Shown: positions 1 through 64,000 of the stretch, piece after piece | Layout: each line of letters opens with the position of its first letter | Position numbering within the stretch: position 1 is the stretch's first letter | NCBI GenBank assembly: GCA_023134715.1 | Contig: JAGLUP010000005.1 | Span: forward strand, 8,782-72,781 | Length of the DNA: 64,000 nt | Origin: Candidatus Parcubacteria bacterium | Lineage (GTDB): Bacteria > Patescibacteriota > Minisyncoccia > Minisyncoccales > JAGLUP01 | Reading direction: 5' to 3' | Notes under the pieces: model-generated | The model's input: only the letters and a program-made list of their open reading frames with translations | Told to the model about the DNA's origin: nothing | Database searches by the model: none | Translations under genes and position numbers: made by a program

Positions 1-1740
1 TATTACCCTAAGGACTTCTTCGATACTAGTTAAACCTTGCGCAGCTTTGATAAAGCCGTCTTCAATCATTGTGAGCATACCTTGTTGTTGGGCTTGCTTT
101 TGAATTTCATCGGAACTTACTCCTCTCATTATTAATTCTTTAATAGCTTCTGTAACATCTAAAACCTCATAGATGCCGCACCTGCCCTTATATCCCTCAG
201 AACAATTTTTAGAAGGTTTGGGCCTGTAAAATTCTATATTGCTCCAATTTTGTTCTTGTTTAATAATCTTTTCTTGTTTTAAAATTTTTAAAATTTTATC
301 TAAATCGCAATAGTTTTTTAAATCTTGCACTTCTGATTTCTTCAAAAAATACTTTTCCTTATTTGAACAAAGCCGCCTAACTAATCTCTGAGCTATAATA
401 ATATTTAAAGTAGAAGAAATTAAGAATGGCTCGGCTTTCATATCTCTTAAACGAGAAACAGCTCCCGCGGCGCTGTTTGTGTGCAAAGTTGATAAGACCA
501 AATGACCGGTTAAAGCGGCATTAATAGCCAAGCTCACTGTCTCATTATCTCTAATTTCCCCAACCATAATAATATCCGGGTCCTGCCGCACCAAGGAGCG
601 AAGTCCAGCAACAAAAGTTAGGCCGATTTTGGTATTAATCTGGGTCTGATTAATGCGAGGCATTCTATATTCAATAGGATCTTCAACAGTAGAAATATTT
701 ATTTCCGGAGTATTTAAAATCTCCATAACAGCATATAGGGTGGTAGTTTTTCCTGAACCAGTAGGTCCGGTAACCAAAATCATTCCAACTGGTTTTCTCA
801 AATTGCGCTGAATATCCTCTAATGCTTCGCCTCGAAATCCTAATTGTTCTAAAGTAAAGGCCTTAGCTGACTCAGCCAAAAGCCGCATTACAATCTTTTC
901 TCCGTTAAATACCGGCAAAATTGAAACTCGAACAGAATATTTATAATCCTCTGTTTCAACCTTAAAACGTCCATCTTGAGGAAGACGATGTTCGTCTAAT
1001 TTTAACTTAGACGAAACTTTTATTCTCGCTACAATCCCTGATTTTGCCTGAATAGGCAGGGTCATCACATCGCGTAAAATTCCATCTATTCTATAACGAA
1101 CTAAAACTTCTTTTTCCATCGGCTCAATATGAATATCAGAAGCGCGTTGAAGTATTGCGTGTTTGAGAAGAGTGTCTACGATTTTGATAACCGGCAATTC
1201 TTTGGCTGCTTTTTCCAATTCTTCTTTTTCATCTACTTTTTCCTCTTGTTTAATTGTTTTTATCGAACCTGCCTGTTTTTTAATAATTTCTCCAAATTCA
1301 ACGTCAAGAGTTTCTTGATATTGTTTAAGAATATTTTTAATGCTTTCCGGCGTGGTAAGGCGAGGTAAAATTTTTAAATTCGCTTTTTTTTTAATAAACT
1401 CAATAGTTAATAAATCATTAGGGTCAAGCATGGCCACTTCTAAATTTCTCCCTTTCTTTCTAAAAGCAGCTATATTGTGAGAACGAGCAATCGGCTCTGG
1501 AATAATTTTTAAAATCTCTGGGGCAATATTCTCTTTTTCTAAATTAACAAAAGGAATGCCTAAAATATAGGCCTCTAATTTAATTAATTCTTCTTGCTTA
1601 ATCAACCTTTCTGAAACCAAAACATTCTCTATTTTCTGCTTGGTTTTTTTAGCAATTTTTAAAGCTTTTTCAAATTGAGCTCTGCTAACTAAATTAGCGT
1701 CAAGTAAAAAAGCTTTTAATTGTTGAGGTTCAACACGCAT
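1..1740 (-). CDS. pilB: Type IV pilus / type II secretion assembly ATPase (PilB/GspE family); C-terminal end cut by the window edge
   Basis: The frame is open from ATG (1740) to nt 1 with no stop, so it is absent from the ORF track. N-terminus MRVEPQQLKAFLLDANLVSRAQFEKAL is T2SSE_N-like. Walker A ILVTGPTGSGKTT is encoded at nt 738-780. The last codons read GLTSIEEVLRVI. Confidence 0.85.
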   Translation of the reverse strand, partial: MRVEPQQLKAFLLDANLVSRAQFEKALKIAKKTKQKIENVLVSERLIKQEELIKLEAYILGIPFVNLEKENIAPEILKIIPEPIARSHNIAAFRKKGRNLEVAMLDPNDLLTIEFIKKKANLKILPRLTTPESIKNILKQYQETLDVEFGEIIKKQAGSIKTIKQEEKVDEKEELEKAAKELPVIKIVDTLLKHAILQRASDIHIEPMEKEVLVRYRIDGILRDVMTLPIQAKSGIVARIKVSSKLKLDEHRLPQDGRFKVETEDYKYSVRVSILPVFNGEKIVMRLLAESAKAFTLEQLGFRGEALEDIQRNLRKPVGMILVTGPTGSGKTTTLYAVMEILNTPEINISTVEDPIEYRMPRINQTQINTKIGLTFVAGLRSLVRQDPDIIMVGEIRDNETVSLAINAALTGHLVLSTLHTNSAAGAVSRLRDMKAEPFLISSTLNIIIAQRLVRRLCSNKEKYFLKKSEVQDLKNYCDLDKILKILKQEKIIKQEQNWSNIEFYRPKPSKNCSEGYKGRCGIYEVLDVTEAIKELIMRGVSSDEIQKQAQQQGMLTMIEDGFIKAAQGLTSIEEVLRVI

Positions 1741-1742
1741 AA

Positions 1743-2111
1743 TTATTCTTTTAGGGTTTGTTTTACCTTTTCGAGCAGCTCCTTGAGATTATAATTTAAT
1801 TTAACTAAATAAGTGGTCGCTCCCAATTCAATAGCTTTATTTATGTCTTCCATTGTCTCTAAATTGGTTAAAATAATAACTGGAATATCTTTAGTGGTCT
1901 CGTTATCTTTTAATTTTTTTAAAACATCAAAACCGCTAAGTTTGGGCAAAACAAGGTCAAGCAAAATCAAATCCGGCTTTTCTGCTTGGGCTAATTTCAA
2001 ACCAATTTCCCCGTCAAGCGCGCCCATTGTTTTATATCCTTCAGCTTGAAAAATATTTTCAAGATTTTTTTGCAAAACTGGTTCGTCTTCAATGAATAAA
2101 ATTTTCTTCAT
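1743..2111 (-). CDS. Single-domain response regulator (CheY-like receiver, no output domain)
   Basis: 122 aa. It has the acidic pocket FIEDEP, the phospho-acceptor context LILLDLVLP, and the IPVIILT...K pattern. Confidence 0.85.
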   Translation of the reverse strand: MKKILFIEDEPVLQKNLENIFQAEGYKTMGALDGEIGLKLAQAEKPDLILLDLVLPKLSGFDVLKKLKDNETTKDIPVIILTNLETMEDINKAIELGATTYLVKLNYNLKELLEKVKQTLKE

Positions 2112-2118
2112 ATGCGTT

Positions 2119-2179
2119 CATGAAACATAAAACATGGAACATGGAACAATTTGCTTCATGCTATGTGTTATGATTTATG
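2119..2179 (-). promoter_or_regulatory. Long AT-rich imperfect hairpin between the histidine kinase stop and the response regulator start
   Basis: Arms 2119-2137 (catgaaacataaaacatgg) and 2161-2179 (ctatgtgttatgatttatg) pair at 17/19 positions including 2 G-U, with a 23-nt loop. Confidence 0.4.
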
Positions 2180-2181
2180 TA

Positions 2182-3129
2182 TTATGCGATTGGGAGGGTA
2201 AACCAAAAAGTTGTTCCTTGATTTTCTTCAGAATTAAATCCTATCTTCCCGCCTAATCGTTTTATAATTGACTTAGTAATGAACAATCCCAATCCGCTTC
2301 CGTGAGTTTGATGCCTTAAAGCGTTTTTAGAGCGGAAAAACTTTTGGAAAATATAGCGCTGGTCTTTTTTTGGAATGCCAACTCCGTTATCTTTAACTTC
2401 AAAATAAGCATCCTTGCCTCTTGCGCTCAAATAAACATTAATTTCGCCTTTCTTATGAATATAACGAATGGCATTGTCTAAAAAATTTTCAATAACTATC
2501 TTGAGTTGGTGAGGGTCGGTGTAAATTAAAAATGGTTTCTTCTCGCTTTTAAAAGTGAGCTTTATATTTGACGCCTTGACAAAAGAATCAAAGCCAGAAA
2601 TCATTTCTTCCGTTAAACTATCTAAAGAAATCTCTTTCTTTTTAAAAGGAAGTTGTCCTTGCTCCAACCTGGACACAGTTAATAAATCATTAATCAGGTC
2701 CTCCATTCTCTTGCTATTTTCTTTTAAAATCCCAAAATATTCTTCATGTTTTTCTTGAACATTGCCCAATTTTCCTGAAGTTAAAATTTCAGCGCTCCAT
2801 TTTAAATTAGTAAGAGGCGCGCGCAATTGATGGGAAACAATATTTATAAATTCTGTCTTCATGCGAGAGGCCTCGGCTAATTTTTCAAAACTTTGAGTGA
2901 TTATAAAAGAAAGAATAAATAAAATTGCTGTTAATAAAAGAACAAGAAGCGACACCATTATTGGATTTTCTATATAACGAGTGCCTATAGCATAAGCGGA
3001 AATAGCTGAAACGATAATTATCGCGCCCATTATCAAAAAAAGAAATTGAGGACACTGCCATAAAGAAACACCGTATTTTTTGCATTGGGCCACGATATTA
3101 AATTCAGCAAGAATTTCTTTAATATTCAT
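2182..3129 (-). CDS. Sensor histidine kinase (2 TM, HisKA + HATPase_c)
   Basis: 315 aa. H-box is FINIVSHQLRAPL, N-box FLDNAIRY, G-boxes DNGVGIP and GSGLGL, and there are two N-terminal hydrophobic helices. Confidence 0.85.
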   Translation of the reverse strand: MNIKEILAEFNIVAQCKKYGVSLWQCPQFLFLIMGAIIIVSAISAYAIGTRYIENPIMVSLLVLLLTAILFILSFIITQSFEKLAEASRMKTEFINIVSHQLRAPLTNLKWSAEILTSGKLGNVQEKHEEYFGILKENSKRMEDLINDLLTVSRLEQGQLPFKKKEISLDSLTEEMISGFDSFVKASNIKLTFKSEKKPFLIYTDPHQLKIVIENFLDNAIRYIHKKGEINVYLSARGKDAYFEVKDNGVGIPKKDQRYIFQKFFRSKNALRHQTHGSGLGLFITKSIIKRLGGKIGFNSEENQGTTFWFTLPIA

Positions 3130-3192
3130 ATTGTTTTATTTTACCATAGTTTAATAGTTTTATTAAACTGATTTATCCCCAACTCAAACAAA

Positions 3193-3219
3193 AGAGCCAT
3201 ATATAAACAACATGGCTCT
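3193..3219 (-). terminator. Putative rho-independent terminator after the tRNA cluster
   Basis: The 8-bp stem agagccat/atggctct is followed on the minus strand by tttgtttg. Confidence 0.45.
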
Positions 3220-3225
3220 TCGGTT

Positions 3226-3300
3226 TGGAGCGGGTGAGCAGAGTCGAACTGCCGTTTTCTCGTTGGCAACGAGATATAATAACCACTATACGACACCCGC
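3226..3300 (-). tRNA. tRNA-Gly (GCC), CCA encoded
   Basis: Hand-folded. Acceptor gcgggtg/cacccgc, anticodon arm tctcg-ttGCCaa-cgaga, T-loop ttcgact, 3' tcca. Confidence 0.9.
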
Positions 3301-3317
3301 ACTTCGCCGCTTATTTG

Positions 3318-3390
3318 TGCCGCGGTTCGGAATCGAACCGAAATCTGATGTTTTTCAGACATCCGCCGTGACCACCTTGGCTACCGCGGC
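3318..3390 (-). tRNA. tRNA-Phe (GAA)
   Basis: Acceptor gccgcgg/ccgcggc, anticodon arm gatgt-ctGAAaa-acatc, T arm ttcgg-ttcgatt-ccgaa, discriminator A. Confidence 0.9.
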
Positions 3391-3396
3391 ATTATG

Positions 3397-3470
3397 TGGG
3401 CGGTGGAGGATTCGAACCCCCGACCTTCTCGGTGTAAACGAGACGCGCTAACCAACTGTGCCAACCGCCC
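3397..3470 (-). tRNA. tRNA-Val (TAC)
   Basis: Acceptor gggcggt/accgccc, anticodon arm tctcg-ttTACac-cgaga, T-loop ttcgaat. Confidence 0.9.
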
Positions 3471-3479
3471 TAAAACAAG

Positions 3480-3562
3480 TACCGAGGGCGGGATTTGAAC
3501 CCGCACGACCTTGCGGTCACGAGCCCCTCAAGCTCGCGAGTCTACCGTTCCTCCACCTCGGC
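3480..3562 (-). tRNA. tRNA-Leu (GAG), class II long variable arm
   Basis: 83 nt. Acceptor gccgagg/cctcggt, anticodon arm cgagc-ttGAGgg-gctcg, T-loop ttcaaat. Its 5' end abuts the rplS stop codon. Confidence 0.85.
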
Positions 3563-4048
3563 TCATTCCTTGTCCTTATTTTCTTCTTTCTTAATTTTCT
3601 TGATTTCTTGCTTTTCCTCTTTTATCTCCTCTTTTTCTACAACTTCTTTTTTCTCATCTTTCGGCTTTTCTTTCGCCTGTTCTTTAACCTCTGGCTGGAC
3701 AAACTCTTTTCTTTTTAGCCGTGTTTTTTTCTTTTTAACTCCTCTTAAATAATAAAGTTTTGCTCTTCTCACTTTTCCGCGCTCTAAAATCTCAATCTTT
3801 TCTATCGTAGATAAATGAAGCGGGAAAATTTTCTCTACGCCAATTCCTCCGGTTATTCTTCTTACAGTAATTGTGGCTGAAATCCCTTTCCCATGTTTTC
3901 TGGCAATAACTCGTCCTTCAAACGCTTGAACCCTTTCCTTGTCTCCCTCTTTAATTTTTTGATAAACCTTAACCAAATCACCAGGCCTAATATCAGGCAG
4001 GTCTTTTTTTAAGTAAGGTTTAATAAATGCTTCAATCTTTGTTGTCAT
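3563..4048 (-). CDS. rplS: 50S ribosomal protein L19 with about 50-aa Lys/Glu-rich C-terminal extension
   Basis: The N-terminal 110 aa carry the L19 signature ([17 protein letters not shown]...[28 protein letters not shown]). The tail is [40 protein letters not shown]. Confidence 0.9.
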
Positions 4049-4733
4049 AATAATTTAAGTTTTTTAATACTATTTTTAAATCCTCTGGTAATTTTGATTT
4101 AAACTCTTTTTCTTCTCCGCTTGGCAATGTTATTTTTAAACGACTCGCATGAAGAAATTGCCTTTCCAGTCCTTTTGGTTTTAATTGATTTTTAAAACCG
4201 TAAACCTTGTCTCCGACGATAGGATGCAAAATACTGGCAAAATGAACGCGAATTTGATGTTTTCTCCCAGTTTCAATTTGCGCTTCAAGCAAGGTATAAT
4301 TGTTAAATTTCTCTAAAACTTTATACTTAGTCACTGCTTTCCTTTTTCCCTCTGAATCAGGATCGTGCGACAAATAAACTTTTTGCTTTTTTCCGTCTTT
4401 TCCAGAACGGCCAATCAAGGTCTCAATTATTCCTTGCTTTTCTTTAATTTCTCCTTTGACTAAAGCTAAATACTTTTTCTCCACTTTTCTTTGCTTAAAC
4501 TGGCTCTGAAAAAAATCCAGGGCCTTATCATTTTTTGCTACAAGTAAAATTCCTGATGTATCCTTGTCTAATCTATGCACAATTCCATATCTTGGAGAAT
4601 GTCCTGTATTTTTTAAATCAGGAAATTTTTTAAAAAGTTCTTTAATTAAATCTGGATAAACAATTATCCCTGCCGGTTTGTCTGCCACAACCAAATCTTT
4701 GTCTTGATAAATAATTTTTATTTCTTTCATCAA
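4032..4733 (-). CDS. RluA-family pseudouridine synthase (no S4 domain)
   Basis: 233 aa with catalytic motif [15 protein letters not shown] and C-terminal HQIRVH. Confidence 0.85.
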
Positions 4734-4809
4734 TTATAGTTATACTATAATATAATCATACTATCTTAAAATAAAATTAAAATCAAGCTTTTTCCTCTAA
4801 TCTTTAAGC

Positions 4810-4841
4810 ATAACAAATCTCGCCGATCGGCCTACTTTGTT
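4810..4841. promoter_or_regulatory. Dyad-symmetric motif ATAACAAA-N4-GCCGATCG-N6-TTTGTT (copy A)
   Basis: It lies in the divergent intergenic region. The same motif with identical spacing occurs at 23323-23354. Confidence 0.4.
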
Positions 4842-4876
4842 ACGGCTATAAAAGGTTATATAAATTTTGAAAAGTT

Positions 4877-4885
4877 TGTTATAAT
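4877..4885 (+). promoter_or_regulatory. Candidate extended -10 promoter (TGtTATAAT) for the 4930 operon
   Basis: tgttataat lies 45 nt upstream of the ATG at 4930. This is a pattern match only. Confidence 0.3.
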
Positions 4886-4929
4886 AGATATAATTATCAA
4901 ATTGATAATACTAATTTCTATTTATAAAA

Positions 4930-6192
4930 ATGAAAAAGCTAAAAATCATTTTAATTATTATCGCATTAATTTTATTGATTTCAGTTATCGACTCTTCCGA
5001 AGAAAAAAATCCAAGAAACCAACAATATCCAGATACGTCCACTATCCCTTCTTCGCCTAAGCCCTATGATATAAAAACCTGCCTTTATTATTACGGCGAC
5101 GAACTTACTGATTTAAATAATGGAAAAGCGTATAAAATGGCTTCTGGCTATGATCTTTTAATTCTCACAGAAACAGACAGTAAACCGGAAATCATAAATA
5201 AATTAAGAAAAATAAATCCAAACGCAAAAATTATAGTTTACACAAACGCAACTCAATTAGTAAATACTCACAATAAAATTATTAAAGAAAATAATATTTA
5301 TCCCAGCATGCAGAAAATTTTTGAAATGGCTGAAAAAGAAAACAAAAATTGGTTTTTATTAGACAAGCAAAATAATTTTACTTACGCGGCGCACCCATAT
5401 CTTGAAAGCGAATACTATAAAGAATTTATTCCTTACTTAGATATGTGGGTCTTTATGGACCCTTCCTCTGGCTGGGCAAATTATTATGCGAATTACTCAA
5501 AAAATATGATAGGAAATTTGTATGACGGAATCTATTCAGACGTTGCGGTTAATTACGAAGAATTGACGGAAACGATAAACACAAAAGAGTGGAAGCATCA
5601 ATTAAGCGAAAATGAATGGGATAACGCAATGGTAAAAATGCTTAGCAATGTAAATAATGCCATAGGAAAAGATAAATTAACAATTCACAACAATGGCTAT
5701 AATTATTGGATTTCATCTAACGCGTACGACGGACGGCTTTTAGAATGGTGGATGCAATTAGATATGAAAGAGCCAGTTGATGAAAATCTATGGAAACTAT
5801 ATATGGATTCTGCTGAAGAAACAATAAATTCTAAAGGAATCCTCTGCGCCGCGCATTACGGAACCACAGCAGAGCATAGAATGTTTGGACTAACCTCTTT
5901 CCTGCTAATCGCGAATGATGAAAGTTATTATTTTTTTGATGAAGGGGGAGTTGACGCAGAATCAAAATTAGCATGGTATTCAGAATATGAAGCAAAAATT
6001 GGAACACCTTTAAATAATTATTATAAAAAAGACAATACTTATCAAAGAGATTTTTCCAAAGGAAAAATTTTAGTCAATCCAGGCGAGGAAAACATTGATA
6101 TTAAATTCGATAAAGGCTATAAAACATTAGCCGGAGAAATTACAAATGAAATTACCCTAAAATCTAAAACCGGAATAATGCTGTTAAAATAA
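4930..6192 (+). CDS. Membrane-anchored/secreted hypothetical protein, possibly a glycoside-hydrolase-like TIM barrel
   Basis: 420 aa with an N-terminal hydrophobic anchor (KIILIIIALILLISVI). The alternating pattern of short hydrophobic strands and DG/EW motifs is reminiscent of GHL-type families. The family assignment is weak. Confidence 0.5.
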   Translation: MKKLKIILIIIALILLISVIDSSEEKNPRNQQYPDTSTIPSSPKPYDIKTCLYYYGDELTDLNNGKAYKMASGYDLLILTETDSKPEIINKLRKINPNAKIIVYTNATQLVNTHNKIIKENNIYPSMQKIFEMAEKENKNWFLLDKQNNFTYAAHPYLESEYYKEFIPYLDMWVFMDPSSGWANYYANYSKNMIGNLYDGIYSDVAVNYEELTETINTKEWKHQLSENEWDNAMVKMLSNVNNAIGKDKLTIHNNGYNYWISSNAYDGRLLEWWMQLDMKEPVDENLWKLYMDSAEETINSKGILCAAHYGTTAEHRMFGLTSFLLIANDESYYFFDEGGVDAESKLAWYSEYEAKIGTPLNNYYKKDNTYQRDFSKGKILVNPGEENIDIKFDKGYKTLAGEITNEITLKSKTGIMLLK

Positions 6193-6196
6193 AAAA

Positions 6197-6796
6197 ATGT
6201 TTAAATTTATAAAAACAAACAAAATAATTAAAATTTTAATTCTTTCAGATGTGGCGCTAATTGGAGGACTTGGTTTTGTGGTTCCAATCTTTGCTATTTT
6301 TTTAACTAATAATATCCAAGGAGGGAATATTCAAGTCGCTGGATTTGCCGCTTCTATTTATTGGATTGTAAACTCATTGGTTTTAATTCCTTTTGGCAAA
6401 TATTTAGACAAAAATCACGGAGAAGAAGACGATCTCTATTTCATAATCATCGGCAATATCTTAGCCGCTTTGGCTGTCTTTGGATATATTTTCTCCTACC
6501 TACCTTGGCATATCTACTGCCTGCAAGCAGTTTATGCTCTTGGTATGGGGATGAATATCCCAGGTTATACAGCTATTTTCACCCGGCACATTGACAAAGG
6601 TAAAGAAGCATTTGATTGGAGTGTAAGAGGAGCTTTAATTGGAATAGGCACTGGAATAAGCGGCGCATTAGGAGGAATGATTGCTCACAATTTTGGCTTT
6701 GAAACGCTTTTTATCGGGGTAACTATTTTTATCCTTATAAGTGCTCTTCTGCCCTTGTTAATTTTAAAAAATCTAAAATCTAAAATAATAATATGA
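6197..6796 (+). CDS. Half-size (6-TM) MFS-like membrane protein
   Basis: 199 aa with about 6 hydrophobic helices and an MFS motif-A-like loop FGKYLDKNHGEEDD after TM2. Confidence 0.5.
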   Translation: MFKFIKTNKIIKILILSDVALIGGLGFVVPIFAIFLTNNIQGGNIQVAGFAASIYWIVNSLVLIPFGKYLDKNHGEEDDLYFIIIGNILAALAVFGYIFSYLPWHIYCLQAVYALGMGMNIPGYTAIFTRHIDKGKEAFDWSVRGALIGIGTGISGALGGMIAHNFGFETLFIGVTIFILISALLPLLILKNLKSKIII

Positions 6797-8046
6797 GTTT
6801 GTTCAAAAAAATAACAGCGAGCTTTTTAATAGTAAGCGTAATTCCAATAACTGTTTTTGGAATTTTTTTAGTGAACAAAATTTTTAATATCACTAAGGAA
6901 AATGTTGTTGAAAAAAATATTTCTATAGCAAAACAAACAAGCTGGCAAATAGACACTTATTTTGACACTATTTTAAAATTATTAGAATCATCGGCTTCTC
7001 TCCCTGAAATAAAAGATTTTGATAAAGAAAAAATAGATAGAATTTTAGATTCTTATTACACAAGCTATACTATTTATTATGGAGAACAAACTGTTTTTGA
7101 GGCCAGCCCGTTTGAGTCATTTACTATTTTAGACAATCAGGGAGCGGTAAGAACGGTCTGCCCTCTCGACGAAAGTTATATAGGATTAGATTATTCTGAA
7201 CAATCCTTTTTTCAAGAAGTCATTCAAAAAAAAGAACCATGGCTTTCTTCAGATATTTCAATTTCTAAAATCACAGGAGAGCCAATAGTTAAAATCGCTG
7301 TGCCGGTATTTGGAGAAAATAAAAAAATCTCCTCTATTATTGAGGCGGATATAAAATTAGAAACCCTGATTCAGCTAACAGACCAAGTCAAAAAAGAAAA
7401 AACAGGTCATATTTTTACTATTAACAAAAAAGGCGTTTTTATTACTCATCCAAACAAACAATTGATTTTAAAGCAGGAAAATATTGAAAAAGAAATTCCC
7501 GGGCTGTCTCCTAATCTTTTCAAAAAAGAATTATTTGAAAAAGTTATCTTTTTTCCTCAAGAAAAACCAAACACAATTATTGCTTATTCTTTTCCTAAAA
7601 CAGTGGATTGGACAGTAGCGTTCAGTCAATCCTTGCCTGAAGCGTTTGCTGTTCCATTGGACATAAGAGATCAATTTATTTTAATTTTCTGCTCAATTAT
7701 TATTTTTGTAAGCTTGTCTGCTTTTTATCTGTCCCGGGAAATTACCGCTCCCTTAAAAAAACTAACTAAAAATGTAGAGGACATAGGAATTAAGCAAGAT
7801 CTAAAAGCTGAAATTAATATTAAAACTGGAGATGAAATAGAAGAATTAGCTTCATCTTTTAATCAAATGCTCAAAAGATTAAGGATAAAAACACACAAGC
7901 TTGAAGAAAAGACCAAAGAACTTCAAGAAAGAGTGGAGGAATTAAATAAGTGGTATAAGATGACAATAGGAAGAGAAGTAAGAATGGTAGAATTGAAAAA
8001 AGAAATAAAGGACTTAAAAGAAAAGTTATCCACAAACAAATTTTGA
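6793..8046 (+). CDS. Cache-like extracytoplasmic sensor + HAMP + coiled coil, no recognisable output domain
   Basis: 417 aa with TM1 at the N-terminus, an extracytoplasmic domain of about 270 aa, TM2 and a HAMP domain (APLKKLTKNVEDIG...GDEIEELASSFNQMLKRL), then a coiled coil. Its 4-nt ATGA overlap with the downstream pilin gene suggests coupling. Confidence 0.65.
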   Translation: MSLFKKITASFLIVSVIPITVFGIFLVNKIFNITKENVVEKNISIAKQTSWQIDTYFDTILKLLESSASLPEIKDFDKEKIDRILDSYYTSYTIYYGEQTVFEASPFESFTILDNQGAVRTVCPLDESYIGLDYSEQSFFQEVIQKKEPWLSSDISISKITGEPIVKIAVPVFGENKKISSIIEADIKLETLIQLTDQVKKEKTGHIFTINKKGVFITHPNKQLILKQENIEKEIPGLSPNLFKKELFEKVIFFPQEKPNTIIAYSFPKTVDWTVAFSQSLPEAFAVPLDIRDQFILIFCSIIIFVSLSAFYLSREITAPLKKLTKNVEDIGIKQDLKAEINIKTGDEIEELASSFNQMLKRLRIKTHKLEEKTKELQERVEELNKWYKMTIGREVRMVELKKEIKDLKEKLSTNKF

Positions 8047-9755
8047 AAAAAATGTTAAAATTAAATAATATGTTTCTAAAATCAAAAAAAGGATTCACGC
8101 TCATAGAGCTTTTAGTAGCAATAGCTATTTTAGGATTATTATCTTCTATGGTTCTTGTTCATCTGAAAAACGCTAAGGCGTCAGCCAGAGACGGTGAAAG
8201 AAAAGGAGAAGTGGATTCTATTCGTAAAGCATTGGCTTTTTACTACACAGAGCATGGTGAATATCCTGAATCTGAGGAATGGATATCTCTTGAAAAAGAC
8301 GCAAAAGATAATGGCCTCATATCTCAAGCGTTAGCAGAATGGCTTCCTGATATGCCTGAAGATCCTCTTTGGGAAAAAACCAAAGATAATGGAGAACCTT
8401 TTTCCTACCAATACTCTACAGAAGGCACTGAGGGTCAGGGATATAAAATTCACAGTGAAATGGAAGGTGAGTCCTATTCTTCTCACGAAACTTATTCTAA
8501 CGGTGGAGGAGGGATAGTTTATACTACTATGCCTGTGGCCAATTTCACTGCAACGCCCACCAGTGGAAATATACCGTTAGTAGTAAGCTTTACAGATACT
8601 TCAGTTTCAGGTGAAGAAATTATTAAATGGGAATGGGACTTTGATAACGATAGTATAATTGACAGCATGGCGCAAAATCCAATGCATATATATGCTGAAG
8701 CAGGAGAATATACTGTAAATTTAACAATTTATGAAACAGATGGAGATAGTGATACAGAAATAAAAACGGATTATATCACAGTTGAAGGAGAAGAAATAAA
8801 CCACCCCCCATTTACACCTGCCAATCCATCGCCTTCTAATAGCGCAATAGATGTATCAATAGATACGGTTTTGAGCTGGACAGGCGGCGATCCGGACACT
8901 GAAGATACAGTGACCTACGATGTCTACTTTGGCACTAGCGCATTTCCGCCATTGATTTCAGAAAATCAATTGGAAACTTCTTATAATCCAGGCACGTTGA
9001 ATTACAACACAAAATATTATTGGCAGATAACAGCAATTGACAATCACGGTTCTTTTACTGAAGGTGATATCTGGAATTTCACTACTGGAGAAGAGATAGT
9101 AGTTAGCTGCGCTGGAGAATGGCATTTTGATGAAGGATGGGGAGATACTACTTATGACGTTTCTGGAAATGATAATCACGGAAATTTAATTAATAATCCT
9201 GCATGGATTGAAGGCAAACTTGGAATGGCTTTAGATTTTAACGGTGAAAATAATTATGTTGACTGCGGCAGTAACGAAAGCTTAGATATTAGTGATGCAA
9301 TTACAATTGAAGCGTGGATAAAAAGAAATACTCATTCGCAAATCATGTATTTTATTGGCAATGCTAATAATGATGGAACACGATCGCAATACAATCTAGG
9401 CGTAGCAGCTGACCATAAATTATATTTTCATTGCGCTGGCAGCTCAGGATCCATAACTCTTAAGGGAGACATTATTATTCCAGAAACAGAATGGACACAT
9501 GTTGCTATGGTTAGAGAATCCTCTTCTGGAACAATTAAACTTTACGTAAATGGAACAAAAGAGGACCAAGAAGGGATTTCTGACCCTACTAAAATTGCTA
9601 TCTTTTCAGAATGCGGAAACACAACAATAGGCAAATTTGGCGAATATGCATTTATCGGCGGCTATCCTTTTGATGGCGTGATTGATGAAGTAAAAATTTG
9701 GAATGGCGCATTATCTCCAGAAGAAATCAACGCTTCCTACCAAGCAGGATTGTAA
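8043..9755 (+). CDS. Large type IV pilin-like protein: prepilin N-terminus + PKD + FN3-like + LamG/ConA-like lectin domain
   Basis: It has the class III signal KKGFTLIELLVAIAILGLLSSMVLV. A PKD-like segment reads FTATPTSGNIPLVVSFTDTS...WDFDNDS...HIYAEAGEYTVNLT, and an FN3-like segment reads VLSWTGGDPDTEDTVTYDVYFG...YYWQI. LamG_3-like motifs are HFDEG..DVSGNDNHG and DEVKIWNGALSPEEI. An alternative start is at 8070. Confidence 0.8.
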   Translation: MKKMLKLNNMFLKSKKGFTLIELLVAIAILGLLSSMVLVHLKNAKASARDGERKGEVDSIRKALAFYYTEHGEYPESEEWISLEKDAKDNGLISQALAEWLPDMPEDPLWEKTKDNGEPFSYQYSTEGTEGQGYKIHSEMEGESYSSHETYSNGGGGIVYTTMPVANFTATPTSGNIPLVVSFTDTSVSGEEIIKWEWDFDNDSIIDSMAQNPMHIYAEAGEYTVNLTIYETDGDSDTEIKTDYITVEGEEINHPPFTPANPSPSNSAIDVSIDTVLSWTGGDPDTEDTVTYDVYFGTSAFPPLISENQLETSYNPGTLNYNTKYYWQITAIDNHGSFTEGDIWNFTTGEEIVVSCAGEWHFDEGWGDTTYDVSGNDNHGNLINNPAWIEGKLGMALDFNGENNYVDCGSNESLDISDAITIEAWIKRNTHSQIMYFIGNANNDGTRSQYNLGVAADHKLYFHCAGSSGSITLKGDIIIPETEWTHVAMVRESSSGTIKLYVNGTKEDQEGISDPTKIAIFSECGNTTIGKFGEYAFIGGYPFDGVIDEVKIWNGALSPEEINASYQAGL

Positions 9756-9781
9756 AATATTATTTATCAAATTATCTACTA

Positions 9782-9805
9782 AAAAACCGCATTAACGCGG
9801 TTTTT
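9782..9805. terminator. Bidirectional rho-independent terminator between the pilin gene and rplT
   Basis: aaaaaccgc-attaac-gcggttttt forms a stem flanked by an A-run and a T-run. Confidence 0.7.
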
Positions 9806-9806
9806 A

Positions 9807-9834
9807 GTTTAAGGTTTAAGGTTTAAGGTTTAGA
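9807..9834. repeat. Heptamer tandem repeat (GTTTAAG)x3 + GTTTAGA spanning the rplT stop codon
   Basis: Read directly from the sequence: gtttaag gtttaag gtttaag gtttaga. Confidence 0.8.
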
Positions 9835-10182
9835 GTTGACTTTGGTTTTTTCTACGATTTTCTGAAAAATTTCCGGCTTATTCTTGGCTAAATCAGATAA
9901 AATTTTTCTATCCAGTTCAATTTTATTTTTCTTTAATCCAGCGATAAATTTGCTGTAAGTCGTCCCAAGTTTGCGGCATCCAGCATTTATTTGAATCTGC
10001 CAAAGCCGGCGAAAATCTCTTTTCTTTGTTCTCCTGTCTCTATAAGCGTAAGATAAAGCATGCGCTAAAGCGTCTTTCGCTAAACGAAATTTTGATTTTC
10101 TTCCCCAGCGAAAACCTTTTGTCTGCTTTAAAACTTTTTTCCGCCGTTTACTGGCGGTTGTTCCTCGTTTAACTCTAACCAT
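9823..10182 (-). CDS. rplT: 50S ribosomal protein L20
   Basis: The sequence MVRVKRGTTASKRRKKVLKQTKGFRWGRK...AYRDRRTKKRDFRRLWIQ... is the canonical L20 pattern. Confidence 0.95.
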   Translation of the reverse strand: MVRVKRGTTASKRRKKVLKQTKGFRWGRKSKFRLAKDALAHALSYAYRDRRTKKRDFRRLWQIQINAGCRKLGTTYSKFIAGLKKNKIELDRKILSDLAKNKPEIFQKIVEKTKVNSKP

Positions 10183-10184
10183 AT

Positions 10185-10370
10185 TTAAAATTTAAGATAT
10201 TGTTTAACCTTTTTAGCTAAAGGCCCGGAAACTTTAACCCACTTCCGAGCTTCTCTTATTTTCTTACCGCTTTTTTTTGACAAAAAATGGTTTTGCCCAA
10301 TAGCTCTGCGGAGAATTTTTCCGGTCTTAGTAATTTTAAACCTTTTTGTAATTGATTTGCGTGTCTTCAT
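10185..10370 (-). CDS. rpmI: 50S ribosomal protein L35
   Basis: 61 aa, MKTRKSITKRFKITKTGKILRR...HFLSKKS, located between infC and rplT. Confidence 0.9.
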   Translation of the reverse strand: MKTRKSITKRFKITKTGKILRRAIGQNHFLSKKSGKKIREARKWVKVSGPLAKKVKQYLKF

Positions 10371-10375
10371 TGTAA

Positions 10376-10882
10376 TTATTCTTTAGATATAATCATTGTG
10401 AATCCTCTTGCTTCTCGTTTAAGCTCTCGTTCAATTTTGAGCGGAGTTGATTTTTCTAATATCTCTAAAAATTGCTTTATTTTCTCTTTAGCAAAATCAG
10501 GAAGCGCCTTTTCTCTGCCTCTCAGAACCATATCTATTCTAACCTTATCTCCTTTTTTTAAAAACTTTTCCGCTTGCCTCGCTCTTGTTTCCATATCGTG
10601 CGTAGAAATATTAAACCTTAGTCGTATTCCTTTTAATTCACCGCCTTTTTTTATTTGTGTTGTTTTCTTTTTCTTTCCCTGCTGATAAAGATATTTCCCT
10701 TGGTCAATTATCTTGCATACTGGGGGAGTAACCTTGTCAGTAACCTGAACTAAATCTAAATTGCGCTCCCTGCTGATTTGGAGCGCTTTTGTTAAATCCA
10801 TAACTCCCAACTGCTTTCCAGTTTCGTCAACTACTCTTACAGGAGAAACTCTTATGTAATTGTTGATATATGTTCTTTTCAC
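10376..10882 (-). CDS. infC: Translation initiation factor IF-3; start re-set to GTG at 10882
   Basis: It contains INNYIRVSPVRVVDETGKQLG...PPVCKIIDQGKYLYQ. The ATG of the ORF track (10915) lies inside the tmRNA T-arm/acceptor. The first in-frame start after the tmRNA is GTG (10882-10880). A nearby ATH codon is also possible. Confidence 0.8.
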   Translation of the reverse strand: MKRTYINNYIRVSPVRVVDETGKQLGVMDLTKALQISRERNLDLVQVTDKVTPPVCKIIDQGKYLYQQGKKKKTTQIKKGGELKGIRLRFNISTHDMETRARQAEKFLKKGDKVRIDMVLRGREKALPDFAKEKIKQFLEILEKSTPLKIERELKREARGFTMIISKE

Positions 10883-10884
10883 TG

Positions 10885-11279
10885 TGGAGACGAAGGGAAT
10901 TGCACCCATGTCCAAAAATTGTTTTAAAATAATTCTACAAGCTTAGTTTGTTTAAATTTTTCAAAATGCTGAATAGAAACAAACAAAATTTCAGCATTCT
11001 TAGCCCCTAAATTTTTAATAATTATCTGGAGCAAAATAATTATCTATCTCGCTAATATAACACCTAATTTTACCTAGCGAGAATCAGTAAATTAGATGGC
11101 TTACGCTCTTTAGGCGTAAACTGGAACTAAGCCACCCCGACCACCGAAAACGGCAGCAACAGCGGTTTTAGCTTTTTCAAATAAGTTTACACTTATATGA
11201 TTTGCCAGCAGTTTTATAAGGAGCTGACACCTTAGCCTGCTTATTTTAAGTTAAATTCCTGTCAAAGCTATGCGTCCCC
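10885..11279 (-). ncRNA. ssrA: tmRNA (SsrA)
   Basis: The 5' end ggggacgcatagctttgacagg and the 3' end ggacatgggtgcaattcccttcgtctcca are present. The acceptor ggggacg/cgtctcc has a G3-U pair, and the T-loop-like segment is gggtgcaattccc. A candidate tag ORF runs from GCA (11205) to TAA (11110). The RNA lies directly downstream of smpB. Confidence 0.8.
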
Positions 11280-11291
11280 GAAACTTTGGAT

Positions 11292-11738
11292 TTAATCCTT
11301 TAGGATTCTACTTTTTTCTCTTTCAAAATCTCTTTTTTTAATTGTTTCTCTCTTGTCAACTTTCTTTTTTCCCTTAGCAATCGCAAATTCTATCTTTATA
11401 TTTCCTTTTTCAGTATAAACCATTAAGGGCGCTAATGTCAAGCCCTTTTGCTTTGATTTTCCGATTAAATACTGAATTTCCGATTTTTTTAAAAGAAGTT
11501 TACGGGAACGGGAAGAAATATAATCTTTAGGCGCGTTCCTTGGCTGATAAGCGGGAATTTCAGCACCGATTAACCAAACTTCCTGGCTTTTATCAATTAC
11601 AACATAAGAGCCCTTCAGCGATATATGCCCTGTTTTTATTGATTTTACCTCTGTCCCGATCAAAACTATTCCAGCTTTAAATTTTTCCAGAATTTCGTAA
11701 TCAAAATACGCTTTTTTATTTTTAGCAATAATTTTCAT
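11292..11738 (-). CDS. smpB: SsrA-binding protein SmpB
   Basis: 148 aa with NKKAYFDYEILEKFKAGIVLIGTEVKS...GLTLAPL. Confidence 0.95.
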   Translation of the reverse strand: MKIIAKNKKAYFDYEILEKFKAGIVLIGTEVKSIKTGHISLKGSYVVIDKSQEVWLIGAEIPAYQPRNAPKDYISSRSRKLLLKKSEIQYLIGKSKQKGLTLAPLMVYTEKGNIKIEFAIAKGKKKVDKRETIKKRDFEREKSRILKD

Positions 11739-11747
11739 TGATTTAAT

Positions 11748-12614
11748 TTAACATATCTTTTGAAAAAATTCTATTGCGGCGTAGCCGACTACTTTCTGTT
11801 TTTCGCCAGCAGTATCGCCCGAATGAGCGTATTTTAAAACACGGGCTTGGGCGCCTAAATTTTTCATAACATAAAGCAATGTTTTTACTGAATCCTCGGC
11901 GCAAAGAAAAGTTTCAATATTAGAAATATTTTCTTTTTCTAATTTTCTTAAAACTTGAGATAATTTTTGAGGATCGCAGGATAAAATCCCCTCAATCGTT
12001 TTTTTGTCTGCTTTTTCAGCGTCTTTTTTGTAGGGATAATGAGACAAGTCAGACGAAGCAATAATTAAAATTCTTTTTGCCTGGCAATGTTTTAAAATTG
12101 CTTTTCCTAATTCTTCCCAATCTTTATTTTCGCTTCCGATAATAATTGGAATAATTTTAAAATCTTTTAAGACCCTTTGCAAAAAGGGGAGCTGAACCTC
12201 AATTGAATGCTCTTGAAGATGAGCTGAGCTTTTAAAGAAAAATCTGTCTGATTCAGAGTTTATCTTTTGAGCTAAATCTTTATTAATTTTTACTTTTCCC
12301 AAAGGAGTAAGCCATTCTCCTCTGTCATAAATAGAAACACTATCAAAATATTCATAATGGCTGTCTCCTATTATAATCACAGTATCAATTTTTTCTTTGC
12401 TTAATTTTTTAAACCCGAAACAAGCGACTGAACCAGAATATGCATAATCAGCATGAGGCAGAACTAATCCTAAAATCCTGGCTTTTGTTTCTGACACCGA
12501 GGTCTTTTTTAAAAAATTATCAATCATTTTTTCTAATTCCTGTTTTTCTTCAGGATAAAAAAACCCGGCAAGAGCAGGCGGCCTAACTTTTTCAGAATTT
12601 TCGTAATTTAACAT
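11748..12614 (-). CDS. MEMO1-family protein (AmmeMemoRadiSam system protein B-like)
   Basis: It has PPALAGFFYP, LPHADYAYSG, GDSHY and SSDLSHY motifs. Confidence 0.8.
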   Translation of the reverse strand: MLNYENSEKVRPPALAGFFYPEEKQELEKMIDNFLKKTSVSETKARILGLVLPHADYAYSGSVACFGFKKLSKEKIDTVIIIGDSHYEYFDSVSIYDRGEWLTPLGKVKINKDLAQKINSESDRFFFKSSAHLQEHSIEVQLPFLQRVLKDFKIIPIIIGSENKDWEELGKAILKHCQAKRILIIASSDLSHYPYKKDAEKADKKTIEGILSCDPQKLSQVLRKLEKENISNIETFLCAEDSVKTLLYVMKNLGAQARVLKYAHSGDTAGEKQKVVGYAAIEFFQKIC

Positions 12615-14167
12615 TATTTATTTAAATAAGAACGAGTTGAAGCTCCGACAAAACCGGTTCCTTTTTTAAGCCCTACAGATTCAAGGATTTCTGAAGAATG
12701 TTTTTCTTGAAATTTAATTACTGCTTGATTAGTAATTAAACCAAAGTAACCGGTTGCCTCAACATCAGGTCTTTGCCATACTTTTTCAGCAATCAAAACT
12801 CTCTGCAGCTCTTCAACATCTTCTCCTCTCATTCCTAATGATAAATTTCGAGACCAAACTAAAATTTGTTTTTTAGCAACTACTGATAGCAAAGAAGCTT
12901 TTTCAAAAAATTCTTTTGTTTCTTTGCCAAAATAACCGGTTCCTTTTTCTAAGCCCATTGGTTTCAAAATTTGGTATTTGTATTTTTCTTGAAATTGAGA
13001 CAAAGCTTTTTGAGTAATTATTCCAAAATACCCAGTAGCTTCAACTTCTGAATCCCAGACCCCTTCATTAATTAAAACTTTCTGAAGCGTCTTCACGTCT
13101 TCGCCACGTGACCCCAGTCCTAAATTTCTTTGCCATAAAGAAGCAGGGAATAAAACTAAATCTTTTTTAGCATTTTTAAGCAATCCATAATAATCAAATG
13201 TTCTAACTTCAACGTCTTGGCTAAACAAATTAGCTATATCTTCATTTATCTCTTCTAATTCTTGCTTTGTTAAACTTACCGGATAACCAAAATGTCCTCC
13301 AAATTTCCAATAACTGCCATCTGCTTCTGAAAAACTATCAGCAATGAGAAAAACTCTAATTTTTGCTCTACTTTCGCTAATTTCAGACGCGCCGCTAATT
13401 GAAATCGGATAATAAAGAGAATCAGAATTAAATCTATAAATTAACGGCTTAATGCTTTCTTCTCCTTGTTTACTGCTAATAACATCAAAAACAAAATATC
13501 TTATGTCCCGTTTTAAGTAACTATCAACTCCTGCCCTAAACTCTGAAGAAATTTTATGTTTTGTAATCTTGCCGCCAGAGCAACTTCCCGGACCACCGCA
13601 GTCCTCGCATGTCAGACAACTTGGTATACACTTTCTCACGCATCCTTCAGGACATGTGCTATAATGATATTTCCCGCATTCTGATTCATATGTTAAAGAA
13701 AATCCTTTATCTTTGGCAAAACCTTTAACCCAATTCAAAAAATAATCTAAATTATTTATTTTTACCACAGTAACATCATGAGCTCCAATGATTTTATGAA
13801 AAGTAATTTCTATTCCCGGAGCAGGGACATTTTTATGTCCTTCTCCTGTGGTCTGCCAACTATCTCTTACTTCTTCTATCTTCTTATTCATAATCTCCAC
13901 TATTTTTTCAAAGGACTCAAAGCTTCCCTGTTTTATTTCTGTTGGATTAGATGGCAATGGCACCATTCTTAAAGCAGTAGACGAGGCAGATCCCTTTATG
14001 TCATTAGAAAGAATTATTATTTCCTCTTCTCCATTCCACGCTACAATCGCATTTTGAGCTGATTGGTCTAAATAAACATCAGGAGGCCAAATCATCATTC
14101 CTCCATCAGCAAAAACAAAACATGGAATTATCAAAAAAGAAAAAAGTAAAATTATTTTTAGCTTCAT
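12614..14167 (-). CDS. Secreted protein: DUF2330-like N-region, Cys-rich cluster, two C-terminal peptidoglycan-binding (PG_binding_1) repeats
   Basis: It has a signal peptide, the Cys-rich cluster CGKYHYSTCPEGCVRKCIPSCLTCEDCGGPGSC, and two repeats of G.RGEDV..LQ.VLI.E.VW....ATGYFG.IT..A...FQEK. Confidence 0.65.
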   Translation of the reverse strand: MKLKIILLFSFLIIPCFVFADGGMMIWPPDVYLDQSAQNAIVAWNGEEEIIILSNDIKGSASSTALRMVPLPSNPTEIKQGSFESFEKIVEIMNKKIEEVRDSWQTTGEGHKNVPAPGIEITFHKIIGAHDVTVVKINNLDYFLNWVKGFAKDKGFSLTYESECGKYHYSTCPEGCVRKCIPSCLTCEDCGGPGSCSGGKITKHKISSEFRAGVDSYLKRDIRYFVFDVISSKQGEESIKPLIYRFNSDSLYYPISISGASEISESRAKIRVFLIADSFSEADGSYWKFGGHFGYPVSLTKQELEEINEDIANLFSQDVEVRTFDYYGLLKNAKKDLVLFPASLWQRNLGLGSRGEDVKTLQKVLINEGVWDSEVEATGYFGIITQKALSQFQEKYKYQILKPMGLEKGTGYFGKETKEFFEKASLLSVVAKKQILVWSRNLSLGMRGEDVEELQRVLIAEKVWQRPDVEATGYFGLITNQAVIKFQEKHSSEILESVGLKKGTGFVGASTRSYLNK

Positions 14168-14223
14168 ATTTTATTATTTTAACATATCATCTTTGAATTA
14201 CAAAATAGAAAACAAAAAAAATA

Positions 14224-14340
14224 AATTTTTGAATGCGAGAATTCTGGATTTTCTGAGACGCGTAGGGTTCCCCCGTCCCGATAGTTTTCGCCTATCGGGA
14301 CGGAGGGATAAAGCGCGAAGAAAATCCAGATTCGAGCAAT
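14224..14340. repeat. About 110-bp composite palindrome with a GC-rich core; its left 36 nt recur at 26531-26566
   Basis: The inner perfect 12-bp stem is ccgtcccgatag/ctatcgggacgg. The outer imperfect arms are gcgagaattctggattttct / agaaaatccagattcgagc. Positions 14224-14259 match 26531-26566 at 34/36. Confidence 0.75.
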
Positions 14341-14399
14341 GAAAAAATAAATAATTTCCAAAATTTGGTTTTCGGAGTTTTCTATAGCTTAAGTATTTA

Positions 14400-15644
14400 T
14401 TAAAATAAAGTATTTTGTGTTGCAAAATTTTTCTTTTCTGCTTTGGAAAAAATCCTGACTTTGCCAAATACTCCGTCATAGCCCGGCTCAATATTAACTT
14501 TTCCCTGTCTTACTCTTATAATCGCTTCAGCAATTTCTGGCAAAGCAGCGCTTTTTAATTCGTCATTAGAAGCATCAAGCAAAATTTCAAATTCGTTTCC
14601 TAAATTTTTAATCAAATTATTATACTCTTTGCCAACTGTTTTCGTCCCCACACCTTTTCCCAAACATTCAGCAATAATCTCTGTTAAAGGAATCAAACTC
14701 TTAAAAGGAATTACACCTTTGGGCTTAAATCCTTCTGGTCTGTCAGCTAATTGAGCAACTCTGTTTAAAACTCCTACGGTCAATGGCCTGCCGCAGCGAG
14801 GACAGATATTATTATATTTTTTTGATTCCTGAGGATTAAGGCAGATATCACAGCTTCTATGTCCGTCATAATGATACTTGCCTTCTTGAGGAAAAAATTC
14901 AATTGTATAAAGAAATTTCTGAGTATCTTTTAATTTTATCGCATTGATAATCGCTGAATAACTAAGCTCTGTGTTAAAAACATTTACCTCTCTACCCATT
15001 TTAGCCAAACTATGCGCGTCGCTGTTTGATATTAAAGTAACTTTATCTAAACCTGATAAGCGCCAATTCATTGAAGGGTCAGAGCTTAAACCGGTCTCAA
15101 CAGCATAAATATATTTTGAATACTCTTCAAAGCACTCTTCAATAGAGTCAAAACCGGACTTAGAGCCGAGCAGACCAAACCATGGAGTCCAAAGATGCGC
15201 CGGAACAACCAAGCAATTTTCTGAAATGTTTAATACAATCTTAGCTAATTCTTTAGCGTCTAACCCTAAAATTGGCCGACCATCGGCTTTTAAATTTCCA
15301 ATCTTGCCAAGTTCAGTATTTATTTTTTCAACTATTTCCAAGCTGGGAGCAAAAACCACAATGTGGATTTTCCGAACCTTTCCTGCTTTAGAATAAATAC
15401 AACTAATCTCTGTAGTTAAAATAAAACGCGTTCCATTGTCAGTTTTTAATTTAAATAAACCTGTCTCAGCAGATATTAATTTTTCTTTTAATTCTTTAAA
15501 CCATTCTGGATGAGTAAAATCGCCAGTGGTTAAAACTTTAATTCCCTTAATTTTCGCCCATTGAGCCATACTTTCTAAATCCATTTTAGGAGAAGTAGCT
15601 CGTGAATATTTTGAATGAAGATGAAAATCAGCTATAAACTTCAT
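14400..15644 (-). CDS. PHP-domain endonuclease, EndoQ-like
   Basis: The sequence MKFIADFHLHSKYSRATS...TGDFTHP is a PHP N-terminus, and a Zn-ribbon reads CDICLNP...CPRCGRPLT. The size of 414 aa matches endonuclease Q-type proteins as I recall them. Confidence 0.65.
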   Translation of the reverse strand: MKFIADFHLHSKYSRATSPKMDLESMAQWAKIKGIKVLTTGDFTHPEWFKELKEKLISAETGLFKLKTDNGTRFILTTEISCIYSKAGKVRKIHIVVFAPSLEIVEKINTELGKIGNLKADGRPILGLDAKELAKIVLNISENCLVVPAHLWTPWFGLLGSKSGFDSIEECFEEYSKYIYAVETGLSSDPSMNWRLSGLDKVTLISNSDAHSLAKMGREVNVFNTELSYSAIINAIKLKDTQKFLYTIEFFPQEGKYHYDGHRSCDICLNPQESKKYNNICPRCGRPLTVGVLNRVAQLADRPEGFKPKGVIPFKSLIPLTEIIAECLGKGVGTKTVGKEYNNLIKNLGNEFEILLDASNDELKSAALPEIAEAIIRVRQGKVNIEPGYDGVFGKVRIFSKAEKKNFATQNTLF

Positions 15645-15745
15645 GGCAATTATAGTATAGCAGTCCTTGCAAAATTTTTAAATATCATTTAGAATGAGAA
15701 TGGTTGTTTAAAAACTAAATTAGTAAAAATAATAGGTGGAATAAA

Positions 15746-16327
15746 ATGAAAATGCCAGAAATTCTTAAAAAAATAATTGCCAAATTTTCCAAAAAAGAAG
15801 AAAATATCGGAGAAGAAGAAAAGAAAAAAATAACAATATTTGTTGACGGGGATAATTTTAATTCATCAAGAAGAAATTTAGAAATCGGGCTAATTGATTT
15901 TGAGAAGCTGGAAGAAATATTAGAAAATTTTACAGCAAAATCTTTGAATATAGAAATAGAAAATTTAAAAATAGTTGAAAAAAAATATTATATTTTTGAA
16001 AAAAAACTTTCAAGAGCGCAAAATTTTTTAAACTATTTAAAAAATTTAAAATACGAAATAATAGCCAAACTTCCAGAAAATATTAATATTTACCATGATA
16101 TTATTCGTCATGGCGACTGTCTAAAATTTGACGTTCTAATCCTTGTTTCTATAAATAATAATGTCCTTAAGAAAATAAAATTTATAAAAAAAAGAAGGGG
16201 AAGAAAAACAAGGATAATAATCGTTAATTCTAAAGAAAGATTAAGCGAAGAATTAAAAGAGATAAGCGACGCCTATTTTTATTTGAATGATATAAAAAAT
16301 GAAATTAAACGTTCTATGCCAGAATAA
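15746..16327 (+). CDS. NYN/LabA-like domain protein (possibly degenerate active site)
   Basis: It has ITIFVDGDNFNSS at the N-terminus of the domain, and DVLILVSINNN where SGDSDF is typical. Confidence 0.5.
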   Translation: MKMPEILKKIIAKFSKKEENIGEEEKKKITIFVDGDNFNSSRRNLEIGLIDFEKLEEILENFTAKSLNIEIENLKIVEKKYYIFEKKLSRAQNFLNYLKNLKYEIIAKLPENINIYHDIIRHGDCLKFDVLILVSINNNVLKKIKFIKKRRGRKTRIIIVNSKERLSEELKEISDAYFYLNDIKNEIKRSMPE

Positions 16328-16344
16328 AAAAAACAACTCACCAA

Positions 16345-16596
16345 TCACTTAGTGAGTTTTTTCTTTGCCTTCATATTTTCAATTCTTATTCGTTCCTTAA
16401 TTGACTCCTCTCTTATTTCTCTCAATGGCTTAAGAATTAAAGTGGTCTTGTCTCTTATTTCTTCCAATCTTTTTATGTTCTCCTCGTTTTCTCCTGAATT
16501 TGTCTTAAAATCAAGATCTTTCAATAAAGATTTCTGGTCTTCAAAAGCGCCCTCAACAGTCCCTAATAATATTTCTGTTCTTGTTAAATTATCCAT
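16345..16596 (-). CDS. Hypothetical small coiled-coil protein
   Basis: An 83-aa ORF with no recognisable motif. The antisense ORF 16352..16654 is the alternative. Confidence 0.4.
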   Translation of the reverse strand: MDNLTRTEILLGTVEGAFEDQKSLLKDLDFKTNSGENEENIKRLEEIRDKTTLILKPLREIREESIKERIRIENMKAKKKLTK

Positions 16597-16631
16597 TTTA
16601 TCACCTCTTATTCTATTGGATTATTCGATTT

Positions 16632-17216
16632 TTAAAAAACTATTCTTATTCTAACCACATCTTCTTGATGAGAATAAGAAATTAAAACATCAAGTTTTTT
16701 ACCGTATGTTTCGTTAATTTTTTTAGCCAATCTTACGGCTAATTGATTTTCTGTAGTTAAAATTCGGATATCTTTTAAATTTTTAAATTCTTTTCTTGAG
16801 CTTGCTCCTCTTTTTCTTTCCGCGCTGGGACGAGAAACTTTTTTTTCTTTAATGGAAATAACTCTATCCATTGGGTCTTTTCCAGAAGCTCTTTTCCCAA
16901 AATTCTCAACTAAAATTCTAATGCTTTTTTTATAAATCTCCGGTACATTTTCTAAAATTATTTCTCCTTCATATTTTTTATCTTTAATCATCTGACAAGC
17001 CGGGCAGATAACAAATTTTATGTTTTCTTTTGATTTTTGATTTAAATTATGATGCCAGGATTTATGCCAATAAACTGCTTCGCATTTTTTGCAAACCATT
17101 ACATTAATTTTTCCAGAACCAAATTCTTGTTCCTCTTTTTTTGACTTTGGATAGCGAGGTTTAAATTTTCCTTTAATTTGGTCTTGTTGTTTTTTAAAAG
17201 GTTTATATTGCTTCAT
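16632..17216 (-). CDS. Zinc-ribbon protein, NMD3-like / BCAM0308-like family
   Basis: It has CKKCEAVYW...CPACQ (a 4-Cys ribbon) followed by the EGEIILENVP...IRILTTENQLAVRLAKKI pattern. Confidence 0.5.
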   Translation of the reverse strand: MKQYKPFKKQQDQIKGKFKPRYPKSKKEEQEFGSGKINVMVCKKCEAVYWHKSWHHNLNQKSKENIKFVICPACQMIKDKKYEGEIILENVPEIYKKSIRILVENFGKRASGKDPMDRVISIKEKKVSRPSAERKRGASSRKEFKNLKDIRILTTENQLAVRLAKKINETYGKKLDVLISYSHQEDVVRIRIVF

Positions 17217-18349
17217 AAAATTATAATTTGAGAAAGCGCTCCTAAAATAAAGATTCCTATTAAAAAGTATAGCACAATTGAAGGAACTTTTAAACTATAT
17301 TCTGGCTTTCTATCTCCCAAGATTTTTGCTTTTTTAAATATCAAAATAATTATTACTCCTTCAATCGCGCCAATCAATGTGCCGACAAATCCAATGACTT
17401 CAATAAACTGGCGAAAACCGGCCAGAAAAAGAACTATTGGCAGGCCGCAGGAAATAAAAACAGCCAAATTTTTAGAACGTTTGTGGTCATAAATCAAAGC
17501 ATTTTTTAAATAATTGCCTAAAATCAAAAAAGAAGCAGCAATAGAAATCACACCGAATAAAGCTCCTAAAATAATAATCTTTTCACCCAAGAAAGGAGTC
17601 AATCCCTGAAGAGCTTCTTGAGAAGTATTTGCGCCGCTTACTCCAATTATGAGCAAGGCAAAAACAAGATATAAAACAGTGGCAATTATTGCTGAATAAA
17701 TTATTATCCTCTTATAATCTCTTCCCTCTTGATGATTTTTTAAAATTTCCCTAATCTCGGGAATGGCTGCCCAGCCAGCTAAAGCAAACAAAATCACTCC
17801 GTAAGGTAAAAATATATGTTCTGGATTAAATAAAGTAAAATTTTGAAAATTAAATTTAGGAATGGCAAAACAAAAAATAATAAATATTATAGAAAAGAAA
17901 AGAATATTCATCAAAAATTCAGTTTTAGCAATTAGTTTTATGCCTCGAAAGATAAAAAAAGACAAAATTGCCCAAAAAATCAAACTAAAATAAAAAGAAG
18001 ACAGTCCTGAAAACGAAAATATAATTTTTAAAAAATCGCCGCTAATAATAAGATAAGCCAAAAGAGAGCCAGTTATTCCTAAAATTGTGGAAGCAGTAAC
18101 CAAAATTTCCTCTCTTCTTCCTAAATATTTCTGGGCATAGCCAATAAGCCGGTGCTTGTCTTTAGTCCGCAAAACAATCTCTGCAAAAAACAAATGAAGC
18201 AAAAGAATAGCTCCTCCTAAAATTAAAAAATAAAAAAGCCCGGGTATAAGCCCGCTTTTGAAAATAACATAAGGAATTGCAAAAATTCCCGCTCCCACTG
18301 TTGTTCCAACTAAAACAGCTAAAGCAAAAACAAAATTTCTACTAAACAT
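17213..18349 (-). CDS. Amino-acid permease-like polytopic membrane protein (about 11 TM)
   Basis: 378 aa, hydrophobic throughout, with an N-terminal GTTVGAGIFAIPY motif typical of amino-acid/aromatic permeases. Confidence 0.65.
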   Translation of the reverse strand: MFSRNFVFALAVLVGTTVGAGIFAIPYVIFKSGLIPGLFYFLILGGAILLLHLFFAEIVLRTKDKHRLIGYAQKYLGRREEILVTASTILGITGSLLAYLIISGDFLKIIFSFSGLSSFYFSLIFWAILSFFIFRGIKLIAKTEFLMNILFFSIIFIIFCFAIPKFNFQNFTLFNPEHIFLPYGVILFALAGWAAIPEIREILKNHQEGRDYKRIIIYSAIIATVLYLVFALLIIGVSGANTSQEALQGLTPFLGEKIIILGALFGVISIAASFLILGNYLKNALIYDHKRSKNLAVFISCGLPIVLFLAGFRQFIEVIGFVGTLIGAIEGVIIILIFKKAKILGDRKPEYSLKVPSIVLYFLIGIFILGALSQIIIL

Positions 18350-18359
18350 AACAATAATG

Positions 18360-18794
18360 CTATTTTTTAAAAATTTTCTTCTCTAATAAGCCAAAACCAG
18401 TCAATACTCCGAAAGCCAAAAGGGCCGTAAAAATAGCCAAGAAATAAAGATTAGCTCCAACTGCTATTCCAATAGCAGCTACTACCCATAAACCAGCCGC
18501 TGTAGTTAATCCTTCAATAGAACGTCCTTCTCGGAAAATCACTCCTGCTCCAAGAAATCCGATTCCTATGCCAACTGCTTGAATTACCCGAGAAAGATCA
18601 AAACTGCTTCCCAATCTTCCGGCAAAAGAATTAAATAATTCAAAAGCAATAATAGTAAAAAGACAAGAGCCTAAAGCAACCAAGCTATATGTCTGAAGAC
18701 CGGCCTCTTTTTTTTTATATTCTCTTTCAAATCCAATGAATCCTCCTAAGAGCACAGCTAAAATAAGCTGAAAAATAAACTGAAGTTCATCCAT
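18360..18794 (-). CDS. MgtC/SapB family membrane protein
   Basis: It has LLGGFIGFEREYKKKEAGLQTYSLVALGSCLF. Confidence 0.85.
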   Translation of the reverse strand: MDELQFIFQLILAVLLGGFIGFEREYKKKEAGLQTYSLVALGSCLFTIIAFELFNSFAGRLGSSFDLSRVIQAVGIGIGFLGAGVIFREGRSIEGLTTAAGLWVVAAIGIAVGANLYFLAIFTALLAFGVLTGFGLLEKKIFKK

Positions 18795-18796
18795 AT

Positions 18797-19057
18797 TTAT
18801 ATTTTATAAACCTTATATCCTTCTCGAACTTTTTCTTTCACTTTAAGCCCAACTGAATCGCCTTTTTTTGCTTTGTCAATTTTCTTATGTTCTGTTTCCA
18901 TTGACTTTACTTTCTGCTCAAAATCAGTGTCCTCGCCTCCAACGATACGAATAGTATCTCCCACTTTCAAACCAGCAGTAAGCTCAATAACAGCTACCTC
19001 AATATGGCCAAAATAATGAGTAATTTTTCCAATTAATTTTCCTTGTTCATCAGCCAT
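18797..19057 (-). CDS. Small EF-Tu domain-2-like (translation elongation factor-like) beta-barrel protein
   Basis: 86 aa with IGKITHYFGHIEVAVIELTAGLKVGDTIRI...KGDSVGLKV. Confidence 0.6.
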   Translation of the reverse strand: MADEQGKLIGKITHYFGHIEVAVIELTAGLKVGDTIRIVGGEDTDFEQKVKSMETEHKKIDKAKKGDSVGLKVKEKVREGYKVYKI

Positions 19058-19109
19058 AAGTTATAATGATATTATTATTGTTAAATCTTTCGACCTTTTT
19101 CTTATTTTA

Positions 19110-20501
19110 TTACGAAAGCTGGTCTGAAATCCCCATTATTGAAAAAATAAAATTAGAAGAAACATTTCTGCCAATTTTGTAAAATCCTTGTTCTCCAGAG
19201 GCAGTAATTCCAAATATGGGAATATCTTGACCCAAGGTTTTCTTTATCGCTTCTGCTTCCTTCAAATATTGAGTTCCTAAAACATAATATCTGGCTCCGC
19301 AGGAAAAAAAGAAAGCAAAATGAAACTTTTTTTCTTCAATATCTTTAAGTATTTTTTTTGTCGCGGTTTGTGTAGCTTTTTGAGTTGTTTCTTTTGTAAG
19401 CTTTGCCAGATTAAGGCCCATTCCCGTCTTTATTGTTTGTCCAACTATAACTTTTTTATCTTTAACTCCTAAAACTACCAATGGCCAATAAAAATCAGTA
19501 TCTGTATCAGAAAATGACAAAGTCCAGCCCTTCATCCATGTTTTAAAACCAAACTTCTCAAATTCTTCTTTGCTTATATCGGTATATTTTTTAAATAATT
19601 CAGACAAAACATCAAAAGCAGGTTTTTTATTTATTTCCTCAATTGTCCAGTTTTCTCCTTTAGTAATTATTCCTATTGGCTCTATATTTTCTATTCCAGT
19701 GTCTACTCCATAACCAATTTTCAAATCTGAATCAAATACAATAGAAATTACTGCGTTTTGCTCAACTTTATTATTGAAAAATACAAAGGGTTTTTCTACT
19801 ATTCCCGGTCCCTTCCCTTGTCCCGCTAACCCTCCACCTATTATCTTTGTCATCTTTTTTGTATATAAATCAATGCCTTCTAAAATTTGGGCATGATGAA
19901 ATCCTCTTTGTTCTGAAACATCCCAATCACCGGAAGTTAATAATAATGTATCTAAATACCTTATGTTCTCAAACCCTTTTTCACTTCTTTTAAGTAAAGA
20001 CATATAAGCTAAGGAAGGATTCCATTCTAATTCATCTAAAGCCATTTTAATTGAATCAAAGCCTGCTTTTTTCGGGTCTTTATCAGTGTTTAATCCTATT
20101 CCTGTTCCTATTTTTATCAAAGGACTCTCAAGGGCTAAAACACATACTCCATTGAATTTTAATGACTTTATGATTTTAGATAAGGGTTTTAACAAAACGC
20201 CTGTAGTTTTACTGGCCAGTTCTATATTAAAATAATATTTACCTTTGGCGAAAAAACCGACTACTGTTCCTCCGACTAAAGGAGTGTCTTTATCTGGAAA
20301 AACTTCTCTTATTACTGCTAATGCTTGCTCATGGTTATTTTTCTCTGGATAACGAACTACATAAGAAAGCTCAACAAAAAACATTAAAAGCTTTGGCTTT
20401 TTACTGCCAATCTCCTGCTTAGCTTTTCCAGCGGCTTCCTTGGCTGCTTCTATTAAATTGTCTTTTTGGGATATGCCAATCCCAATATTTACTGCCGCCA
20501 T
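19110..20501 (-). CDS. FIST-domain (FIST_N + FIST_C) sensory protein
   Basis: The C-terminal segment FFFSCGARYYVLG...IPIFGITASGEQG resembles FIST_C, and the N-terminal segment KPKLLMFFV...PLVGGTVVG resembles FIST_N. Confidence 0.55.
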   Translation of the reverse strand: MAAVNIGIGISQKDNLIEAAKEAAGKAKQEIGSKKPKLLMFFVELSYVVRYPEKNNHEQALAVIREVFPDKDTPLVGGTVVGFFAKGKYYFNIELASKTTGVLLKPLSKIIKSLKFNGVCVLALESPLIKIGTGIGLNTDKDPKKAGFDSIKMALDELEWNPSLAYMSLLKRSEKGFENIRYLDTLLLTSGDWDVSEQRGFHHAQILEGIDLYTKKMTKIIGGGLAGQGKGPGIVEKPFVFFNNKVEQNAVISIVFDSDLKIGYGVDTGIENIEPIGIITKGENWTIEEINKKPAFDVLSELFKKYTDISKEEFEKFGFKTWMKGWTLSFSDTDTDFYWPLVVLGVKDKKVIVGQTIKTGMGLNLAKLTKETTQKATQTATKKILKDIEEKKFHFAFFFSCGARYYVLGTQYLKEAEAIKKTLGQDIPIFGITASGEQGFYKIGRNVSSNFIFSIMGISDQLS

Positions 20502-20522
20502 AATTTAAATTTATCTTTTTTA

Positions 20523-21125
20523 TTATACCAAATTTATAACAGATTTGACATATGAATGCGTGTGGTCTTGAGGAAATATTTCCCGCGCTTTTTTAATGCC
20601 ATATTTTTTTTGAACTATTTCTCTTAATTCAAATTCATATTCCGCGCCGATAAAAGAATCGCTGGCAGTATATTCTTTAATTAGAAAATATTTTTTTACC
20701 AAAAGATTAACTGTTTTTCTACTATAACCCATCAATGGCTGGAGATAATGAATATCAAATTTATCTTCAAGCTGCATAATCTCTGCTGAAGAAAGAACCG
20801 GGACTCTATCATTTCTTCTAACACCATCAGCAATTATTTTCTTTTTTTTACCAACTTCTTCCAATGCTTTTAAATGAATATATTTTATTCCGTTATTAGG
20901 AAAGCCGTCCTCAAATGTCTGCTCTGCGGCTCGTTCAAGAATTTTTTTGTCTAAATTAAAAACTTCAAAAGCAAACTTTAATTTTTGAGCCGCTTTTTCG
21001 GCTTCTTTCCAATTTGAGAGCGTTCCGAAACTACAAGTAATTAATTTCACATCAAAAAACTTTGACAGCATAATCGCGGCTAAAGCAGAATCTTTGCCGC
21101 CGCTAAAAAGAATAGAAACTTTCAT
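20523..21125 (-). CDS. PP-loop ATP pyrophosphatase, MJ0570/Dph6 (ATP_bind_4)-like
   Basis: It has MKVSILFSGGKDSALAA (an SGGKDS PP-loop) and a C-terminal IGAEYEFE resembling GEGGE[FY]ET. The subfamily is uncertain. Confidence 0.6.
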   Translation of the reverse strand: MKVSILFSGGKDSALAAIMLSKFFDVKLITCSFGTLSNWKEAEKAAQKLKFAFEVFNLDKKILERAAEQTFEDGFPNNGIKYIHLKALEEVGKKKKIIADGVRRNDRVPVLSSAEIMQLEDKFDIHYLQPLMGYSRKTVNLLVKKYFLIKEYTASDSFIGAEYEFELREIVQKKYGIKKAREIFPQDHTHSYVKSVINLV

Positions 21126-21149
21126 AAAATTAAGTTATAGTGATTATAT

Positions 21150-22703
21150 ATGAGCCCGAGTGAAACAATAATCAAACAACTAATTAAAAACAGAATTAAA
21201 ACTCCTGACGGCTTGTCTTTGATTAAAAGAAAAATAGCAAAAAAATATAATACTTCTCTTGCTTCAAATATAGCTCTACTTAAAGCATATCATAAATTAT
21301 TAAACAAAAAAAGAATTAAAAAAAGCAAAATTTTGGAAAAACTTCTTCAAAAACATCCTATTAGAAGCTTGTCTGGAGTGGTGGTGGTTTCTGTTTTAAC
21401 AAAGCCATATCCCTGCCCTGGCAAGTGTATTTTTTGCCCCTCTGAAAAAGGAATCCCTAAGAGCTATTTATCAGGCGAGCCGGCAGTAGAAAGAGCAAAA
21501 ATGTTAAACTTTGACCCTTATGTTCAAGTTCAAAAACGTTTGGAAATGCTAAAAGACCAAGGGCATCCCACTGATAAAGTTGAACTTCGAATAATAGGAG
21601 CAACTTTTACTTATTACCCTAAACAATACCAATCCTGGTTTATTAAAAAATGTTTTGATGGTGCTAATCAAAAAAAATCTAAAAATCTTGAACAAGCTCA
21701 AAAGAAAAATGAAAAAGCAAAAAATAGAATAGTGGGGATGAGCATAGAAACAAGGCCTGACCTTATCACGAAAAAAGAAATTTTAAATCTAAGGAAATTA
21801 GGAATAACAATGGTAGAGCTCGGAGCGCAGACTGTATTTGATGACATCTTAAAGAAAAACAAAAGAGGTCATTCAGTTAAAGAGACCATAAATGCTACAA
21901 AACTTTTAAAAGACGCGGGATTTAAGATTATGTATCAGATGATGCCTAATTTACTTGGCTCTAATCTAAAAAAGGATTTGGAATGCTTTAAAATAATTTT
22001 TAACAATCCTGTTTTCAAACCTGACTGGCTTAAAATTTATCCTTGTATGGTCTGCCGAAGCTCAAAACTTTATCAAATCTGGAAGCAGGGAAAATTCAAA
22101 CCTTATTCCGACAAACAATTAATTGAACTTTTAATTAAAATTAAAAAAATCCTGCCTTATTGGGTAAGAGTGGGACGGCTCTTTCGCGATATTCCTTCGC
22201 AAAAAATTGAAGCTGGTTCTAAAATCTCCAATCTCAGACAAGTAGTCCAAAAACAAATGGCAGAAAAAAATATTTTTTGCAAATGTATAAGATGCAGAGA
22301 GGTAAGAGAAAAATATGACTCAAAAGAAAAAATTTATCTTTTTAGAGAAGATTACAATGCTTCAAGCGGAAAAGAAATATTTTTAAGCTTTGAGAATAAA
22401 AACAGGACAAAACTTTTTGGTTTTCTCCGCCTCCGCCTCCCAATTGAAACAAAGGAGACCCGACCTCCTTCATCTATTATTAGAGAACTTCATATTTTTG
22501 GACGAGCTGTCCCTGTTTCAGAAAAAAAATCAAGCCCCCAGCATAGGGGATTAGGCAAAAAATTAATAAAACAAGCGGAAAAAATTACCAAAAAAGAATT
22601 CAATGTCTCTAAAATCGCTATTATCTCCGGAATCGGAGTCCGCGGATACTACCGCAAACTCGGCTATCGCCTAAAAAACACTTATATGATAAAAAAACTA
22701 TAA
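21150..22703 (+). CDS. elp3: Elp3-type radical SAM / GNAT tRNA uridine(34) carboxymethyl-modification enzyme
   Basis: 517 aa. It has the Cys cluster PYPCPGKCIFCP, a radical-SAM core, IRELHIFG, and the C-terminal GNAT motif HRGLGKKLI. Confidence 0.8.
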   Translation: MSPSETIIKQLIKNRIKTPDGLSLIKRKIAKKYNTSLASNIALLKAYHKLLNKKRIKKSKILEKLLQKHPIRSLSGVVVVSVLTKPYPCPGKCIFCPSEKGIPKSYLSGEPAVERAKMLNFDPYVQVQKRLEMLKDQGHPTDKVELRIIGATFTYYPKQYQSWFIKKCFDGANQKKSKNLEQAQKKNEKAKNRIVGMSIETRPDLITKKEILNLRKLGITMVELGAQTVFDDILKKNKRGHSVKETINATKLLKDAGFKIMYQMMPNLLGSNLKKDLECFKIIFNNPVFKPDWLKIYPCMVCRSSKLYQIWKQGKFKPYSDKQLIELLIKIKKILPYWVRVGRLFRDIPSQKIEAGSKISNLRQVVQKQMAEKNIFCKCIRCREVREKYDSKEKIYLFREDYNASSGKEIFLSFENKNRTKLFGFLRLRLPIETKETRPPSSIIRELHIFGRAVPVSEKKSSPQHRGLGKKLIKQAEKITKKEFNVSKIAIISGIGVRGYYRKLGYRLKNTYMIKKL

Positions 22704-22707
22704 AAAA

Positions 22708-22730
22708 AGAAGGAGTTTTTTACTCCTTCT
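22708..22730. terminator. Hairpin terminator at the convergent elp3/nudix junction (overlaps the nudix stop)
   Basis: The 9-bp stem agaaggagt-ttttt-actccttct is followed by a T-run on the minus strand. Confidence 0.55.
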
Positions 22731-23259
22731 GTTGCTCAAACACTTTTTCCAAGGCTCTTAGTTGATCTGGAAACATCACTATTTCTTCATCTGGATTAAA
22801 TCCTGTCTCTTTAACTTCTGCTTTTGTCTTAATCTTGCTCATGTCTTCAGCTCCAATAATTATTATCTTATCATGCTCTTCTGAAAGCTCGATCAAGTCA
22901 ACTTGCTTTTTTTGTATCTCTAGCATTCGGCAACAAGCGTCTACCTCTGCGTGTTTTCCATCAATGTCGTTATATTCATAACATTCCTCATGTATCTCCT
23001 TAGAATTATAAACATTCACTGTTTGAACAAACTTATCTCCTAATTCTTCTCTTGTTTCTCTTTCAAGACAGCCAAACACATTTTCTCTATCTTCTATTAT
23101 TCCGTTAGCCGAGCATTGATATACTCCAGGAAATGTCTGCTTGCCATTATTGGCTCTTCGCGTCAAAACAACCTTCTTTTTTTCTTTCCCGTCTGCTATT
23201 GTCACATAATAATAGAATATTCCTGCGCTTCTTTTATTTAATCCTTTCAATCTTATCAC
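22720..23259 (-). CDS. NUDIX hydrolase
   Basis: The Nudix box GIIEDRENVFGCLERETREELGD fits GX5EX7REUXEEXGU. Confidence 0.75.
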   Translation of the reverse strand: MIRLKGLNKRSAGIFYYYVTIADGKEKKKVVLTRRANNGKQTFPGVYQCSANGIIEDRENVFGCLERETREELGDKFVQTVNVYNSKEIHEECYEYNDIDGKHAEVDACCRMLEIQKKQVDLIELSEEHDKIIIIGAEDMSKIKTKAEVKETGFNPDEEIVMFPDQLRALEKVFEQQKE

Positions 23260-23322
23260 CCCATTTTTAATTTTAAAAGATATTTTATCTTAACACTTAA
23301 AATAAATCTGTCAAATTTTTCA

Positions 23323-23354
23323 ATAACAAACTAGGCCGATCGTCCTGATTTGTT
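23323..23354. promoter_or_regulatory. Dyad-symmetric motif ATAACAAA-N4-GCCGATCG-N6-TTTGTT (copy B)
   Basis: It has the same blocks and spacing as 4810-4841 and lies 64-95 bp upstream of the nudix start. Confidence 0.4.
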
Positions 23355-23437
23355 GTGGTTAAAAATTGACAAAAAGAATAGAGTTTTTCTTCCCAGAAAA
23401 ATTAAAGGAATAGAACCCTTTTTTATTTTTGAAAAAT

Positions 23438-24289
23438 CTAAAAAAGTAATGTTATTAAAAATCCGATTATTGAGAATAAAGCGATTGGAGGCAAAGCAGG
23501 AATTGGTTTACGGATTTTTTGGTTAATAAAAAAATAGAAACTTGCAAAAAGGCCAATCAAAGCAAAAACAGCGACAATTAAAGAATTCAAAATTCCTTGT
23601 GAAAGCAAAGAAACAGCCAGTAGAAGAGGAAAGACAACATCTCCGCCGCCTAAAATTAAAAATCTCCCACCCGTCTTAATTTCTTTTAATGATTCCTTAA
23701 AGCCAGAAATTTCCTGCGGAACAACAAATCCTAAAATTGCTTGATGCGCGAGCATTTCTTTTGCCATTTTTACCATATGCTTGGTTTTATAAACAGCGAT
23801 AAAATCATAAACAGAAAGAATTATTAAAAGAGAGACTACTAACCAAGGACTCATTCTTAACCCTAAATTAGCGCCGGCCCCGGCTAATCCTAAAATTACA
23901 ATAAAATTATGCGAAAGAACTGAAGGTTTTTTCAACCATGTAAAAATTAAAATCCATATTAAAATCAAGGCAAAAATATTTGGCATTAATAAACTTAAAG
24001 AAATAAATCCTCCTCCAAAAACAGCTAAAACAAAAATAAGTTTAAATATTGCTCCTTTTCTTTTTCTAAATTTTGCAAAAAAACAAATGGCTAAAATAAA
24101 AAATGTGCCGAAAAGAAAATAAAAAAGAAATTGAGAAAAAGAAATTTGCGACAAAAAAATCTTTTGAACCTCTAATAATCTGTTTAATTTTAAGGCAGTA
24201 ATAATTCCCAAACCTAAACACAAAGAAAACAAAACCGCCTCCCAAAAGAAAACCCTCCACGGATGTGCAATTAATTTTTCTTTTATCAT
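23438..24289 (-). CDS. Presenilin/signal-peptide-peptidase-type (A22) intramembrane aspartyl protease homolog
   Basis: It is polytopic, with the YD motif (SVYDFIAVY), the GxGD motif (LGGGDVVFP) and a PAL motif (IPALPP). Confidence 0.75.
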   Translation of the reverse strand: MIKEKLIAHPWRVFFWEAVLFSLCLGLGIITALKLNRLLEVQKIFLSQISFSQFLFYFLFGTFFILAICFFAKFRKRKGAIFKLIFVLAVFGGGFISLSLLMPNIFALILIWILIFTWLKKPSVLSHNFIVILGLAGAGANLGLRMSPWLVVSLLIILSVYDFIAVYKTKHMVKMAKEMLAHQAILGFVVPQEISGFKESLKEIKTGGRFLILGGGDVVFPLLLAVSLLSQGILNSLIVAVFALIGLFASFYFFINQKIRKPIPALPPIALFSIIGFLITLLF

Positions 24290-24399
24290 TTTTTCTTTTT
24301 TTGAAATTTATCTCTTAAAACCAATTTATACTTAATGGTGCTAGGCGTCCTATAGGCCGTCTTTCCCTTTTTCGCTTTTTTAGACGAATACTTTTTCAT
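24286..24399 (-). CDS. Uncalled small basic protein (37 aa), ATGA-coupled to the protease gene
   Basis: Translation is MKKYSSKKAKKGKTAYRTPSTIKYKLVLRDKFQKKKK. Its stop overlaps the start at 24289. It is below the ORF-track size cutoff. Confidence 0.35.
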   Translation of the reverse strand: MKKYSSKKAKKGKTAYRTPSTIKYKLVLRDKFQKKKK

Positions 24400-24506
24400 A
24401 AATTTATTCTATTCTATCAAAAAACTGATAATAAAAAAATAGGCGACAGCAGGTCGTTTATAGTAATTTTTAAAATTATCCTATTTCATCCACGGCCGTA
24501 AACGAT

Positions 24507-24653
24507 TTAGGATAAATTCTTTGAAAATTTTTTGTAAAGTTCATTAATCTGTTTTTTCTGTTCCTCTAAATCAAAAATTTCTCGGCGAATCCGAGATTTT
24601 TCTTTGCGAATAAATTTGCGCAAACCTTTAGAAAATTTCTTTTTCTTTTTCAT
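24507..24653 (-). CDS. Uncalled small basic protein (48 aa)
   Basis: Translation is MKKKKKFSKGLRKFIRKEKSRIRREIFDLEEQKKQINELYKKFSKNLS. It is below the ORF-track size cutoff. Confidence 0.35.
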   Translation of the reverse strand: MKKKKKFSKGLRKFIRKEKSRIRREIFDLEEQKKQINELYKKFSKNLS

Positions 24654-24671
24654 ATTTTACCTTTTACAAAT

Positions 24672-24707
24672 ATAACACATATACAACGATCGTTGTATAT
24701 GTGTTAT
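24672..24707. repeat. Perfect 36-bp palindrome overlapping the Mur-ligase stop codon
   Basis: ataacacatatacaacga|tcgttgtatatgtgttat is centred on CGATCG. Confidence 0.85.
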
Positions 24708-25918
24708 ACTTTATTTTTTAATTCTTGCATTTCTTCTTTGACTATTTGGCGGTCGTCCCAAGGTATTTTTTTGCCACCAGCTACGCACATCCATGGTTCG
24801 CATCCCTTGCCGGTAATAATTATTGTATCGCCCGGCCTGGCCAAGCTCAAAGCTTTTTTAATCGCCTTTCTTCTATCTAAAATTTTCTGAAAACTCTTTT
24901 TAATGCCTTGCTCTATCTCAGATAAAATTTGATTTGGGTTCTCGTCATAAGGGTCTTCATTTGTAAGAATAATCTCATCGCAATATTGGTTAGCGATTTT
25001 TCCAAACTCTGGCCTCTTCCATTTATCTCGTCCTCCACCAGCAGCACCTAGAACACAAATCAATTTTGTATCCTGTATTGTTTTATATACTTTTTCAAGT
25101 TCATCGGGAGTGTGGGCATAGTCAACAATAACTGAAAAAGGTTCTTTTATAATGACTTCCATTCTTCCGGAAATTGCTTTTATCTTTTCCAGCGCTTTTT
25201 TACAAACTTCCAAATCAATTCCTTGAGATAATGCAACGCAAACCGCAGCCAAAGAATTATAGACATTAAATTCACCTAAAAGTTTTAAATTAAATTCAAC
25301 CTCAAAACTTTCTCCTGTTGTTAAATTTTTTATTATAGATTTAGGGCTTATGGAATATCCATATTTCTTGTCTGCCTGAAATTTTAAAAAATAATCAGTA
25401 TTTTTATCATCTAAATTTACAATATGAATTTTTTTAGCAATTTGAAAAAGATTGCCTTTTGCTTCTTTATATTTTTCAAATGTGCCATGCCTCTCAATAT
25501 GCTCTGGCGATAAATTAGTAAAAACCGCTGTATTAAAATCAATAAAACAATGACGATTCTGAAGAATTCCCTCAGATGTTACTTCTATTACCACATATTT
25601 ACAACCAGCATTCTTTGCTTTTCTTAAAAATTTCTGGATATAACCGCGGCCGGGCATTGTCATCTTAAAAAGATTTATTTCTTCTTTGTCCTGTATTTTA
25701 AATCCTATTGAAGACAAAGAAGCAATAGGAAGTCCTGCCTCTCTAAAAATTTGGTGGAGCATTTCAACAACCGTTGATTTGCCGGCAGTACCCGTTACCC
25801 CAATAATAATTAATTTTTGGGAAGGAAATCTATAAAAAACAGCGCTTAAAAAAGCTAAGAGCAAATGATAATAGCTAATTAAAAAACCAGGAATAAATTT
25901 TCTTAAAACACTAATCAT
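24704..25918 (-). CDS. Mur ligase family protein (MurE-like, N-terminal TM helix)
   Basis: It has the P-loop GVTGTAGKST, DYAHTPD, and a C-terminal GKG pattern. Confidence 0.75.
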   Translation of the reverse strand: MISVLRKFIPGFLISYYHLLLAFLSAVFYRFPSQKLIIIGVTGTAGKSTVVEMLHQIFREAGLPIASLSSIGFKIQDKEEINLFKMTMPGRGYIQKFLRKAKNAGCKYVVIEVTSEGILQNRHCFIDFNTAVFTNLSPEHIERHGTFEKYKEAKGNLFQIAKKIHIVNLDDKNTDYFLKFQADKKYGYSISPKSIIKNLTTGESFEVEFNLKLLGEFNVYNSLAAVCVALSQGIDLEVCKKALEKIKAISGRMEVIIKEPFSVIVDYAHTPDELEKVYKTIQDTKLICVLGAAGGGRDKWKRPEFGKIANQYCDEIILTNEDPYDENPNQILSEIEQGIKKSFQKILDRRKAIKKALSLARPGDTIIITGKGCEPWMCVAGGKKIPWDDRQIVKEEMQELKNKV

Positions 25919-25927
25919 TGAAAAAAT

Positions 25928-26491
25928 TTATTTGCCTAAAATTTTGAGCGCTTGTTTAATTCTTTTTTCAGGAGCTTTGATTTCTTCTGGAACTTGAGAC
26001 AGGGCTTCTTTCGCTTTTTGACGAGAAAAACCAAGATTAGCCAAAGCATTTTCAGCTTCATCTATTTTTTTGATTTTTTCTTTTGAAATCTCTTTTAATT
26101 TTCCTGAAAGCTCTAAAATAATTGTGCGCGCTTTCTTTTTACCAATTCCTAAAACTCCGGAGAATATATCTTCGTGCTGATACTCAATTTCTTTCCTTAA
26201 TTTTTCTAATGGACCTAAAGAAGAAATTTCCAAAGCCATTTTTGGACCTACGCCTGAAATGCCAATCAAGAGCTCAAAGAATTCAAGTTCTTTAAAATCT
26301 AAAAATCCATATAAATCTAAAGCATTTTCGCGAACACAAAGATAGCAAAAAATTTCAAACGATTTATCGTTTTCTGATATTTTTTCCAAAGTTTTTTTAG
26401 ATAAAAAAATCTTATAACCAACACCTCCCACATCTAAAACAATAAACTTTTCTTTTTTTAAAACAATTTTTCCTGAAAGATAAGAAATCAT
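25928..26491 (-). CDS. ruvA: Holliday junction branch-migration complex subunit RuvA
   Basis: It has MISYLSGKI...VGGVGYKIF and the HhH motifs GISGVGPKMA and LGIGKKKA. Confidence 0.9.
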   Translation of the reverse strand: MISYLSGKIVLKKEKFIVLDVGGVGYKIFLSKKTLEKISENDKSFEIFCYLCVRENALDLYGFLDFKELEFFELLIGISGVGPKMALEISSLGPLEKLRKEIEYQHEDIFSGVLGIGKKKARTIILELSGKLKEISKEKIKKIDEAENALANLGFSRQKAKEALSQVPEEIKAPEKRIKQALKILGK

Positions 26492-26530
26492 ATATTTTTA
26501 TTATAACATAGCAAAAAACGAAAGAAACTG

Positions 26531-26566
26531 AATTTTTCAAAGCGAGAATTCTGGATTTTCTGAGAC
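26531..26566. repeat. Second copy of the 36-nt element aatttttSaaWgcgagaattctggattttctgagac
   Basis: It matches 14224-14259 at 34/36 in the same orientation and ends at the first base of the rsmI stop codon. Confidence 0.75.
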
Positions 26567-27249
26567 TATCTCCGCGAATTAATAACCACAACAAATTCTC
26601 CCTTTACCTTGTCTTCCTCTATTTGTTTAATCACCTCATTGATTGTTCCGCGATAAATCGTTTCAAATTTCTTAGTGAGCTCCCGACAAACCACAATATT
26701 TCGCGTATGTTCCGCGTCTGTTTCGCGTAAATCACGGAGTGATTTTAATATACGATAACGGGATTCATAAAAAATAACTGGATATTCTGATTGTAAAACC
26801 TTTTCAAAAAACTTTTTTCTTTTTCTTTTTGTAGGAGGAAAACCCATAAATAAAAACCTATCCATGGGAAAACCAGAAATTGAAGCGGCTGCAATCAGCG
26901 CCGAAGGACCGGGAATAGGAATAATCTGAATTTCATCGCCTAATTGTTCAAAAACTTGGCTAATCAATAAATTTCCCGGATCAGAAACTCCCGGGGTTCC
27001 AGCGTCAGAGACCAAAGCCAAATTTTTGCGAGCTTTTAAAAGCTCAATAATATATTCAACTTTTTTAAGCTTTGAATGCTGATGATAGCTTAAAGCTGGG
27101 GTTTTTATATCGTAACGCTCTAATAATTTTCTCGTTATCCGAGTATCTTCGCATAAAATAAAATCAGCCCCTTTTAAAACTTCTAAAGCGCGAGGGCTGA
27201 CATCCTTAAGGTTTCCTATCGGAGTGGCAACAATATAAAAAATTGCCAT
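26566..27249 (-). CDS. rsmI: 16S rRNA (cytidine1402-2'-O)-methyltransferase RsmI
   Basis: It has YIVATPIGNLKD...EDTR...SDAGTPGVSDPG...RELTKKFE. Confidence 0.9.
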   Translation of the reverse strand: MAIFYIVATPIGNLKDVSPRALEVLKGADFILCEDTRITRKLLERYDIKTPALSYHQHSKLKKVEYIIELLKARKNLALVSDAGTPGVSDPGNLLISQVFEQLGDEIQIIPIPGPSALIAAASISGFPMDRFLFMGFPPTKRKRKKFFEKVLQSEYPVIFYESRYRILKSLRDLRETDAEHTRNIVVCRELTKKFETIYRGTINEVIKQIEEDKVKGEFVVVINSRR

Positions 27250-27265
27250 AGTAATTTATAACTTA

Positions 27266-27850
27266 TTATTTCTCGGTTCTTATTACTTTATCAATAATTC
27301 CATATTCCTTGGCTTCGTCAGCTGAAAGATAAAAATCCCTATCAGTGTCTTTTTCTATTTTTTCTAATGGCCGTCCTGTGTGTTCAGCTAAAATTTTATT
27401 AAGTTTGCTCTTAATTTTAATAATTTGCCTGGCAGTAATCTCAATTTCTACTGCCTGTCCTGTAACTCCGCCGGCAACCTGATGAAGTAAAACCTCAGAA
27501 TTGGGCAAAGCAAATCTCTTGCCTTTGGCTCCAGCCGCTAATATAGTAGCGCCCATTGAAGCTGCTAATCCAATGCAAACTGTGGATATATCGCATTTTA
27601 CATACTGCATCGTGTCATAAACAGCCATTCCGGCTGTTACGGAACCGCCGGGAGTATTAATATAAAGCTGAATATCTTTTTTATGGTCTTGCGAAGCTAA
27701 AAAAAGCATCTGCGCGATAATTGAATTTGCCACCGGGTCAACTATCGGACCAACCAAAAAAATTATTCTCTCTTTTAAGAGCCGTGAATAAATATCATAA
27801 GCTCGCTCGCCAAATTTAGATTTTTCAACAACAGTTGGAATTAAGTTCAT
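27266..27850 (-). CDS. clpP: ATP-dependent Clp protease proteolytic subunit
   Basis: It has [18 protein letters not shown]...GLAASMGA...[10 protein letters not shown]. Confidence 0.95.
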
Positions 27851-27858
27851 AAATTTTA

Positions 27859-29139
27859 TTATAAATTTTGCTCTAATAATTGAAAAATTTTCTCTGTGTG
27901 AATAACGTCTTTATAATACATCTTTAATTTATTATGGTCAATCTCTTTTTTAGCTGCTTCAATATCAGGATAATTTTTAAAAACTTTATTTATTTCTTGC
28001 TCTATTTCTGCATCAGAGACCTTAATGTCTTCTTTTTTTCCGATTTCTCTCAAAATTAAAAAATTTCTCACTTTTTTTTCTGCTTCAGAAGAAAAAGATT
28101 TTTTTAGCTCCTCCTCTGACTTACTAATTTCAGACAAATATTTTTCAAAACTGATTTTAAAATCCTGAGAAATTTTTTGTTTCAAATTTTCAATCATCTG
28201 GTCTTTTTCTCTTTGTATTAAAATTTCAGGGATTCCAAAATCTAATGAATCATTTATTTTATCTAAAATTTCCTGGCGAACTTTTTGTTTTTCTTTCATT
28301 TTTTTCTCCTGCTCTAATCCTTGTCTTATATTTTTTTTCAAATCATCTAAGTTTTCAAACTTGCCTAAATTTTTAGCAAACTCATCATTAAGTTCCGCTA
28401 ATTCCATTTTCTGGACTGATTCTACTTTTACCCAAAAATCTGCTTTTTTACCAGCATATTCTTTTTTGATATAATCCTCGGGAAATATTAAGGAAAACTC
28501 TTTTTCCTCATTAGCTGACATTTTTTGTAATTTTTCTTCAAAACCGGGAATAAATCCTCCTTGTCCAAGCAAAAAAGCGTCTTTCCTCTCTGGCTCATCA
28601 AACCCTATTTCTTTATTGCTTGCCCTAAATTTTATTTCTACCCAATCACCTTTTTGCGCGGATTGATTTTTTAAGGTAAGCTTTGCCCTTGATTTCTGAA
28701 GCCACTTCAAACCATCTTCAATTTCTTTTTCTTCTACAGAAATTTGTCTTTTTCTAACCTGAGAAGCAATCTTTTTATAATCAGACAAATCAATCTCCGG
28801 CAAAACAGGAACCATTGCCTTAAATTCAAAAGGATTGCCTAACGCTAATTTTAAAATCTCTATATTCGGTTGGTCAATTGCCTCTATCTTTTTTTCTGAA
28901 ATTGCTTGAATATAATTTTCTTTTATAGCTATTTCAGCCGCCTCGTTTAAAATTTTACCTTGACCAATTTGTTTTTCAGCAATTTCCTGGGGAACTTTGC
29001 CCTGCCGAAAACCATCTGCTTTTAAATTTTTAGAAAGCTCGGCAAGAGCTTTCTGATAATAATTATTAAATTTTTGCTCTGAAATCTCAAATAAAATTTC
29101 TATTTGGGATTTAGGCAGTTTTTTAATTGTTGTTTTCAT
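27859..29139 (-). CDS. tig: Trigger factor
   Basis: 426 aa with an N-terminal GFRQGKVP motif. It lies upstream of clpP, which is the classic tig-clpP order. Confidence 0.85.
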
Positions 29140-29668
29140 TCTTGTATTTTTCTACGGCTTTTTTAATAACTTTTTTCGCTTCTTCAATGCCTTTCCACCC
29201 TCCAATTTTTACATGTTCATACTTTCCTTCTTCCAATTTTTTATAATCAGCAAAAAAAAGCTCTATTTCTTTTTTAAAATGTTTTCCAAGATCATCAATG
29301 CTTTCCACCTCTTCAAATCTGGGATCTACTTTTTTCAATGGAACAGTTATAATTTTATTATCAATTCCTGCTTCATCTTCCATTAAAAGCATTCCAATCG
29401 GCCGAGCTTCAACTAAACATCCGGGGAAAGTTGGAAAAGTAGTTAAAAGAACAACATCTAAGCAATCGCCATCATCATAAAGTGTCTGCGGGATAAACCC
29501 ATACTCAAAAGGAAAAAATAGTGGCGAATGAAGAACTCTGTCTAATTTAAAATAACCCTCTTCTTTATACTCATATTTATTGCTTCCGCCTTTGGCAACG
29601 TCAATTACTACATTAATCTGTTCTGGGGGATTACTTCCGGGTGAAAGAATTTTCAAAAGATTTGGCAT
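29123..29668 (-). CDS. ppa: Inorganic pyrophosphatase (family I)
   Basis: It has NKYEY...LDRVL...PFEYGFIPQT...DGDCLDVVLL. Confidence 0.9.
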   Translation of the reverse strand: MPNLLKILSPGSNPPEQINVVIDVAKGGSNKYEYKEEGYFKLDRVLHSPLFFPFEYGFIPQTLYDDGDCLDVVLLTTFPTFPGCLVEARPIGMLLMEDEAGIDNKIITVPLKKVDPRFEEVESIDDLGKHFKKEIELFFADYKKLEEGKYEHVKIGGWKGIEEAKKVIKKAVEKYKNENNN

Positions 29669-29695
29669 ATTTTTGAAAATCCAAAATTCAAAAGC

Positions 29696-30943
29696 CTAAA
29701 CTGTTTTAGATTTAGCGCTTTGCGCTTTGGATTTCTTATTAGTTTTTACTTCTTTTTTGACTTTTTCTTTTTTATCCTGTTTTTTATCTTGTTTTTTTAT
29801 TTCTTTTTCATCTTCTTTATCTTTCTCAGACTCTGGGCTTCTTACATCTATTTTCCAACCAGTTAATTTTGCGGCCAGACGAACATTCTGACCGTCTTTG
29901 CCAATAGCTAAAGAAAGCTGGTCTTCAGGCACAATCACCAATGCCTTATTTTTTTCTTCAATGCTTACTTCTAAAACATTTGCTGGAGAAAGAGCATTAG
30001 CAATAAATTTTTCCGGCTCCTCCTCCCATTCAATAATATCAATCTTTTCACCTTCTAATTCATTAGTTATCACCAAAACCCGAGTCCCTTTTTGACCCAC
30101 AGCCGCGCCTATAGGATCAATTCCTTCTTCTGTTGAGGCAACAGCAATCTTGGAACGAGAACCTGGCTCTCTGGCAATTGCTTTAATCACAACCTGGCCA
30201 GAAGAAATTTCAGGAACCTCTAATTCAAAAAGCTTGGAAATTAATTTAGGAAAAGCTCTGGACAAAAAAATTATCGGGCCCCTTGAGGTCTCCTCAATTT
30301 TTAAAATATAAACTTTTAAACGCTGTCCCGGCTTATAAAATTCTCTTGGAATTTGCTCTTCTCTTGGTAAAATACCTAATGTTTTCCCTATATTTAAAAA
30401 GACATTACTTCCTTCAATACGTTGAACAACTCCAGAGATAACTTCTCCTTCTTTTGATTTATATTCATCTAAAATCGCTTCTCTTTCCGCTTCTCTAATT
30501 TTTTGCAAAATTACTTGTTTTGCGGTTTGAGCCGCAATCCTGCCATAATCTTCTTTTGATTCTAATGGCAAATTAAGCTCTTCTTCTAATTTAATGTCTG
30601 ATTTTATTTTTTTAGCATCTTCTAATATAATATGCCTTTCTGGATTAAAGCGAATCTTTTTTTCTTCCTCTGGTCCTTCTTCTTTGGTTTTTTTCTCTTT
30701 TAACTTTTCTAATTCTTCATCTGAATAAATCATTTTTTTATCCACCACTAACTTCACCTGCCAAAACTCTGCTTTGCCGGTTTTAGAATTAAGCTTAGCT
30801 TTAATTATTTGCCCTCTTTCTCCATATTCTTTTTTATAAGCCGCAGCAAGAGCTGTTTCGATTGTCTCGAGAACTTTTTTAGAAGAAATGCCTTTTTCTT
30901 CGGCAATTTGAGCAATAGTTGATGTAAAAATTTTTAAATCCAT
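29696..30943 (-). CDS. nusA: Transcription termination/antitermination factor NusA with Lys-rich C-terminal tail
   Basis: It has an S1 domain (GEVISGVVQRIEG), KH motifs (AVGQKGTRV and AIGKDGQNVRLA), and the tail KEDEKEIKKQDKKQDKKEKVKKE. Confidence 0.9.
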   Translation of the reverse strand: MDLKIFTSTIAQIAEEKGISSKKVLETIETALAAAYKKEYGERGQIIKAKLNSKTGKAEFWQVKLVVDKKMIYSDEELEKLKEKKTKEEGPEEEKKIRFNPERHIILEDAKKIKSDIKLEEELNLPLESKEDYGRIAAQTAKQVILQKIREAEREAILDEYKSKEGEVISGVVQRIEGSNVFLNIGKTLGILPREEQIPREFYKPGQRLKVYILKIEETSRGPIIFLSRAFPKLISKLFELEVPEISSGQVVIKAIAREPGSRSKIAVASTEEGIDPIGAAVGQKGTRVLVITNELEGEKIDIIEWEEEPEKFIANALSPANVLEVSIEEKNKALVIVPEDQLSLAIGKDGQNVRLAAKLTGWKIDVRSPESEKDKEDEKEIKKQDKKQDKKEKVKKEVKTNKKSKAQSAKSKTV

Positions 30944-30960
30944 ATTTTTATATTTTTATT

Positions 30961-30984
30961 AAAAATGTCCGTTTCCAACGGACA
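30961..30984 (-). terminator. Rho-independent terminator downstream of the cupin gene
   Basis: The stem is tgtccgtt/aacggaca. The minus strand reads tgtccgttggaaacggacattttt. Confidence 0.6.
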
Positions 30985-31077
30985 ATTAAATCTTTCTAAT
31001 CACAATTTCATCCTACCAAAACCAAATTAATTGTCAAGCTGTGGGGAAATTTTGAGCAATTCATTGACAAAATAATT

Positions 31078-32112
31078 TTATAATTCCGATGCACAGTAAA
31101 GTTTTGCAAAAATATTTTTTGAAGTATTATGAAGTGAATAATTCTGTTTTTTTAAAAAAACCATGTAATCTTTTTTTCCCCGACGAGTCGGGGAAGCTTT
31201 TTTTCTCTTATCTTTTGTTTTTATCTCAATACAACCATTAATGATGTAAATTGCCGTATCTTTTTTCACAGTAAATTTTATATTTTGGCTTGGCTTAATA
31301 ATTAAAATGAATATTTTATATTTATATCCAAGAGAATTAATAACTTTATATATTAATGTTCCCCATCTTTCTGCGCGGCTTATCGGCTTAATTATTTTTA
31401 TATATCCCTTATGTTTTTTAGGTAATTTATCAACACCAATTCTGTCTTGAAATCCTAATGGAAGCTTAACTGTTGCGTTTAACGCGCTCTTTTTTTGCCT
31501 ATTGACAAGTGTATGCACAGTCCCTTTCTTTACCAAAATTATTTTTCCCGGCTCAACACTAAAAGATTTTATCTTATTATTCACTATCGCTTCAACATCA
31601 ATTTTGCCTGACAATACCATGGTGTATTCATCCATGTCAGAATGTAAATGATAATTTTGGATGAGATTTGGCGTTGTTACAGCCATTGAAACGCATAATC
31701 CATTATCATAGTAAATATTTTGATGCAAGCCAAAATATTTCCTTACTTCATATATGCCATTTTTACTTTTTTCTTTGAAGATACACAATTGATTTGGTTT
31801 TAATATGCCAAAAGAGCCAGAAATTTGAAGCAAACAATTCTCCCTCTTAAGATGATTTGCTCTTTTTATTATTTGAGTTATTTTATTTCTATCTTTAACA
31901 GAAAAATTATGTTTTACTGACACCTGTTTTAATATTTGTTTGCCTTTATCTCTTATACGCAATAATGCTTTTACTCTTTGGTCTCTTTCTCTAAATTTCA
32001 CTGGCGGTATAAGCGACTGCTGCATTTTTGCAATTTCGTTTAATTTTTTTGAGCTGTTATTAATATATGTGTTAATCATTTTTTTGGATTTGATAATGAC
32101 AAATAAAACCAC
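31078..32112 (-). CDS. Bicupin-like hypothetical protein (mannose-6-phosphate-isomerase-like cupin folds)
   Basis: The cupin core is HLHSDMDEYTMVLSGKIDVE...GTVHTLVN, and a second degenerate cupin lies at the C-terminus. The start is uncertain (M1, M12 or M30). Confidence 0.5.
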   Translation of the reverse strand: MVLFVIIKSKKMINTYINNSSKKLNEIAKMQQSLIPPVKFRERDQRVKALLRIRDKGKQILKQVSVKHNFSVKDRNKITQIIKRANHLKRENCLLQISGSFGILKPNQLCIFKEKSKNGIYEVRKYFGLHQNIYYDNGLCVSMAVTTPNLIQNYHLHSDMDEYTMVLSGKIDVEAIVNNKIKSFSVEPGKIILVKKGTVHTLVNRQKKSALNATVKLPLGFQDRIGVDKLPKKHKGYIKIIKPISRAERWGTLIYKVINSLGYKYKIFILIIKPSQNIKFTVKKDTAIYIINGCIEIKTKDKRKKASPTRRGKKDYMVFLKKQNYSLHNTSKNIFAKLYCASEL

Positions 32113-32153
32113 TCCATAATAATTTTGATTAAAAGCCGAAGTTAAATTTATTT

Positions 32154-32399
32154 TTACTTCGGATGAGATTTTATTTCAAGAAAAATATAAGCATCTTTTT
32201 CAACCAAAAAGAAAAACCGGTAATTCCGGTCTACTCTTGCCTGCCAAATTTCCTGCTTTTCATCATATTTCTTGATTTTCAAAGAAGGATGATGAAAATT
32301 TTTTAATAAAAAATCAACTTGCTTTTTGAATTTTTTCTTTATTTCTTTTGGTAAAGATTTAAAATTTCTTTTAAAATGAGGAGTATAAAAAACCTTCAT
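32154..32399 (-). CDS. Type II toxin-antitoxin toxin, RelE/ParE superfamily
   Basis: 81 aa. It has FKRNFKSLPKEIKKKFKKQVDFLL...HPSLKIKK...WQARVDRNYRFFF, and its start overlaps the antitoxin stop. Confidence 0.75.
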   Translation of the reverse strand: MKVFYTPHFKRNFKSLPKEIKKKFKKQVDFLLKNFHHPSLKIKKYDEKQEIWQARVDRNYRFFFLVEKDAYIFLEIKSHPK

Positions 32400-32617
32400 T
32401 ATTTTTCTAAGCTTTTAATTAAATCTCTGCTTTTATTAAAAGGCCCGATTATTTCTCCTTCTTCAATTTCTTTTAATGCCTGTTGCAACCCCTTTTCTGT
32501 TTCTATTTGAGAAACTTTATTTTTTGCCAATTTCAAAAGCTCTTCCCAGTCTTGTCTTGAAACGACTATCAGCTCTTCTCCCTGAGTAATTTTTTTAGGA
32601 ATAGTTATCACAGCCAT
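32399..32617 (-). CDS. Type II antitoxin (small DNA-binding/neutralising partner)
   Basis: 72 aa. It lies immediately upstream of the RelE/ParE-like gene with a 1-nt overlap, and has the IGPFNKSRDLIKSLEK tail common in CPR-type antitoxins. Confidence 0.6.
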   Translation of the reverse strand: MAVITIPKKITQGEELIVVSRQDWEELLKLAKNKVSQIETEKGLQQALKEIEEGEIIGPFNKSRDLIKSLEK

Positions 32618-32671
32618 ATTTTTATTTTACTCTCTTTTTCTTTTACGTCAACAACAAATTGATAAACATAC

Positions 32672-33406
32672 TTATATTAAAAATCCGATTAGGGCGCCGA
32701 GGAAGCAAAGTAAGCTGAAAATTAGGGTAAAGCGATAAAAATTTATTCCCTGCGCAATTTTCATTAAAAAATTCAAGCTTAAAAAACCAGCTAAAAAACT
32801 AAATATCAAAGACGGCCAGGCATTAAGCAAAATTGAATTTTCTAAAATCAAATAAGTGGTTGAGACCAAAATCACTGGAGCTGACATCATATAAGAGAGT
32901 TTTAAAATCTGAGCAGGGGATAGATTTCCTAAAGACAAACCAAAAATAGTAGAGCCAGACCGTGAAAGCCCTGGAATTACCGCTAACCCCTGCAAGCATC
33001 CGGCAATCACCGCCAGTTTATTCAAATCTAATCCTAAAGTTTTTTTTGTCTTATGAAAATAAGATGTTAAAAGCAAACCAAAACCCATAATCAATAAAAG
33101 AACATTTCCCACAGCCATATTCCTAACCAGCTTATAAAAAGGAAATCCAACGATTAAAGATATAAAAGTAGAAATTATTAAAAATTGAATTAGTTTGGAA
33201 TTTTTTAAAATAAAAACCTGCTTCCAATCGTTTCTAAAATAAATTAAAACTGCAAAAAAAGTTCCTAAATGCAAAAACAAAGCCATATCAACAGGATTGG
33301 CTTGTATTTTTAAAAACTGGCTTGCAAAAGCAACCACTCCCTCGCTGGAAATCGGAATCCACTCAAAAATCCCTTGTAAAACTCCTAAAATAATATAATC
33401 CCACAT
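32672..33406 (-). CDS. uppP: Undecaprenyl-diphosphate phosphatase
   Basis: It has FEWIPISSEG and PGLSRSGSTI motifs and 7-8 TM helices. Confidence 0.9.
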   Translation of the reverse strand: MWDYIILGVLQGIFEWIPISSEGVVAFASQFLKIQANPVDMALFLHLGTFFAVLIYFRNDWKQVFILKNSKLIQFLIISTFISLIVGFPFYKLVRNMAVGNVLLLIMGFGLLLTSYFHKTKKTLGLDLNKLAVIAGCLQGLAVIPGLSRSGSTIFGLSLGNLSPAQILKLSYMMSAPVILVSTTYLILENSILLNAWPSLIFSFLAGFLSLNFLMKIAQGINFYRFTLIFSLLCFLGALIGFLI

Positions 33407-33412
33407 AATTTT

Positions 33413-34345
33413 TTACAAATATTTTAATCTACCTCTTATATCAGAAATAGAAGAATAACCTTTCTTTTCTAAAATTTCTTCTAATTCTTTATTTATTCTT
33501 TGAAAACAATTAACCCCTTCTCTTTCAAAAGTAGTCCCAACTTGAACAGCATCTGCTCCAGCTAAAAGAAATTCAAATGCATCTTGGCCAGTTTTTATTC
33601 CACCCACTCCCATAATAGAAACTTTATCTTTTAATAATTCGTAAAATCTTCTAACATTGCCCAAAGCAATCGGTTTAATATAGCCTCCGGAAAGCCCGCC
33701 AAACCCTTTTTGAGGTTTGATTAAGGTTGTTTCTTTTCCGGGGTCTATGATTAAGGCATTCCCAACACTGTTTATAGAAGCGATAAAAGGAACATTATAT
33801 TGCTTTATTAAATCAGCCATTTTTTCTTGCAAAACATAACAAAGATAAGCAGGAAGTTTTAAACCAATCGGCTTTTCTCCCAAATTAGAAATTTTATCTA
33901 AAAGTTCTTTTATTTTTTCAAAATTATAAACAATCGGCAGTCCTTCTTCTACAATATTTGGACAAGATAAATTTACTTCAATTAAATCCACTTCGCTTTC
34001 CTGAAATGTTTTAACTAAAACTCTATATTCTTCTAAAGAAAACCCAACCACACTGGCAATAATTGGTTTTTTATATTGTTTTAGTTTAGGGATAAATTCA
34101 AGATACTTTCTGTATCCTAAATTTGGCAGTCCTTCAGATTGAAAATAACCGAACGGCAAATTAATCTCTCTTGGTTTCTCATTGCCTTTTCTTGGCTCTA
34201 TGGTGCAGGATTTTAACATTATTGCCGAAGATTCTGATTTCCCGATTTCTTCCAATTCTTCTAAAGTACCATCTTTTATTCCAGAAGCATTAAAAATATA
34301 GGAGTCAAATTCTATTCCGGCTATTTTTGTTTTGGCAGTTATCAT
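33413..34345 (-). CDS. pyrD: Dihydroorotate dehydrogenase-like flavoenzyme (class 1)
   Basis: It has NASG, EPRKGNEKPR, NLSCPN and GGLSGGYIKP motifs. Confidence 0.75.
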   Translation of the reverse strand: MITAKTKIAGIEFDSYIFNASGIKDGTLEELEEIGKSESSAIMLKSCTIEPRKGNEKPREINLPFGYFQSEGLPNLGYRKYLEFIPKLKQYKKPIIASVVGFSLEEYRVLVKTFQESEVDLIEVNLSCPNIVEEGLPIVYNFEKIKELLDKISNLGEKPIGLKLPAYLCYVLQEKMADLIKQYNVPFIASINSVGNALIIDPGKETTLIKPQKGFGGLSGGYIKPIALGNVRRFYELLKDKVSIMGVGGIKTGQDAFEFLLAGADAVQVGTTFEREGVNCFQRINKELEEILEKKGYSSISDIRGRLKYL

Positions 34346-34402
34346 AAAAATGTTTATTTTCTTTTTTAAATAAATTTCCGTATGAGGAAAATGGGACAGT
34401 TA

Positions 34403-34930
34403 TTATTTTAACCTACTCACAATAAATTGCGCTCGTTCATCAACTGGCATAACGGGCACGCGTAAAACCTTATAATCCAATTCTATATATGAATCATAGA
34501 GCAATTGATCTAATCGGCGCGCGGTTTCTTTGTCTTCAGCTCTTGCGTAATCCTGCTCAAAGGGTAAAGAATCCAATAGAAATACACTGCGATATTTTCT
34601 CTTCTGAGACGCCTCTTGAGCTGGGCTAATATCTTTACCACAAATTTGATAATAAGCAATGCTATCTGGAATCCCGCGCTCAAAAAAAGTAGGCCTATCG
34701 GGCTCAATTCTATTCTCAACATCTATCTTCATTTGTAAAACTCTTTTTTGAAATTCTGCTTCATCTGCTCTAATTTCATCAATTGCTCTTCCTCGGCTCA
34801 TTTCATTGTCAATCAAAATTCTGGCGGCTTCAGGAACCACAAAATATCCAAGAAATGCGAGATAATCAATGGTTTTTGTCTTCCCTGAGGAAGGACCACC
34901 TGTAATAACATACCAATTAGTTTTAATCAT
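34403..34930 (-). CDS. AAA_28-type P-loop ATPase/kinase (NadR C-terminal-domain-like)
   Basis: It has the Walker A GGPSSGKTKT. It is Arg-rich and visibly GC-richer than its neighbours. Confidence 0.6.
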   Translation of the reverse strand: MIKTNWYVITGGPSSGKTKTIDYLAFLGYFVVPEAARILIDNEMSRGRAIDEIRADEAEFQKRVLQMKIDVENRIEPDRPTFFERGIPDSIAYYQICGKDISPAQEASQKRKYRSVFLLDSLPFEQDYARAEDKETARRLDQLLYDSYIELDYKVLRVPVMPVDERAQFIVSRLK

Positions 34931-34990
34931 ATAAAATAAATAAAATTGGCTTTAATCTTTCTTTATTAGTTATTTTAATATAAAATTAAG

Positions 34991-37264
34991 GTGATAGCAA
35001 ATAATAGCAATATGATAACATTATCCACATCAATTGATAAAATTCCCAAAATTGGACCGGTTTATGTGAAAAAACTTCATAAAATGGGGATTAAAACAGT
35101 CCAAGATATTTTATATCATTTTCCTCATCGGTATGATGATTTTTCTAATCTTGTCCCTATTTCCAAAGTTAAGCTCAACCAAACTTGTTGTATTCAAGGA
35201 AAAATTTTAGAAATAAAAAACAGTAGAACATGGAAAAAAAGAATGGCAATAACCCAAGCAATAGTTGAAGATAAAACCGGCGCCATTAGAATAGTTTGGT
35301 TTAATCAGCCATATTTAACAAAAAGCTTAAAAATAGGCGACAATGTATGCTTGGCCGGAAAAGTTGCTTTAGATAAACAAGGAGCATATTTATCAAACCC
35401 TGCCTATGAAAAACTATCACCCAAGGAGCTTAGCTCCAGGAGTTTAGCTCCTTACAATTTGACACATGTTGGCAGATTAGTACCGGTTTATCCTGAAACT
35501 GAAAAGCTCTCTTCCCGCTGGCTCCGTTATATTTTAAAACCCCTGCTCTTAGAATTTAGAAATAAAATTGCCGACCCGTTGCCAGAAAAAATTATAAAAC
35601 AGGAAAATCTTTTGCCTCTAAATAATGCTCTTTGGCAGATTCATTTTCCTGATTCAATGGCTTTAGCGAAAAAAGCTCAAAACCGTTTTGCTTTTGAAGA
35701 GCTTTTTTTTATTGAACTTGCTGTTTTAAAAGAACGCCTGAAATTAAACCAAAAAGCCGCAGCTGCCGCTCCTATGAATATAAAAGTTTTGAAAAAATTC
35801 ACTAAATCTCTGCCGTTCAAACTAACTGATGACCAAAAAAAATCCGCATGGCAGATTTTAAAAGATTTGGGAAAATCAATGCCAATGAACCGGCTTTTAG
35901 AAGGAGATGTTGGGTCGGGAAAAACAGTAGTAGCGGTAATGGCCGCTTTAAATACAGTTAAAGCTGGCTTGCAGGCAACTATTATGGCCCCAACTGAAAT
36001 CCTGACAAAACAGCATTTCAAAGAAATCTCTCACTTGCTTTATCCTTTTAAAATCTCTGTCGCGCTTCTTACTGGCAAAGAAGACAAGCTCGCTTCAAAA
36101 AAACTAAAAAACGAAACAATTGAAATCTCCCGTAAAAAATTGCTGGAAAATGTAAAAAACGGAAAGATTGATATTTTAATAGGAACCCACGCTTTAATTT
36201 CTCCTTCCAGTTCCAGGGTCTCCAGTTTCTTTTATAAAGACCTTGAAGAATTTGGATTTAAACCCAAAAAAATAAAAAAGAATAGAGTGAAATTTAAAAA
36301 TTTAGGATTAGTAATAATTGACGAACAGCATCGCTTTGGCATAGAACAACGCGCGCGGCTTTGTGAAAGCTATAGCGAAGATACAAAATTTAGCGATTAT
36401 GAAAACAGCAAAGGAGTTTTAATTCCTCATTTATTATCTATGACTGCCACGCCTATTCCTCGCACACTAGCTTTAACAATTTACGGTGACTTAGATTTAT
36501 CTTTAATTAATGAATTGCCGAAAGGAAGAAAAAAAATCATTACTGAGATAGTGGCTCCTGCGGACAGGCAAAAAACATATAACTTTATTAAGAAAGAAGT
36601 TAAAAAAGGAAGAAGGGTTTTTGTTGTCTGTCCAAGAATAGAAAAAAACGAAAAAAAAGATGGTTTGCCATGGACTGATGTTAAAGCGGTAAAAGAAGAA
36701 TATGAAAAATTATCAAAAAAAATCTTTCCAAATTTAAAAGTAGGAATGCTTCACGGAAAACTTAAATCAAAAGAAAAAGAAAAAATAATGAGGGATTTTA
36801 AGATTGGCAAAATTGAAATTTTGGTCTCTACTTCGGTAATTGAAGTAGGGATTGATATTCCAGAAGCAACCGTAATGATGATTGAGGGCGCGGATAGGTT
36901 TGGATTAGCTCAGCTTCACCAATTCAGAGGACGAGTCGGCAGAAGCAAACATCAGTCATATTGCTTTCTTTTTACTGACTCTCCGTCTAAAAAAACAAGG
37001 CAGCGGTTAAAAGCTCTTGTAAAATGTGAAAGCGGTTTTGATTTATCAGAACAAGATTTAAAAATCCGGGGTCCAGGGGAAATCTACGGAGTAAGACAAT
37101 GGGGGATTCCTGATTTAGCTATGGACGCATTAAAAAATCTGCCTTTGGTTGAAAAAACCCGTGAATCTGTTAAACAATTATTAGAGCAGGACCCGGAATT
37201 AAAAAAATTCCCGCTTCTGCGAGAACGCCTCAAAGGATTCCGCGCAAAAATCCACCTTGAGTGA
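34991..37264 (+). CDS. recG: ATP-dependent DNA helicase RecG (with lineage-specific insertions)
   Basis: It has GDVGSGKT, DEQHRFG, MTATPIPRT and QLHQFRGRVGR motifs. The start is GTG at 34991 or ATG at 35012. Confidence 0.9.
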   Translation: MIANNSNMITLSTSIDKIPKIGPVYVKKLHKMGIKTVQDILYHFPHRYDDFSNLVPISKVKLNQTCCIQGKILEIKNSRTWKKRMAITQAIVEDKTGAIRIVWFNQPYLTKSLKIGDNVCLAGKVALDKQGAYLSNPAYEKLSPKELSSRSLAPYNLTHVGRLVPVYPETEKLSSRWLRYILKPLLLEFRNKIADPLPEKIIKQENLLPLNNALWQIHFPDSMALAKKAQNRFAFEELFFIELAVLKERLKLNQKAAAAAPMNIKVLKKFTKSLPFKLTDDQKKSAWQILKDLGKSMPMNRLLEGDVGSGKTVVAVMAALNTVKAGLQATIMAPTEILTKQHFKEISHLLYPFKISVALLTGKEDKLASKKLKNETIEISRKKLLENVKNGKIDILIGTHALISPSSSRVSSFFYKDLEEFGFKPKKIKKNRVKFKNLGLVIIDEQHRFGIEQRARLCESYSEDTKFSDYENSKGVLIPHLLSMTATPIPRTLALTIYGDLDLSLINELPKGRKKIITEIVAPADRQKTYNFIKKEVKKGRRVFVVCPRIEKNEKKDGLPWTDVKAVKEEYEKLSKKIFPNLKVGMLHGKLKSKEKEKIMRDFKIGKIEILVSTSVIEVGIDIPEATVMMIEGADRFGLAQLHQFRGRVGRSKHQSYCFLFTDSPSKKTRQRLKALVKCESGFDLSEQDLKIRGPGEIYGVRQWGIPDLAMDALKNLPLVEKTRESVKQLLEQDPELKKFPLLRERLKGFRAKIHLE

Positions 37265-37268
37265 AACT

Positions 37269-38174
37269 TCACAAGAATCCCAAAAGCACGGCCAAAAATA
37301 TAATGCCAAAAGGAAGCGCGATAGAAAGAAGGTTTGCGTTATATTGTACATCAAGTTTATTTTCCTGCGAAAATATAAGGGTTACAAAACTTGGCGGAAG
37401 TGACGCGCCAACTATTACCGCAACCTTCTCAACACCAGTTAAATTAAATAAAGAAGTTAATAAAAACCCAAGCGCAAGACCTATGGAAGTTTTAAGTAAA
37501 ATCTCAATCGCAGGCAATTTAAAAGAAGATATAATCGGACGAAACTCAAGCCCCAACATAAGCATAACTAAAACCAAAACACTTCCTCCAACAATATCCA
37601 AAAAATTGGACAAAAAAGCGTTTTGAAATCCAATAAGATTAAAAGCCAGACCAATAAAAATCGCCCATATTATCGGCGATTTTAACAATTTTACAACCGC
37701 ATCTTTTGTCCGAGCGCTATCATTTCCGAAACGGCAAGAGATAAAGTAGACAACAGTAAATAAAAAAATAGCATTTGCAAGATCAAACAAAACTATCCGA
37801 GAAAGACCCAGTTCTCCAAAAGCAGACAGCATAAACGCATATCCCAATGTTCCTCCCTCAAGCGTCGGGAATGTCGTCACAAAAACGCCCTTTGTTTTAT
37901 GTTCTAATTTCAAAAAGCGCGCGAATATAAATCCAGCGACAGCAAGGGTTAAAACAACAATCAACCCAGATATAGGAAGATAAATCAAACTTGACTCTAT
38001 TGTCATTTTAGAAAAAGAGCCAATTATAACAGCGGGAATTACAAGATTTATAAGCAACTTGCCAAAAATCTCAGAATCCTGTTTTTTTAGTATATTTTTC
38101 TTTTTGAAAAAATATCCAATTAGAAAAATGATTATTAGAGGTAATGTTTTTTCAAGAATCATATAATGTATCAC
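37269..38174 (-). CDS. AEC (auxin efflux carrier) family transporter
   Basis: 301 aa with about 10 TM helices and an N-terminus LPLIIIFLIGYFFKK typical of AEC permeases. Confidence 0.7.
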   Translation of the reverse strand: MIHYMILEKTLPLIIIFLIGYFFKKKNILKKQDSEIFGKLLINLVIPAVIIGSFSKMTIESSLIYLPISGLIVVLTLAVAGFIFARFLKLEHKTKGVFVTTFPTLEGGTLGYAFMLSAFGELGLSRIVLFDLANAIFLFTVVYFISCRFGNDSARTKDAVVKLLKSPIIWAIFIGLAFNLIGFQNAFLSNFLDIVGGSVLVLVMLMLGLEFRPIISSFKLPAIEILLKTSIGLALGFLLTSLFNLTGVEKVAVIVGASLPPSFVTLIFSQENKLDVQYNANLLSIALPFGIIFLAVLLGFL

Positions 38175-38217
38175 TATTTAGTTATTTTAATATAAAATTA
38201 AGGCTATAACAACTTTG

Positions 38218-39759
38218 TCAATCCGATTTCCTCACCTTATCTGTAACCCAGAAGCCCATATACTTTCCTAAAGCCAAGCGAACTTGCGCGTCTATAGCTG
38301 GAAAAGCGCCAAAAAATATTAAAGCAATAGGCAAAAGAAACCACTGGAAAATTAAAGAAAAATTTTTCCATCTGCTATAGTGAGAAGGTCGAGAGGGTAA
38401 AAGAGAAAAACTTAAAACAGCGGAAACAATTATTCCAACCATAGATATGGTCATAATAACGCCTGTTAAACGAGGTAAGTTATAAGAAAGCAAACTTATA
38501 TTAAATTTTTCTCCCCCTATAATTATAGGCAGCCATCCTAAAAAAAAGATTAAAAGAGAGGCAACGGCCCAGCCCCAAAATCCCTCAATAATATTGAAAC
38601 TGCGGCAAAGCTTATCTCTAACGCAAATTTTTTTATTTTTCAAAAATCCGTAAATAACATAAGGAATTTCTAAACAGCCCCAAGCCCAGCGCAATTGCTG
38701 CTTATATTGATTGATTGCTGTTCTTGATAATGTTTTTGCCATTAAAGCGTCCATTGAAACAGGATAATATAAGGGAATTACTCGATAATCTCCATTATAA
38801 TAAAAATAAGATTTCCAAAAAATATGAGAATCGTCAGGAACTAAATTTGAAGGATAGCCAACATCAATAAATACTTGAAAAGGCCATGAATGAGAAGAAA
38901 AAGTCGCTAATTTTTCCTGCCGCTCCTGAAGCACCATCTGCCAAAAAGTGCCGGAAAGAGAAATTAAACGAGAAAGAATAGAAGCGTCCCAAATATTATT
39001 GTTATAGATTGGAATCGGCTGATAACTGCTTTTTAAAGGTTTTTCAGCAGAAAGATAGTTCCACACAAGACATGCGAAATATTGAGGAAAAACATGAGTA
39101 TCAATATCAAAACTAGAAATAATAACATTTTGATAAGGAATATTTTCCTTATCAATTATTTTTTCTTTGGCCTGTTCCAGCGCCCAAGCAGTATTAGAGC
39201 CCTTTCCAGCTATTTCCCCTGTTATATTTTGCGGATGAAAAGTAATTAAAAACCGATAAAATTTATCTCCAAATTCCTGTTTAATAATTTGAGCTGTTTC
39301 TTGGGCTGACTCTCTGACTTTCTCTTCACAAGCCAGCACAACAATCATTTTATCTTTTGGATAATTTGAATTTTCTAATGCTCTGAAAGTGGTCCTTATA
39401 ATGTCTGCATCTTCTTTATAAAAAGGCAGAACTATCAAATGATAAATATCTTTCCAATTTTTAGTTTTCGGCTCTTTATTTAACTTTTCAAGCCAATTAA
39501 TTTTAAGATGTTTTTTCATTTTTTTCCATGTAGATATCTGATAGAAAGAAAAATAACAAACTCTGCAGAGCCAATAAAGATCAAATAGAATTATAAAAAT
39601 AGCTACCCAAACTGGCTTATACCAAGAAAGAAAAAAAGCCCCAGTCAATGTTGTCAAACTGAGGAATAAAGGCAACATCTCTAAACATCTGAAAATAATT
39701 CTCTCCTTCGGACTCTCTAAATCCGATGCCTTGCTAATTTCTAAATAGCTTTTGTCCAT
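38218..39759 (-). CDS. Membrane-embedded family-2 glycosyltransferase (processive, QxxRW type)
   Basis: The GT2 core is LIVLPFYKED...VVLACEE, with a DxD-like FDIDT and QQLRWAWG, plus flanking TM helices. Confidence 0.75.
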   Translation of the reverse strand: MDKSYLEISKASDLESPKERIIFRCLEMLPLFLSLTTLTGAFFLSWYKPVWVAIFIILFDLYWLCRVCYFSFYQISTWKKMKKHLKINWLEKLNKEPKTKNWKDIYHLIVLPFYKEDADIIRTTFRALENSNYPKDKMIVVLACEEKVRESAQETAQIIKQEFGDKFYRFLITFHPQNITGEIAGKGSNTAWALEQAKEKIIDKENIPYQNVIISSFDIDTHVFPQYFACLVWNYLSAEKPLKSSYQPIPIYNNNIWDASILSRLISLSGTFWQMVLQERQEKLATFSSHSWPFQVFIDVGYPSNLVPDDSHIFWKSYFYYNGDYRVIPLYYPVSMDALMAKTLSRTAINQYKQQLRWAWGCLEIPYVIYGFLKNKKICVRDKLCRSFNIIEGFWGWAVASLLIFFLGWLPIIIGGEKFNISLLSYNLPRLTGVIMTISMVGIIVSAVLSFSLLPSRPSHYSRWKNFSLIFQWFLLPIALIFFGAFPAIDAQVRLALGKYMGFWVTDKVRKSD

Positions 39760-39837
39760 TTAGATAAAATACCAAAATTTACCCAAAATAACAAGCTTTT
39801 ACTATCAATAAATTTCAAGAGTGATTTGTAATTCGTG

Positions 39838-39911
39838 TGGGCGTATCCCGACTCGAACGGGAGGCCTTTTCGATGTCACCGAAACGCTCTAACCAACTGA
39901 GCTATACGCCC
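39838..39911 (-). tRNA. tRNA-Val (GAC)
   Basis: Acceptor gggcgta/tacgccc, anticodon arm tttcg-gtGACat-cgaaa, T-loop ttcgagt. Confidence 0.9.
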
Positions 39912-39987
39912 GAAGTGTGCGCGTGGATGGATTCGCCCCGTCATCCGACAGGGCACCCAGTTGAATAACTGGGCGAACCATTCCATG
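39912..39987 (-). ncRNA. GC-rich structured 76-nt spacer between two tRNAs (two tetraloop hairpins); identity unknown
   Basis: On the minus strand, H1 is cgcccagtt-attc-aactgggtg (9 bp) and H2 is gccctgtc-ggat-gacggggc (8 bp). The flanks tggaatggttc/gaatccatcca are partly complementary. I could not fit a cloverleaf. Confidence 0.3.
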
Positions 39988-40059
39988 TGGGCATACCAGG
40001 ATTCGAACCTGGAACCACTGACTTATAAGATCAGCGCTCTGCCCTTGAGCTATATGCCC
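39988..40059 (-). tRNA. tRNA-Ile (TAT)
   Basis: Acceptor gggcata/tatgccc, anticodon arm ctgat-ctTATaa-gtcag, T-loop ttcgaat. Confidence 0.8.
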
Positions 40060-40064
40060 TAATC

Positions 40065-41990
40065 CTATTCTATTTGCTTCACCTTCAAAGAACCAATTTT
40101 AGGAGTTTTTTTCGTCTTTTCGACGATTTTAGAACTGGAATTAATCTCTTGTTTTTTCGCGCTAAAATTCTTCCCGTTAATCAAACTCTCAAATTCAGCT
40201 CTTTCAATTATTTCTTTTTCTATCAAAACCTTGGCAATTTTATGAAGCAAGGCCTTTTTTTGAGTAAGAATTTTTTTAGCTTGATTTTCAGCGTTTTTAA
40301 TAAACTTGGCCACTTCTTCGTCAATCTGAACTGCTATTTTTTCGGAATAATTTCTCTGTTCAGAAATCTCTTTTCCTAAGAAGACCAATTCTTCTTTTTC
40401 TCCAAAAGAAACCGGGCCCAAAGATGACATTCCATATTCCTTGACTAACCTACGGGCTAATTCTGAAGCATTTTCTAAATCATTAGACGCGCCAGTGGTA
40501 ATTTCGTTAAAAACTAATTTTTCAGCTGTATAACCGCCAAGCAAGGTCGCAATTTCCGCTAAAAATTGGGTTTTAGTTTTAATCCTTGTATCTTCCTTGG
40601 GCATCTTTAATGTATAACCAGCCGCGCGTCCTCTGGCAATAATTGAAATTTTTCTTATTGGCTCTGTGCCTGGCAAAGAAGCAGAAACTAAAGCATGGCC
40701 GGCCTCATGATAAGCAGTGATCTCTTTTTCTTTTTTAGATAAAATATGCGATTTTCTTTCTGGTCCCAATAAAACTTTTTCAATTGATTCTAAAAACTCT
40801 TCTTGAAAAACCTGTTCTTTGCTGCGTCGGGCCGCTAAAATTGCGGCTTCATTAGCTACATTAGCTAAATCAGCCCCGGAAAATCCAGGAGTTCTCTCGG
40901 CTACTTCCCTTAAATTAACATCCAGGGCAATCGGCTTTCCTATGCAGTGAATTTTTAAAATTTCTTCTCTATCATTAATATCCGGCAGATCTAAAACAAC
41001 TTTTCTGTCAAACCTGCCTGGCCGAAGAAGAGCAGGATCCAAAACATCCGGACGATTGGTCGCTGCGAGAACAATGACTTTGCTGTCTTTTTCAAAACCA
41101 TCCATTTCCACTAAAATCTGATTTAATGTCTGTTCTCTTTCATCATGCCCTCCGCCAATTCCTGAACCTCGCGCTCTTCCAATAGCGTCCAACTCGTCAA
41201 TAAAAATAATAGATCTCCCATATTTTTTCGCTTCCTGGAAAAGAGACCTCACTCTCCCGCTTCCAACTCCAACAAACATTTCCACAAATTCTGAACCAGA
41301 AATTGAAAGAAATGGCACATTGCTTTCTCCTGCAACCGCGCGAGCCAGCAATGTTTTCCCTACACCGGCTGGACCTAAAAGCAAAACTCCTTTGGGAATT
41401 TTTGCCCCCATTTTTAAATATTTCTTGGGATTTTTTAAAAAATCAACAATTTCTTTTAATTCTTCTTTTGCTTCTTTTAGACCTGCCACGTCTTTAAAAG
41501 TAATTTTTTCTTTTGCCTGACCATCAGCTCCGAATAAACGAGCTTTGGCTTTAGAAAAATTAAACGCCTGCATTGCTCCGCCCTTCGCCTGTCTAAAAAT
41601 CATCCAAAAAAATACTCCAAAAAGCAAAAGAGGAAGCAGTGATATGGCGCCAAGAATTAAAAGAGAAGAAAATTCTTTTTTTTCTTTTGGCGCTATTCCG
41701 GCTTTCTCAATCTTATCCGCGCTCACTCCATAATTTATTAAAGATTCAGACAAAGCTAATTCTGGCTCTTTTCGGGAAACTGCTTCTTTATCATCAGTAT
41801 AAATAATAGAAAGCTCGTCTCCTGAAACAATAATTTTCTTAATCTTTTCCTGGTTAACATCAGCGACCAATTCGCTAAAAGATATTTGTTTTGGTTCTTC
41901 TCCCGCTTGCGAGCCGAATAAAGCAAAAATACTTGAGATAACTAAAAAAATTATGATTATAAAAATAAAATTTTTTAACGGTTTACTCAT
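40065..41990 (-). CDS. ftsH: ATP-dependent zinc metalloprotease FtsH
   Basis: It has the Walker A GPAGVGKT, the SRH motif, and the HEAGHA zinc site. Confidence 0.95.
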   Translation of the reverse strand: MSKPLKNFIFIIIIFLVISSIFALFGSQAGEEPKQISFSELVADVNQEKIKKIIVSGDELSIIYTDDKEAVSRKEPELALSESLINYGVSADKIEKAGIAPKEKKEFSSLLILGAISLLPLLLFGVFFWMIFRQAKGGAMQAFNFSKAKARLFGADGQAKEKITFKDVAGLKEAKEELKEIVDFLKNPKKYLKMGAKIPKGVLLLGPAGVGKTLLARAVAGESNVPFLSISGSEFVEMFVGVGSGRVRSLFQEAKKYGRSIIFIDELDAIGRARGSGIGGGHDEREQTLNQILVEMDGFEKDSKVIVLAATNRPDVLDPALLRPGRFDRKVVLDLPDINDREEILKIHCIGKPIALDVNLREVAERTPGFSGADLANVANEAAILAARRSKEQVFQEEFLESIEKVLLGPERKSHILSKKEKEITAYHEAGHALVSASLPGTEPIRKISIIARGRAAGYTLKMPKEDTRIKTKTQFLAEIATLLGGYTAEKLVFNEITTGASNDLENASELARRLVKEYGMSSLGPVSFGEKEELVFLGKEISEQRNYSEKIAVQIDEEVAKFIKNAENQAKKILTQKKALLHKIAKVLIEKEIIERAEFESLINGKNFSAKKQEINSSSKIVEKTKKTPKIGSLKVKQIE

Positions 41991-41991
41991 G

Positions 41992-43059
41992 CTATTTTTT
42001 TAAACTTAATATCATTGAATGCTTGGCCGGGTCAAGAGATAAAAGTTGAAACTTATATTCCTTGCCGATTTCCAAAACCTCAGCCATTTTTTTCTGAGAC
42101 CCAAATTCAGAAATATGAATTAATCCCTGGATTTTTGGGGCAACTTGGATAAATGCTCCAAAAGGATTAAATTTTGTTACCTCGCCTTTTAAAATATCAT
42201 TTTTTTTAAATTTTTTTTCAATGCCATCCCATGGATTTTCTTTTAAGGCCTTTAATGATAAAGAAACTTTATTGTCCTTGATTTCAATAATTTTCGCTTT
42301 AACCTCTTGCCCTGATTCCACTATTTTAGAAGGGTCTTCAATTAACTGCCAATCTAATTCAGAAAGATGGCAAAGCCCTTCCAGCTCTCCCTCGCCCTTG
42401 CCAAATTTTATAAAAACTCCAAAGTCAACAATGCCTGTTACTTTCCCTTCAACCATGTCTCCAACCTTATAATCCTGCAAAATCTCTTTTATTTTATTTA
42501 TCTCTTTGGCTTTTTCTGATAAAATCAATTTATTCTCTTTTAAAGATAAATCTAAAATTTTCACTTTGAGCGCCTTGCCAATAAATTTTTGCAGCTCTAT
42601 TAAAATTTTTTGCTGGTCGCCCTTCTCTACCCTAGGATAATGCTCCGAACAAAGCTGAGAAACTGGCAAAAAAGCAGAAACTCCTGAAACCTGAGCAAGC
42701 AGCCCCCCTTTATTAGCTCCGGAAATTTTTACCTCAAAAATCTCTTCTTTTTCTTTTTTTCGCCTTAATTCTTCCCAAACAAGTTCTTGACTTGCTTCTT
42801 TTAAGGAAAGCTCTCTATAACCATCTTCATTCTCTGGCTCAATTATCTTGGCAGAAACTTGAGCGCCAATTTCTAAATTTTTCAAATCATCTTTTGCTAT
42901 ATAATATTCCCTGCCATAGATTATTCCATTTCCCATAATTCCAAGGTCTAAAAAAAGAGCGGAACGGGCTTTGCCAACAACCCGGCCTTCTACAACCTCC
43001 CCAACTTTAGGCATATTTATCAAATCATCTTTAGTATCTAAAACTTTTTTATTTTTCAT
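41992..43059 (-). CDS. rpsA: S1 RNA-binding-domain protein (30S ribosomal protein S1-like, 4 S1 repeats)
   Basis: It has four repeats of G..V.G.V......G.F... Confidence 0.75.
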   Translation of the reverse strand: MKNKKVLDTKDDLINMPKVGEVVEGRVVGKARSALFLDLGIMGNGIIYGREYYIAKDDLKNLEIGAQVSAKIIEPENEDGYRELSLKEASQELVWEELRRKKEKEEIFEVKISGANKGGLLAQVSGVSAFLPVSQLCSEHYPRVEKGDQQKILIELQKFIGKALKVKILDLSLKENKLILSEKAKEINKIKEILQDYKVGDMVEGKVTGIVDFGVFIKFGKGEGELEGLCHLSELDWQLIEDPSKIVESGQEVKAKIIEIKDNKVSLSLKALKENPWDGIEKKFKKNDILKGEVTKFNPFGAFIQVAPKIQGLIHISEFGSQKKMAEVLEIGKEYKFQLLSLDPAKHSMILSLKK

Positions 43060-43138
43060 ATATTAATAGTATACATTATTTTATTTATTTTTCAACAGTT
43101 GAGTAGAAAATCAATATATGATATGCTAAAAATGGCAT

Positions 43139-43280
43139 AAATGAAAAACTGAAAACTAAAAATGAAAAACGACAAAGAAAAATTAAAAAAGATTTTAAAA
43201 ATAATAAATAATAAATAATAAATTAAAAATTTTAGATTTTAGATTGTGATTTTTCATTTTTCATTTTCTATTTTTAATTT
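43139..43280. repeat. AT-rich imperfect inverted repeat (about 34-nt arms) enclosing short tandem heptamers
   Basis: The left arm is aaatgaaaaactgaaaactaaaaatgaaaaacga, and the reverse complement of the right arm is aaattaaaaatagaaaatgaaaaatgaaaaatca (about 27/34). The interior holds (taaataa)x3 and (attttag)x2. Confidence 0.55.
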
Positions 43281-43292
43281 AGCGAAGCGAAT

Positions 43293-43949
43293 ATGAATAT
43301 TATTTGGCGCGGGCATTCTTGTTTTCAAATTACTGTTCAAAATAAAAAACAAGGACAAATAAATATTGTTATTGATCCGTTTGATGAAAAACTCGGTATT
43401 CGAGTTCCTAAATTGGAAGCTGATGTTTTATTGATTACTCATCAACACTATGACCACAATAATATTAAAGCGGTTAAAGGAAATCCGTTTTTAATTCAAG
43501 GACCAGGAGAATATGAAATAAAAAAAATTTCCATTCATGGAATTTCATCTTTTCACGACGATAATCAAGGAAAAGAACGAGGCGAAAATACTATTTACAC
43601 AATCAAAAATAACGGAATTCAACTTTGTCACCTTGGAGATTTAGGTCAAAAAGAATTAACTGAAGAACAGGTTGAAAAAATTGGTCAAATAGATATACTT
43701 TTTATTCCTGTCGGAGGAACCTATACTATTGGATCCCAGGAGGCATTAAAAGTAATTAACCAAATTGAACCCAAAATTGTTATTCCAATGCATTATCACT
43801 TGCCGAATATTAAAATAAAATTGGATAATCTTAATAACTTTTTAAAGGCAATTGGCGAAAAATCAATTGAACCCTTGGACAAGCTTTCTATTAAAAGCAA
43901 AGACCTGGAAGAGCAGGAAAAAATGAAAGTAATCGTGCTGAAACCGTGA
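43293..43949 (+). CDS. MBL-fold metal-dependent hydrolase (UPF0173-like)
   Basis: It has ITHQHYDHNN (HxHxDH) with downstream His/Asp ligands. Confidence 0.8.
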   Translation: MNIIWRGHSCFQITVQNKKQGQINIVIDPFDEKLGIRVPKLEADVLLITHQHYDHNNIKAVKGNPFLIQGPGEYEIKKISIHGISSFHDDNQGKERGENTIYTIKNNGIQLCHLGDLGQKELTEEQVEKIGQIDILFIPVGGTYTIGSQEALKVINQIEPKIVIPMHYHLPNIKIKLDNLNNFLKAIGEKSIEPLDKLSIKSKDLEEQEKMKVIVLKP

Positions 43950-44212
43950 AACATTTTTTAGAAAAACTCCAAAATAAATCTGAACGTGTAAGAAAAACTA
44001 TACTTTGGTCAATAATAATTATATTAAGTTTGTTTTTATTATTTTTCTGGTTTAAAAGTTTTAACCAAAAAATAAAAGATTTTCAAAAAAAAGACATTAA
44101 TCAAGAACTGAAACTGCCTGACTTTAAAGAAGAACTCAAAACAATTCCCAAATTTCCGGAACAAGAATTAAAAGAATTAGAAAAAATAATCGAAGAAAAC
44201 AATGGACAATAA
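43946..44212 (+). CDS. Small single-TM hypothetical protein
   Basis: 88 aa with one TM helix ([18 protein letters not shown]). It overlaps both neighbours by a few nt. Confidence 0.5.
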
Positions 44213-46685
44213 TTCTCAAAAATCAAATAAAGAAATCGGCTATATTAAACCGCGGGAAATAGTTGAAGAAATGAAAGAATCATATATTGATTACGCAATG
44301 TCAGTTATTATCGCGCGCGCATTGCCTGATGTTCGCGACGGCTTAAAGCCGGTCCACCGCAGAATTTTATACGCAATGCTCGAAGACGGATTAAGAGCAA
44401 ACGCAAAATTTAGAAAATCAGCAACTGTTGTCGGGTCTGTATTAGGACGTTATCATCCTCACGGCGATATTGCTGTTTATGACGCAATGGCAAGAATGGC
44501 CCAGGATTTTTCGTTAAGATACCCTCTAATCAACGGGCAGGGAAACTGGGGCAGTATTGACGGAGATAATCAGGCCGCTATGCGTTATACCGAAGCAAAA
44601 CTCTCAAAAATTGGCGAAGAAACGCTAAAAGATATTGAAAAAAATACTGTTAATTTCAGAGACAATTATGACGGCACAAGAAAAGAACCGTGCGTTCTGC
44701 CATCGCCGCTTCCTCAACTTCTTTTAAACGGCTCTCTGGGAATCGCTGTTGGAATGGCGACAAATATTCCTCCTCATAATCTCTCTGAAGTGGTAGAAGC
44801 GGTAATACACCTAATTGACAATCCAAAAACAACAACTGAAGATCTTTTCCAATTCATTAAAGGACCTGATTTTCCCTTAGGAGGAATAATTTTTGACAAA
44901 AAAGAAATAATATCCGCTTATTCTCAAGGCAAGGGACCTATTTTAACCAGAGGTAAAGCAGAAATTATAGAAAATAAAACTCATCAACAGCAAATTATTA
45001 TTACTGAGATTCCCTATCAAACCCAAAAATCAAACTTAGTCACTCAAATAGCAAAATTAGTAGAAACGAAAAAACTGGAAGGAATTAAAGATGTCCGAGA
45101 CGAGTCAGATAGAGATGGAATGAGAATTGTTATTGAGCTTAAAACCGGAGCTTATCCTCAAAAAATCTTAAATCGTTTATATAAATTCAGCGACCTTCAA
45201 AAAACTTTTCACCTTAATATGCTTGCCATAGTAGACGGAATCCAGCCAAAAATTCTTTCCCTTGCTGAAATTCTTAATTATTATATTTTACACAGAAAAG
45301 AAGTAATAGTAAGAAGAACTAAATATGAATTAGCAAAAGCAGAAGAAAGAGCGCATATTTTGCAAGGATTAGTTATGGCGCTTGGAAAAATTGACGCGAT
45401 TATCAAAACAATCAAGCAGTCAAAAAACAGAGAAGACGCTCAGAAGAATTTAATCGAAAAATTTAAATTTACCACTATCCAGGCAAACGCTATTCTGGAA
45501 ATCAAGCTTCACTCCTTGGCTAAATTAGAACGTGAAAAACTGGAACAAGAACTTGAAGAGCTTTTGACTAAAATTAAAAAACTCAAGGCGATTCTGAAAG
45601 ACCCTAAAAAAATAAGAAAACTAATGAAAGATGAACTGCAGGAGGTTAAAGAAAGATACGGAGACCAGAGAAGAACTAAAGTGGTTGCTCAAAAAATTGG
45701 AGAAATCGCTGAAGAGGATTTAATTCCTCAAGAAGAAACAATTATTGTTTTAACGCAGGGCGGTTATATTAAAAGAATAAATCCATCTGTTTATAAAATT
45801 CAGAAAAGAGGAGGAAAGGGAATTTTAGGAATGAAAACGCTTCAGGAAGATATTATTGAACATTTTATTTCAGCCAATACTCATGACTCGCTTCTTTTCT
45901 TTACTGACTCAGGAAAAGTTTTCCGAACCTTTGCCTATGAAATTCCTGAAGGCAGTAGAGTGGCAAGAGGAAGAGGGCTTTTAAACTTTTTAGAAATTTC
46001 TCAAGAAGAAAAAGTTCTTTCCTTGATTACTTTAAAAAAAGATGATAAAGAGTTATCAACAAGATATTTAGTAATGCTTACAGAAAATGGTATAATAAAA
46101 AAGACATCTTTGAAAGAATTTGAGAATGTGCGAAGAAACGGGCTTATTGCCATAAAACTAAATAAAGGAGACGCTCTGAAATCTGTAAGGAAAAGCAGTG
46201 GAGAAGATGAGATAATTTTAGCCACAAAAAAAGGACAATCTATCAGATTTAAAGAAAAAGAAATTCGCGCTATGGGACGTCCAACTGCAGGCGTAAAAGC
46301 AATCCGATTAAAAAAAGAAGATAAAGTTGTGGGAATGGACACCATAGAAAGCCCCCGCCAAGAGCGGGGCAAGCAAAACTTAGATAAGAATTATTTATTG
46401 GTGGTTAGTGAAAACGGATATGGAAAGAAAACAGATATTAAAGAATATCGAAAACAAGGCAGAGGAGGTTCGGGAATAAAAACAGCTAACATAACTAAGA
46501 AAACCGGCGAAATTGTCTTTTCTAAAATCATTACGGAAGAAGAAGATTTAATCGTAATCTCCCAACAAGGACAAGTAATAAAAACAAATATTGCGTCTAT
46601 CCCGATTTTAAGCCGCGCCACTCAAGGCGTTAGAATAATGAAGCTTAATGAAAACGATAAAGTCGCATCCGCAACTTGTATTTAA
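44202..46685 (+). CDS. gyrA: DNA gyrase subunit A
   Basis: It has [12 protein letters not shown], the active-site context AAMRYTE, and C-terminal beta-pinwheel repeats. Confidence 0.95.
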
Positions 46686-46689
46686 AACT

Positions 46690-47214
46690 ATGGATAATTT
46701 TTTAAACCCAAGTAAAATATTAAAAAATTTGGACTTACGCGATAATATGGTTGCTGTGGATTTTGGCTGCGGCACTGGCGGATGGGCGATTCCTTTAGCA
46801 AAAAGATTAGAAGAGGGCAAGGTCTACGCTTTAGATATTCAAGAAGAAATGCTTTCGGCCTTAAAAAGCCATGCTCAATTAGAAAAAATATATAATATTG
46901 AAACAAGGATTTGCGATTTAGAAAGAGAAAACGGCTCTGGCCTGCCGGAAAATTCATTAGATCTGGCCCTGTTAACCAATATCTTATTTCAATTGGAAGA
47001 CAAAAAAATCGTGCTGCAGGAAATTAAAAGAATTTTAAAAAAACAAGGAAAACTTTTGATTGTTGATTGGAACGCTGACGCTTCTTTCGGACCAAAAGAG
47101 GGAAGAATTTCTGCTGAAGAGATAAGTAGAATAGCGAAAGAAATCGATTTTAAATTAGAAAAAGAATTTGACGCCAGCGCCCATCACTACGGCTTAATTT
47201 TTACCAAAGAATAA
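46690..47214 (+). CDS. Class I SAM-dependent methyltransferase
   Basis: Motif I is VAVDFGCGTGGW. I moved the start from 46648 (inside gyrA) to the ATG at 46690. Confidence 0.8.
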   Translation: MDNFLNPSKILKNLDLRDNMVAVDFGCGTGGWAIPLAKRLEEGKVYALDIQEEMLSALKSHAQLEKIYNIETRICDLERENGSGLPENSLDLALLTNILFQLEDKKIVLQEIKRILKKQGKLLIVDWNADASFGPKEGRISAEEISRIAKEIDFKLEKEFDASAHHYGLIFTKE

Positions 47215-47291
47215 TTTTTATTACTTCTTGCTTTCTGCTTTCCACACCCTAACTATTGTTAATTTTAAAAAATTCAGTTAAAATATAAATA

Positions 47292-47720
47292 ATGAAAATA
47301 AATAAAAAAATTTTAATAATATTTTTATTTTCTTTTGTTTTCTTAAATGCAGGAACAAGTTCTGTTTTTGCAGTAGAGGAGGCATCAACTTGCAAAGAAT
47401 ACTGCAGTGATCCGTATAACGCGGACACTGATGAGGGCACATACACTGAGCCGGCAGGAAAGGTTTGTATATGCAATCCTTTGCAGGCTACCAGCACTGA
47501 AGCGATAATTAATTCAATTGTCAACTTTATTTTCTGGTTTGGAATGGCGTTAGCGCCTTTAATGATAATTATTGCCGGATTTTTCTTCTTAACTGCTGGC
47601 GGAGATCCAGATAACATAAAAAAAGCGAAAAATATAATTACATGGACATTTGTCGGACTACTTATTATTCTAATGGGTAAAGGACTGATTTCAGCGTTGA
47701 AAAGCGTATTAGGAGGATAG
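47292..47720 (+). CDS. VirB2/TrbC-like (T4SS-type) pilin, paralog 1
   Basis: It has a signal peptide, a 4-Cys ectodomain (CKEYC...CIC), and two TM helices joined by LTAGGDPDNIKKAK. Confidence 0.65.
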   Translation: MKINKKILIIFLFSFVFLNAGTSSVFAVEEASTCKEYCSDPYNADTDEGTYTEPAGKVCICNPLQATSTEAIINSIVNFIFWFGMALAPLMIIIAGFFFLTAGGDPDNIKKAKNIITWTFVGLLIILMGKGLISALKSVLGG

Positions 47721-47726
47721 TTGAAG

Positions 47727-47767
47727 AAAATCCAAAATCCAAAATCCAAATTGTTCCAAATTGTTCC
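47727..47767. repeat. Tandem repeats (AAAATCC)x3 then (AAATTGTTCC)x2
   Basis: Read directly from the intergenic sequence after pilin paralog 1. Confidence 0.85.
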
Positions 47768-47892
47768 AAATCAAATCCAAATTTTAAATTTCCAATTTTA
47801 AAAACAAGAAAAGGTCGAAGATATTAACATTACTAATCTATGAATTCTATTTGTATTATTAGTATGAATTCGTATATTAGTATCGCATTTTT

Positions 47893-48330
47893 ATGAAAAA
47901 GATTTTATCTGTATTAATTTTAGCCGTAGTTTTAACAACATTAGTAGCACCAGCAATGGTTTCCGCCGAAGGCCCAACAGAATGCTGTGAATTAAAAAGG
48001 GATTTTACATTAAATGGAGTAACTTATGACAAAACTGATGTTGTGGGTCCGACAGGCGGAAATTGCGACGTAGCAATAACTGAGACAACAGATGACTGGG
48101 GACTACTTTGTCTTCTTAACACAATTTACGGTATAACTAATCTGATATTTATTATCCTAATGGCTATTTCAGTAATAATGATATTAGCCGGAGGATTTAC
48201 TATTTTAACCGCTGGAGGCAACGCAGAGCAAGTGGGCACAGGAAAAAACTATATAACTTACGCTGTTGTAGGAATAGCAGTCGCGCTTTTAGCAAGAGTA
48301 ATCCCATCTATTGTAGTATACGTCCTGTAG
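47893..48330 (+). CDS. VirB2/TrbC-like (T4SS-type) pilin, paralog 2
   Basis: It has a signal peptide, a Cys-containing ectodomain (ECCELK...C...C), and two TM helices joined by LTAGGNAEQVGTGK. Confidence 0.65.
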   Translation: MKKILSVLILAVVLTTLVAPAMVSAEGPTECCELKRDFTLNGVTYDKTDVVGPTGGNCDVAITETTDDWGLLCLLNTIYGITNLIFIILMAISVIMILAGGFTILTAGGNAEQVGTGKNYITYAVVGIAVALLARVIPSIVVYVL

Positions 48331-48352
48331 AATAGAAAATTCAGTGTTTAAT

Positions 48353-48384
48353 CCCCTTCTTTTGCCAGCAGTGAAAAGGAGGGG
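48353..48384 (+). terminator. Hairpin A after pilin paralog 2 (loop gccagcagtg)
   Basis: The stem is ccccttctttt / aaaaggagggg with one mismatch. Confidence 0.5.
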
Positions 48385-48394
48385 GTTTGCTTAA

Positions 48395-48410
48395 GCCGAG
48401 GTGATAAAAT
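48395..48410 (+). repeat. Orphan copy of the first 16 nt of tRNA-Leu(TAG)
   Basis: gccgaggtgataaaat compares with gccgaggtgatgaaat at 48477-48492 (15/16). Confidence 0.7.
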
Positions 48411-48423
48411 CACAGTAGACACA

Positions 48424-48465
48424 GGAGACCCGACCTCCTTTGCCAGTGAAGGAGGTCGGGTCTCC
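48424..48465 (+). repeat. GACCCGACC-family hairpin B (15-bp stem, loop tttgccagtgaa)
   Basis: The stem is ggagacccgacctcc ... ggaggtcgggtctcc. The 18-mer aggagacccgacctcctt also occurs inside elp3 at 22447-22464. Confidence 0.8.
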
Positions 48466-48476
48466 GTTATTTTCTT

Positions 48477-48560
48477 GCCGAGGTGATGAAATTGGCAAAC
48501 ATGCGAGATTTAGGATCTCGTGCTCGTAAGAGCTTGTGGGTTCGAGTCCCACCCTCGGCA
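48477..48560 (+). tRNA. tRNA-Leu (TAG), class II
   Basis: Acceptor gccgagg/cctcggc, anticodon arm cgaga-ttTAGga-tctcg, long variable arm, T-loop ttcgagt. Confidence 0.9.
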
Positions 48561-48572
48561 CAAACAAAAAGC

Positions 48573-48602
48573 AGTCTAGACCCGACCTAGACTACTTTTT
48601 TA
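48573..48602 (+). terminator. Terminator after tRNA-Leu (loop acccgac)
   Basis: The stem agtctag/ctagact is followed by acttttttt. Confidence 0.65.
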
Positions 48603-48611
48603 CATATTTAA

Positions 48612-48646
48612 AAAGACCCGACCTTTGGATTTAAGGTCGGGTCTTT
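48612..48646. terminator. GACCCGACC-family hairpin D downstream of hsp20
   Basis: aaagacccgacc-tttggatttaa-ggtcgggtcttt forms a 12-bp stem. Confidence 0.7.
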
Positions 48647-48649
48647 AAT

Positions 48650-49099
48650 TTACTGCTTAACTGATATTTTTCTCTCTTTTTCTCGATGAATTATCGGCAA
48701 TTTAATAGTTAGGATGCCTTTTTTCATAGAAGCGCTGATTTCTTCAGGATTTACTTCTTCAGGTAAAACTATTTTTCTGGAAAATGCTCCCCACCAGCAT
48801 TCTTGATAAAGATATTTCGGCCCGCCCGCGTCGCTCCCGCCGGGTTTTTTTCTCTCGCCCCTTATGGTTATTATATCGTTCTCAATTGAAATATCTAAAT
48901 CCTCTGGCTTAACGCCGGCAACAGGGGACTGAATAACAATTTCTGAATCTGTTTGGAAAACATCAACAACCAGCTGCCCTTCTTTTTTAAACCATTTTTC
49001 CTCGCTTTCCTTCTCTTTCTCTTCTTCCAAATCTAAATCCAATTCTTTTATAGAAATCTCTTTTCCCTTATTTTTTTTTGATTTTTTTAAAAACCCCAT
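48650..49099 (-). CDS. Hsp20/alpha-crystallin family small heat-shock protein
   Basis: It has the alpha-crystallin core DVFQTDSEIVIQSPVAGVKPEDLDISI...GAFSRKIVLPEEV...GILTIKLP. Confidence 0.85.
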   Translation of the reverse strand: MGFLKKSKKNKGKEISIKELDLDLEEEKEKESEEKWFKKEGQLVVDVFQTDSEIVIQSPVAGVKPEDLDISIENDIITIRGERKKPGGSDAGGPKYLYQECWWGAFSRKIVLPEEVNPEEISASMKKGILTIKLPIIHREKERKISVKQ

Positions 49100-49120
49100 A
49101 ATTTAATAATTAAAAATTAT

Positions 49121-49843
49121 CTACTCACTAATCTCACAGACGCTCTCCATTTTATTCGCTTTTTTAAACGCAAAGAAAACAAACACGGAAAGAAAAATTA
49201 AAATAATTAAAGGCAAATTAAATTTTAAACTTCCCTCTATTGCTATTATAGAAAAATTATAAAGTCCGTGCAAGAACACGGCTATCCCCAGCCCTAATTT
49301 TCTAATCAAATATTTAAACGTGTTTTTTGGCTCACAAAAAGACAAAGCCAAAAAATAGCCAATCATTCCAGAACATAAAGCGTGCAAAAAAGTGGCTCCC
49401 ACAAATCGAAGAGCGGTAACTCCTAAAACTCCTGCCAACGGCTGAAAAAACATTTCAGGGGAAAATAAAATTAAAATATTCTCTACTGTCGCAAATCCCA
49501 AGGCCGCGATAATCATATAAAGCATAGCGTCCACCGGCTCATCAAATTCTGAATTATTCAACACCTTTTTCTTGACTACTAAATATTTTAAGCCCTCTTC
49601 AACTAAAGCCACACCTATAAAAAAATTTAAAATTAAAGTTGATGTTGAGGAAAAATTTAATACCTTAGTAATTTCAAAAAATCCTTTTTCTAATAAAACA
49701 GCGGGGAAAGTAATCAACATTCCGTAAAAGAAAATTCTTAAAATCATCCTGTTTGATTCTGGATGAACATCTTTTCGCAAAAAATACAAAAGCCAGATTA
49801 TACCGGGAGCCAGGGCGCAAATTAAAAGAGAAAAACCATTCAT
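49121..49843 (-). CDS. PrsW-family intramembrane glutamic/metalloprotease
   Basis: It is polytopic, with EEGLKY and HGLYNF motifs. Confidence 0.7.
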   Translation of the reverse strand: MNGFSLLICALAPGIIWLLYFLRKDVHPESNRMILRIFFYGMLITFPAVLLEKGFFEITKVLNFSSTSTLILNFFIGVALVEEGLKYLVVKKKVLNNSEFDEPVDAMLYMIIAALGFATVENILILFSPEMFFQPLAGVLGVTALRFVGATFLHALCSGMIGYFLALSFCEPKNTFKYLIRKLGLGIAVFLHGLYNFSIIAIEGSLKFNLPLIILIFLSVFVFFAFKKANKMESVCEISE

Positions 49844-50973
49844 ACCTTTAAGTTAGCATTTACTTTAATATTTTTCCAATTTTTTGTTTTTTGGTTTTTA
49901 TGATAATACGCTGTTATGGCTATCATCGCCGCATTGTCAGTGCAGAAAATTTTTGGGGGAACCAAAAATTTTAGTTTGTAGTTTATAGTTTGTAGTTTAT
50001 GGTTAAATTGCCTTCTTAACTCTTTGTTTGCTGTAACGCCACCGCCAAGAATTATAGATTTTGCCTTATATTGTTTAGCGGCTTTAATAGTTTTAAAAAT
50101 TAAAACATCAATTATCGCCTGTTGAATCTCCCGGCACATCTCTTGAATATATTTTTTTGACCTTGCTGTTTTTTCAGGCCGTTTTTTAAAATCATATAAG
50201 ACCGCTGTTTTCAACCCAGAAAAACTAAAATCATAATCCTTGCTATGAAGCATCGGTCTTGGCAACTTAGTTTGTAGTTTATAGTTTATAGTTTGTAGTT
50301 TCGCGGCTTCAGCGGAAATGGCAGGACCACCAGGATAATCTAACCCTAAAATTCTCGCTGTCTTGTCAAAACACTCCCCGGCCGCATCATCCCTTGTTTC
50401 TCCTAAAATTTTATACTTTCCAATTCCCTTCATTAAAATCAACTGCGTATGCCCGCCGCTTACCACTAAACATATCGCAGGGAATAAGTATTTTGTATTT
50501 TGCCCGCCCGCATCGCTACGCGAAGCGTTGCGGGCGGGGATTTTGATATCTGGTGGCAACCAATTAGCAAGTATGTGCGCTTCTATATGGTTAACTGGAA
50601 TAATCGGCAAATCCCATAAACAAGAAAGCTCTTTAGCAAAATTCACTCCCACCCATAAACACGGCTCTAATCCTGGACCTATCGTCACCGCAACCGCGTC
50701 AATATTTGGTTTTCTGAACTTTGATAATTTGGCTTTTCCTAATGCTTTTTTCAAAACTGGCTCTAAATTTTTCTGGTGTTCTCTTATCGCCATAGTCGGG
50801 TAAATTCCGCCATATTTCTTATGGATTTCAGCTTGAGAAGAAACAATATTGCTTAAAATTTTTACTTTTTGCTTATTAATCTCTAATACGGCAACGCAGG
50901 TATCATCGCAGGATGTTTCAATAGCTAAAATTTTCATTGCTCTTATTTTATCATTTGACTTGATTTTTTTCAA
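49840..50973 (-). CDS. tsaD: tRNA N6-adenosine threonylcarbamoyltransferase TsaD (with three in-frame repeat insertions)
   Basis: It has [33 protein letters not shown] and [10 protein letters not shown] motifs. Confidence 0.9.
   Translation of the reverse strand: [377 protein letters not shown]
49972..49999. repeat. Heptamer tandem repeat (TAGTTTR)x4 inside tsaD
   Basis: The repeat reads tagtttg tagttta tagtttg tagttta. On the coding strand it reads KLQTINYKL. Confidence 0.9.
50268..50302. repeat. Heptamer tandem repeat (TAGTTTN)x5 inside tsaD
   Basis: The repeat reads tagtttg tagttta tagttta tagtttg tagtttc. On the coding strand it reads [11 protein letters not shown]. Confidence 0.9.
50502..50539. 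repeat. GC-rich palindromic mini-element in-frame in tsaD
   Basis: The sequence is gcccgcccgcatcgct-acgcga-agcgttgcgggcgggg, with 15-nt arms complementary at 14/15. Confidence 0.85.
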
Positions 50974-51001
50974 TTTTTAGTTATAATGATTATGTTATTT
51001 T

Positions 51002-51077
51002 GACCCCATCGTCTAGAGGCCTAGGACTCCAGGTTTTCATCCTGGCAACAGGGATTCGACTTCCCTTGGGGTCGCCA
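51002..51077 (+). tRNA. tRNA-Glu (TTC), CCA encoded
   Basis: Acceptor gacccca/tggggtc, anticodon arm ccagg-ttTTCat-cctgg, 3' gcca. Confidence 0.9.
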
Positions 51078-51082
51078 ATTTG

Positions 51083-51153
51083 TGGACCTAGCGAGAATCG
51101 AACTCACATTTCCGCAATGCGAATGCGGTGTATTACCATTATACTATAGGCCC
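51083..51153 (-). tRNA. tRNA-Ala (CGC), no encoded CCA
   Basis: Acceptor gggccta/taggtcc with a G3-U70 pair, anticodon arm ccgca-ttCGCat-tgcgg. It begins 2 nt after the cca stop codon. Confidence 0.85.
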
Positions 51154-51155
51154 GG

Positions 51156-52718
51156 TTAAGTGACCCAATATTTTTTCTTGGTCATTTCGTCTTTTTTTAT
51201 TTCAATTTTCTGACGCTCTTCTATGGCTTTTTTAGACAAGGAGCTAAGCTCCTTGTCAGATAATTTGCTTAATTTTTTAATTTCTTTCTGTAAAAATGTT
51301 TTTTTGTTCTTTTTTGGGTCAGCAAGAACATAACCCAATAGGACATCTAAAATTTGTCCTATCTTTGGTCCCGGTCTAATGTTTAAAATTTTTATTATAT
51401 CATTGCCTGAAACCTTGAGTTTTTTAACTGAAATCACATCTTTGGATAATTTTTCAATAAGATATTTTAAATGTCTTAACTTATATGGCTCGGCTTTGGG
51501 ACATCCAGAGCCAATTCTATCGCACATTCTAAGCTGTAATAACTCCTCTATGTTTTCAGGACCCACGCTCCTGACTAATTTTCTTACTGACGCCTCGCCG
51601 ACTTCGTCAACATTATAGTAAAAAAGATGATAACGAACCAATTTAACAATCTTTTCAATGTCTTTTTTAGAAAATTTCAAACGATTTAAAGCTTGAATTG
51701 TCATTCTCGCTCCCACAACTTCATGATTATAAAAAGTAGCGTTTTCTCCCTTGCCTCTCTTTGTTCTTGGCTTGCCAATATCGTGAAGCAAAGCGGCTAT
51801 ACGGACATATTTATTAAAATCCCGCTTAACAGCGTATTTTAAAGATAAAAGATTATGCTCATAAACCCCGTAAATATGATGTTTGTTTTGGGAAATATCC
51901 AATCCTTCTAATAATTCTGGAATAATATACTTTAAAAGCCCTAATTTTCGCAAAAGCTCTGTCCCTTCATACGCCCTGTCTGACATAATAATTTTTAAAA
52001 ACTCATCTCTTATTCTTTCTTTTGAAATCGCCTGAAGCCAAAGGCTGTTTTTTTTAATCGCTTCAGCTGTTTTTGGTTCAATCGCAAACCCCAATGTAGC
52101 GGCAAATCTTACCGCCCTTAACATGCGCAAGGCGTCTTCATCAAATCTTTTTTCCGGCTCGCCTACAGCCCGAATAATTTTATTTTCCAAATCCTTCTGC
52201 CCCTCAAATAAATCAATAATTCTGACCTTTAATTTTTTTCCAGGATAAACTCCTCCTGCCGATTGCCCATAAATTTGGCCTAAAGGGGTTGGCTTAATCG
52301 AAAGTATTGTTTGAACTTCTATTGCCATTGCGTTTACCGTGAAATCCCTTCTTTTTAAATCATCTTTCAATGTCTTAGCAAATTTTATCTCGTCTGGATG
52401 GCGCTTATCTGTATATTTTGCCTCGGTCCGATAAGTTGTAATCTCAATTTCTTTTAATTTAGAATTTTTGCTTCCTGTTTGAACAGTTACTGTAAGAAAT
52501 TTGTTCTCGTAAAAATTCTTTGGGAATACTTTTTGAATTTCTTCTGGCTTGGCGTTTGTAGTAATATCCCAATCCTCTGGCTCAACGCCTCTCCCTCCTT
52601 CGCTCTCGCTTCGGCGGGCAAGTAAAAAATCACGCACACAGCCGCCGACAATATATGCCTCAAATCCTTGTTTTTCCAATTCTTTAATAATAGATTTTAC
52701 TTCTTTTGGAATTTCCAT
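51156..52718 (-). CDS. cca: CCA-adding tRNA nucleotidyltransferase with HD domain
   Basis: It has GGCVRD, DWDITT, RRDFTVNAMA, EDALRMLRAVRFA and HD LLHDIGK motifs. Confidence 0.9.
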   Translation of the reverse strand: MEIPKEVKSIIKELEKQGFEAYIVGGCVRDFLLARRSESEGGRGVEPEDWDITTNAKPEEIQKVFPKNFYENKFLTVTVQTGSKNSKLKEIEITTYRTEAKYTDKRHPDEIKFAKTLKDDLKRRDFTVNAMAIEVQTILSIKPTPLGQIYGQSAGGVYPGKKLKVRIIDLFEGQKDLENKIIRAVGEPEKRFDEDALRMLRAVRFAATLGFAIEPKTAEAIKKNSLWLQAISKERIRDEFLKIIMSDRAYEGTELLRKLGLLKYIIPELLEGLDISQNKHHIYGVYEHNLLSLKYAVKRDFNKYVRIAALLHDIGKPRTKRGKGENATFYNHEVVGARMTIQALNRLKFSKKDIEKIVKLVRYHLFYYNVDEVGEASVRKLVRSVGPENIEELLQLRMCDRIGSGCPKAEPYKLRHLKYLIEKLSKDVISVKKLKVSGNDIIKILNIRPGPKIGQILDVLLGYVLADPKKNKKTFLQKEIKKLSKLSDKELSSLSKKAIEERQKIEIKKDEMTKKKYWVT

Positions 52719-52730
52719 ATCAATTTCATT

Positions 52731-53570
52731 CTAAAATAAAAAAACCTGCTTGGCAACGCCAACTAATAAAAAAACCGAAGAATTGCTCCGGCTTATTTTT
52801 TTATTTAATTCATGATTTCCCCATGGAACTGTTAAGTCAACTTCATCAATCATCCCATGATCGTACTCAAACTGCTTTCTAACAGCAGAGGTTGCTACCG
52901 ACCCTTTATTGACCCATTTTTCATTTATTTGATCTTCTTTAGTAAGCTCGTAAAACACATAGACATAAGGGTGGTAATAACACTTTTTGTTGCTTGAATA
53001 ACTAACATCTACTATTTCTCCATTTTCTCTCTCAAGCCAGGCATGATTTACGCTCAATAATCCTCTTGTCCAGTTCCAGCTATAATTCTCTTCAGGGCAA
53101 TAGAGATAGCCAACTACTAACTTAATCTCTTCGTCGGGATAAAGAGATTTTAAAAACCAATAAGCTATCGGCGCTCTATTTCGACAACAACCAAAATTTT
53201 CTCTGTTTAAAAATTCAGAAATGTCATCAATGTCAGAAAATTTCTCTGTCTTCAGTATTGCTCTGGCGCAAAAATAGGACTGCTCCATTCTTGCTAAAAA
53301 AATATGGCCATACAATAAAGTCTCCGCAAAATATCTATCTATCCCTGACTTGTCTATCGCAAATGCAGACCTATGGGTAATTTCTTTCTCTAATATATTG
53401 CCCTCAATGCTTCCATTCAAAACAACGTTTGCTGAAGAACTTTCTTCAAATGTTGTCATTCCGGCTGCTATCATCAAGGCAAACATCAAAAAAATTATTT
53501 TCAAAAAAAATTTACTTTTGCCCTGACATTTATTTTCCTCCCAATTCTCTTTTCGTATTATCAAATCCAT
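52731..53570 (-). CDS. Membrane-anchored transglutaminase-like cysteine peptidase-fold protein
   Basis: It has an N-terminal TM helix and a candidate Cys-His-Asp arrangement (FGCCRNRA ... VNHAWLE ... EIVDVS). The last 20 or so codons read through a terminator-like repeat. Confidence 0.5.
   Translation of the reverse strand: MDLIIRKENWEENKCQGKSKFFLKIIFLMFALMIAAGMTTFEESSSANVVLNGSIEGNILEKEITHRSAFAIDKSGIDRYFAETLLYGHIFLARMEQSYFCARAILKTEKFSDIDDISEFLNRENFGCCRNRAPIAYWFLKSLYPDEEIKLVVGYLYCPEENYSWNWTRGLLSVNHAWLERENGEIVDVSYSSNKKCYYHPYVYVFYELTKEDQINEKWVNKGSVATSAVRKQFEYDHGMIDEVDLTVPWGNHELNKKISRSNSSVFLLVGVAKQVFLF
52769..52798 (-). repeat. 30-nt terminator-like repeat, copy 1 (inside the 3' end of the ORF)
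   Basis: aaaaaaccgaagaattgctccggcttattt is identical to 53657-53686. The minus strand forms ccggag-caatt-cttcgg followed by a T7 run. Confidence 0.8.
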
Positions 53571-53656
53571 TCTAACCGCCTTAAATCAAATCTATATTTT
53601 CAAATTACTGTTCTCAACTTAACAAATTAATTTTCTTTTGTCAATTTAATCAAAAT

Positions 53657-53686
53657 AAAAAACCGAAGAATTGCTCCGGCTTATTT
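53657..53686 (-). terminator. 30-nt terminator-like repeat, copy 2 (after the small ORF)
   Basis: It has the same 30-mer, and the hairpin plus T-run begins 15 nt after the stop of ORF 53701-53838. Confidence 0.65.
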
Positions 53687-53700
53687 GTTTTGTCTTTTCT

Positions 53701-53838
53701 TTACTGCTCTGCGAGCTCGCGGCGCTCGTACTCTTCCTGTATTGTCCGCAAATTTACCTTTTTCCCATTCTTTTTTTGTTCTTCTTCTTTCCCAAATTCT
53801 CCTTGCGCATATTTTTTCTGAATTTCCATCAAACCCAT
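53701..53838 (-). CDS. Uncalled small protein (45 aa)
   Basis: Translation is MGLMEIQKKYAQGEFGKEEEQKKNGKKVNLRTIQEEYERRELAEQ. It is preceded by gaggtgg (Shine-Dalgarno-like) and followed by a terminator. Confidence 0.45.
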   Translation of the reverse strand: MGLMEIQKKYAQGEFGKEEEQKKNGKKVNLRTIQEEYERRELAEQ

Positions 53839-53957
53839 TTTGCCACCTCGTTATCCATTATTTTTTTATTAATGTGCGTCAACACATCTTTTGAGAAAAG
53901 ATTACCATAGTTATTGATTTTTTGCAATGATTAGGTTAAAATTAAAATAACCAAATT

Positions 53958-54029
53958 GCCCCTGTAGCTTAATGGATAGAGTACTGGGCTTCGGACCCAG
54001 TGGTGCGAGTTCGACTCTTGCCAGGGGCA
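53958..54029 (+). tRNA. tRNA-Arg (TCG)
   Basis: Acceptor gcccctg/caggggc, anticodon arm ctggg-ctTCGga-cccag, T-loop ttcgact. Confidence 0.9.
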
Positions 54030-54050
54030 CAAAAAACTGTTATCATAAAA

Positions 54051-54683
54051 ATGATTATGGCAAAAAAAATTAAAATCTTTTTTTTAATCCTGATTTTTGG
54101 GAGTTTTGTTTTCAGTCCTTTAATATCTTTGGCAGCTAATCAATATTCAGTTGAAGGAGGCACAGTAAGCTATGAAGGAATAGTGCCCTGCGGCAAGCCG
54201 ATAGAACTCAACGGAACTTGCTGTATTCTTCCCTGCACTCTCTGCCATTTTTTTGTAATGTTTGAGCAGATAATAAACTTTTTTATGCTTACCCTTGTAC
54301 CGGCGATTGCGGTTCTAATGATAGTAATTGGCGGACTTATATTTCTTTTATCCGGACAAAATCCAAGCGGAATAGACCAGGGAAAAAGAATTATGACTTC
54401 AACAGCAAAAGGATTAGTAATAATTTTCGCGTCCTGGCTGATTATTAACACTTTTTTCGTATATATTAAAGCGGCCAGCTGGACAGGACTATCAAGTGGC
54501 TGGTTTCAAATTAAATGCGGGATAACAACTAATGATTGTGACCCAAGAAGAAAATGCAATCCTCCAATTATTACTACCGATTGTTGTTTGGGCAGCTGCT
54601 GTAAAGACCTGCCAAGCGGCACGACACCATGCGCCACTTTTCACTCAAATGGCGACCAAGTATCAGACGCTGAATGCCAATAA
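54051..54683 (+). CDS. VirB2/TrbC-like (T4SS-type) pilin, paralog 3, with about 60-aa Cys-rich C-terminal extension
   Basis: The start is re-set because the 54000 start overlaps tRNA-Arg. It has a signal peptide, CGKP...CCILPCTLCHFF, and two TM helices joined by LSGQNPSGIDQGK. The tail holds 10 Cys (KCGITTNDCDPRRKCNPPIITTDCCLGSCCKDLPSGTTPCATF...ECQ). Confidence 0.65.
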   Translation: MIMAKKIKIFFLILIFGSFVFSPLISLAANQYSVEGGTVSYEGIVPCGKPIELNGTCCILPCTLCHFFVMFEQIINFFMLTLVPAIAVLMIVIGGLIFLLSGQNPSGIDQGKRIMTSTAKGLVIIFASWLIINTFFVYIKAASWTGLSSGWFQIKCGITTNDCDPRRKCNPPIITTDCCLGSCCKDLPSGTTPCATFHSNGDQVSDAECQ

Positions 54684-54686
54684 CCT

Positions 54687-54759
54687 GCCTCGCTAGCTCA
54701 ACCGGCAGAGCAGGGGCCTCTTAAGCCCAAGGTTATAGGTTCGATTCCTATGCGAGGCA
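54687..54759 (+). tRNA. tRNA-Lys (CTT)
   Basis: Acceptor gcctcgc/gcgaggc, anticodon loop ctCTTaa (4 bp plus one mismatch in the stem), T-loop ttcgatt. Confidence 0.85.
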
Positions 54760-54798
54760 CAAAATTTATTTTTAATATTTAATTTTAGTAAAACGCTT

Positions 54799-55065
54799 AT
54801 GCTTACATTAAAACAAAAAGAAAAAATTATAGCTAAACACAATCTTCATAAAACAGACACTGGTTCTCCAGATGTTCAAATTGCCATTCTTTCTGAAAAA
54901 ATCAAACAATTAACCTCTCATCTGAAAAAACATCCTAAAGATCTTCACTCTAAAAGAGGCCTTTTAAAAATGGTTTCTCAAAGAAGAAAACTTTTGAAAT
55001 ACTTAGAAAAAGAAGACACGAAGAGATATAATACCATTGTGAAAAAAATAGGACTAAAGAAATAA
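54799..55065 (+). CDS. rpsO: 30S ribosomal protein S15
   Basis: It has [49 protein letters not shown]. Confidence 0.95.
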
Positions 55066-55071
55066 AATTTT

Positions 55072-57171
55072 ATGACTGAAAAAACTTATAAACTAAAACT
55101 TAACGGAAAAGAGCTTAAAGTTGAGCTCAAAAACTTGGCCGAGCAGGCAAATGGCGAGGTTTTGGTGCAATACGGAGATACTTTGGTTCTGGCAACTTGC
55201 GTAATGGCGCAAGAAAGACAAGGTATTGATTTTTTTCCTTTAACCGTGGGATACGAAGAGCGATATTACGCCGCTGGAAAAATCAGGGGCTCCCGCTATA
55301 TGAGAAGAGAGGGGCGACCGTCAGACGCCGCAATTTTAACTTCGCGCCTGATTGACAGAGCTATTAGGCCAAGATTTCCAAAAGGATTTAAAAAAGAAGT
55401 TCAAATAATCATAACCTGCCTTTCCTGGGACGCTGAAAACGACCCGGATATATTAGGATTGATTGCGGCTTCTTTAGCTCTCTCAATTTCTGATATTCCT
55501 TGGTCAGGGCCAATCAGCGCCGTAAGAATAGGAAAAATAAACGGGAAATTTATTCCTAACCCAAGTTATGAAGAAAGAGAAATAGACAAACTGGATTTAA
55601 CAATGTCCGCGATAGGGCCTTCGCTTCTTATTAATATGATTGAAGCTGACGCTCAAGAGGTTTCAGAAGAAGTAATTATGGAAGCAAATAAATTTGCCAA
55701 ACCCTATTTAAAAAAAATAATTGATTTTCAGGAGCAAATAATAAAAGAGCAGGGGAAAGAAAAAATTGCTGTTGATATTCAATCGCCAGACGCTGAACTG
55801 GAAAAAGAAATAAAAGATTTTCTGAAAAATCAGGAATTGGAAAAAGCTCTTTTTGCTAAAGACAAACAAGAACGGCAGAAAGGGATAGATAATATTAAAG
55901 AAAAATTATTAAATTTTATCACGGAAAAATATCCGAATTCGCCAGGTGGTGAAAAAAAAATAAAACAGGCGAATGATCTACTAGAACAAGAAATCAATGG
56001 ATTAATACATAAAAATATTATTGAAAAAGAAAAAAGGCCGGATGGAAGAGAATTAGATGAGGTGAGAAAAATTTCCTGCGAAGTCGGACTTCTTCCAAGA
56101 ACGCATGGGTCGGGCCTCTTTACTCGAGGGATTACTAGGGGACTATCAATCCTAACTCTTGGAGCGCCTGGAGATGTGCAGCTGCTTGATGGAATGGAAA
56201 TTGTCGGCAAAAAAAGATTTATGCTTCATTATAACTTTCCGCCTTATTCAGTAGGTGAAGCAAGAATGCTAAGGGGGCCGGGAAGAAGAGAAATAGGACA
56301 TGGAAATCTGGCAGAAATCGCCCTGCTTCCGTTAATCCCAGATGTGGATAATTTCCCATATACTATCAGGATTGTTTCTGAAATGCTTTCTTCTAACGGC
56401 TCAACCTCAATGGCATCGGTTTCTTCCGCTTCTCTGGCTTTAATGGACGCCGGCGTGCCAATTAAAACGCCCGCGACTGGAATTGCCATTGGGCTAATGA
56501 GTAATGAAAAAGGAGATTATAAGATTTTGACAGATATTCAGGGGCCAGAAGACCATTATGGAGATATGGATTTAAAAGTAGCTGGAACTGAAAATGGAAT
56601 AACAGCTATTCAAATGGATGTTAAAGTTGACGGTATAAATGAAAAAATCTTAGAACAAGCTTTGTCCCAAGCAAAAAAAGCTCGACTTCAAATTTTGGAT
56701 GAAATGAAAAAAGCAATAGACGGTCCCAGACCAAAACTTTCTCCATACGCCCCAAGAATTTTAACCATTCAAATTGATCCTAAAAAAATTAGAGAAGTTA
56801 TTGGTCCCGGAGGAAAAATAATCAATGAAATAATTGAAAAATGCGAGGTTTCTATTGATATTGAAGACACAGGAGAGATTTTTATCACCGCGGAAAAAGA
56901 AGAATCAGCTAAAAAAGCGGTTGAATGGATAAAAAATATTATCAGAGAAGCTAAAGTGGGAGAAATTTTTCAAGGCAAGGTTAAGAGAATTATGGATTTC
57001 GGGGCTTTTGTTGAAATCCTGCCCAACCAAGAAGGACTGGTCCATATTTCCAAACTTGCCGACCATAGAGTTGAAAAAGTAGAAGACATAGTAAAAGTTG
57101 GAGATATATTGCCGGTCAAAGTTGTAGAAATTGACCAACAAGGAAGAATTAACCTTTCCGCAAAAATATGA
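55072..57171 (+). CDS. pnp: Polyribonucleotide nucleotidyltransferase (PNPase)
   Basis: It has two RNase PH domains (RPDGR, GSGLFTRG), a KH domain (VIGPGGKIINEI), and a C-terminal S1 domain. Confidence 0.95.
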   Translation: MTEKTYKLKLNGKELKVELKNLAEQANGEVLVQYGDTLVLATCVMAQERQGIDFFPLTVGYEERYYAAGKIRGSRYMRREGRPSDAAILTSRLIDRAIRPRFPKGFKKEVQIIITCLSWDAENDPDILGLIAASLALSISDIPWSGPISAVRIGKINGKFIPNPSYEEREIDKLDLTMSAIGPSLLINMIEADAQEVSEEVIMEANKFAKPYLKKIIDFQEQIIKEQGKEKIAVDIQSPDAELEKEIKDFLKNQELEKALFAKDKQERQKGIDNIKEKLLNFITEKYPNSPGGEKKIKQANDLLEQEINGLIHKNIIEKEKRPDGRELDEVRKISCEVGLLPRTHGSGLFTRGITRGLSILTLGAPGDVQLLDGMEIVGKKRFMLHYNFPPYSVGEARMLRGPGRREIGHGNLAEIALLPLIPDVDNFPYTIRIVSEMLSSNGSTSMASVSSASLALMDAGVPIKTPATGIAIGLMSNEKGDYKILTDIQGPEDHYGDMDLKVAGTENGITAIQMDVKVDGINEKILEQALSQAKKARLQILDEMKKAIDGPRPKLSPYAPRILTIQIDPKKIREVIGPGGKIINEIIEKCEVSIDIEDTGEIFITAEKEESAKKAVEWIKNIIREAKVGEIFQGKVKRIMDFGAFVEILPNQEGLVHISKLADHRVEKVEDIVKVGDILPVKVVEIDQQGRINLSAKI

Positions 57172-59084
57172 ACAAAGAAAAATTAGAATTCTTAAAAAGA
57201 GCGGAGATTAGAACAATGGAAAAAGACATTGCCCGATTTCGGGAAGAAGAAGCGCAAAAAGCTCGAGAAAAATTAACTACTAAAGAACCCGTTGAAATTC
57301 CTGCGAAGACTGAAGAAGACAAGCATGTAGCTATCCCGCGAAGTGAAACTATAGCGAGCGAAGAAGAAAAAATCAAAGAAGAGAAACAAATAGCTGAAGA
57401 AATTGAAAAAAAATGGCTTAAGGAAAAAGCAGAATTAGAACAAAAAAAAGCTGAAGCAGAAGAAAGAAAAAAAATATTGGAAAATCAGAAAGAACCAATA
57501 GAAACAAAAAAAAATGATTTATTAAAACAACTAGAACAACTCAAGCAAACCCTTGAGCCAATTTTAATAAAAGAAAAAGAAATTGAACAAAGGAGAAAAG
57601 AAATTGAAGAAAAAGAGCGACTCACTGTTTCTTTTGAACAAAAACGGAAAATTGAAAAACAAAGATGGCAGGTTGAAGATGAAATAAAGGAAACAGAAAA
57701 ACAAAGATGGCAGGTTGAAGATGAAATTGAAAAAATAAAGCAGGAAATAAAAAAATATATTTTAGAAGAACAAAAAATCTTAAAAGAAAAGGTTCTGATA
57801 AAAGAAAAAAAAGATACATTAAAAAAACAGCTTCAAGAAATTGAAGAAAAAGTAGAGCCTCTAAAATTAAAACTGAACGAAATTTTAGAAAAAGAAAAAG
57901 AGTTAAAACAAGAAATTGAGAATGTGGACAAACCCGCCGAAAGTCCTCCTGCCCGCAATGCAAGCGATGCAGGCGGGGCAAGCATTCAAGCGAGCAGTCC
58001 TGAGCAAATTCCAGAACCTCAGCCAGATGCTGATCCGCCTTTGGCGGAAACGCCTAAGCCTGCTACTCAGAGTCCAGAGGACGATGAAGTAGTCCCGCCT
58101 ACTGGCGGGGAGCCAGAACCTCAGATTAAAGAACCCCCAAAATACGAACAACCACCTGAAATAAAACAAATAAGAGCAACGCTAGAAGAAGTTCAAAAAA
58201 GAGAAGAAGAAGAAAGAGGACGATTCTTAAGAAAAATTGAAGAAACAGATATTGAAGACGAGCCAGCCGAAAGTCCAAGTATCCAGGAAAGCGAGCCCGC
58301 AAAAGTGGTTTTCAGACATCTCCCACAAAAACCCCGCCTTCTTGAAAAAATCTGGATTAGATTTATAATCTTAATTGTTATTTTCTTAATTTTGGCAAGT
58401 ATTTTCACTTTTTGGTACTGGTATTTTGAAATAAAATCCCCTCAAGATTCTAAATCGTCAACTCCAGAAGAAATAATGGAATCAAGAGTAGTCATCCCTC
58501 CAGAATCTTTAATTTCAGTTGAGACAATAAAAATTTTTGAAATAAATTCCGACGAACAAACAGTTGACGTTTTTGAACGAGCAATAAAAGAAAACCTGTC
58601 AAAAGGATTCATTAGAATTATAATTAAAAATCAAACAGAAAATAAAATTTTAGGATTAAAAGAATTTTTTGAAAATTTCCAGATTAAAGCGCCTGAAAAC
58701 TTTGAGCAAAAATTAAATAATGATTTTACCTTGTTTATTTATTCTTCAGAAAATAATAACTTCGGCTTTACGGCTGAAATAACACCCGCCGAAAGTCCTG
58801 CGGACAATCAGGCGGACAGGGAGAATTTAAAAGAAATAATGCTTTCTTGGGAGGAAACCATTAAAAAAGACCTTGAACCCCTTTTGTTTGTTTTAGCTGA
58901 AAACAAGGATTTAACTCCTTCTCATGCCTTTAAACAAGCATCCCATAAAGAAGCAGATTTTCGTTATATTAGTTTTTTAGAAGAAGATTTAGGAATTTGT
59001 TATAGTATTTTTGACAATTATTTTATTCTTACTTTTTCGGGCGATACAATAATAAAAACTATAGATAATATAAAAAATAAATAA
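57168..59084 (+). CDS. Large coiled-coil / Pro-rich / single-TM hypothetical protein
   Basis: 638 aa, ATGA-coupled to pnp. It has an EK-rich coiled coil with a 39-nt tandem duplication (EKQRWQVEDEI x2), a GC-rich Pro/Ala region, a TM helix (IWIRFIILIVIFLILASIFTFWYWYF), and a C-terminal domain of about 220 aa. Confidence 0.7.
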   Translation: MNKEKLEFLKRAEIRTMEKDIARFREEEAQKAREKLTTKEPVEIPAKTEEDKHVAIPRSETIASEEEKIKEEKQIAEEIEKKWLKEKAELEQKKAEAEERKKILENQKEPIETKKNDLLKQLEQLKQTLEPILIKEKEIEQRRKEIEEKERLTVSFEQKRKIEKQRWQVEDEIKETEKQRWQVEDEIEKIKQEIKKYILEEQKILKEKVLIKEKKDTLKKQLQEIEEKVEPLKLKLNEILEKEKELKQEIENVDKPAESPPARNASDAGGASIQASSPEQIPEPQPDADPPLAETPKPATQSPEDDEVVPPTGGEPEPQIKEPPKYEQPPEIKQIRATLEEVQKREEEERGRFLRKIEETDIEDEPAESPSIQESEPAKVVFRHLPQKPRLLEKIWIRFIILIVIFLILASIFTFWYWYFEIKSPQDSKSSTPEEIMESRVVIPPESLISVETIKIFEINSDEQTVDVFERAIKENLSKGFIRIIIKNQTENKILGLKEFFENFQIKAPENFEQKLNNDFTLFIYSSENNNFGFTAEITPAESPADNQADRENLKEIMLSWEETIKKDLEPLLFVLAENKDLTPSHAFKQASHKEADFRYISFLEEDLGICYSIFDNYFILTFSGDTIIKTIDNIKNK

Positions 59085-59091
59085 ATAAATA

Positions 59092-59128
59092 AAGACCCGA
59101 CCTTAAAGAATCCCAAAGGTCGGGTCTT
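59092..59128. terminator. GACCCGACC-family hairpin E
   Basis: The sequence is aagacccgacc-ttaaagaatcccaaa-ggtcgggtctt. The 40-nt stretch 59093-59132 is identical to 59515-59554. Confidence 0.75.
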
Positions 59129-59130
59129 AA

Positions 59131-59508
59131 ATGTCTTTTATGATAAACGAAGAGCTACAATTAAAACTAAAACAAAAATTGGAGAAAGAAAAAGAGCTTT
59201 TAGAAAAAGAACTCCAGGGTTTTGCTAAAAAAAGCGAAACTCTAAAAGGGGATTGGAAAACTCGTTTTCCTAAATTTAATGGCGGAAAAATAGAAGAAGA
59301 AGCAGATGAAATAGAGGAATATGAAACCCTGCTGCCGATTGAATATAATCTTGAATTACGACTCAAAGACATTAACTCGGCTCTAAATAAAATTAAAAAA
59401 AGTGGGCCAGCTTGTAAATACGGAATTTGCGAGAAATGCGGAAAATCAATATCAAAAGAACGTTTAAATGCTTGTCCTGAAGCAAAAACCTGCGCTAAAT
59501 GTAAATAA
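59131..59508 (+). CDS. DksA/TraR-family C4 zinc-finger protein
   Basis: It has a C-terminal CEKCGKSISKERLNACPEAKTCAKC and an N-terminal coiled coil. Confidence 0.8.
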   Translation: MSFMINEELQLKLKQKLEKEKELLEKELQGFAKKSETLKGDWKTRFPKFNGGKIEEEADEIEEYETLLPIEYNLELRLKDINSALNKIKKSGPACKYGICEKCGKSISKERLNACPEAKTCAKCK

Positions 59509-59513
59509 ATAAA

Positions 59514-59550
59514 AAGACCCGACCTTAAAGAATCCCAAAGGTCGGGTCTT
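59514..59550. terminator. GACCCGACC-family hairpin F (bidirectional position)
   Basis: It is identical to hairpin E and lies between the convergent traR/dksA-like and M23 peptidase genes. Confidence 0.75.
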
Positions 59551-59558
59551 AAATAACC

Positions 59559-60578
59559 CTATTGAGCAAACGGATTGCGAGCCCCCCGAACCTCAAAATG
59601 AAGATGGCATCCCAAAGATCCAGAAGGAATAGTATAACCGCTATGCCCCATATAGCCAATAATTTCTCCTTGAGAAACTTCTTGCCCAGACGCAGTAATT
59701 ATCTTTGAGAGATGACCATAAAAAGTAACCACTTCATTCGGATGAATAATTCTTATATAACTGCCAGCTATTCTATGATAACCTGTTTTTTGAACTACAC
59801 CGCTCGCAGCCGCTAAAATTGGTTCGCCGCAGCTCACTCCTTCATGACTAAAATCAATTGCGTTATAAAGGTGCAGTCCTTGAGTAATTCGGCAGGGAGG
59901 AAGAATGGGACAAATAAAATAACTTGAAGCAATCGGCGTGGTATATGCCGCGCTATAAACAATTTTTGGTTTTACGCCATTAGGAATAACTAAAACATCG
60001 CCGATAAAAATCTCTGCTCCAGACAAATTGTTAGCAGTAATAACCTCGCTGACGTCTCCCTTATAGTCTTGGACAACCTGACTTAGGGTGTCGCCTGATT
60101 TCACTAAATGCATTATTCCGGAAACCGGCAAAATAAGCAATTTTTGCCCGGGCTTAATTACAGAATTTTTACTCAAATTATTTGCCCAAAGCAATGTCTC
60201 AAGAGTAATTTCAAACTTAGAAGTAATGGTAGAAAGAGTGTCTCCCTGCTCAATAATATATTCAACAATTTCTTCTCTCTCTAAAAAAGAATCATCCATG
60301 CCCAAACCGGCCAAAACCTTAGAAGAAACAAGTGTATAGGGAGCAGCCCCGAGCAAACTGTTGCTCTGGGCTAAACATAAATCAGAAAACCCTTGAGCCG
60401 CTGGAAAAGATGATTGCTGAACTCCAATCGCCCAATAAGAACTGCTTACTTCTTTGCCAACAAAAACAGGGCTTTCCTGCCCGCCTCGCCAAACGGCGGG
60501 TTTGTCAGAAACCCCGCAAATTAAAACAATTAATCCTATTAAAAAAACAAGTTTTTTAATTCTACTCATATACCCCAT
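59559..60578 (-). CDS. Secreted LysM x2 + M23 family metallopeptidase (peptidoglycan hydrolase)
   Basis: The two LysM domains are YIIEQGDTLSTITSKF...PGQKLLILP and HLVKSGDTLSQVV...GDVLVIP. The M23 motifs are HLYNAIDF and GHSGYT...HLHFEVR. Confidence 0.85.
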   Translation of the reverse strand: MGYMSRIKKLVFLIGLIVLICGVSDKPAVWRGGQESPVFVGKEVSSSYWAIGVQQSSFPAAQGFSDLCLAQSNSLLGAAPYTLVSSKVLAGLGMDDSFLEREEIVEYIIEQGDTLSTITSKFEITLETLLWANNLSKNSVIKPGQKLLILPVSGIMHLVKSGDTLSQVVQDYKGDVSEVITANNLSGAEIFIGDVLVIPNGVKPKIVYSAAYTTPIASSYFICPILPPCRITQGLHLYNAIDFSHEGVSCGEPILAAASGVVQKTGYHRIAGSYIRIIHPNEVVTFYGHLSKIITASGQEVSQGEIIGYMGHSGYTIPSGSLGCHLHFEVRGARNPFAQ

Positions 60579-60677
60579 TAGGTAATATTAAATTCTTGTT
60601 TTAATCTTATCCTGTCCTGATTAAAAGTCAAGCCCTTTTCTCCACAACCCTCTACCATTTATTATTTATTATTATTT

Positions 60678-60686
60678 TGTTATAAT
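60678..60686 (+). promoter_or_regulatory. Candidate extended -10 promoter (TGtTATAAT) 7 nt upstream of the ATG at 60694
   Basis: tgttataat is followed by tacttta and then ATG. This is a pattern match only, and it would imply a leaderless or near-leaderless mRNA. Confidence 0.3.
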
Positions 60687-60693
60687 TACTTTA

Positions 60694-62574
60694 ATGAACC
60701 GTTCCTCTCAAAAAATTTTAATAACCCTTTTAACTCTATCATTTATAGGAATAGGGTTAATCCTGCCAATCCACTCTGCTCACGCTTTTCTTTCAGAACT
60801 TATCGCGGGTGCATTTCTCTCAATTTCTCTTTTGATATTGGGAATGGTTTCTGAAATAATTCTGACGCTATCCGGCATATTGCTCCAATGGGTAATCAGT
60901 CCTGGCTTTATTGATCTTTCTTACGTCAACCCAGCTGGAAATCCAGTTATAGCAATTGGATGGACGCTTATGAGAGACCTTGCAAATATGGGGCTTATTA
61001 TTGTCTTGGCATATATGGGATTAGCTACCTCTTTAAGATTGGGTGGATTTGAAACTAAAAAAATATTAATTCGCTTAATTGAAATTGCTCTTTTAATCAA
61101 TTTTACCCCTGTTATTTGCGGTCTTATTGTTGACGCTTCTAATGTTATAATGAATTTTTTCCTAAGCGAACTGAATGGAGGAAGAACATTAACTGGACAA
61201 TTCTCTGCTTACACCAACATTGTAACAAATGAAATCGGCTCCCTCGGAGCAATGGTAAATCCCCTTAATCATATTCCACTAATTTTAAAACTAATAGTCC
61301 TTGTTTTTTTTAATTTAAAAATTGCTCTTCTTTTTATTCTATACGCTTGGCTTTTTTTAATCAGATATGTGGCTATTTGGTTTTTAGTTATTGTCTCTCC
61401 TTTTGCTTTTTTATGTTATATTTTGCCAACAACAAAAAACATATTTGATCAATGGTGGAAAAATTTCATTCAGTGGTCTATTATAGGAATACCAGCCGCT
61501 TTCTGCTTTTATGTAGGAGAACAAATAATGGCAATGCTCTCTAAAAATGAAATAGGAATTGCCGCTGTGCCACATGGAGGAAAAGTCACTGCTGCAATGG
61601 CTGGCTGGTTAAGCGAGATTTTGCCATATGGAGTAGTCACAATTTTTCTGCTCCTTGGGCTTGCGGTTGGCATGACCAGCACAGCAGCCGGCGCTAATTG
61701 GGCTATAGCAACAGGAACAAAAGGAATGAAATGGGGAGGCAAATGGTTAGGAAGAACAACCGTAAGGGCTCCAGGCAAAGCATCTGAAACAATTAAAAAA
61801 ACAGCGCAAAGACTAGAGGTAAGCCAGCGACGAGGATTAAAAGGCGTAAAACCAGTCACATGGGCAAATGATACAAGGGATTGGACAAAAAGGAGACAAC
61901 AAGAAGTTGAAAAAAGAATAGGGACAAAACCAATTATTGGTAAAGATAAAATAGGAAGAAAAGCGGCAGGAGCAGTAGGGGGAGTAATAGGAGGAGCGAT
62001 AAAAGGAGCAAAAACATATATTCCGCCGCGAGAAGATATTCCTATAATAAAAGAAATTTTCCCAACTCAACTTCAAGAAGAAATCAAAATAGAACAATTA
62101 AAGGGCAAGTATAAAAAAGAAGCGGCAAAATCAGTTACTAAAAATATAGACGGTGCTTTGAGGATTATAAGAAAGAAAACATTTACCGATGAACAAAAAG
62201 CTCGCAAAGCCGCCTATATTGACGCCTTGCTTGAGGCATATCCAAATATGGCAAAAGAATTCGGAAAAACTGTTGCTAAAGTATTAGACGAAACAACCCC
62301 TAAAAACTTTGCAAAAAACACCCGCCCTGAAGCGCTAAAAAATGAGGATCTTTTCTGGAAAATAAGTATGTCGCAGCTAAAAGCAATGGCGAAAGACGGA
62401 AGCAAGGAGCAGAAAGACGCTATTGTAAGCATTTTGCCAGCTGTTAAAAAATCTATTGAAGCAATGGAAGACAAGGTTGACAAAAAAACAGGAAAAATTA
62501 TAAAAAAAGGAAGAGACAATGAAAAAGCTGTAGAATTATCAGACAAAGTATTAATGATTAAAGAAGAATTTTAA
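60694..62574 (+). CDS. Polytopic membrane protein, VirB6/TrbL-like, with Lys-rich cytoplasmic C-terminal half
   Basis: 626 aa with a signal-like N-terminus, at least 6 TM helices in residues 1-340, then a hydrophilic region. The assignment rests on architecture and context with the VirB2-like pilins, not on a motif. Confidence 0.45.
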   Translation: MNRSSQKILITLLTLSFIGIGLILPIHSAHAFLSELIAGAFLSISLLILGMVSEIILTLSGILLQWVISPGFIDLSYVNPAGNPVIAIGWTLMRDLANMGLIIVLAYMGLATSLRLGGFETKKILIRLIEIALLINFTPVICGLIVDASNVIMNFFLSELNGGRTLTGQFSAYTNIVTNEIGSLGAMVNPLNHIPLILKLIVLVFFNLKIALLFILYAWLFLIRYVAIWFLVIVSPFAFLCYILPTTKNIFDQWWKNFIQWSIIGIPAAFCFYVGEQIMAMLSKNEIGIAAVPHGGKVTAAMAGWLSEILPYGVVTIFLLLGLAVGMTSTAAGANWAIATGTKGMKWGGKWLGRTTVRAPGKASETIKKTAQRLEVSQRRGLKGVKPVTWANDTRDWTKRRQQEVEKRIGTKPIIGKDKIGRKAAGAVGGVIGGAIKGAKTYIPPREDIPIIKEIFPTQLQEEIKIEQLKGKYKKEAAKSVTKNIDGALRIIRKKTFTDEQKARKAAYIDALLEAYPNMAKEFGKTVAKVLDETTPKNFAKNTRPEALKNEDLFWKISMSQLKAMAKDGSKEQKDAIVSILPAVKKSIEAMEDKVDKKTGKIIKKGRDNEKAVELSDKVLMIKEEF

Positions 62575-62578
62575 AAAA

Positions 62579-62761
62579 ATGAAAAACTATAATCAAATAA
62601 ATAAGTCTACTATAAAAAAGAGAGAGGAAATGACAGATCAAGAAAAAATTAAAAATGCTTTAAATTTTATTAAACAAATAAAAAAAGTTTCTATAAAAAA
62701 TAAATCAACCAACGAATTGATTCCACAAAAAAAAGATACCTATAGAGAACCTGTCGAATAA
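62579..62761 (+). CDS. Small hydrophilic hypothetical protein
   Basis: 60 aa, starting 5 nt after the VirB6-like stop. It shares an EM[ST]D[RQ]EKIxxAL motif with the tail of the SPFH protein. Confidence 0.4.
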   Translation: MKNYNQINKSTIKKREEMTDQEKIKNALNFIKQIKKVSIKNKSTNELIPQKKDTYREPVE

Positions 62762-62799
62762 TTAATCTAAAAATTTCAAAAAAATAGGAAGGGGAATAT

Positions 62800-63987
62800 T
62801 TATTCCCTTCCTAATGCTGCATCAATTTTTTCTCTGTCAGACATTTCGCTTCTCTTCTTTTTCTCTCCCTTCTTCTCTTCCTTCTCTGGTTTTTCTTTTG
62901 GTTTTCCTGTCGCTCCTTGGGTAGCAGTTATAATTCTTATAATCATTTTTTCCATCTGAGCTAAATAACTATTCCCAGATGAAGGGCTACCGATAGGCGA
63001 ACCACTACTACCTATCTCTGCATCTCCCACTCTAACTTCACGATAAAGACCTGCTTTTATCGCCATTTTTCTTAACGCAAAATTTGTGGATTTGTCCAAA
63101 TACTCTCTTACTAATTTAGGGTCTTTTTTTATCTCTCTTTGTATTTCTTCTTTGGTTCTGCCCTGAACTATCGCCATTGATCTAACAATCATTCCAACTG
63201 TTTCTTCTGCGTCTCCTTCTGCTTCTAACTCCATCTGCTTTTGCTTGGCAAGAGCATCTTGGTACTTCTTACCCATCTCGACATTTCTCAAATCAATACC
63301 ATTTTTAACTATTTCAACTCCCCACTCTTTCTTAAACATAACAATTAGAGGGTCGCCGTGCAAATCTTCCCAAATCTCTTCAGGAGCCGACTTGGCAGAA
63401 ATAAGGTCGTCAAATTCTCTTGTTCCTATCCAAACTTTTAAACGTGCGAAAAGACGAGCTGTAAGTTTTTCGCACCAATTTGGGGGCGCACGGAAAAGCG
63501 TTTTAAAGGGATTTACCACTTTCATAGTTACCAAAAAAAAGGCATTCACTGGAATTCTTTCGTCTGGCTTTGTCTCAACATTTACTAATTCTTTTAAACA
63601 ATATGTAGCTTCTTTGACTAATATATAGGACATATTTTCTTTTTTATGAGAAACTATTTTATCCTTGCCCTCTTCATCAATGTGAAGATCTCTCCACCGA
63701 AAAGTATACTTATACACATTGTCTATAAACCGAATTCCTACAAAACGTAGCCCTCCAAAAATTTTAAAATATTTTGAAATAAAACTCGTAAGGCCTTTGC
63801 TTTCCACTACGTCTCCTTTCGAGTCAATCTCATAACCGCTCCAAGACATAACGCACTTTTTAAATCCGCCCATTCTCATTATTGGCTTTGCCGTTCCTTC
63901 ATCTACCACTGTAAATTTCAAAAAAATAGCACACAGTAATAAAACCACAGCAATTCCTTCTGCTCCAAAAACCAACAATACTATCAA
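62800..63987 (-). CDS. SPFH/band-7 (stomatin/prohibitin-like) domain membrane protein
   Basis: It has an N-terminal TM helix followed by FTVVDEGTAKPIMRMGGF (an SPFH start), a coiled-coil QDALAKQKQMELEAEG, and a Lys/Glu tail. Confidence 0.6.
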   Translation of the reverse strand: MIVLLVFGAEGIAVVLLLCAIFLKFTVVDEGTAKPIMRMGGFKKCVMSWSGYEIDSKGDVVESKGLTSFISKYFKIFGGLRFVGIRFIDNVYKYTFRWRDLHIDEEGKDKIVSHKKENMSYILVKEATYCLKELVNVETKPDERIPVNAFFLVTMKVVNPFKTLFRAPPNWCEKLTARLFARLKVWIGTREFDDLISAKSAPEEIWEDLHGDPLIVMFKKEWGVEIVKNGIDLRNVEMGKKYQDALAKQKQMELEAEGDAEETVGMIVRSMAIVQGRTKEEIQREIKKDPKLVREYLDKSTNFALRKMAIKAGLYREVRVGDAEIGSSGSPIGSPSSGNSYLAQMEKMIIRIITATQGATGKPKEKPEKEEKKGEKKKRSEMSDREKIDAALGRE

Positions 63988-64000
63988 TCCTATTAATAAT

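Follow-up and report, generated by a model that had tools for sequence, protein, structure and literature searches.

REPs are thought to move as single-strand hairpins by means of a dedicated enzyme gene that is flanked by the repeats, and the REP/REPtron definition includes a GTAG or CGTC tetranucleotide that stays unpaired at one end (PMC3733652). They are GC-rich imperfect palindromes of 20–40 bp, multi-copy, mostly extragenic and often clustered, with occasional intragenic in-frame copies and without target-site duplication. Rickettsia palindromic elements (RPEs) were presented as selfish palindromic repeats lying in frame in conserved protein genes, to whose products they add a tolerated peptide (Ogata et al. 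2000, as cited in PMC3184786). RPEs measure about 105–146 bp and are found in Rickettsia only, and those of R. conorii end in CGTC. Bacterial MITEs (Correia, Nezha, BOX) are non-autonomous, hairpin-forming inverted repeats that can fuse to or sit inside ORFs; they are generally larger than 36 bp. The GC clusters of yeast mitochondrial DNA are short GC-rich palindromes that invade a very AT-rich genome, and in the case of var1 such clusters are inserted in frame into coding sequence. Coding palindromes have also been described in mitochondrial genes of Nematomorpha (PMC6649704). Both of these systems are organellar and lineage-restricted. We know of no nuclease gene associated with either of them.

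Here we describe a palindrome of 36 bp within the tsaD gene of a Candidatus Parcubacteria bacterium. The window, that is the whole stretch of DNA analysed, comprises 64,000 nucleotides, and the segment at 50503–50538 is, in our judgement, likely to represent one copy of a tiny GC-rich palindrome, a non-autonomous DNA element multiplying at the DNA level in many uncultivated bacteria and, in TsaD, most probably translated at little or no cost.

The palindrome in tsaD and its insertion site

Three features define the locus:

49840..50973, minus strand: tsaD host gene; the 365-aa form annotated by NCBI begins 12 codons downstream of the TTG
50503..50538, minus strand: the complete 36-nt palindrome, whose in-frame translation within tsaD is a 12-residue peptide
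50488..50502: heptanucleotide repeat GTATTTT x2.1 (plus-strand letters), read as QNTKY, abutting the element

Read on the minus strand from 50538 to 50503, the element is CCCGCCCGCAACGCT TCGCGT AGCGATGCGGGCGGG (36 nt). The original prediction was that a GC-rich palindrome is translated in frame inside tsaD, and sequence, ORF and translation agree with it in every detail, the translation of the 36-mer falling between HIEAHI and SGGHT. The span first given, 50502–50539, captured the palindrome and missed its exact borders, the element proper being 50503–50538. The minus-strand sequence also confirms the predicted complementarity of the two 15-nt arms at 14 of 15 positions, with a single A/A mismatch, as well as the proposed contrast with an AT-rich background: GC content across the window is 29–38%, and GC at third codon positions is 0.75 in the element vs 0.27 genome-wide. 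RNA folding, suggested at the outset as a check, returned a very stable hairpin (-29.8 kcal/mol, z = -5.35), which none of 200 shuffles equalled.

The GTATTTT repeat at 50488..50502 belongs to the heptamer repeats that make up the backbone of the TsaD linker. In an AlphaFold model of TsaD (pLDDT 80 overall), residues 132–151 around the insert score below 50 and are flanked by a helix (117–126) and a strand (154–160); the insertion site is a loop of variable length and low model confidence. The borders of the insert are sharp, and orthologues are devoid of it. The ortholog alignment that had been proposed found the 12 residues in 0 of 119 other TsaD homologues among the matches listed, the closest of which shares only 71% identity; in the syntenic relative P0009 the linker backbone is the same and the 36 nt are missing, and alignment with T. 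maritima TsaD leaves a 19-residue gap at the site. Two tsaD alleles (P0016 and P0067) are 99.2% identical and differ solely in two cleanly inserted hairpins, one of 36 nt and one of 63 nt, a comparison that points to mobility of this hairpin class within tsaD itself; for this particular 36-mer family, no near-identical genome pair has one site both filled and empty.

We propose that the tsaD copy landed in a heptamer-repeat tract coding for a surface loop of TsaD, that it could persist there with a length of 3n and no stop in the frame used, and that the hydrophilic, Gly/Ser/Ala-rich 12-mer encoded in this frame would be bearable in a disordered loop. Given this loop site, the stop-free 3n frame and the hydrophilic peptide, the segment is most likely carried through transcription and translation into TsaD, and would be neutral or nearly neutral for the protein.

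Copies in the window and in other genomes

Five further features of the window resemble the tsaD element to varying degrees:

57948..57977, plus strand: 30-nt family member that lacks the six central nucleotides; its in-frame translation within ORF 57168 is PARNASDAGG
48818..48844, minus strand: incomplete and degenerate copy made up of the right arm AGCGACGCGGGCGGG and GGCGGG; it lies in the hsp20 variable loop and translates as GGSDAGG
60476..60500, minus strand: CCCGCC-9 nt-GGCGGGCAGG, a relative that is either degenerate or truncated, within ORF 59559-60578, where a different frame gives PAVWRGGQ
58094..58109, plus strand: mini-hairpin CCCGCC-TACT-GGCGGG, with the family's terminal hexamers, in ORF 57168
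46353..46369, plus strand: GC-rich mini-hairpin CCCCGCCAAGAGCGGGG of the same general class, in the C-terminal part of gyrA

As predicted, a 15-mer search recovered the right arm with one mismatch (14/15) at 48821–48835 (minus, hsp20) and 57963–57977 (plus, ORF 57168), and all three copies, including that of tsaD, translate as SDAGG. The left arm was likewise correctly expected to recur in ORF 57168, where it lies at 57948–57962 with three mismatches and reads PARNAS. Right-arm matches at three mismatches or fewer are in strong excess over shuffles, with 5 in the window vs 0.29 expected and no shuffle reaching 5. The sequence of the copy at 57948..57977 departs at 1 nt from a 30-nt variant of Verrucomicrobia-type genomes. 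The hsp20 copy, which formed no hairpin on folding (z = +0.9), stands in place of the RTPENK of a syntenic relative with a net gain of 6 nt, and is by this comparison a partial replacement, not a clean insertion. The mini-hairpin at 58094..58109 could derive from a full copy by internal deletion; a comparable form of 15 nt, CCCGCCCGAGGCGGG (PARGG), occupies the TsaD linker of P0017. It is uncertain whether the gyrA mini-hairpin belongs to the family.

Beyond the window, the 36-mer, either identical or altered at a few bases (30–37 nt), is present in genomes placed in eight groups of the Candidate Phyla Radiation (CPR), and the family is also present in Verrucomicrobia, Kiritimatiellia and other metagenome-assembled genomes. 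A genome scan yielded 55 loci, a figure that excludes the 36-nt class because the scan's central gap of 1–7 nt put that class outside its reach; about 20 of these loci are in genomes labelled as CPR groups, themselves small and AT-rich. A metagenome scan placed the family on at least 120 contigs and, among the matches listed, one variant was identical at least 24 times and the window's exact 36-mer at least 8 times, on contigs of 34–62% GC. The exact 36-mer is found, for example, in a valyl-tRNA synthetase, and tandem or clustered copies occur at four loci (L040, L041, L059, L099). Judged from these sequences, the family is a near-invariant element distributed over many uncultivated lineages and not specific to this genome.

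Outside this genome the majority of copies are intergenic. In-frame copies are carried by tsaD and by roughly 30 conserved genes elsewhere, among them those for ValRS, AlaRS, LysRS, ClpB, CTP synthase, RNR, L7/L12 and L15. These coding copies measure 36 or 30 nt and, with five frames open, 20 of 29 use the single frame PARNAxxSxAGG (P = 1.6e-8); non-3n copies (32–37 nt) were scored inside ORFs only in repeat clusters or tRNA regions. Length and frame together suggest that coding copies are selected for translatability. The proposal that a selfish hairpin has dispersed and persists within ORFs because it keeps the frame is supported by the absence from homologues, the excess over expectation, the DNA identity at synonymous sites and the frame bias, and the extent of the family goes far beyond what was proposed.

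Relation to described repeats and a candidate nuclease

The element, with copies of 30–37 nt, shares with REPs the GC-rich imperfect palindrome, the multiple and mostly extragenic copies, the clustering, the occasional in-frame copies and the lack of target-site duplication. In contrast to REPs, it has no unpaired terminal tag: among the 157 copies listed, GTAG/CTAC is found 6 nt or less from an end in 11 and CGTC/GACG in 5, and GTAG, where present, sits in the central loop. A jackhmmer search for RAYT genes over 1.28 Mb of loci, with an approximate IS200 TnpA sequence as query, gave one IS200-like ORF, 5 kb from an element; the recurrent neighbour of the element is instead a GIY-YIG nuclease. 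Whereas REPs are species-specific, the element is nearly unchanged across phyla, and its coding copies show a strong single-frame bias. With RPEs it has in common a palindromic repeat in frame in conserved ORFs and a predicted retention in the product. It is set apart from them by its size (36 bp), by the missing CGTC tag and by its hosts, which are CPR bacteria, Verrucomicrobia and other lineages. The likeness to RPEs originally suggested therefore holds for the in-frame mode and fails as an identification, the element being 36 nt long and free of the CGTC/GTAG tag.

Like bacterial MITEs, the element is non-autonomous, forms a hairpin from inverted repeats and can lie within ORFs, but the 36-mer has neither a target-site duplication nor a core between its arms. 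Across copies, no direct repeat of 2–7 nt was detected at any offset. A 7-bp duplication was considered and rejected: the left and right 7-mers coincide in 12 of 158 copies (control 0.5), only inside heptamer arrays, whose periodicity by itself is enough to produce such a coincidence, and the period-7 signal is confined to the 5–8% of copies, approximately, that lie within such arrays. Lacking a target-site duplication, a terminal GTAG/CGTC tag and a RAYT neighbour, the element is not a classical REP, RPE or MITE. It resembles yeast mitochondrial GC clusters as a short GC-rich palindrome in a very AT-rich genome, but both these clusters and the Nematomorpha palindromes are unrelated to it in sequence and size. 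The expectation that it had not been described before is in line with the searchable literature, in which neither the element sequence nor its peptide was found, the peptide search being swamped by unrelated words.

Local all-against-all clustering of 150 neighbouring ORFs produced a sole recurrent family, a stand-alone GIY-YIG nuclease of roughly 80–90 aa with a confirmed PF01541 domain. Of its 15 genes, 10 have an element no more than 300 nt away (P = 0.002), against a null mean of 4.9/15 that is high because the genes number only 15 and many are on short contigs. The genes form cassettes lodged at tRNA genes, with the 36-mer palindrome or a shorter CCCGCC...GGCGGG hairpin beside the ORF. 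The window itself contains no GIY-YIG gene. As the only recurrent neighbour, this small nuclease is a candidate mobiliser, and we tentatively regard it as the best candidate for the enzyme behind the spread of an element that is probably mobile; spread could proceed through a single-stranded hairpin or cruciform intermediate recognised in trans by a nuclease. A more speculative version, to which we would give rather less than even credit, makes the 36-mer the non-autonomous partner of an unrecognised mobile system in which the GIY-YIG cassette at tRNA genes recognises and mobilises CCCGCC...GGCGGG hairpins. Such a system would follow the logic of REPtrons with an enzyme of another superfamily, spread across phyla of uncultivated bacteria and place one and the same 12-residue peptide in essential proteins, with the unusual heptanucleotide tandem repeats of the genome as its hotspots or footprints.

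Competing explanations and implications

Near-invariance across phyla is odd for a purely selfish repeat, and a function could be possible. The copies might be functional nucleic-acid modules kept by the host or by another system, acting in RNA processing or stability, as a translational pause or as a protein-binding or nuclease-recognition site, so that their spread reflects function. Conservation across lineages is indeed extreme and extends to the stem mismatches T.G and C.A of the common form, the hairpin is very stable, and in tRNA-linked cassettes the element has a fixed position next to the start of the GIY-YIG ORF. We nevertheless consider this explanation unlikely: positions are scattered through proteins and intergenic DNA with flanks that are unrelated between copies, orthologues are without the element, and partial and internally deleted copies decay. 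A scan for rho-independent terminators, moreover, called the 36-mer on neither strand (tails CAAAAUAC and GAUUUUGA), and Rfam 15 contains no family matching the element at the gathering threshold, only chance-level matches being returned (E-values at least 0.79); apart from tRNA, no Rfam family was found in the loci scanned.

It is very improbable that, once transcribed, the segment is taken out like an intron or skipped by a translational bypass, leaving a TsaD protein without the 12 residues. A strong hairpin with defined borders would suit such a process, as would copies that split highly conserved motifs (TLGW|P in ValRS) or lie in tRNA-like sequences, but removal needs no 3n length, stop-free reading or preferred frame, and coding copies show all three. 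The copies seemingly located in D- or T-arms (L028, L042, L074, L100, L114), which were considered as tRNA introns or tolerated inserts and rejected, in fact lie in orphan 5' or 3' tRNA fragments beside intact tRNAs, around GIY-YIG ORFs; deletion of the element restored a tRNA in 0 of 185 cases.

Independent selection of SDAGG/PARNAS as a protein motif might be imagined from the recurrence of the same peptide in three proteins of the window and many elsewhere, always in loops or linkers. It is effectively refuted, since copies share DNA identity at synonymous sites, with GC-rich codons that are rare and atypical in this genome, and since further related copies lie in intergenic DNA and other reading frames; about 30% of the copies listed are within conserved genes and about 70% lie outside long ORFs, and palindromic symmetry has no meaning for a protein. 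An assembly or sequencing artefact, or local de novo origin by template switching, deserves the least credence of all: asymmetric-type matches do come exclusively from metagenome-assembled genomes or metagenomes, with none in isolate genomes, PLSDB plasmids or INPHARED phages, but the insert-bearing TsaD protein is recorded on 3 contigs (sources listed: NCBI, ENA, nr), in-frame copies occur on long contigs, the largest reaching 5 Mb, that stem from many different projects and assemblers, and hairpins arising de novo would differ between loci rather than share one sequence.

If the reading as a mobile palindromic element is confirmed, it would define a very widespread, undescribed bacterial repeat family, overlooked because its hosts are uncultivated lineages. 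To our knowledge it would also be the smallest element to colonise essential genes in frame. The element accounts for part of the odd length variation and of the GC-rich low-complexity inserts in CPR proteins, affects gene calling (creating spurious ORFs such as PACNAMRSIAGR) and alignment-based phylogeny, and can serve as a natural marker for horizontal exchange and strain-level variation. Through the link to the GIY-YIG cassette, a large and so far uncharacterised nuclease family gains a suggested role that can be tested and, for protein engineering, the in-frame copies reveal loops of essential enzymes that tolerate a 12-residue insertion. The tsaD gene of relatives also holds a genuine MITE, 59 nt in length, which has terminal inverted repeats of 13 bp and is accompanied by a target-site duplication of 4 bp.

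The palindrome and its host gene

The palindrome lies within a gene identified as follows.

49840-50973, minus strand: tsaD, 100% identity with a TsaD entry at NCBI; PF00814; hits to solved TsaD structures at E = 1e-69

Read from the window sequence, the minus strand from 50538 to 50503 is CCCGCCCGCAACGCT-TCGCGT-AGCGATGCGGGCGGG, 36 nt in length. RNA of either strand is computed to fold into a hairpin of 10+4 bp with a single A/A mismatch (-29.8 kcal/mol, z = -5.35), more stable than any of 200 shuffles, in agreement with the original observation of a palindrome inside tsaD. GC content is 29-38% in the window, and third codon position GC is 0.75 in the element versus 0.27 overall. Rare codons are used in the element, among them TCG, which makes up 5.5% of Ser codons, CGT and CGC, at about 10% of Arg codons each, and GGG and CCC, at about 13% of Gly and Pro codons. 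One mismatch separates the right-arm 15-mer from further copies in hsp20 (48821-48835) and ORF 57168 (57963-57977), the latter also carrying the left arm; at up to three mismatches, five matches are present in the window against 0.29 expected. The predicted recurrence is thus borne out, and in all three genes the right arm is read as SDAGG.

Translation of the ORF and alignment of homologues likewise place the element, as had been claimed, between HIEAHI and SGGHT, where its 36 nt are read as 12 residues in the TsaD frame. A 20-residue segment at this site stands opposite a 19-residue gap in Thermotoga maritima TsaD, and the distance from HIEAH to SGGHT ranges from 28 to 57 residues among the 120 CPR homologues listed. 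In this, the proposed ortholog alignment, neither PARNAS nor SDAGG is present in any of the other 119. In an AlphaFold model built from 56 sequences (pLDDT 80.2, pTM 0.80), residues 132-151 (the insert plus QNTKYL) are modelled as coil with pLDDT below 50, preceded by a helix (117-126) that contains HIEAH and followed by a strand (154-160). Because of this low pLDDT, the length range of homologues and the T. maritima gap, the insert is assigned to a predicted disordered, length-variable loop of TsaD.

The backbone of the linker consists of peptides derived from heptanucleotide tandem repeats (an 11-residue peptide of an A-rich 7-nt unit, NFQFSIFNFQ, NSKFQIPNSK), an origin deduced from the peptides and checked at the DNA level for five genes. 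In a syntenic relative (P0009), whose gene order TsaD-PrsW-Hsp20 matches the window, the linker reads GAT ACT AAA TAC AAA ATA / CAA AAT ACT AAA TAC without the 36 nt; the window reads GAT ATC AAA ATC (36 nt) CAA AAT ACA AAA TAC.

Dispersal and reading frame of the family

A degenerate two-arm pattern with 14 + 14 specified bases, which leaves out the 36-37-nt class, gave 55 loci in 185,579 species genomes. About 20 of these belong to CPR-labelled genomes (Saccharibacteria, Levybacteria, Roizmanbacteria, Gottesmanbacteria, Komeilibacteria, Moranbacteria, Parcubacteria and Paceibacterota), one Saccharibacteria genome having matches on at least nine contigs. Further loci come from Verrucomicrobia, Udaeobacter, Kiritimatiellia, Bdellovibrionales, Elarobacter and low-GC assemblies labelled Gammaproteobacteria. 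The matches in Kribbella, Streptomyces and other GC-rich isolates differ in their interiors, are perfectly palindromic and probably have no relation to the family. The source genome is absent from the scanned collections, and its own census spans 64 kb only. With gaps of as much as 9 nt allowed, the same pattern matched at least 120 metagenome contigs, each one belonging to the 36-37-nt class; this sample is skewed to that class and carries no taxonomy. Six predicted viral contigs bear the element, which was not found in PLSDB plasmids or INPHARED phages.

Deduplication left 158 copies in loci of at most 60% GC, 157 of them orientable. Among the orientable copies, CCTGCCCGCAATGCTACGCATAGCGTTGCAGGCGGG accounts for 24 and CCTGCCCGCAATGCTTCGCATAGCGATGCAGGCGGG for 17, and the exact 36-mer of the window for eight. 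Loci with the exact 36-mer span 34% to 62% GC. The borders CCYGCC...GGCRGG are sharp, since flanks are unrelated between copies. Intergenic copies form head-to-tail arrays and composite repeat modules. In Saccharibacteria, intergenic regions (L030 1-100, L043 1100-1300, L059 2500-2700) are mosaics built from short repeats, both tandem and inverted, which include AATTTTCAATTGAAAATT, GTCCCCGTGAA/GGGGAAC runs and CTCGAAACTTCGCTTCTCGAC units, with the 36-mer as one module.

Among loci of at most 50% GC, 33/116 copies fall within ORFs 150 codons or longer. The host genes, genuine conserved genes identified by reading translations, encode ValRS, AlaRS, LysRS, ClpB, CTP synthase, class II RNR, TrxB, IscS, LepA, BipA, MetH, ribosomal proteins L15 and L7/L12, TsaE and an MraY-like transferase; the ValRS copy is the exact 36-mer of the window, read as 12 residues that split TLGW/P. 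Twenty of the 29 coding copies of 3n length share the same one of the five stop-free frames, PARNA[ST]xS[DV]AGG (P = 1.6e-8). Four copies of non-3n length were also scored as coding; each is found in a repeat cluster or between tRNA genes, which leaves effectively 0/28 non-3n copies in real genes. Because of this 3n length and single-frame bias, the pattern is what would be expected as a trace of selection for translatability.

Hairpin turnover, GIY-YIG cassettes and interpretation

The tsaD alleles of P0016 and P0067, from two sister samples, share 99.2% identity over 1065 nt (98.9% in upstream genes). They align without gaps apart from two insertions in P0067. One, in the linker, is a GC-rich hairpin of 36 nt, CCCCGAAGG...GGGGCAGG, without target-site duplication; the other, of 63 nt, comprises a duplicated TGAA and a 59-nt MITE whose 13-bp terminal inverted repeats (CCCCGTTAGAGGT / ACCTCTAACGGGG) are perfect. 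A MITE of the same family is also present in the linker of another homologue (P0003), with TAAA on either side. At the linker position of the window's element, the tsaD of P0017 (locus L188) has two mini-hairpins, CCCGCCGCAGCGGG and the 15-nt CCCGCCCGAGGCGGG (PARGG). The latter resembles a 36-mer family copy with an internal deletion, or the site may be an insertion hotspot. From these insertions, short GC-rich hairpin elements are gained and lost in the TsaD loop. The MITE, a family separate from the 36-mer, is in frame at two different tsaD sites in two organisms, and is present or absent between the 99.2%-identical alleles.

L003, about 5413-5472; L004 (tsaD of P0067), 63-nt insert: 59-nt MITE, 4-bp duplication TAAA or TGAA

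When 150 ORFs within 600 nt of a copy were clustered all-against-all, only one cluster exceeded two members: GIY-YIG proteins (PF01541, E = 1e-13 to 1e-16) about 80-90 aa long. Across all loci, jackhmmer identified 16 ORFs of this kind, 15 of them in element-bearing loci; for 10/15 the nearest copy is no more than 300 nt away (random-placement null mean 4.9, P = 0.002). None is present in the 64-kb window.

L008 1410-1775; L090 125-414; L114 608-934; L140 3152-3448: 5' tRNA fragment, GIY-YIG ORF, intact tRNA; D-arm of the fragment split by the palindrome
L100 38-473: 3' mirror version
L059 2470-3300: GIY-YIG gene with palindrome pairs on both flanks
L126, L084, L023: cassettes without the 36-mer; shorter CCCGCC...GGCGGG-type hairpins at the equivalent place

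Each of these tiny genes sits at a tRNA gene beside a duplicated tRNA fragment, from the 5' (or 3') side, which a GC-rich hairpin splits; the arrangement resembles that of minimal mobile cassettes with tRNA genes as their target. Copies in tRNA D-loops (L028, L042, L074) are therefore apparent only, being accounted for by the cassette architecture.

We consider the 36-mer likely to be a palindromic mini-element, non-autonomous, which entered the TsaD loop and was kept as a 3n, stop-free sequence encoding a harmless flexible peptide. Retention would follow from these properties of the predicted product. No target-site duplication of 2 to 7 nt was found on family copies at any offset; the sole duplication-like signal, a period-7 diagonal, comes from the roughly 5-8% of copies that sit inside heptamer arrays. 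Because such duplications are lacking and the imperfect stem is conserved, spread may involve recognition of the element as a hairpin or cruciform, for which the predicted GIY-YIG nuclease is a tentative candidate.

A hairpin maintained for a function of its own would also be stably folded; the element has no Rfam match and no terminator-like tail, and we regard this reading as unlikely. Removal of the segment as an intron, or its bypass, would spare the protein 12 residues; the 3n length and frame bias of coding copies speak against removal at the RNA level, and this explanation is very improbable. Convergence on a protein motif would suit the shared SDAGG reading; it is slightly less probable still. 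Least credible of all, beside arms that recur in other genes, is an artefact or a hairpin arisen de novo.

The suggested likeness to Rickettsia palindromic elements (RPEs) holds for behaviour, although not for identity. RPEs (PMC3184786) and intragenic REPs (PMC3733652) are palindromic repeats tolerated in frame by conserved genes, as is the 36-mer; it differs from RPEs in size and tag. Unlike REPs, it lacks both defining features, a terminal tag (no GTAG or CGTC on family copies) and a RAYT (one IS200-like ORF in 1.28 Mb, 5 kb from an element), and unlike MITEs it lacks a target-site duplication. Near-invariance across phyla, strong single-frame bias and the GIY-YIG neighbour further separate it from all three. 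The literature searched yielded no paper with the element's arms, nor any in which miniature inverted-repeat as a term stands together with CPR taxa.

Other features of the window

2119-2148, 9806-9832, 43139-43280, 47726-47802, 49972-49998, 50268-50301, 50488-50502: heptamer repeats
48424-48465, 48573-48593, 48612-48646: intergenic hairpins around tRNA-Leu, common core GACCCGACCT
14230-14345: long GC-rich nested hairpin, CCCCCGTCCCGATAG...CTATCGGGACGGAGGG within CTGGATTTTCT...AGAAAATCCAG
39987-40059: tRNA-Ile, anticodon UAU (tat), ARAGORN call
47292-47720, 47893-48330, 54000-54683: small secreted or transmembrane proteins, T4SS_pilin family (PF18895)

The nested hairpin occupies a 230-nt intergenic gap, matches no Rfam family and could be a small RNA that lacks annotation. 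The tRNA-Leu hairpins are a separate small repeat family, one being called terminator-like. A tRNA-Ile with anticodon UAU is uncommon in bacteria, where AUA is usually decoded by a modified CAU tRNA. AT-rich heptanucleotide tandem repeats of varied unit are specifically enriched (five arrays of at least three copies versus 0.07 expected), the window having no arrays of period 6 or 8-12. They are found in coding DNA as well as immediately upstream of genes, and certain hairpin elements lie inside such arrays. Two arrays in tsaD both encode KLQTINYKL, and two of the three T4SS_pilin genes have heptamer-repeat tracts in front.

Follow-up and report, generated by a model that had tools for sequence, protein, structure and literature searches.

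Host gene and linker

The gene under study encodes a protein of 638 amino acids and lies downstream of rpsO and pnp in the 64,000-nt stretch of DNA analysed here (the window). The protein has a coiled coil at its N-terminus and a conserved domain at its C-terminus, with a Pro/Ala-rich linker and one transmembrane helix between them, and it matched no family in Pfam or NCBIfam. Its homologs have 322-446 residues and lack both the long coiled coil and the linker; the latter is absent from all 18 aligned sequences. An identical 638-aa protein is encoded on three public contigs, e.g. GCA_030673145.1. A 42-nt tandem duplication is present inside the coiled coil. The features discussed below, including copies of three repeat elements termed E, F3 and DH, are as follows.

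57168..59084, + strand: host gene, ORF of 638 aa
57288..57320, + strand: possible fourth F3 copy, strongly decayed, peptide PVEIPAKTEED, 22/33 positions against F3
57931-58125, + strand: Pro/Ala-rich linker, 195 nt
57933..57947, + strand: F3 copy 1 (site 1), left part, 15 nt, CCCGCCGAAAGTCCT, coding for PAESP, interrupted by the nested E copy
57948..57977, + strand: 30-nt copy of E, CCTGCCCGCAATGCAAGCGATGCAGGCGGG, peptide PARNASDAGG, 40.6 bits with covariance model R1, E-value 5.7e-6
57978..57995, + strand: F3 copy 1, right part, 18 nt, GCAAGCATTCAAGCGAGC, 12/18 positions against the right half of F3
58019..58048, + strand: DH, 30-nt double hairpin, TCAGCCAGATGCTGA followed by TCCGCCTTTGGCGGA, peptide (P)QPDADPPLAE, one stem mismatch to the family
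58094-58109, + strand: single hairpin CCCGCC-TACT-GGCGGG, peptide PPTGG, perfect 6-bp stem
58263..58292, + strand: F3 copy 2 (site 2), decayed, 3 nt missing, no E insertion, peptide PAESPSIQES, 14-mer with one mismatch
58785..58817, + strand: F3 copy 3 (site 3), nearly intact, CCCGCCGAAAGTCCTGCGGACAATCAGGCGGAC, peptide PAESPADNQAD, 32/33 positions against the consensus of seven contigs
50503..50538, - strand: full 36-nt copy of E in tsaD, peptide PARNASRSDAGG, 64.2 bits with R1, E-value 1.4e-10

The GC content is 0.53-0.58 over positions 57900-58149 and 0.19-0.34 in the flanking coiled-coil coding sequence, in agreement with the preliminary description of a GC-rich linker in an AT-rich gene. 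The window as a whole has 34% GC and the E, F3 and DH elements 70-78%. The codon-usage comparison proposed in that description was not decisive: GC occupies the third position in 28 of 74 linker codons, with 21.7 expected from the codon usage of the window (53 genes), which is not significant (z = 1.6). The amino-acid composition therefore accounts for much of the excess in GC. Only the serine codons stand out, all six being AGY as against 27% AGY in the window.

The cluster of hairpins reported in the preliminary description is real, with coordinates that needed shifting by a few bases. CCCGCC at 57933-57938 pairs with GGCGGG at 57972-57977 and encloses an inner hairpin. A TCAGC..GCTGA hairpin occupies 58019-58033 and is followed by TCCGCC-TTT-GGCGGA at 58034-58048, the latter having been placed about 9 nt too far to the right. 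Folded as DNA, the window copy of DH gives -10.1 kcal/mol (z = -3.8) and the hairpin at 58094-58109 gives -8.1 kcal/mol (z = -4.7). The folding energy of the linker is -71.2 kcal/mol compared to -58.6 +/- 4.5 kcal/mol for permutations of its codon order (z = -2.84), only 0.6% of which fold as well; shuffled controls fold less well than the linker and than each of the elements. Across the window, four of the six GGCGGG hexamers have CCCGCC within 45 nt upstream, where our own arithmetic, from the mere 13 CCCGCC hexamers in 64 kb, predicts about 1%. Searching both regions against Rfam at a permissive threshold returned sub-threshold noise and no family match.

Two short words are repeated. The 14-mer CCCGCCGAAAGTCC, which encodes PAESP, is found exactly at 57933 and 58785 and with one mismatch at 58263, bearing out the three occurrences noted before. 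It appears nowhere else within 64 kb and is not a common Pro-Ala codon string; 0.14 matches are expected by chance, and three or more were reached in 0 of 100 shuffles. There are two copies of the 12-mer CCAGAACCTCAG, one at 58010 and one at 58113. Sites 1 and 2 can be aligned with each other as paralogs (DKPAESP..SIQASSPE and DEPAESPSIQESEPA), and these two sites together with the 12-mer, which encodes PEPQ, may reflect local duplication as part of the repetition.

Another 12-mer, GCGGGGCAAGCA, had been linked to an insertion in gyrA. The word is indeed shared (57973-57984 and 46364-46375), but its homology found no support. Chance expectation is 0.10, and the evidence is weak as two matches were reached in 1 of 100 shuffles. 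M. tuberculosis GyrA has a loop 11 residues shorter than this one, the closest homolog matches the window gene in loop length, and among 120 CPR GyrA proteins the loop is hypervariable; the shared 12-mer is thus probably due to chance. The gyrA look-alike was also not significant against the E model.

Repeat elements in the window

E is a 36-nt sequence, CCYGCCCGCAAYGCTTCGCRTAGCGATGCRGGCGGG, encoding PARNAS[HRQ]SDAGG. Among the element-encoded peptides are PARNASHSDAGG and, for F3, PAESPADNQAG. The E covariance model (R1) located two copies in the window, one in tsaD and one in the linker. The linker copy corresponds to the natural variant ..GCTTCGCAAAGC.. minus 6 nt of the apical loop. Look-alikes in an Hsp20 gene (48821-48844) and an M23 peptidase gene (60476-60500) were not accepted because their E-values with the model exceed 2, and the hairpin at 58094 is likewise not significant as a copy of E (9.7 bits, E-value 6). 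The pairing register chosen for the model has 93.9% of cells paired, with co-variation at two pairs, 3-30 and 12-20. Folded as DNA, the common E variant favours a different outer register; only the inner pair 12-20 is robust.

The tsaD copy, an in-frame and perfectly palindromic variant, serves as the reference copy within the window. In alignments with solved TsaD structures, residues 135-152 of this protein stay unaligned. Among the 120 closest TsaD proteins one carries the insertion and the other 119 do not. Comparison of the filled site, AAA ATC [36 nt] CAA AAT ACA, with the empty site of an ortholog (L139), AAA ATA CAA AAT ACT, shows that the insertion is precise to the base, and it reveals no target-site duplication. 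The TsaD protein with E is encoded on two contigs.

F3 is about 33 nt long, and the PAESP 14-mer is its 5′ end. Copy 1 is split in two by E. In its right part, 12 of 18 positions agree with the right half of F3, a match this good having a per-position frequency of 9e-5 in the window; when 57948-57977 is taken out and the parts are rejoined, 27 of 33 positions match the F3 consensus. The E copy is nested within F3 copy 1 at 57933-57995. Copy 2 matches the consensus at 20 of 30 aligned positions, and its product DEPAESP-SIQESEP can be compared with DKPAESP[E]ASIQASSP at site 1. Site 2 is paralogous to site 1 and has no copy of E; it thus represents an internal empty site. Copy 3 (hairpin z = -3.1) sits in the conserved extracytoplasmic C-terminal domain, where it forms an insertion of 10-11 residues opposite a gap in all 18 homologs. 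The possible fourth copy at 57288..57320 is the third-best of 128,000 window positions, coincides with extra residues relative to the homologs and is paired with site 3 in a repeat search of the window (family D6).

The DH family has the form TCAGCC-NNN-GGCTGA-TCCGCC-NNN-GGCGGA. Overall, the linker is largely built of copies of these three dispersed GC-rich hairpin repeat families, with about 40% of its 195 nt falling outside any assigned family.

The elements in other genomes

E was searched for with the pattern GCCCGCAAYGC-N(3-12)-GAYGCRGGCGGG, which demands an exact match at 23 positions. At least 120 genome loci were found, compared to about one match expected by chance. Conservation at the 23 positions is partly a product of the search, as exact matches were required there; the 5′ CCY and the central TTCGCRTAGC are unconstrained by the pattern and are conserved as well. 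Among the matches listed, nearly all are 36 nt long with unique flanks, almost every locus holds a single copy and every host is a metagenome-assembled genome (MAG), mainly of Patescibacteria and Verrucomicrobiota and from many projects. Selfish repeats are not usually as nearly identical across phyla as E is, which could instead point to a selected function.

Most copies of E (85 of 109) are inside ORFs of at least 100 aa. The PARNAS.SDAGG frame is used by 51 of the 109 and the other four open frames by 10, 10, 10 and 4. Proteins carrying E include RpoB, SecA, GyrA (twice), PheT and ribonucleotide reductase, as well as AlaRS, Trp/Tyr-tRNA synthetase, a release factor and NusB. There was no match in the isolate-derived PLSDB plasmids and INPHARED phages. 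In IMG/VR, E was present on five contigs and DH, by a strict pattern, on twelve.

Near-identical F3 sequences, CCCGCCGAAAGTCCTGCGGACA[AT]TCAGGCGGG, were observed on seven unrelated low-GC metagenome contigs. All seven lie inside ORFs and are read in the frame PAESPAD.QAG, within FtsK, a surface protein, NusA (twice), S16, PolA and L7/L12. About 20 further loci contain DH, the stems being conserved and the loops free. As runs of T and A border some of its non-coding copies, the DH family may overlap with terminators. For the linker hairpins themselves, assignment as an intrinsic terminator was rejected, since they lie within a continuous ORF of 638 codons and have no T run. A CRISPR repeat was also rejected: there is no regularly spaced array, and the Rfam CRISPR-DR models give 12-13 bits where their gathering scores are 42-45.

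The 15-mer common to site 3 and a MITE-like repeat of Verrucomicrobia (L015, L029, L061) is a borderline observation; in the latter it lies in the terminal inverted repeat.

Origin of the linker

We assign a probability of about 0.75 to the reading that very small GC-rich palindromic repeats, inserted into an AT-rich gene, make up the linker as a mosaic. E, F3 and DH all end in or near CCCGCC...GGCGGG, have lengths that are multiples of three and, in the dominant frame, yield peptides rich in Pro, Ala, Ser, Asp and Gly. Their sequences recur with unrelated flanks in many other genomes, which upholds the earlier suggestion that inserted GC-rich hairpin repeats built up the linker. Conserved proteins are interrupted by the elements where orthologs have an uninterrupted site, and older copies decay in place. 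Had the linker been ordinary coding sequence, the preliminary description anticipated orthologs with a conserved linker of the same length and no hairpin symmetry; what was found instead is 18 of 18 homologs with no linker.

It is unlikely that the hairpins are nucleic-acid signals selected by the host, such as REP-like sites for gyrase or nucleoid proteins, mRNA stabilisers or translation pause sites, which would lie inside genes because small genomes have almost no intergenic space. The near-identity of E across phyla is consistent with such a role, as are co-variation at its inner pair 12-20 (U-A in 21 variants, C-G in 10), the conserved stems and variable loops of DH and the bias in orientation and frame. 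Such a role is opposed by the free decay of copies where they stand (as at sites 1 and 2, in the 6-nt deletion from the loop and in NusA, ADNQAG against AGNEAG) and by their sporadic occurrence among orthologs, as in 1 of 120 TsaD proteins. The hairpins are also placed without any rule with respect to the starts or ends of genes and have no match in Rfam, and the co-variation stems from two variant lineages in an alignment collected by pattern.

We regard as quite unlikely an origin of the repeats solely within the 638-aa gene, by slippage or duplication of a short PAESP- or PEPQ-coding unit with nothing arriving from outside. Such a unit could account for the paralogy of sites 1 and 2, the two occurrences of CCAGAACCTCAG and the 42-nt tandem duplication in the coiled coil, but not for F3 sequences of 32-33 nt in FtsK, NusA, S16, PolA and L7/L12 of other organisms, nor for E in tsaD of the same genome and in at least 120 other loci. 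Site 3, moreover, belongs to another domain, a conserved one, in which the 18 homologs have no such insertion. Gene-internal duplication survives only as a secondary process.

Alternatively, the segment could be an ordinary disordered Pro/Ala/Gly-rich linker whose GC-richness and CCGCC/GGCGG words arise from Pro (CCN), Ala (GCN) and Gly (GGN) codons and pair by chance. This idea, largely refuted and in our judgement highly improbable, draws on the insignificant GC3 value (z = 1.6) and on the free variation of such loops in related proteins. It is contradicted by DNA identity with unrelated genes and organisms that extends to synonymous positions (E at 40.6 bits, F3 at 32/33), by folding better than 99.4% of codon permutations, by three occurrences of a 14-mer expected 0.14 times and by six out of six AGY serine codons as against 27%.

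An artefact of metagenome assembly or library preparation is barely credible: although all E hosts among the matches listed are MAGs and the isolate-derived plasmid and phage collections lack E, the 638-aa protein is identical on three contigs and the TsaD protein on two, the copies display graded decay, in-frame deletions and nesting with diverged copies inherited by orthologs, and the hits come from many projects with a single favoured reading frame that an artefact would not be expected to produce.

Proposed mobility

On the mosaic reading, the elements would insert into the AT-rich gene and persist because the reading frame stays intact and the encoded peptides are flexible and do no harm. 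E, F3 and DH may be non-autonomous selfish elements mobilised in trans, possibly in a way similar to mitochondrial GC clusters or Rickettsia palindromic elements. Insertions in structured regions or unfavourable frames would be purged by selection, so copies would accumulate in loops, tails and disordered spacers such as the juxtamembrane linker, and this accumulation could have lengthened the 638-aa protein. The analysis found no transposase, no duplicated target and no conserved target sequence, thus the argument for mobility is drawn only from filled and empty sites. The composition of the flanks of E gives no sign of repeated bases. Targeting of the IS200/IS605 type was rejected for E, as no conserved target tetranucleotide adjoins it.

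A small GIY-YIG nuclease gene adjoins E in four loci, at duplicated tRNA fragments. We tentatively put forward this nuclease as a candidate mobilising enzyme; the 64-kb window contains no GIY-YIG gene. Full-text literature searches on the encoded peptides and on in-frame palindromic repeats returned no description of E, F3 or DH. A broader proposal, which we consider doubtful, is that hairpins of 30-36 nt ending in CCCGCC...GGCGGG form an undescribed superfamily, the smallest bacterial mobile elements known, exchanged between Patescibacteria and Verrucomicrobiota; they would be moved in trans by cassettes of GIY-YIG structure-specific nucleases homing into the D and T arms of tRNA genes and would be a main source of lineage-specific loops, tails and linkers in the essential proteins of ultra-small bacteria.

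Comparison with known repeats

The Rickettsia palindromic elements (RPE; Ogata et al. 2000) are, according to PMC3184786, dispersed palindromes of about 105-146 bp confined to Rickettsia, inserted in-frame into coding sequence including housekeeping genes of a small AT-rich genome, which survive the insertion, with no known transposase. Insertion of this type is seen here for E in tsaD, RpoB, SecA and GyrA and for F3 in the C-terminal domain and FtsK. Going by that description, E, F3 and DH are set apart by their length of 30-36 nt, their GC-richness and their CCCGCC/GGCGGG ends, and E, common to Patescibacteria, Verrucomicrobiota and other MAGs, is not bound to Rickettsia.

The GC clusters of yeast mitochondria (e.g. 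GC42) merge and nest, and horizontal exchange has been reported; mobilisation by separately encoded endonucleases and a putative AG target-site duplication have been proposed (PMC4478555). The elements described here share with them the short GC-rich palindromes in an AT-rich genome, the conserved stems with free loops (DH) and the merging and nesting. They differ in lying on a bacterial contig, in having no duplication at tsaD and in being mostly inside ORFs with a preferred frame.

REP and REPIN sequences, as far as the accounts in PMC3733652 and PMC3184786 go, are imperfect GC-rich palindromes of 20-40 nt in many copies, sometimes paired, and are mobilised by RAYT transposases; PMC3733652 gives them as extragenic with a GTAG or CGTC tag at one end. 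The likeness extends to size and composition. Relative to these accounts, 85 of 109 E copies and 7 of 7 F3 copies are within ORFs, and E has no such end tag, beginning CCY.. and ending ..GGCGGG with variable flanks (GTAG appears only internally, in the variant whose position 20 is G). The CCYGCC/GGCGGG-ended E, F3 and DH are also not species-specific.

PARCELs and the elements here have in common that they are coding repeats, show dyad symmetry, are found in distant microbial clades, apparently through horizontal transfer, and have a mobile-element association in some cases. A PARCEL unit has 25 residues and is repeated in long tandem arrays, in proteins of unknown function, whereas the elements here are solitary insertions of 10-12 residues in conserved proteins. 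Double-hairpin elements with evidence of mobility were reportedly found in the AT-rich mitochondrial DNA of Allomyces by Paquin, Laforest and Lang in 2000. Their repeat unit is reported to be likewise two adjacent GC-rich hairpins, and we treat the comparison as a lead; these elements are mitochondrial and to our knowledge unrelated in sequence to DH. With MITEs there is a likeness in the terminal inverted repeats (CCCGCC/GGCGGG in E and F3, CCGCC/GGCGG in DH), but MITEs derive from an insertion sequence and measure roughly 50-500 bp compared to 30-36 nt, no target-site duplication is present at tsaD and no parent insertion sequence was seen.

Significance

Proteins of the candidate phyla radiation (Patescibacteria) are known for unexplained lineage-specific insertions, and repeat families of 30-36 nt provide a concrete source for some of these. 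The elements land in-frame in RpoB, SecA, GyrA, TsaD, aminoacyl-tRNA synthetases and ribosomal proteins, and by accumulation they can form entire linkers. With the same repeats in-frame inside essential genes of many uncultivated bacteria, tiny insertions appear to create new protein loops and linkers. As the families are defined by sequence, they offer a handle for masking such segments in phylogenomics and structure prediction, and they constitute a natural experiment on the birth of disordered protein segments. Selfish DNA in protein-coding genes would thereby extend from Rickettsia to much smaller units. The presence of E in more than one phylum implies horizontal spread or shared mobilising machinery; such common machinery, if any, can now be searched for.

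Composition of the linker

The gene of interest encodes a 638-aa protein, an identical copy of which is encoded on three public contigs, one from the Patescibacteria-type MAG GCA_030673145.1. Its N-terminal part is a Glu/Lys-rich coiled coil; a Pro/Ala-rich segment (the linker, 57931-58125), a single transmembrane helix and a C-terminal domain follow. No family match was found in Pfam or NCBIfam. Thirty homologs (identity at most 47%) share its N-terminal motif and its C-terminal domain; the full-length ones, of 322-446 aa, are without the long coiled coil and without the entire Pro/Ala-rich segment. The coiled-coil part of the gene also contains a 42-nt tandem duplication (57640-57723, 86% identical), by which KQRWQVEDEI is encoded twice.

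Features of the gene and its linker
57168-59084 (+): gene for the 638-aa protein, downstream of rpsO and pnp
57933/57972: perfect GC stem
57948-57977: copy of element E (40.6 bits, E-value 5.7e-6, covariance model)
58019-58033: TCAGC/GCTGA stem
58019-58048: double-hairpin (DH) element, TCAGCCAGATGCTGA then TCCGCCTTTGGCGGA, matching a dispersed family
58034/58043: perfect GC stem
58094/58104: perfect GC stem
58094-58109: hairpin with CCCGCC/GGCGGG ends, not assignable to a family (not significant against the E covariance model)
58263-58292: element F3, site 2, more decayed and without E
58785-58817: element F3, site 3, agreeing at 32 of 33 consensus positions

The preliminary description had read the linker as assembled from inserted GC-rich repeats. 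The features on which it relied, including the clustered hairpins, are all present, at slightly shifted coordinates. The 'PAESP' 14-mer CCCGCCGAAAGTCC is found in the 64-kb window at 57933, 58263 (one mismatch) and 58785 only, with 0.14 occurrences expected by chance. The window has a GC content of 34%; that of the linker is 0.53-0.58, against 0.19-0.34 on both flanks. Recognisable hairpin units cover about 112 of its 195 nt, and in folding a 198-nt stretch outperforms 99.4% of its codon-order permutations (z = -2.84). Codon usage sets the linker apart in one respect only: all six Ser codons are AGY, as against 27% elsewhere in the window, but GC3 is just mildly raised (28 of 74 codons, 21.7 expected, z = 1.6).

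Element E

When every CCCGCC/GGCGGG hairpin in the window was translated, the linker peptide PARNAS-DAGG turned up again, as PARNASRSDAGG, on the opposite strand in an unrelated gene, tsaD.

Hairpins elsewhere in the window
50503-50538: E copy in tsaD, perfect 36-nt palindrome CCCGCCCGCAACGCTTCGCGTAGCGATGCGGGCGGG, on the strand opposite to the 638-aa gene
46353-46369: perfect hairpin CCCCGC-CAAGA-GCGGGG, coding, in a blade loop of the gyrA C-terminal domain
48613-48645, 59092-59128, 59514-59550, also 22454-22470 and 48424-48465: intergenic hairpins AAGACCCGACCTT...AAGGTCGGGTCTT, including a variant

At least 120 loci in one-genome-per-species contigs fit a degenerate pattern derived from both window copies (tsaD and linker); about one match would be expected by chance. 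Nearly all matches are 36 nt with unique flanks, and the positions left free by the pattern (5′ CCY, central TTCGCRTAGC) are conserved too. Patescibacteria from many classes make up about half of the 80 listed hosts, and Verrucomicrobiota or Kiritimatiellia about a quarter; a few are low-GC 'Gammaproteobacteria' and Bdellovibrionales MAGs. Two main variants, with T, T, A, A (encoding PARNASHSDAGG) or C, C, G, G (encoding PARNASRSDAGG) at positions 3, 12, 20 and 30, are each found in both Patescibacteria and Verrucomicrobiota. Positions 12 and 20 covary: 21 distinct variants have U-A there and 10 have C-G; folding leaves the outer pairing register ambiguous. A covariance model built from 37 variants gave exactly two significant copies in the window, that in tsaD (64.2 bits, E-value 1.4e-10) and that in the linker, the latter being the natural variant ..GCTTCGCAAAGC.. 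with six apical-loop bases deleted. Rfam holds no family matching E, and no conserved target sequence was found adjoining it. In one Verrucomicrobia MAG (loci L015, L029 and L061) E sits inside a longer MITE-like repeat, some 170 nt in length, whose terminal inverted repeats are TGAGTCAGTTTCAAAAGTCC and which has the 15-mer AAAGTCCTGCGGACA in common with F3 site 3 of the window.

Residues 135-152 of the window TsaD are unaligned against solved TsaD structures. The 12 E-encoded residues are confined to the window protein in a set of the 120 TsaD proteins nearest to it (54-100% identity). Because the empty site of locus L139 reads AAA ATA CAA AAT ACT and the window AAA ATC (36 nt) CAA AAT ACA, the insertion is, at DNA level, exact, in-frame and without target duplication. 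In a third ortholog (L140, protein P0033) a hairpin element of another kind, 63 nt long, lies one base from the E site. CPR (Patescibacteria) TsaD homologs (L140 P0033; P0031-P0150) range from 343 to 452 aa through many lineage-specific short insertions, in which peptide types including NPVRG...TSNGV, SNFQF.ISK and PSTRAKLGAG recur; this recurrence suggests that several further repeat families insert into coding sequence.

E lies within ORFs of at least 100 aa in 85 of 109 copies. It is in-frame in RpoB, SecA, GyrA (twice), PheT, ribonucleotide reductase, AlaRS, a class-I (Trp/Tyr) tRNA synthetase, a release factor and NusB. One of the six frames is closed by a stop codon; of the five open ones, that reading PARNAS.SDAGG holds 51 of the 85 ORF copies and the remaining four hold 10, 10, 10 and 4.

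Two other CCCGCC..GGCGGG hairpins in ORFs were rejected as E copies (both with E-values above 2): 48821-48844 (-) in Hsp20, encoding PGGSDAGGP, which has AGCGAYGCGGGCGGG in common with the 3′ half of E, and 60476-60500 (-) in an M23/LysM peptidase gene, encoding PAVWRGG. The 12-mer previously noted in both the linker and gyrA is indeed present but weak beyond chance (0.10 expected; 1 of 100 shuffles reached two). The proposed link between gyrA and the linker fails: the gyrA loop exceeds that of M. tuberculosis GyrA by 11 aa, the closest CPR homolog has one of equal length, and across 120 relatives the loop is hypervariable. The intergenic hairpins (variant GGAGACCCGACCTCC) form a separate family; they follow several genes and resemble shared terminators or REP-like elements.

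Elements F3 and DH

The 'PAESP' 14-mer is part of element F3, which is about 33 nt long. A pattern based on window site 3 returned seven low-GC metagenome contigs in which CCCGCCGAAAGTCCTGCGGACA[AT]TCAGGCGGG(C) has unrelated flanks, as well as GC-rich chance matches. The frame PAESPAD.QAG is used in all seven. The hosts, assigned by reading the protein sequences, are an FtsK linker, a large surface protein (two copies), the NusA tail (two orthologs), the S16 tail, the PolA interdomain region and the L7/L12 N-terminus. The peptide is ADNQAG in one NusA ortholog and AGNEAG in the other, which shows that the copy was inherited and has decayed. In the surface protein (L145, contig Ga0208375_1000011) both F3 copies lie within 60 residues together with EPARNDAAASGGD, a degenerate peptide resembling that of E; this is apparently another linker built from the same elements.

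Within the 638-aa gene, site 3 falls in the conserved C-terminal domain, where each of the 18 aligned homologs has a gap of 10 residues. When 57948-57977 is removed from site 1 (57933-57995), the remaining 33 nt agree with F3 at 27 positions; the right half alone agrees at 12 of 18, a frequency of 9e-5 per window position. Site 1 is an F3 copy split by E. Site 2 is without E and therefore provides an internal empty site. A fourth, very decayed copy may be present at 57288-57320 (22 of 33).

The 30-nt DH family follows TCAGCC-NNN-GGCTGA-TCCGCC-NNN-GGCGGA, with conserved stems and free loops, and is found in about 20 other loci in coding and non-coding positions. The 12-mer CCAGAACCTCAG (PEPQ) occurs twice in the linker, at 58010-58021 and 58113-58124. 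As the first copy overlaps the start of DH, the second may represent the DH site in uninterrupted form. At L018 6020-6146 (-), DH lies directly upstream of a 3′ tRNA-like fragment, at the would-be tRNA-Lys(UUU) anticodon loop; an intron-bearing gene was ruled out here, the 5′ half being missing.

Association with tRNA genes

Non-coding E is found repeatedly inside short duplicated tRNA-gene fragments beside an intact tRNA. In L020, in L042 (twice) and, from a reading of the flanks, in L084 it occupies the D stem, at GC|TC; in L013, L017 and L018 it occupies the T arm. Directly upstream of the intact tRNA-Thr gene of L042 are two tandem 120-nt units (3640-3960), each with the first 21 nt of tRNA-Thr divided by E in the D stem. 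A gene for a GIY-YIG nuclease of approximately 80 aa adjoins E in four of the nine loci having such a gene. These loci provide the one, tentative, lead to an enzyme that would mobilise E.

GIY-YIG ORFs beside E
L013: 1270-1700
L017: 580-820
L020: 1380-1800
L064: 7200-7680

In L013, L017 (both Verrucomicrobia MAGs) and L020 the ORF lies between the intact tRNA gene and the duplicated fragment, which is split by E exactly at the junction. The arrangements are X-E-Y'-payload-X'-Y and X-Y'-payload-X'-E-Y. Both would be consistent with recombination of a tRNA gene with a small DNA carrying 'X'-E-Y'-payload'.

Origin of the repeats

The listed E hosts are all MAGs, and E was not found in isolate-derived plasmid and phage collections, as might be expected if the three families were assembly artefacts. 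This is however unlikely because of the replicate contigs, the graded decay, the nesting of elements and the reading-frame bias. What the evidence shows is dispersal: the flanks are unique, orthologous sites occur both filled and empty, one element is nested in another, and copies decay where they stand. Each unit length is divisible by three, and the frame bias is strong. From these observations we infer that E, F3 and DH are non-autonomous selfish elements, whose surviving copies would be those that selection tolerates: in loops, tails and disordered spacers, and in the frame giving small hydrophilic peptides.

No description of E, F3 or DH was found in the searchable literature. Closest in behaviour are the Rickettsia palindromic elements, also in-frame palindromic insertions in housekeeping genes, which are 105-146 bp and genus-restricted (PMC3184786). 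Closest in form are the yeast mitochondrial GC clusters, short GC-rich palindromes with conserved stems in AT-rich DNA; their units merge, a putative target-site duplication is reported and the mechanism is unresolved (PMC4478555). REP elements differ in being extragenic with a GTAG or CGTC tag (PMC3733652), and PARCELs in being tandem 25-residue units. E has neither the target duplication nor the size of a MITE, the repeats do not qualify as CRISPR repeats, nor the linker hairpins as terminators.

Matches of E, F3 and DH in unrelated genes and genomes support, in essentials, the view of the linker as pieced together from ultra-short hairpin repeats belonging to three families. We classify these with a known phenomenon, selfish palindromic DNA inside protein-coding genes, within which they stand out for their tiny unit size, the occurrence of E in separate phyla and the breadth of essential proteins invaded.
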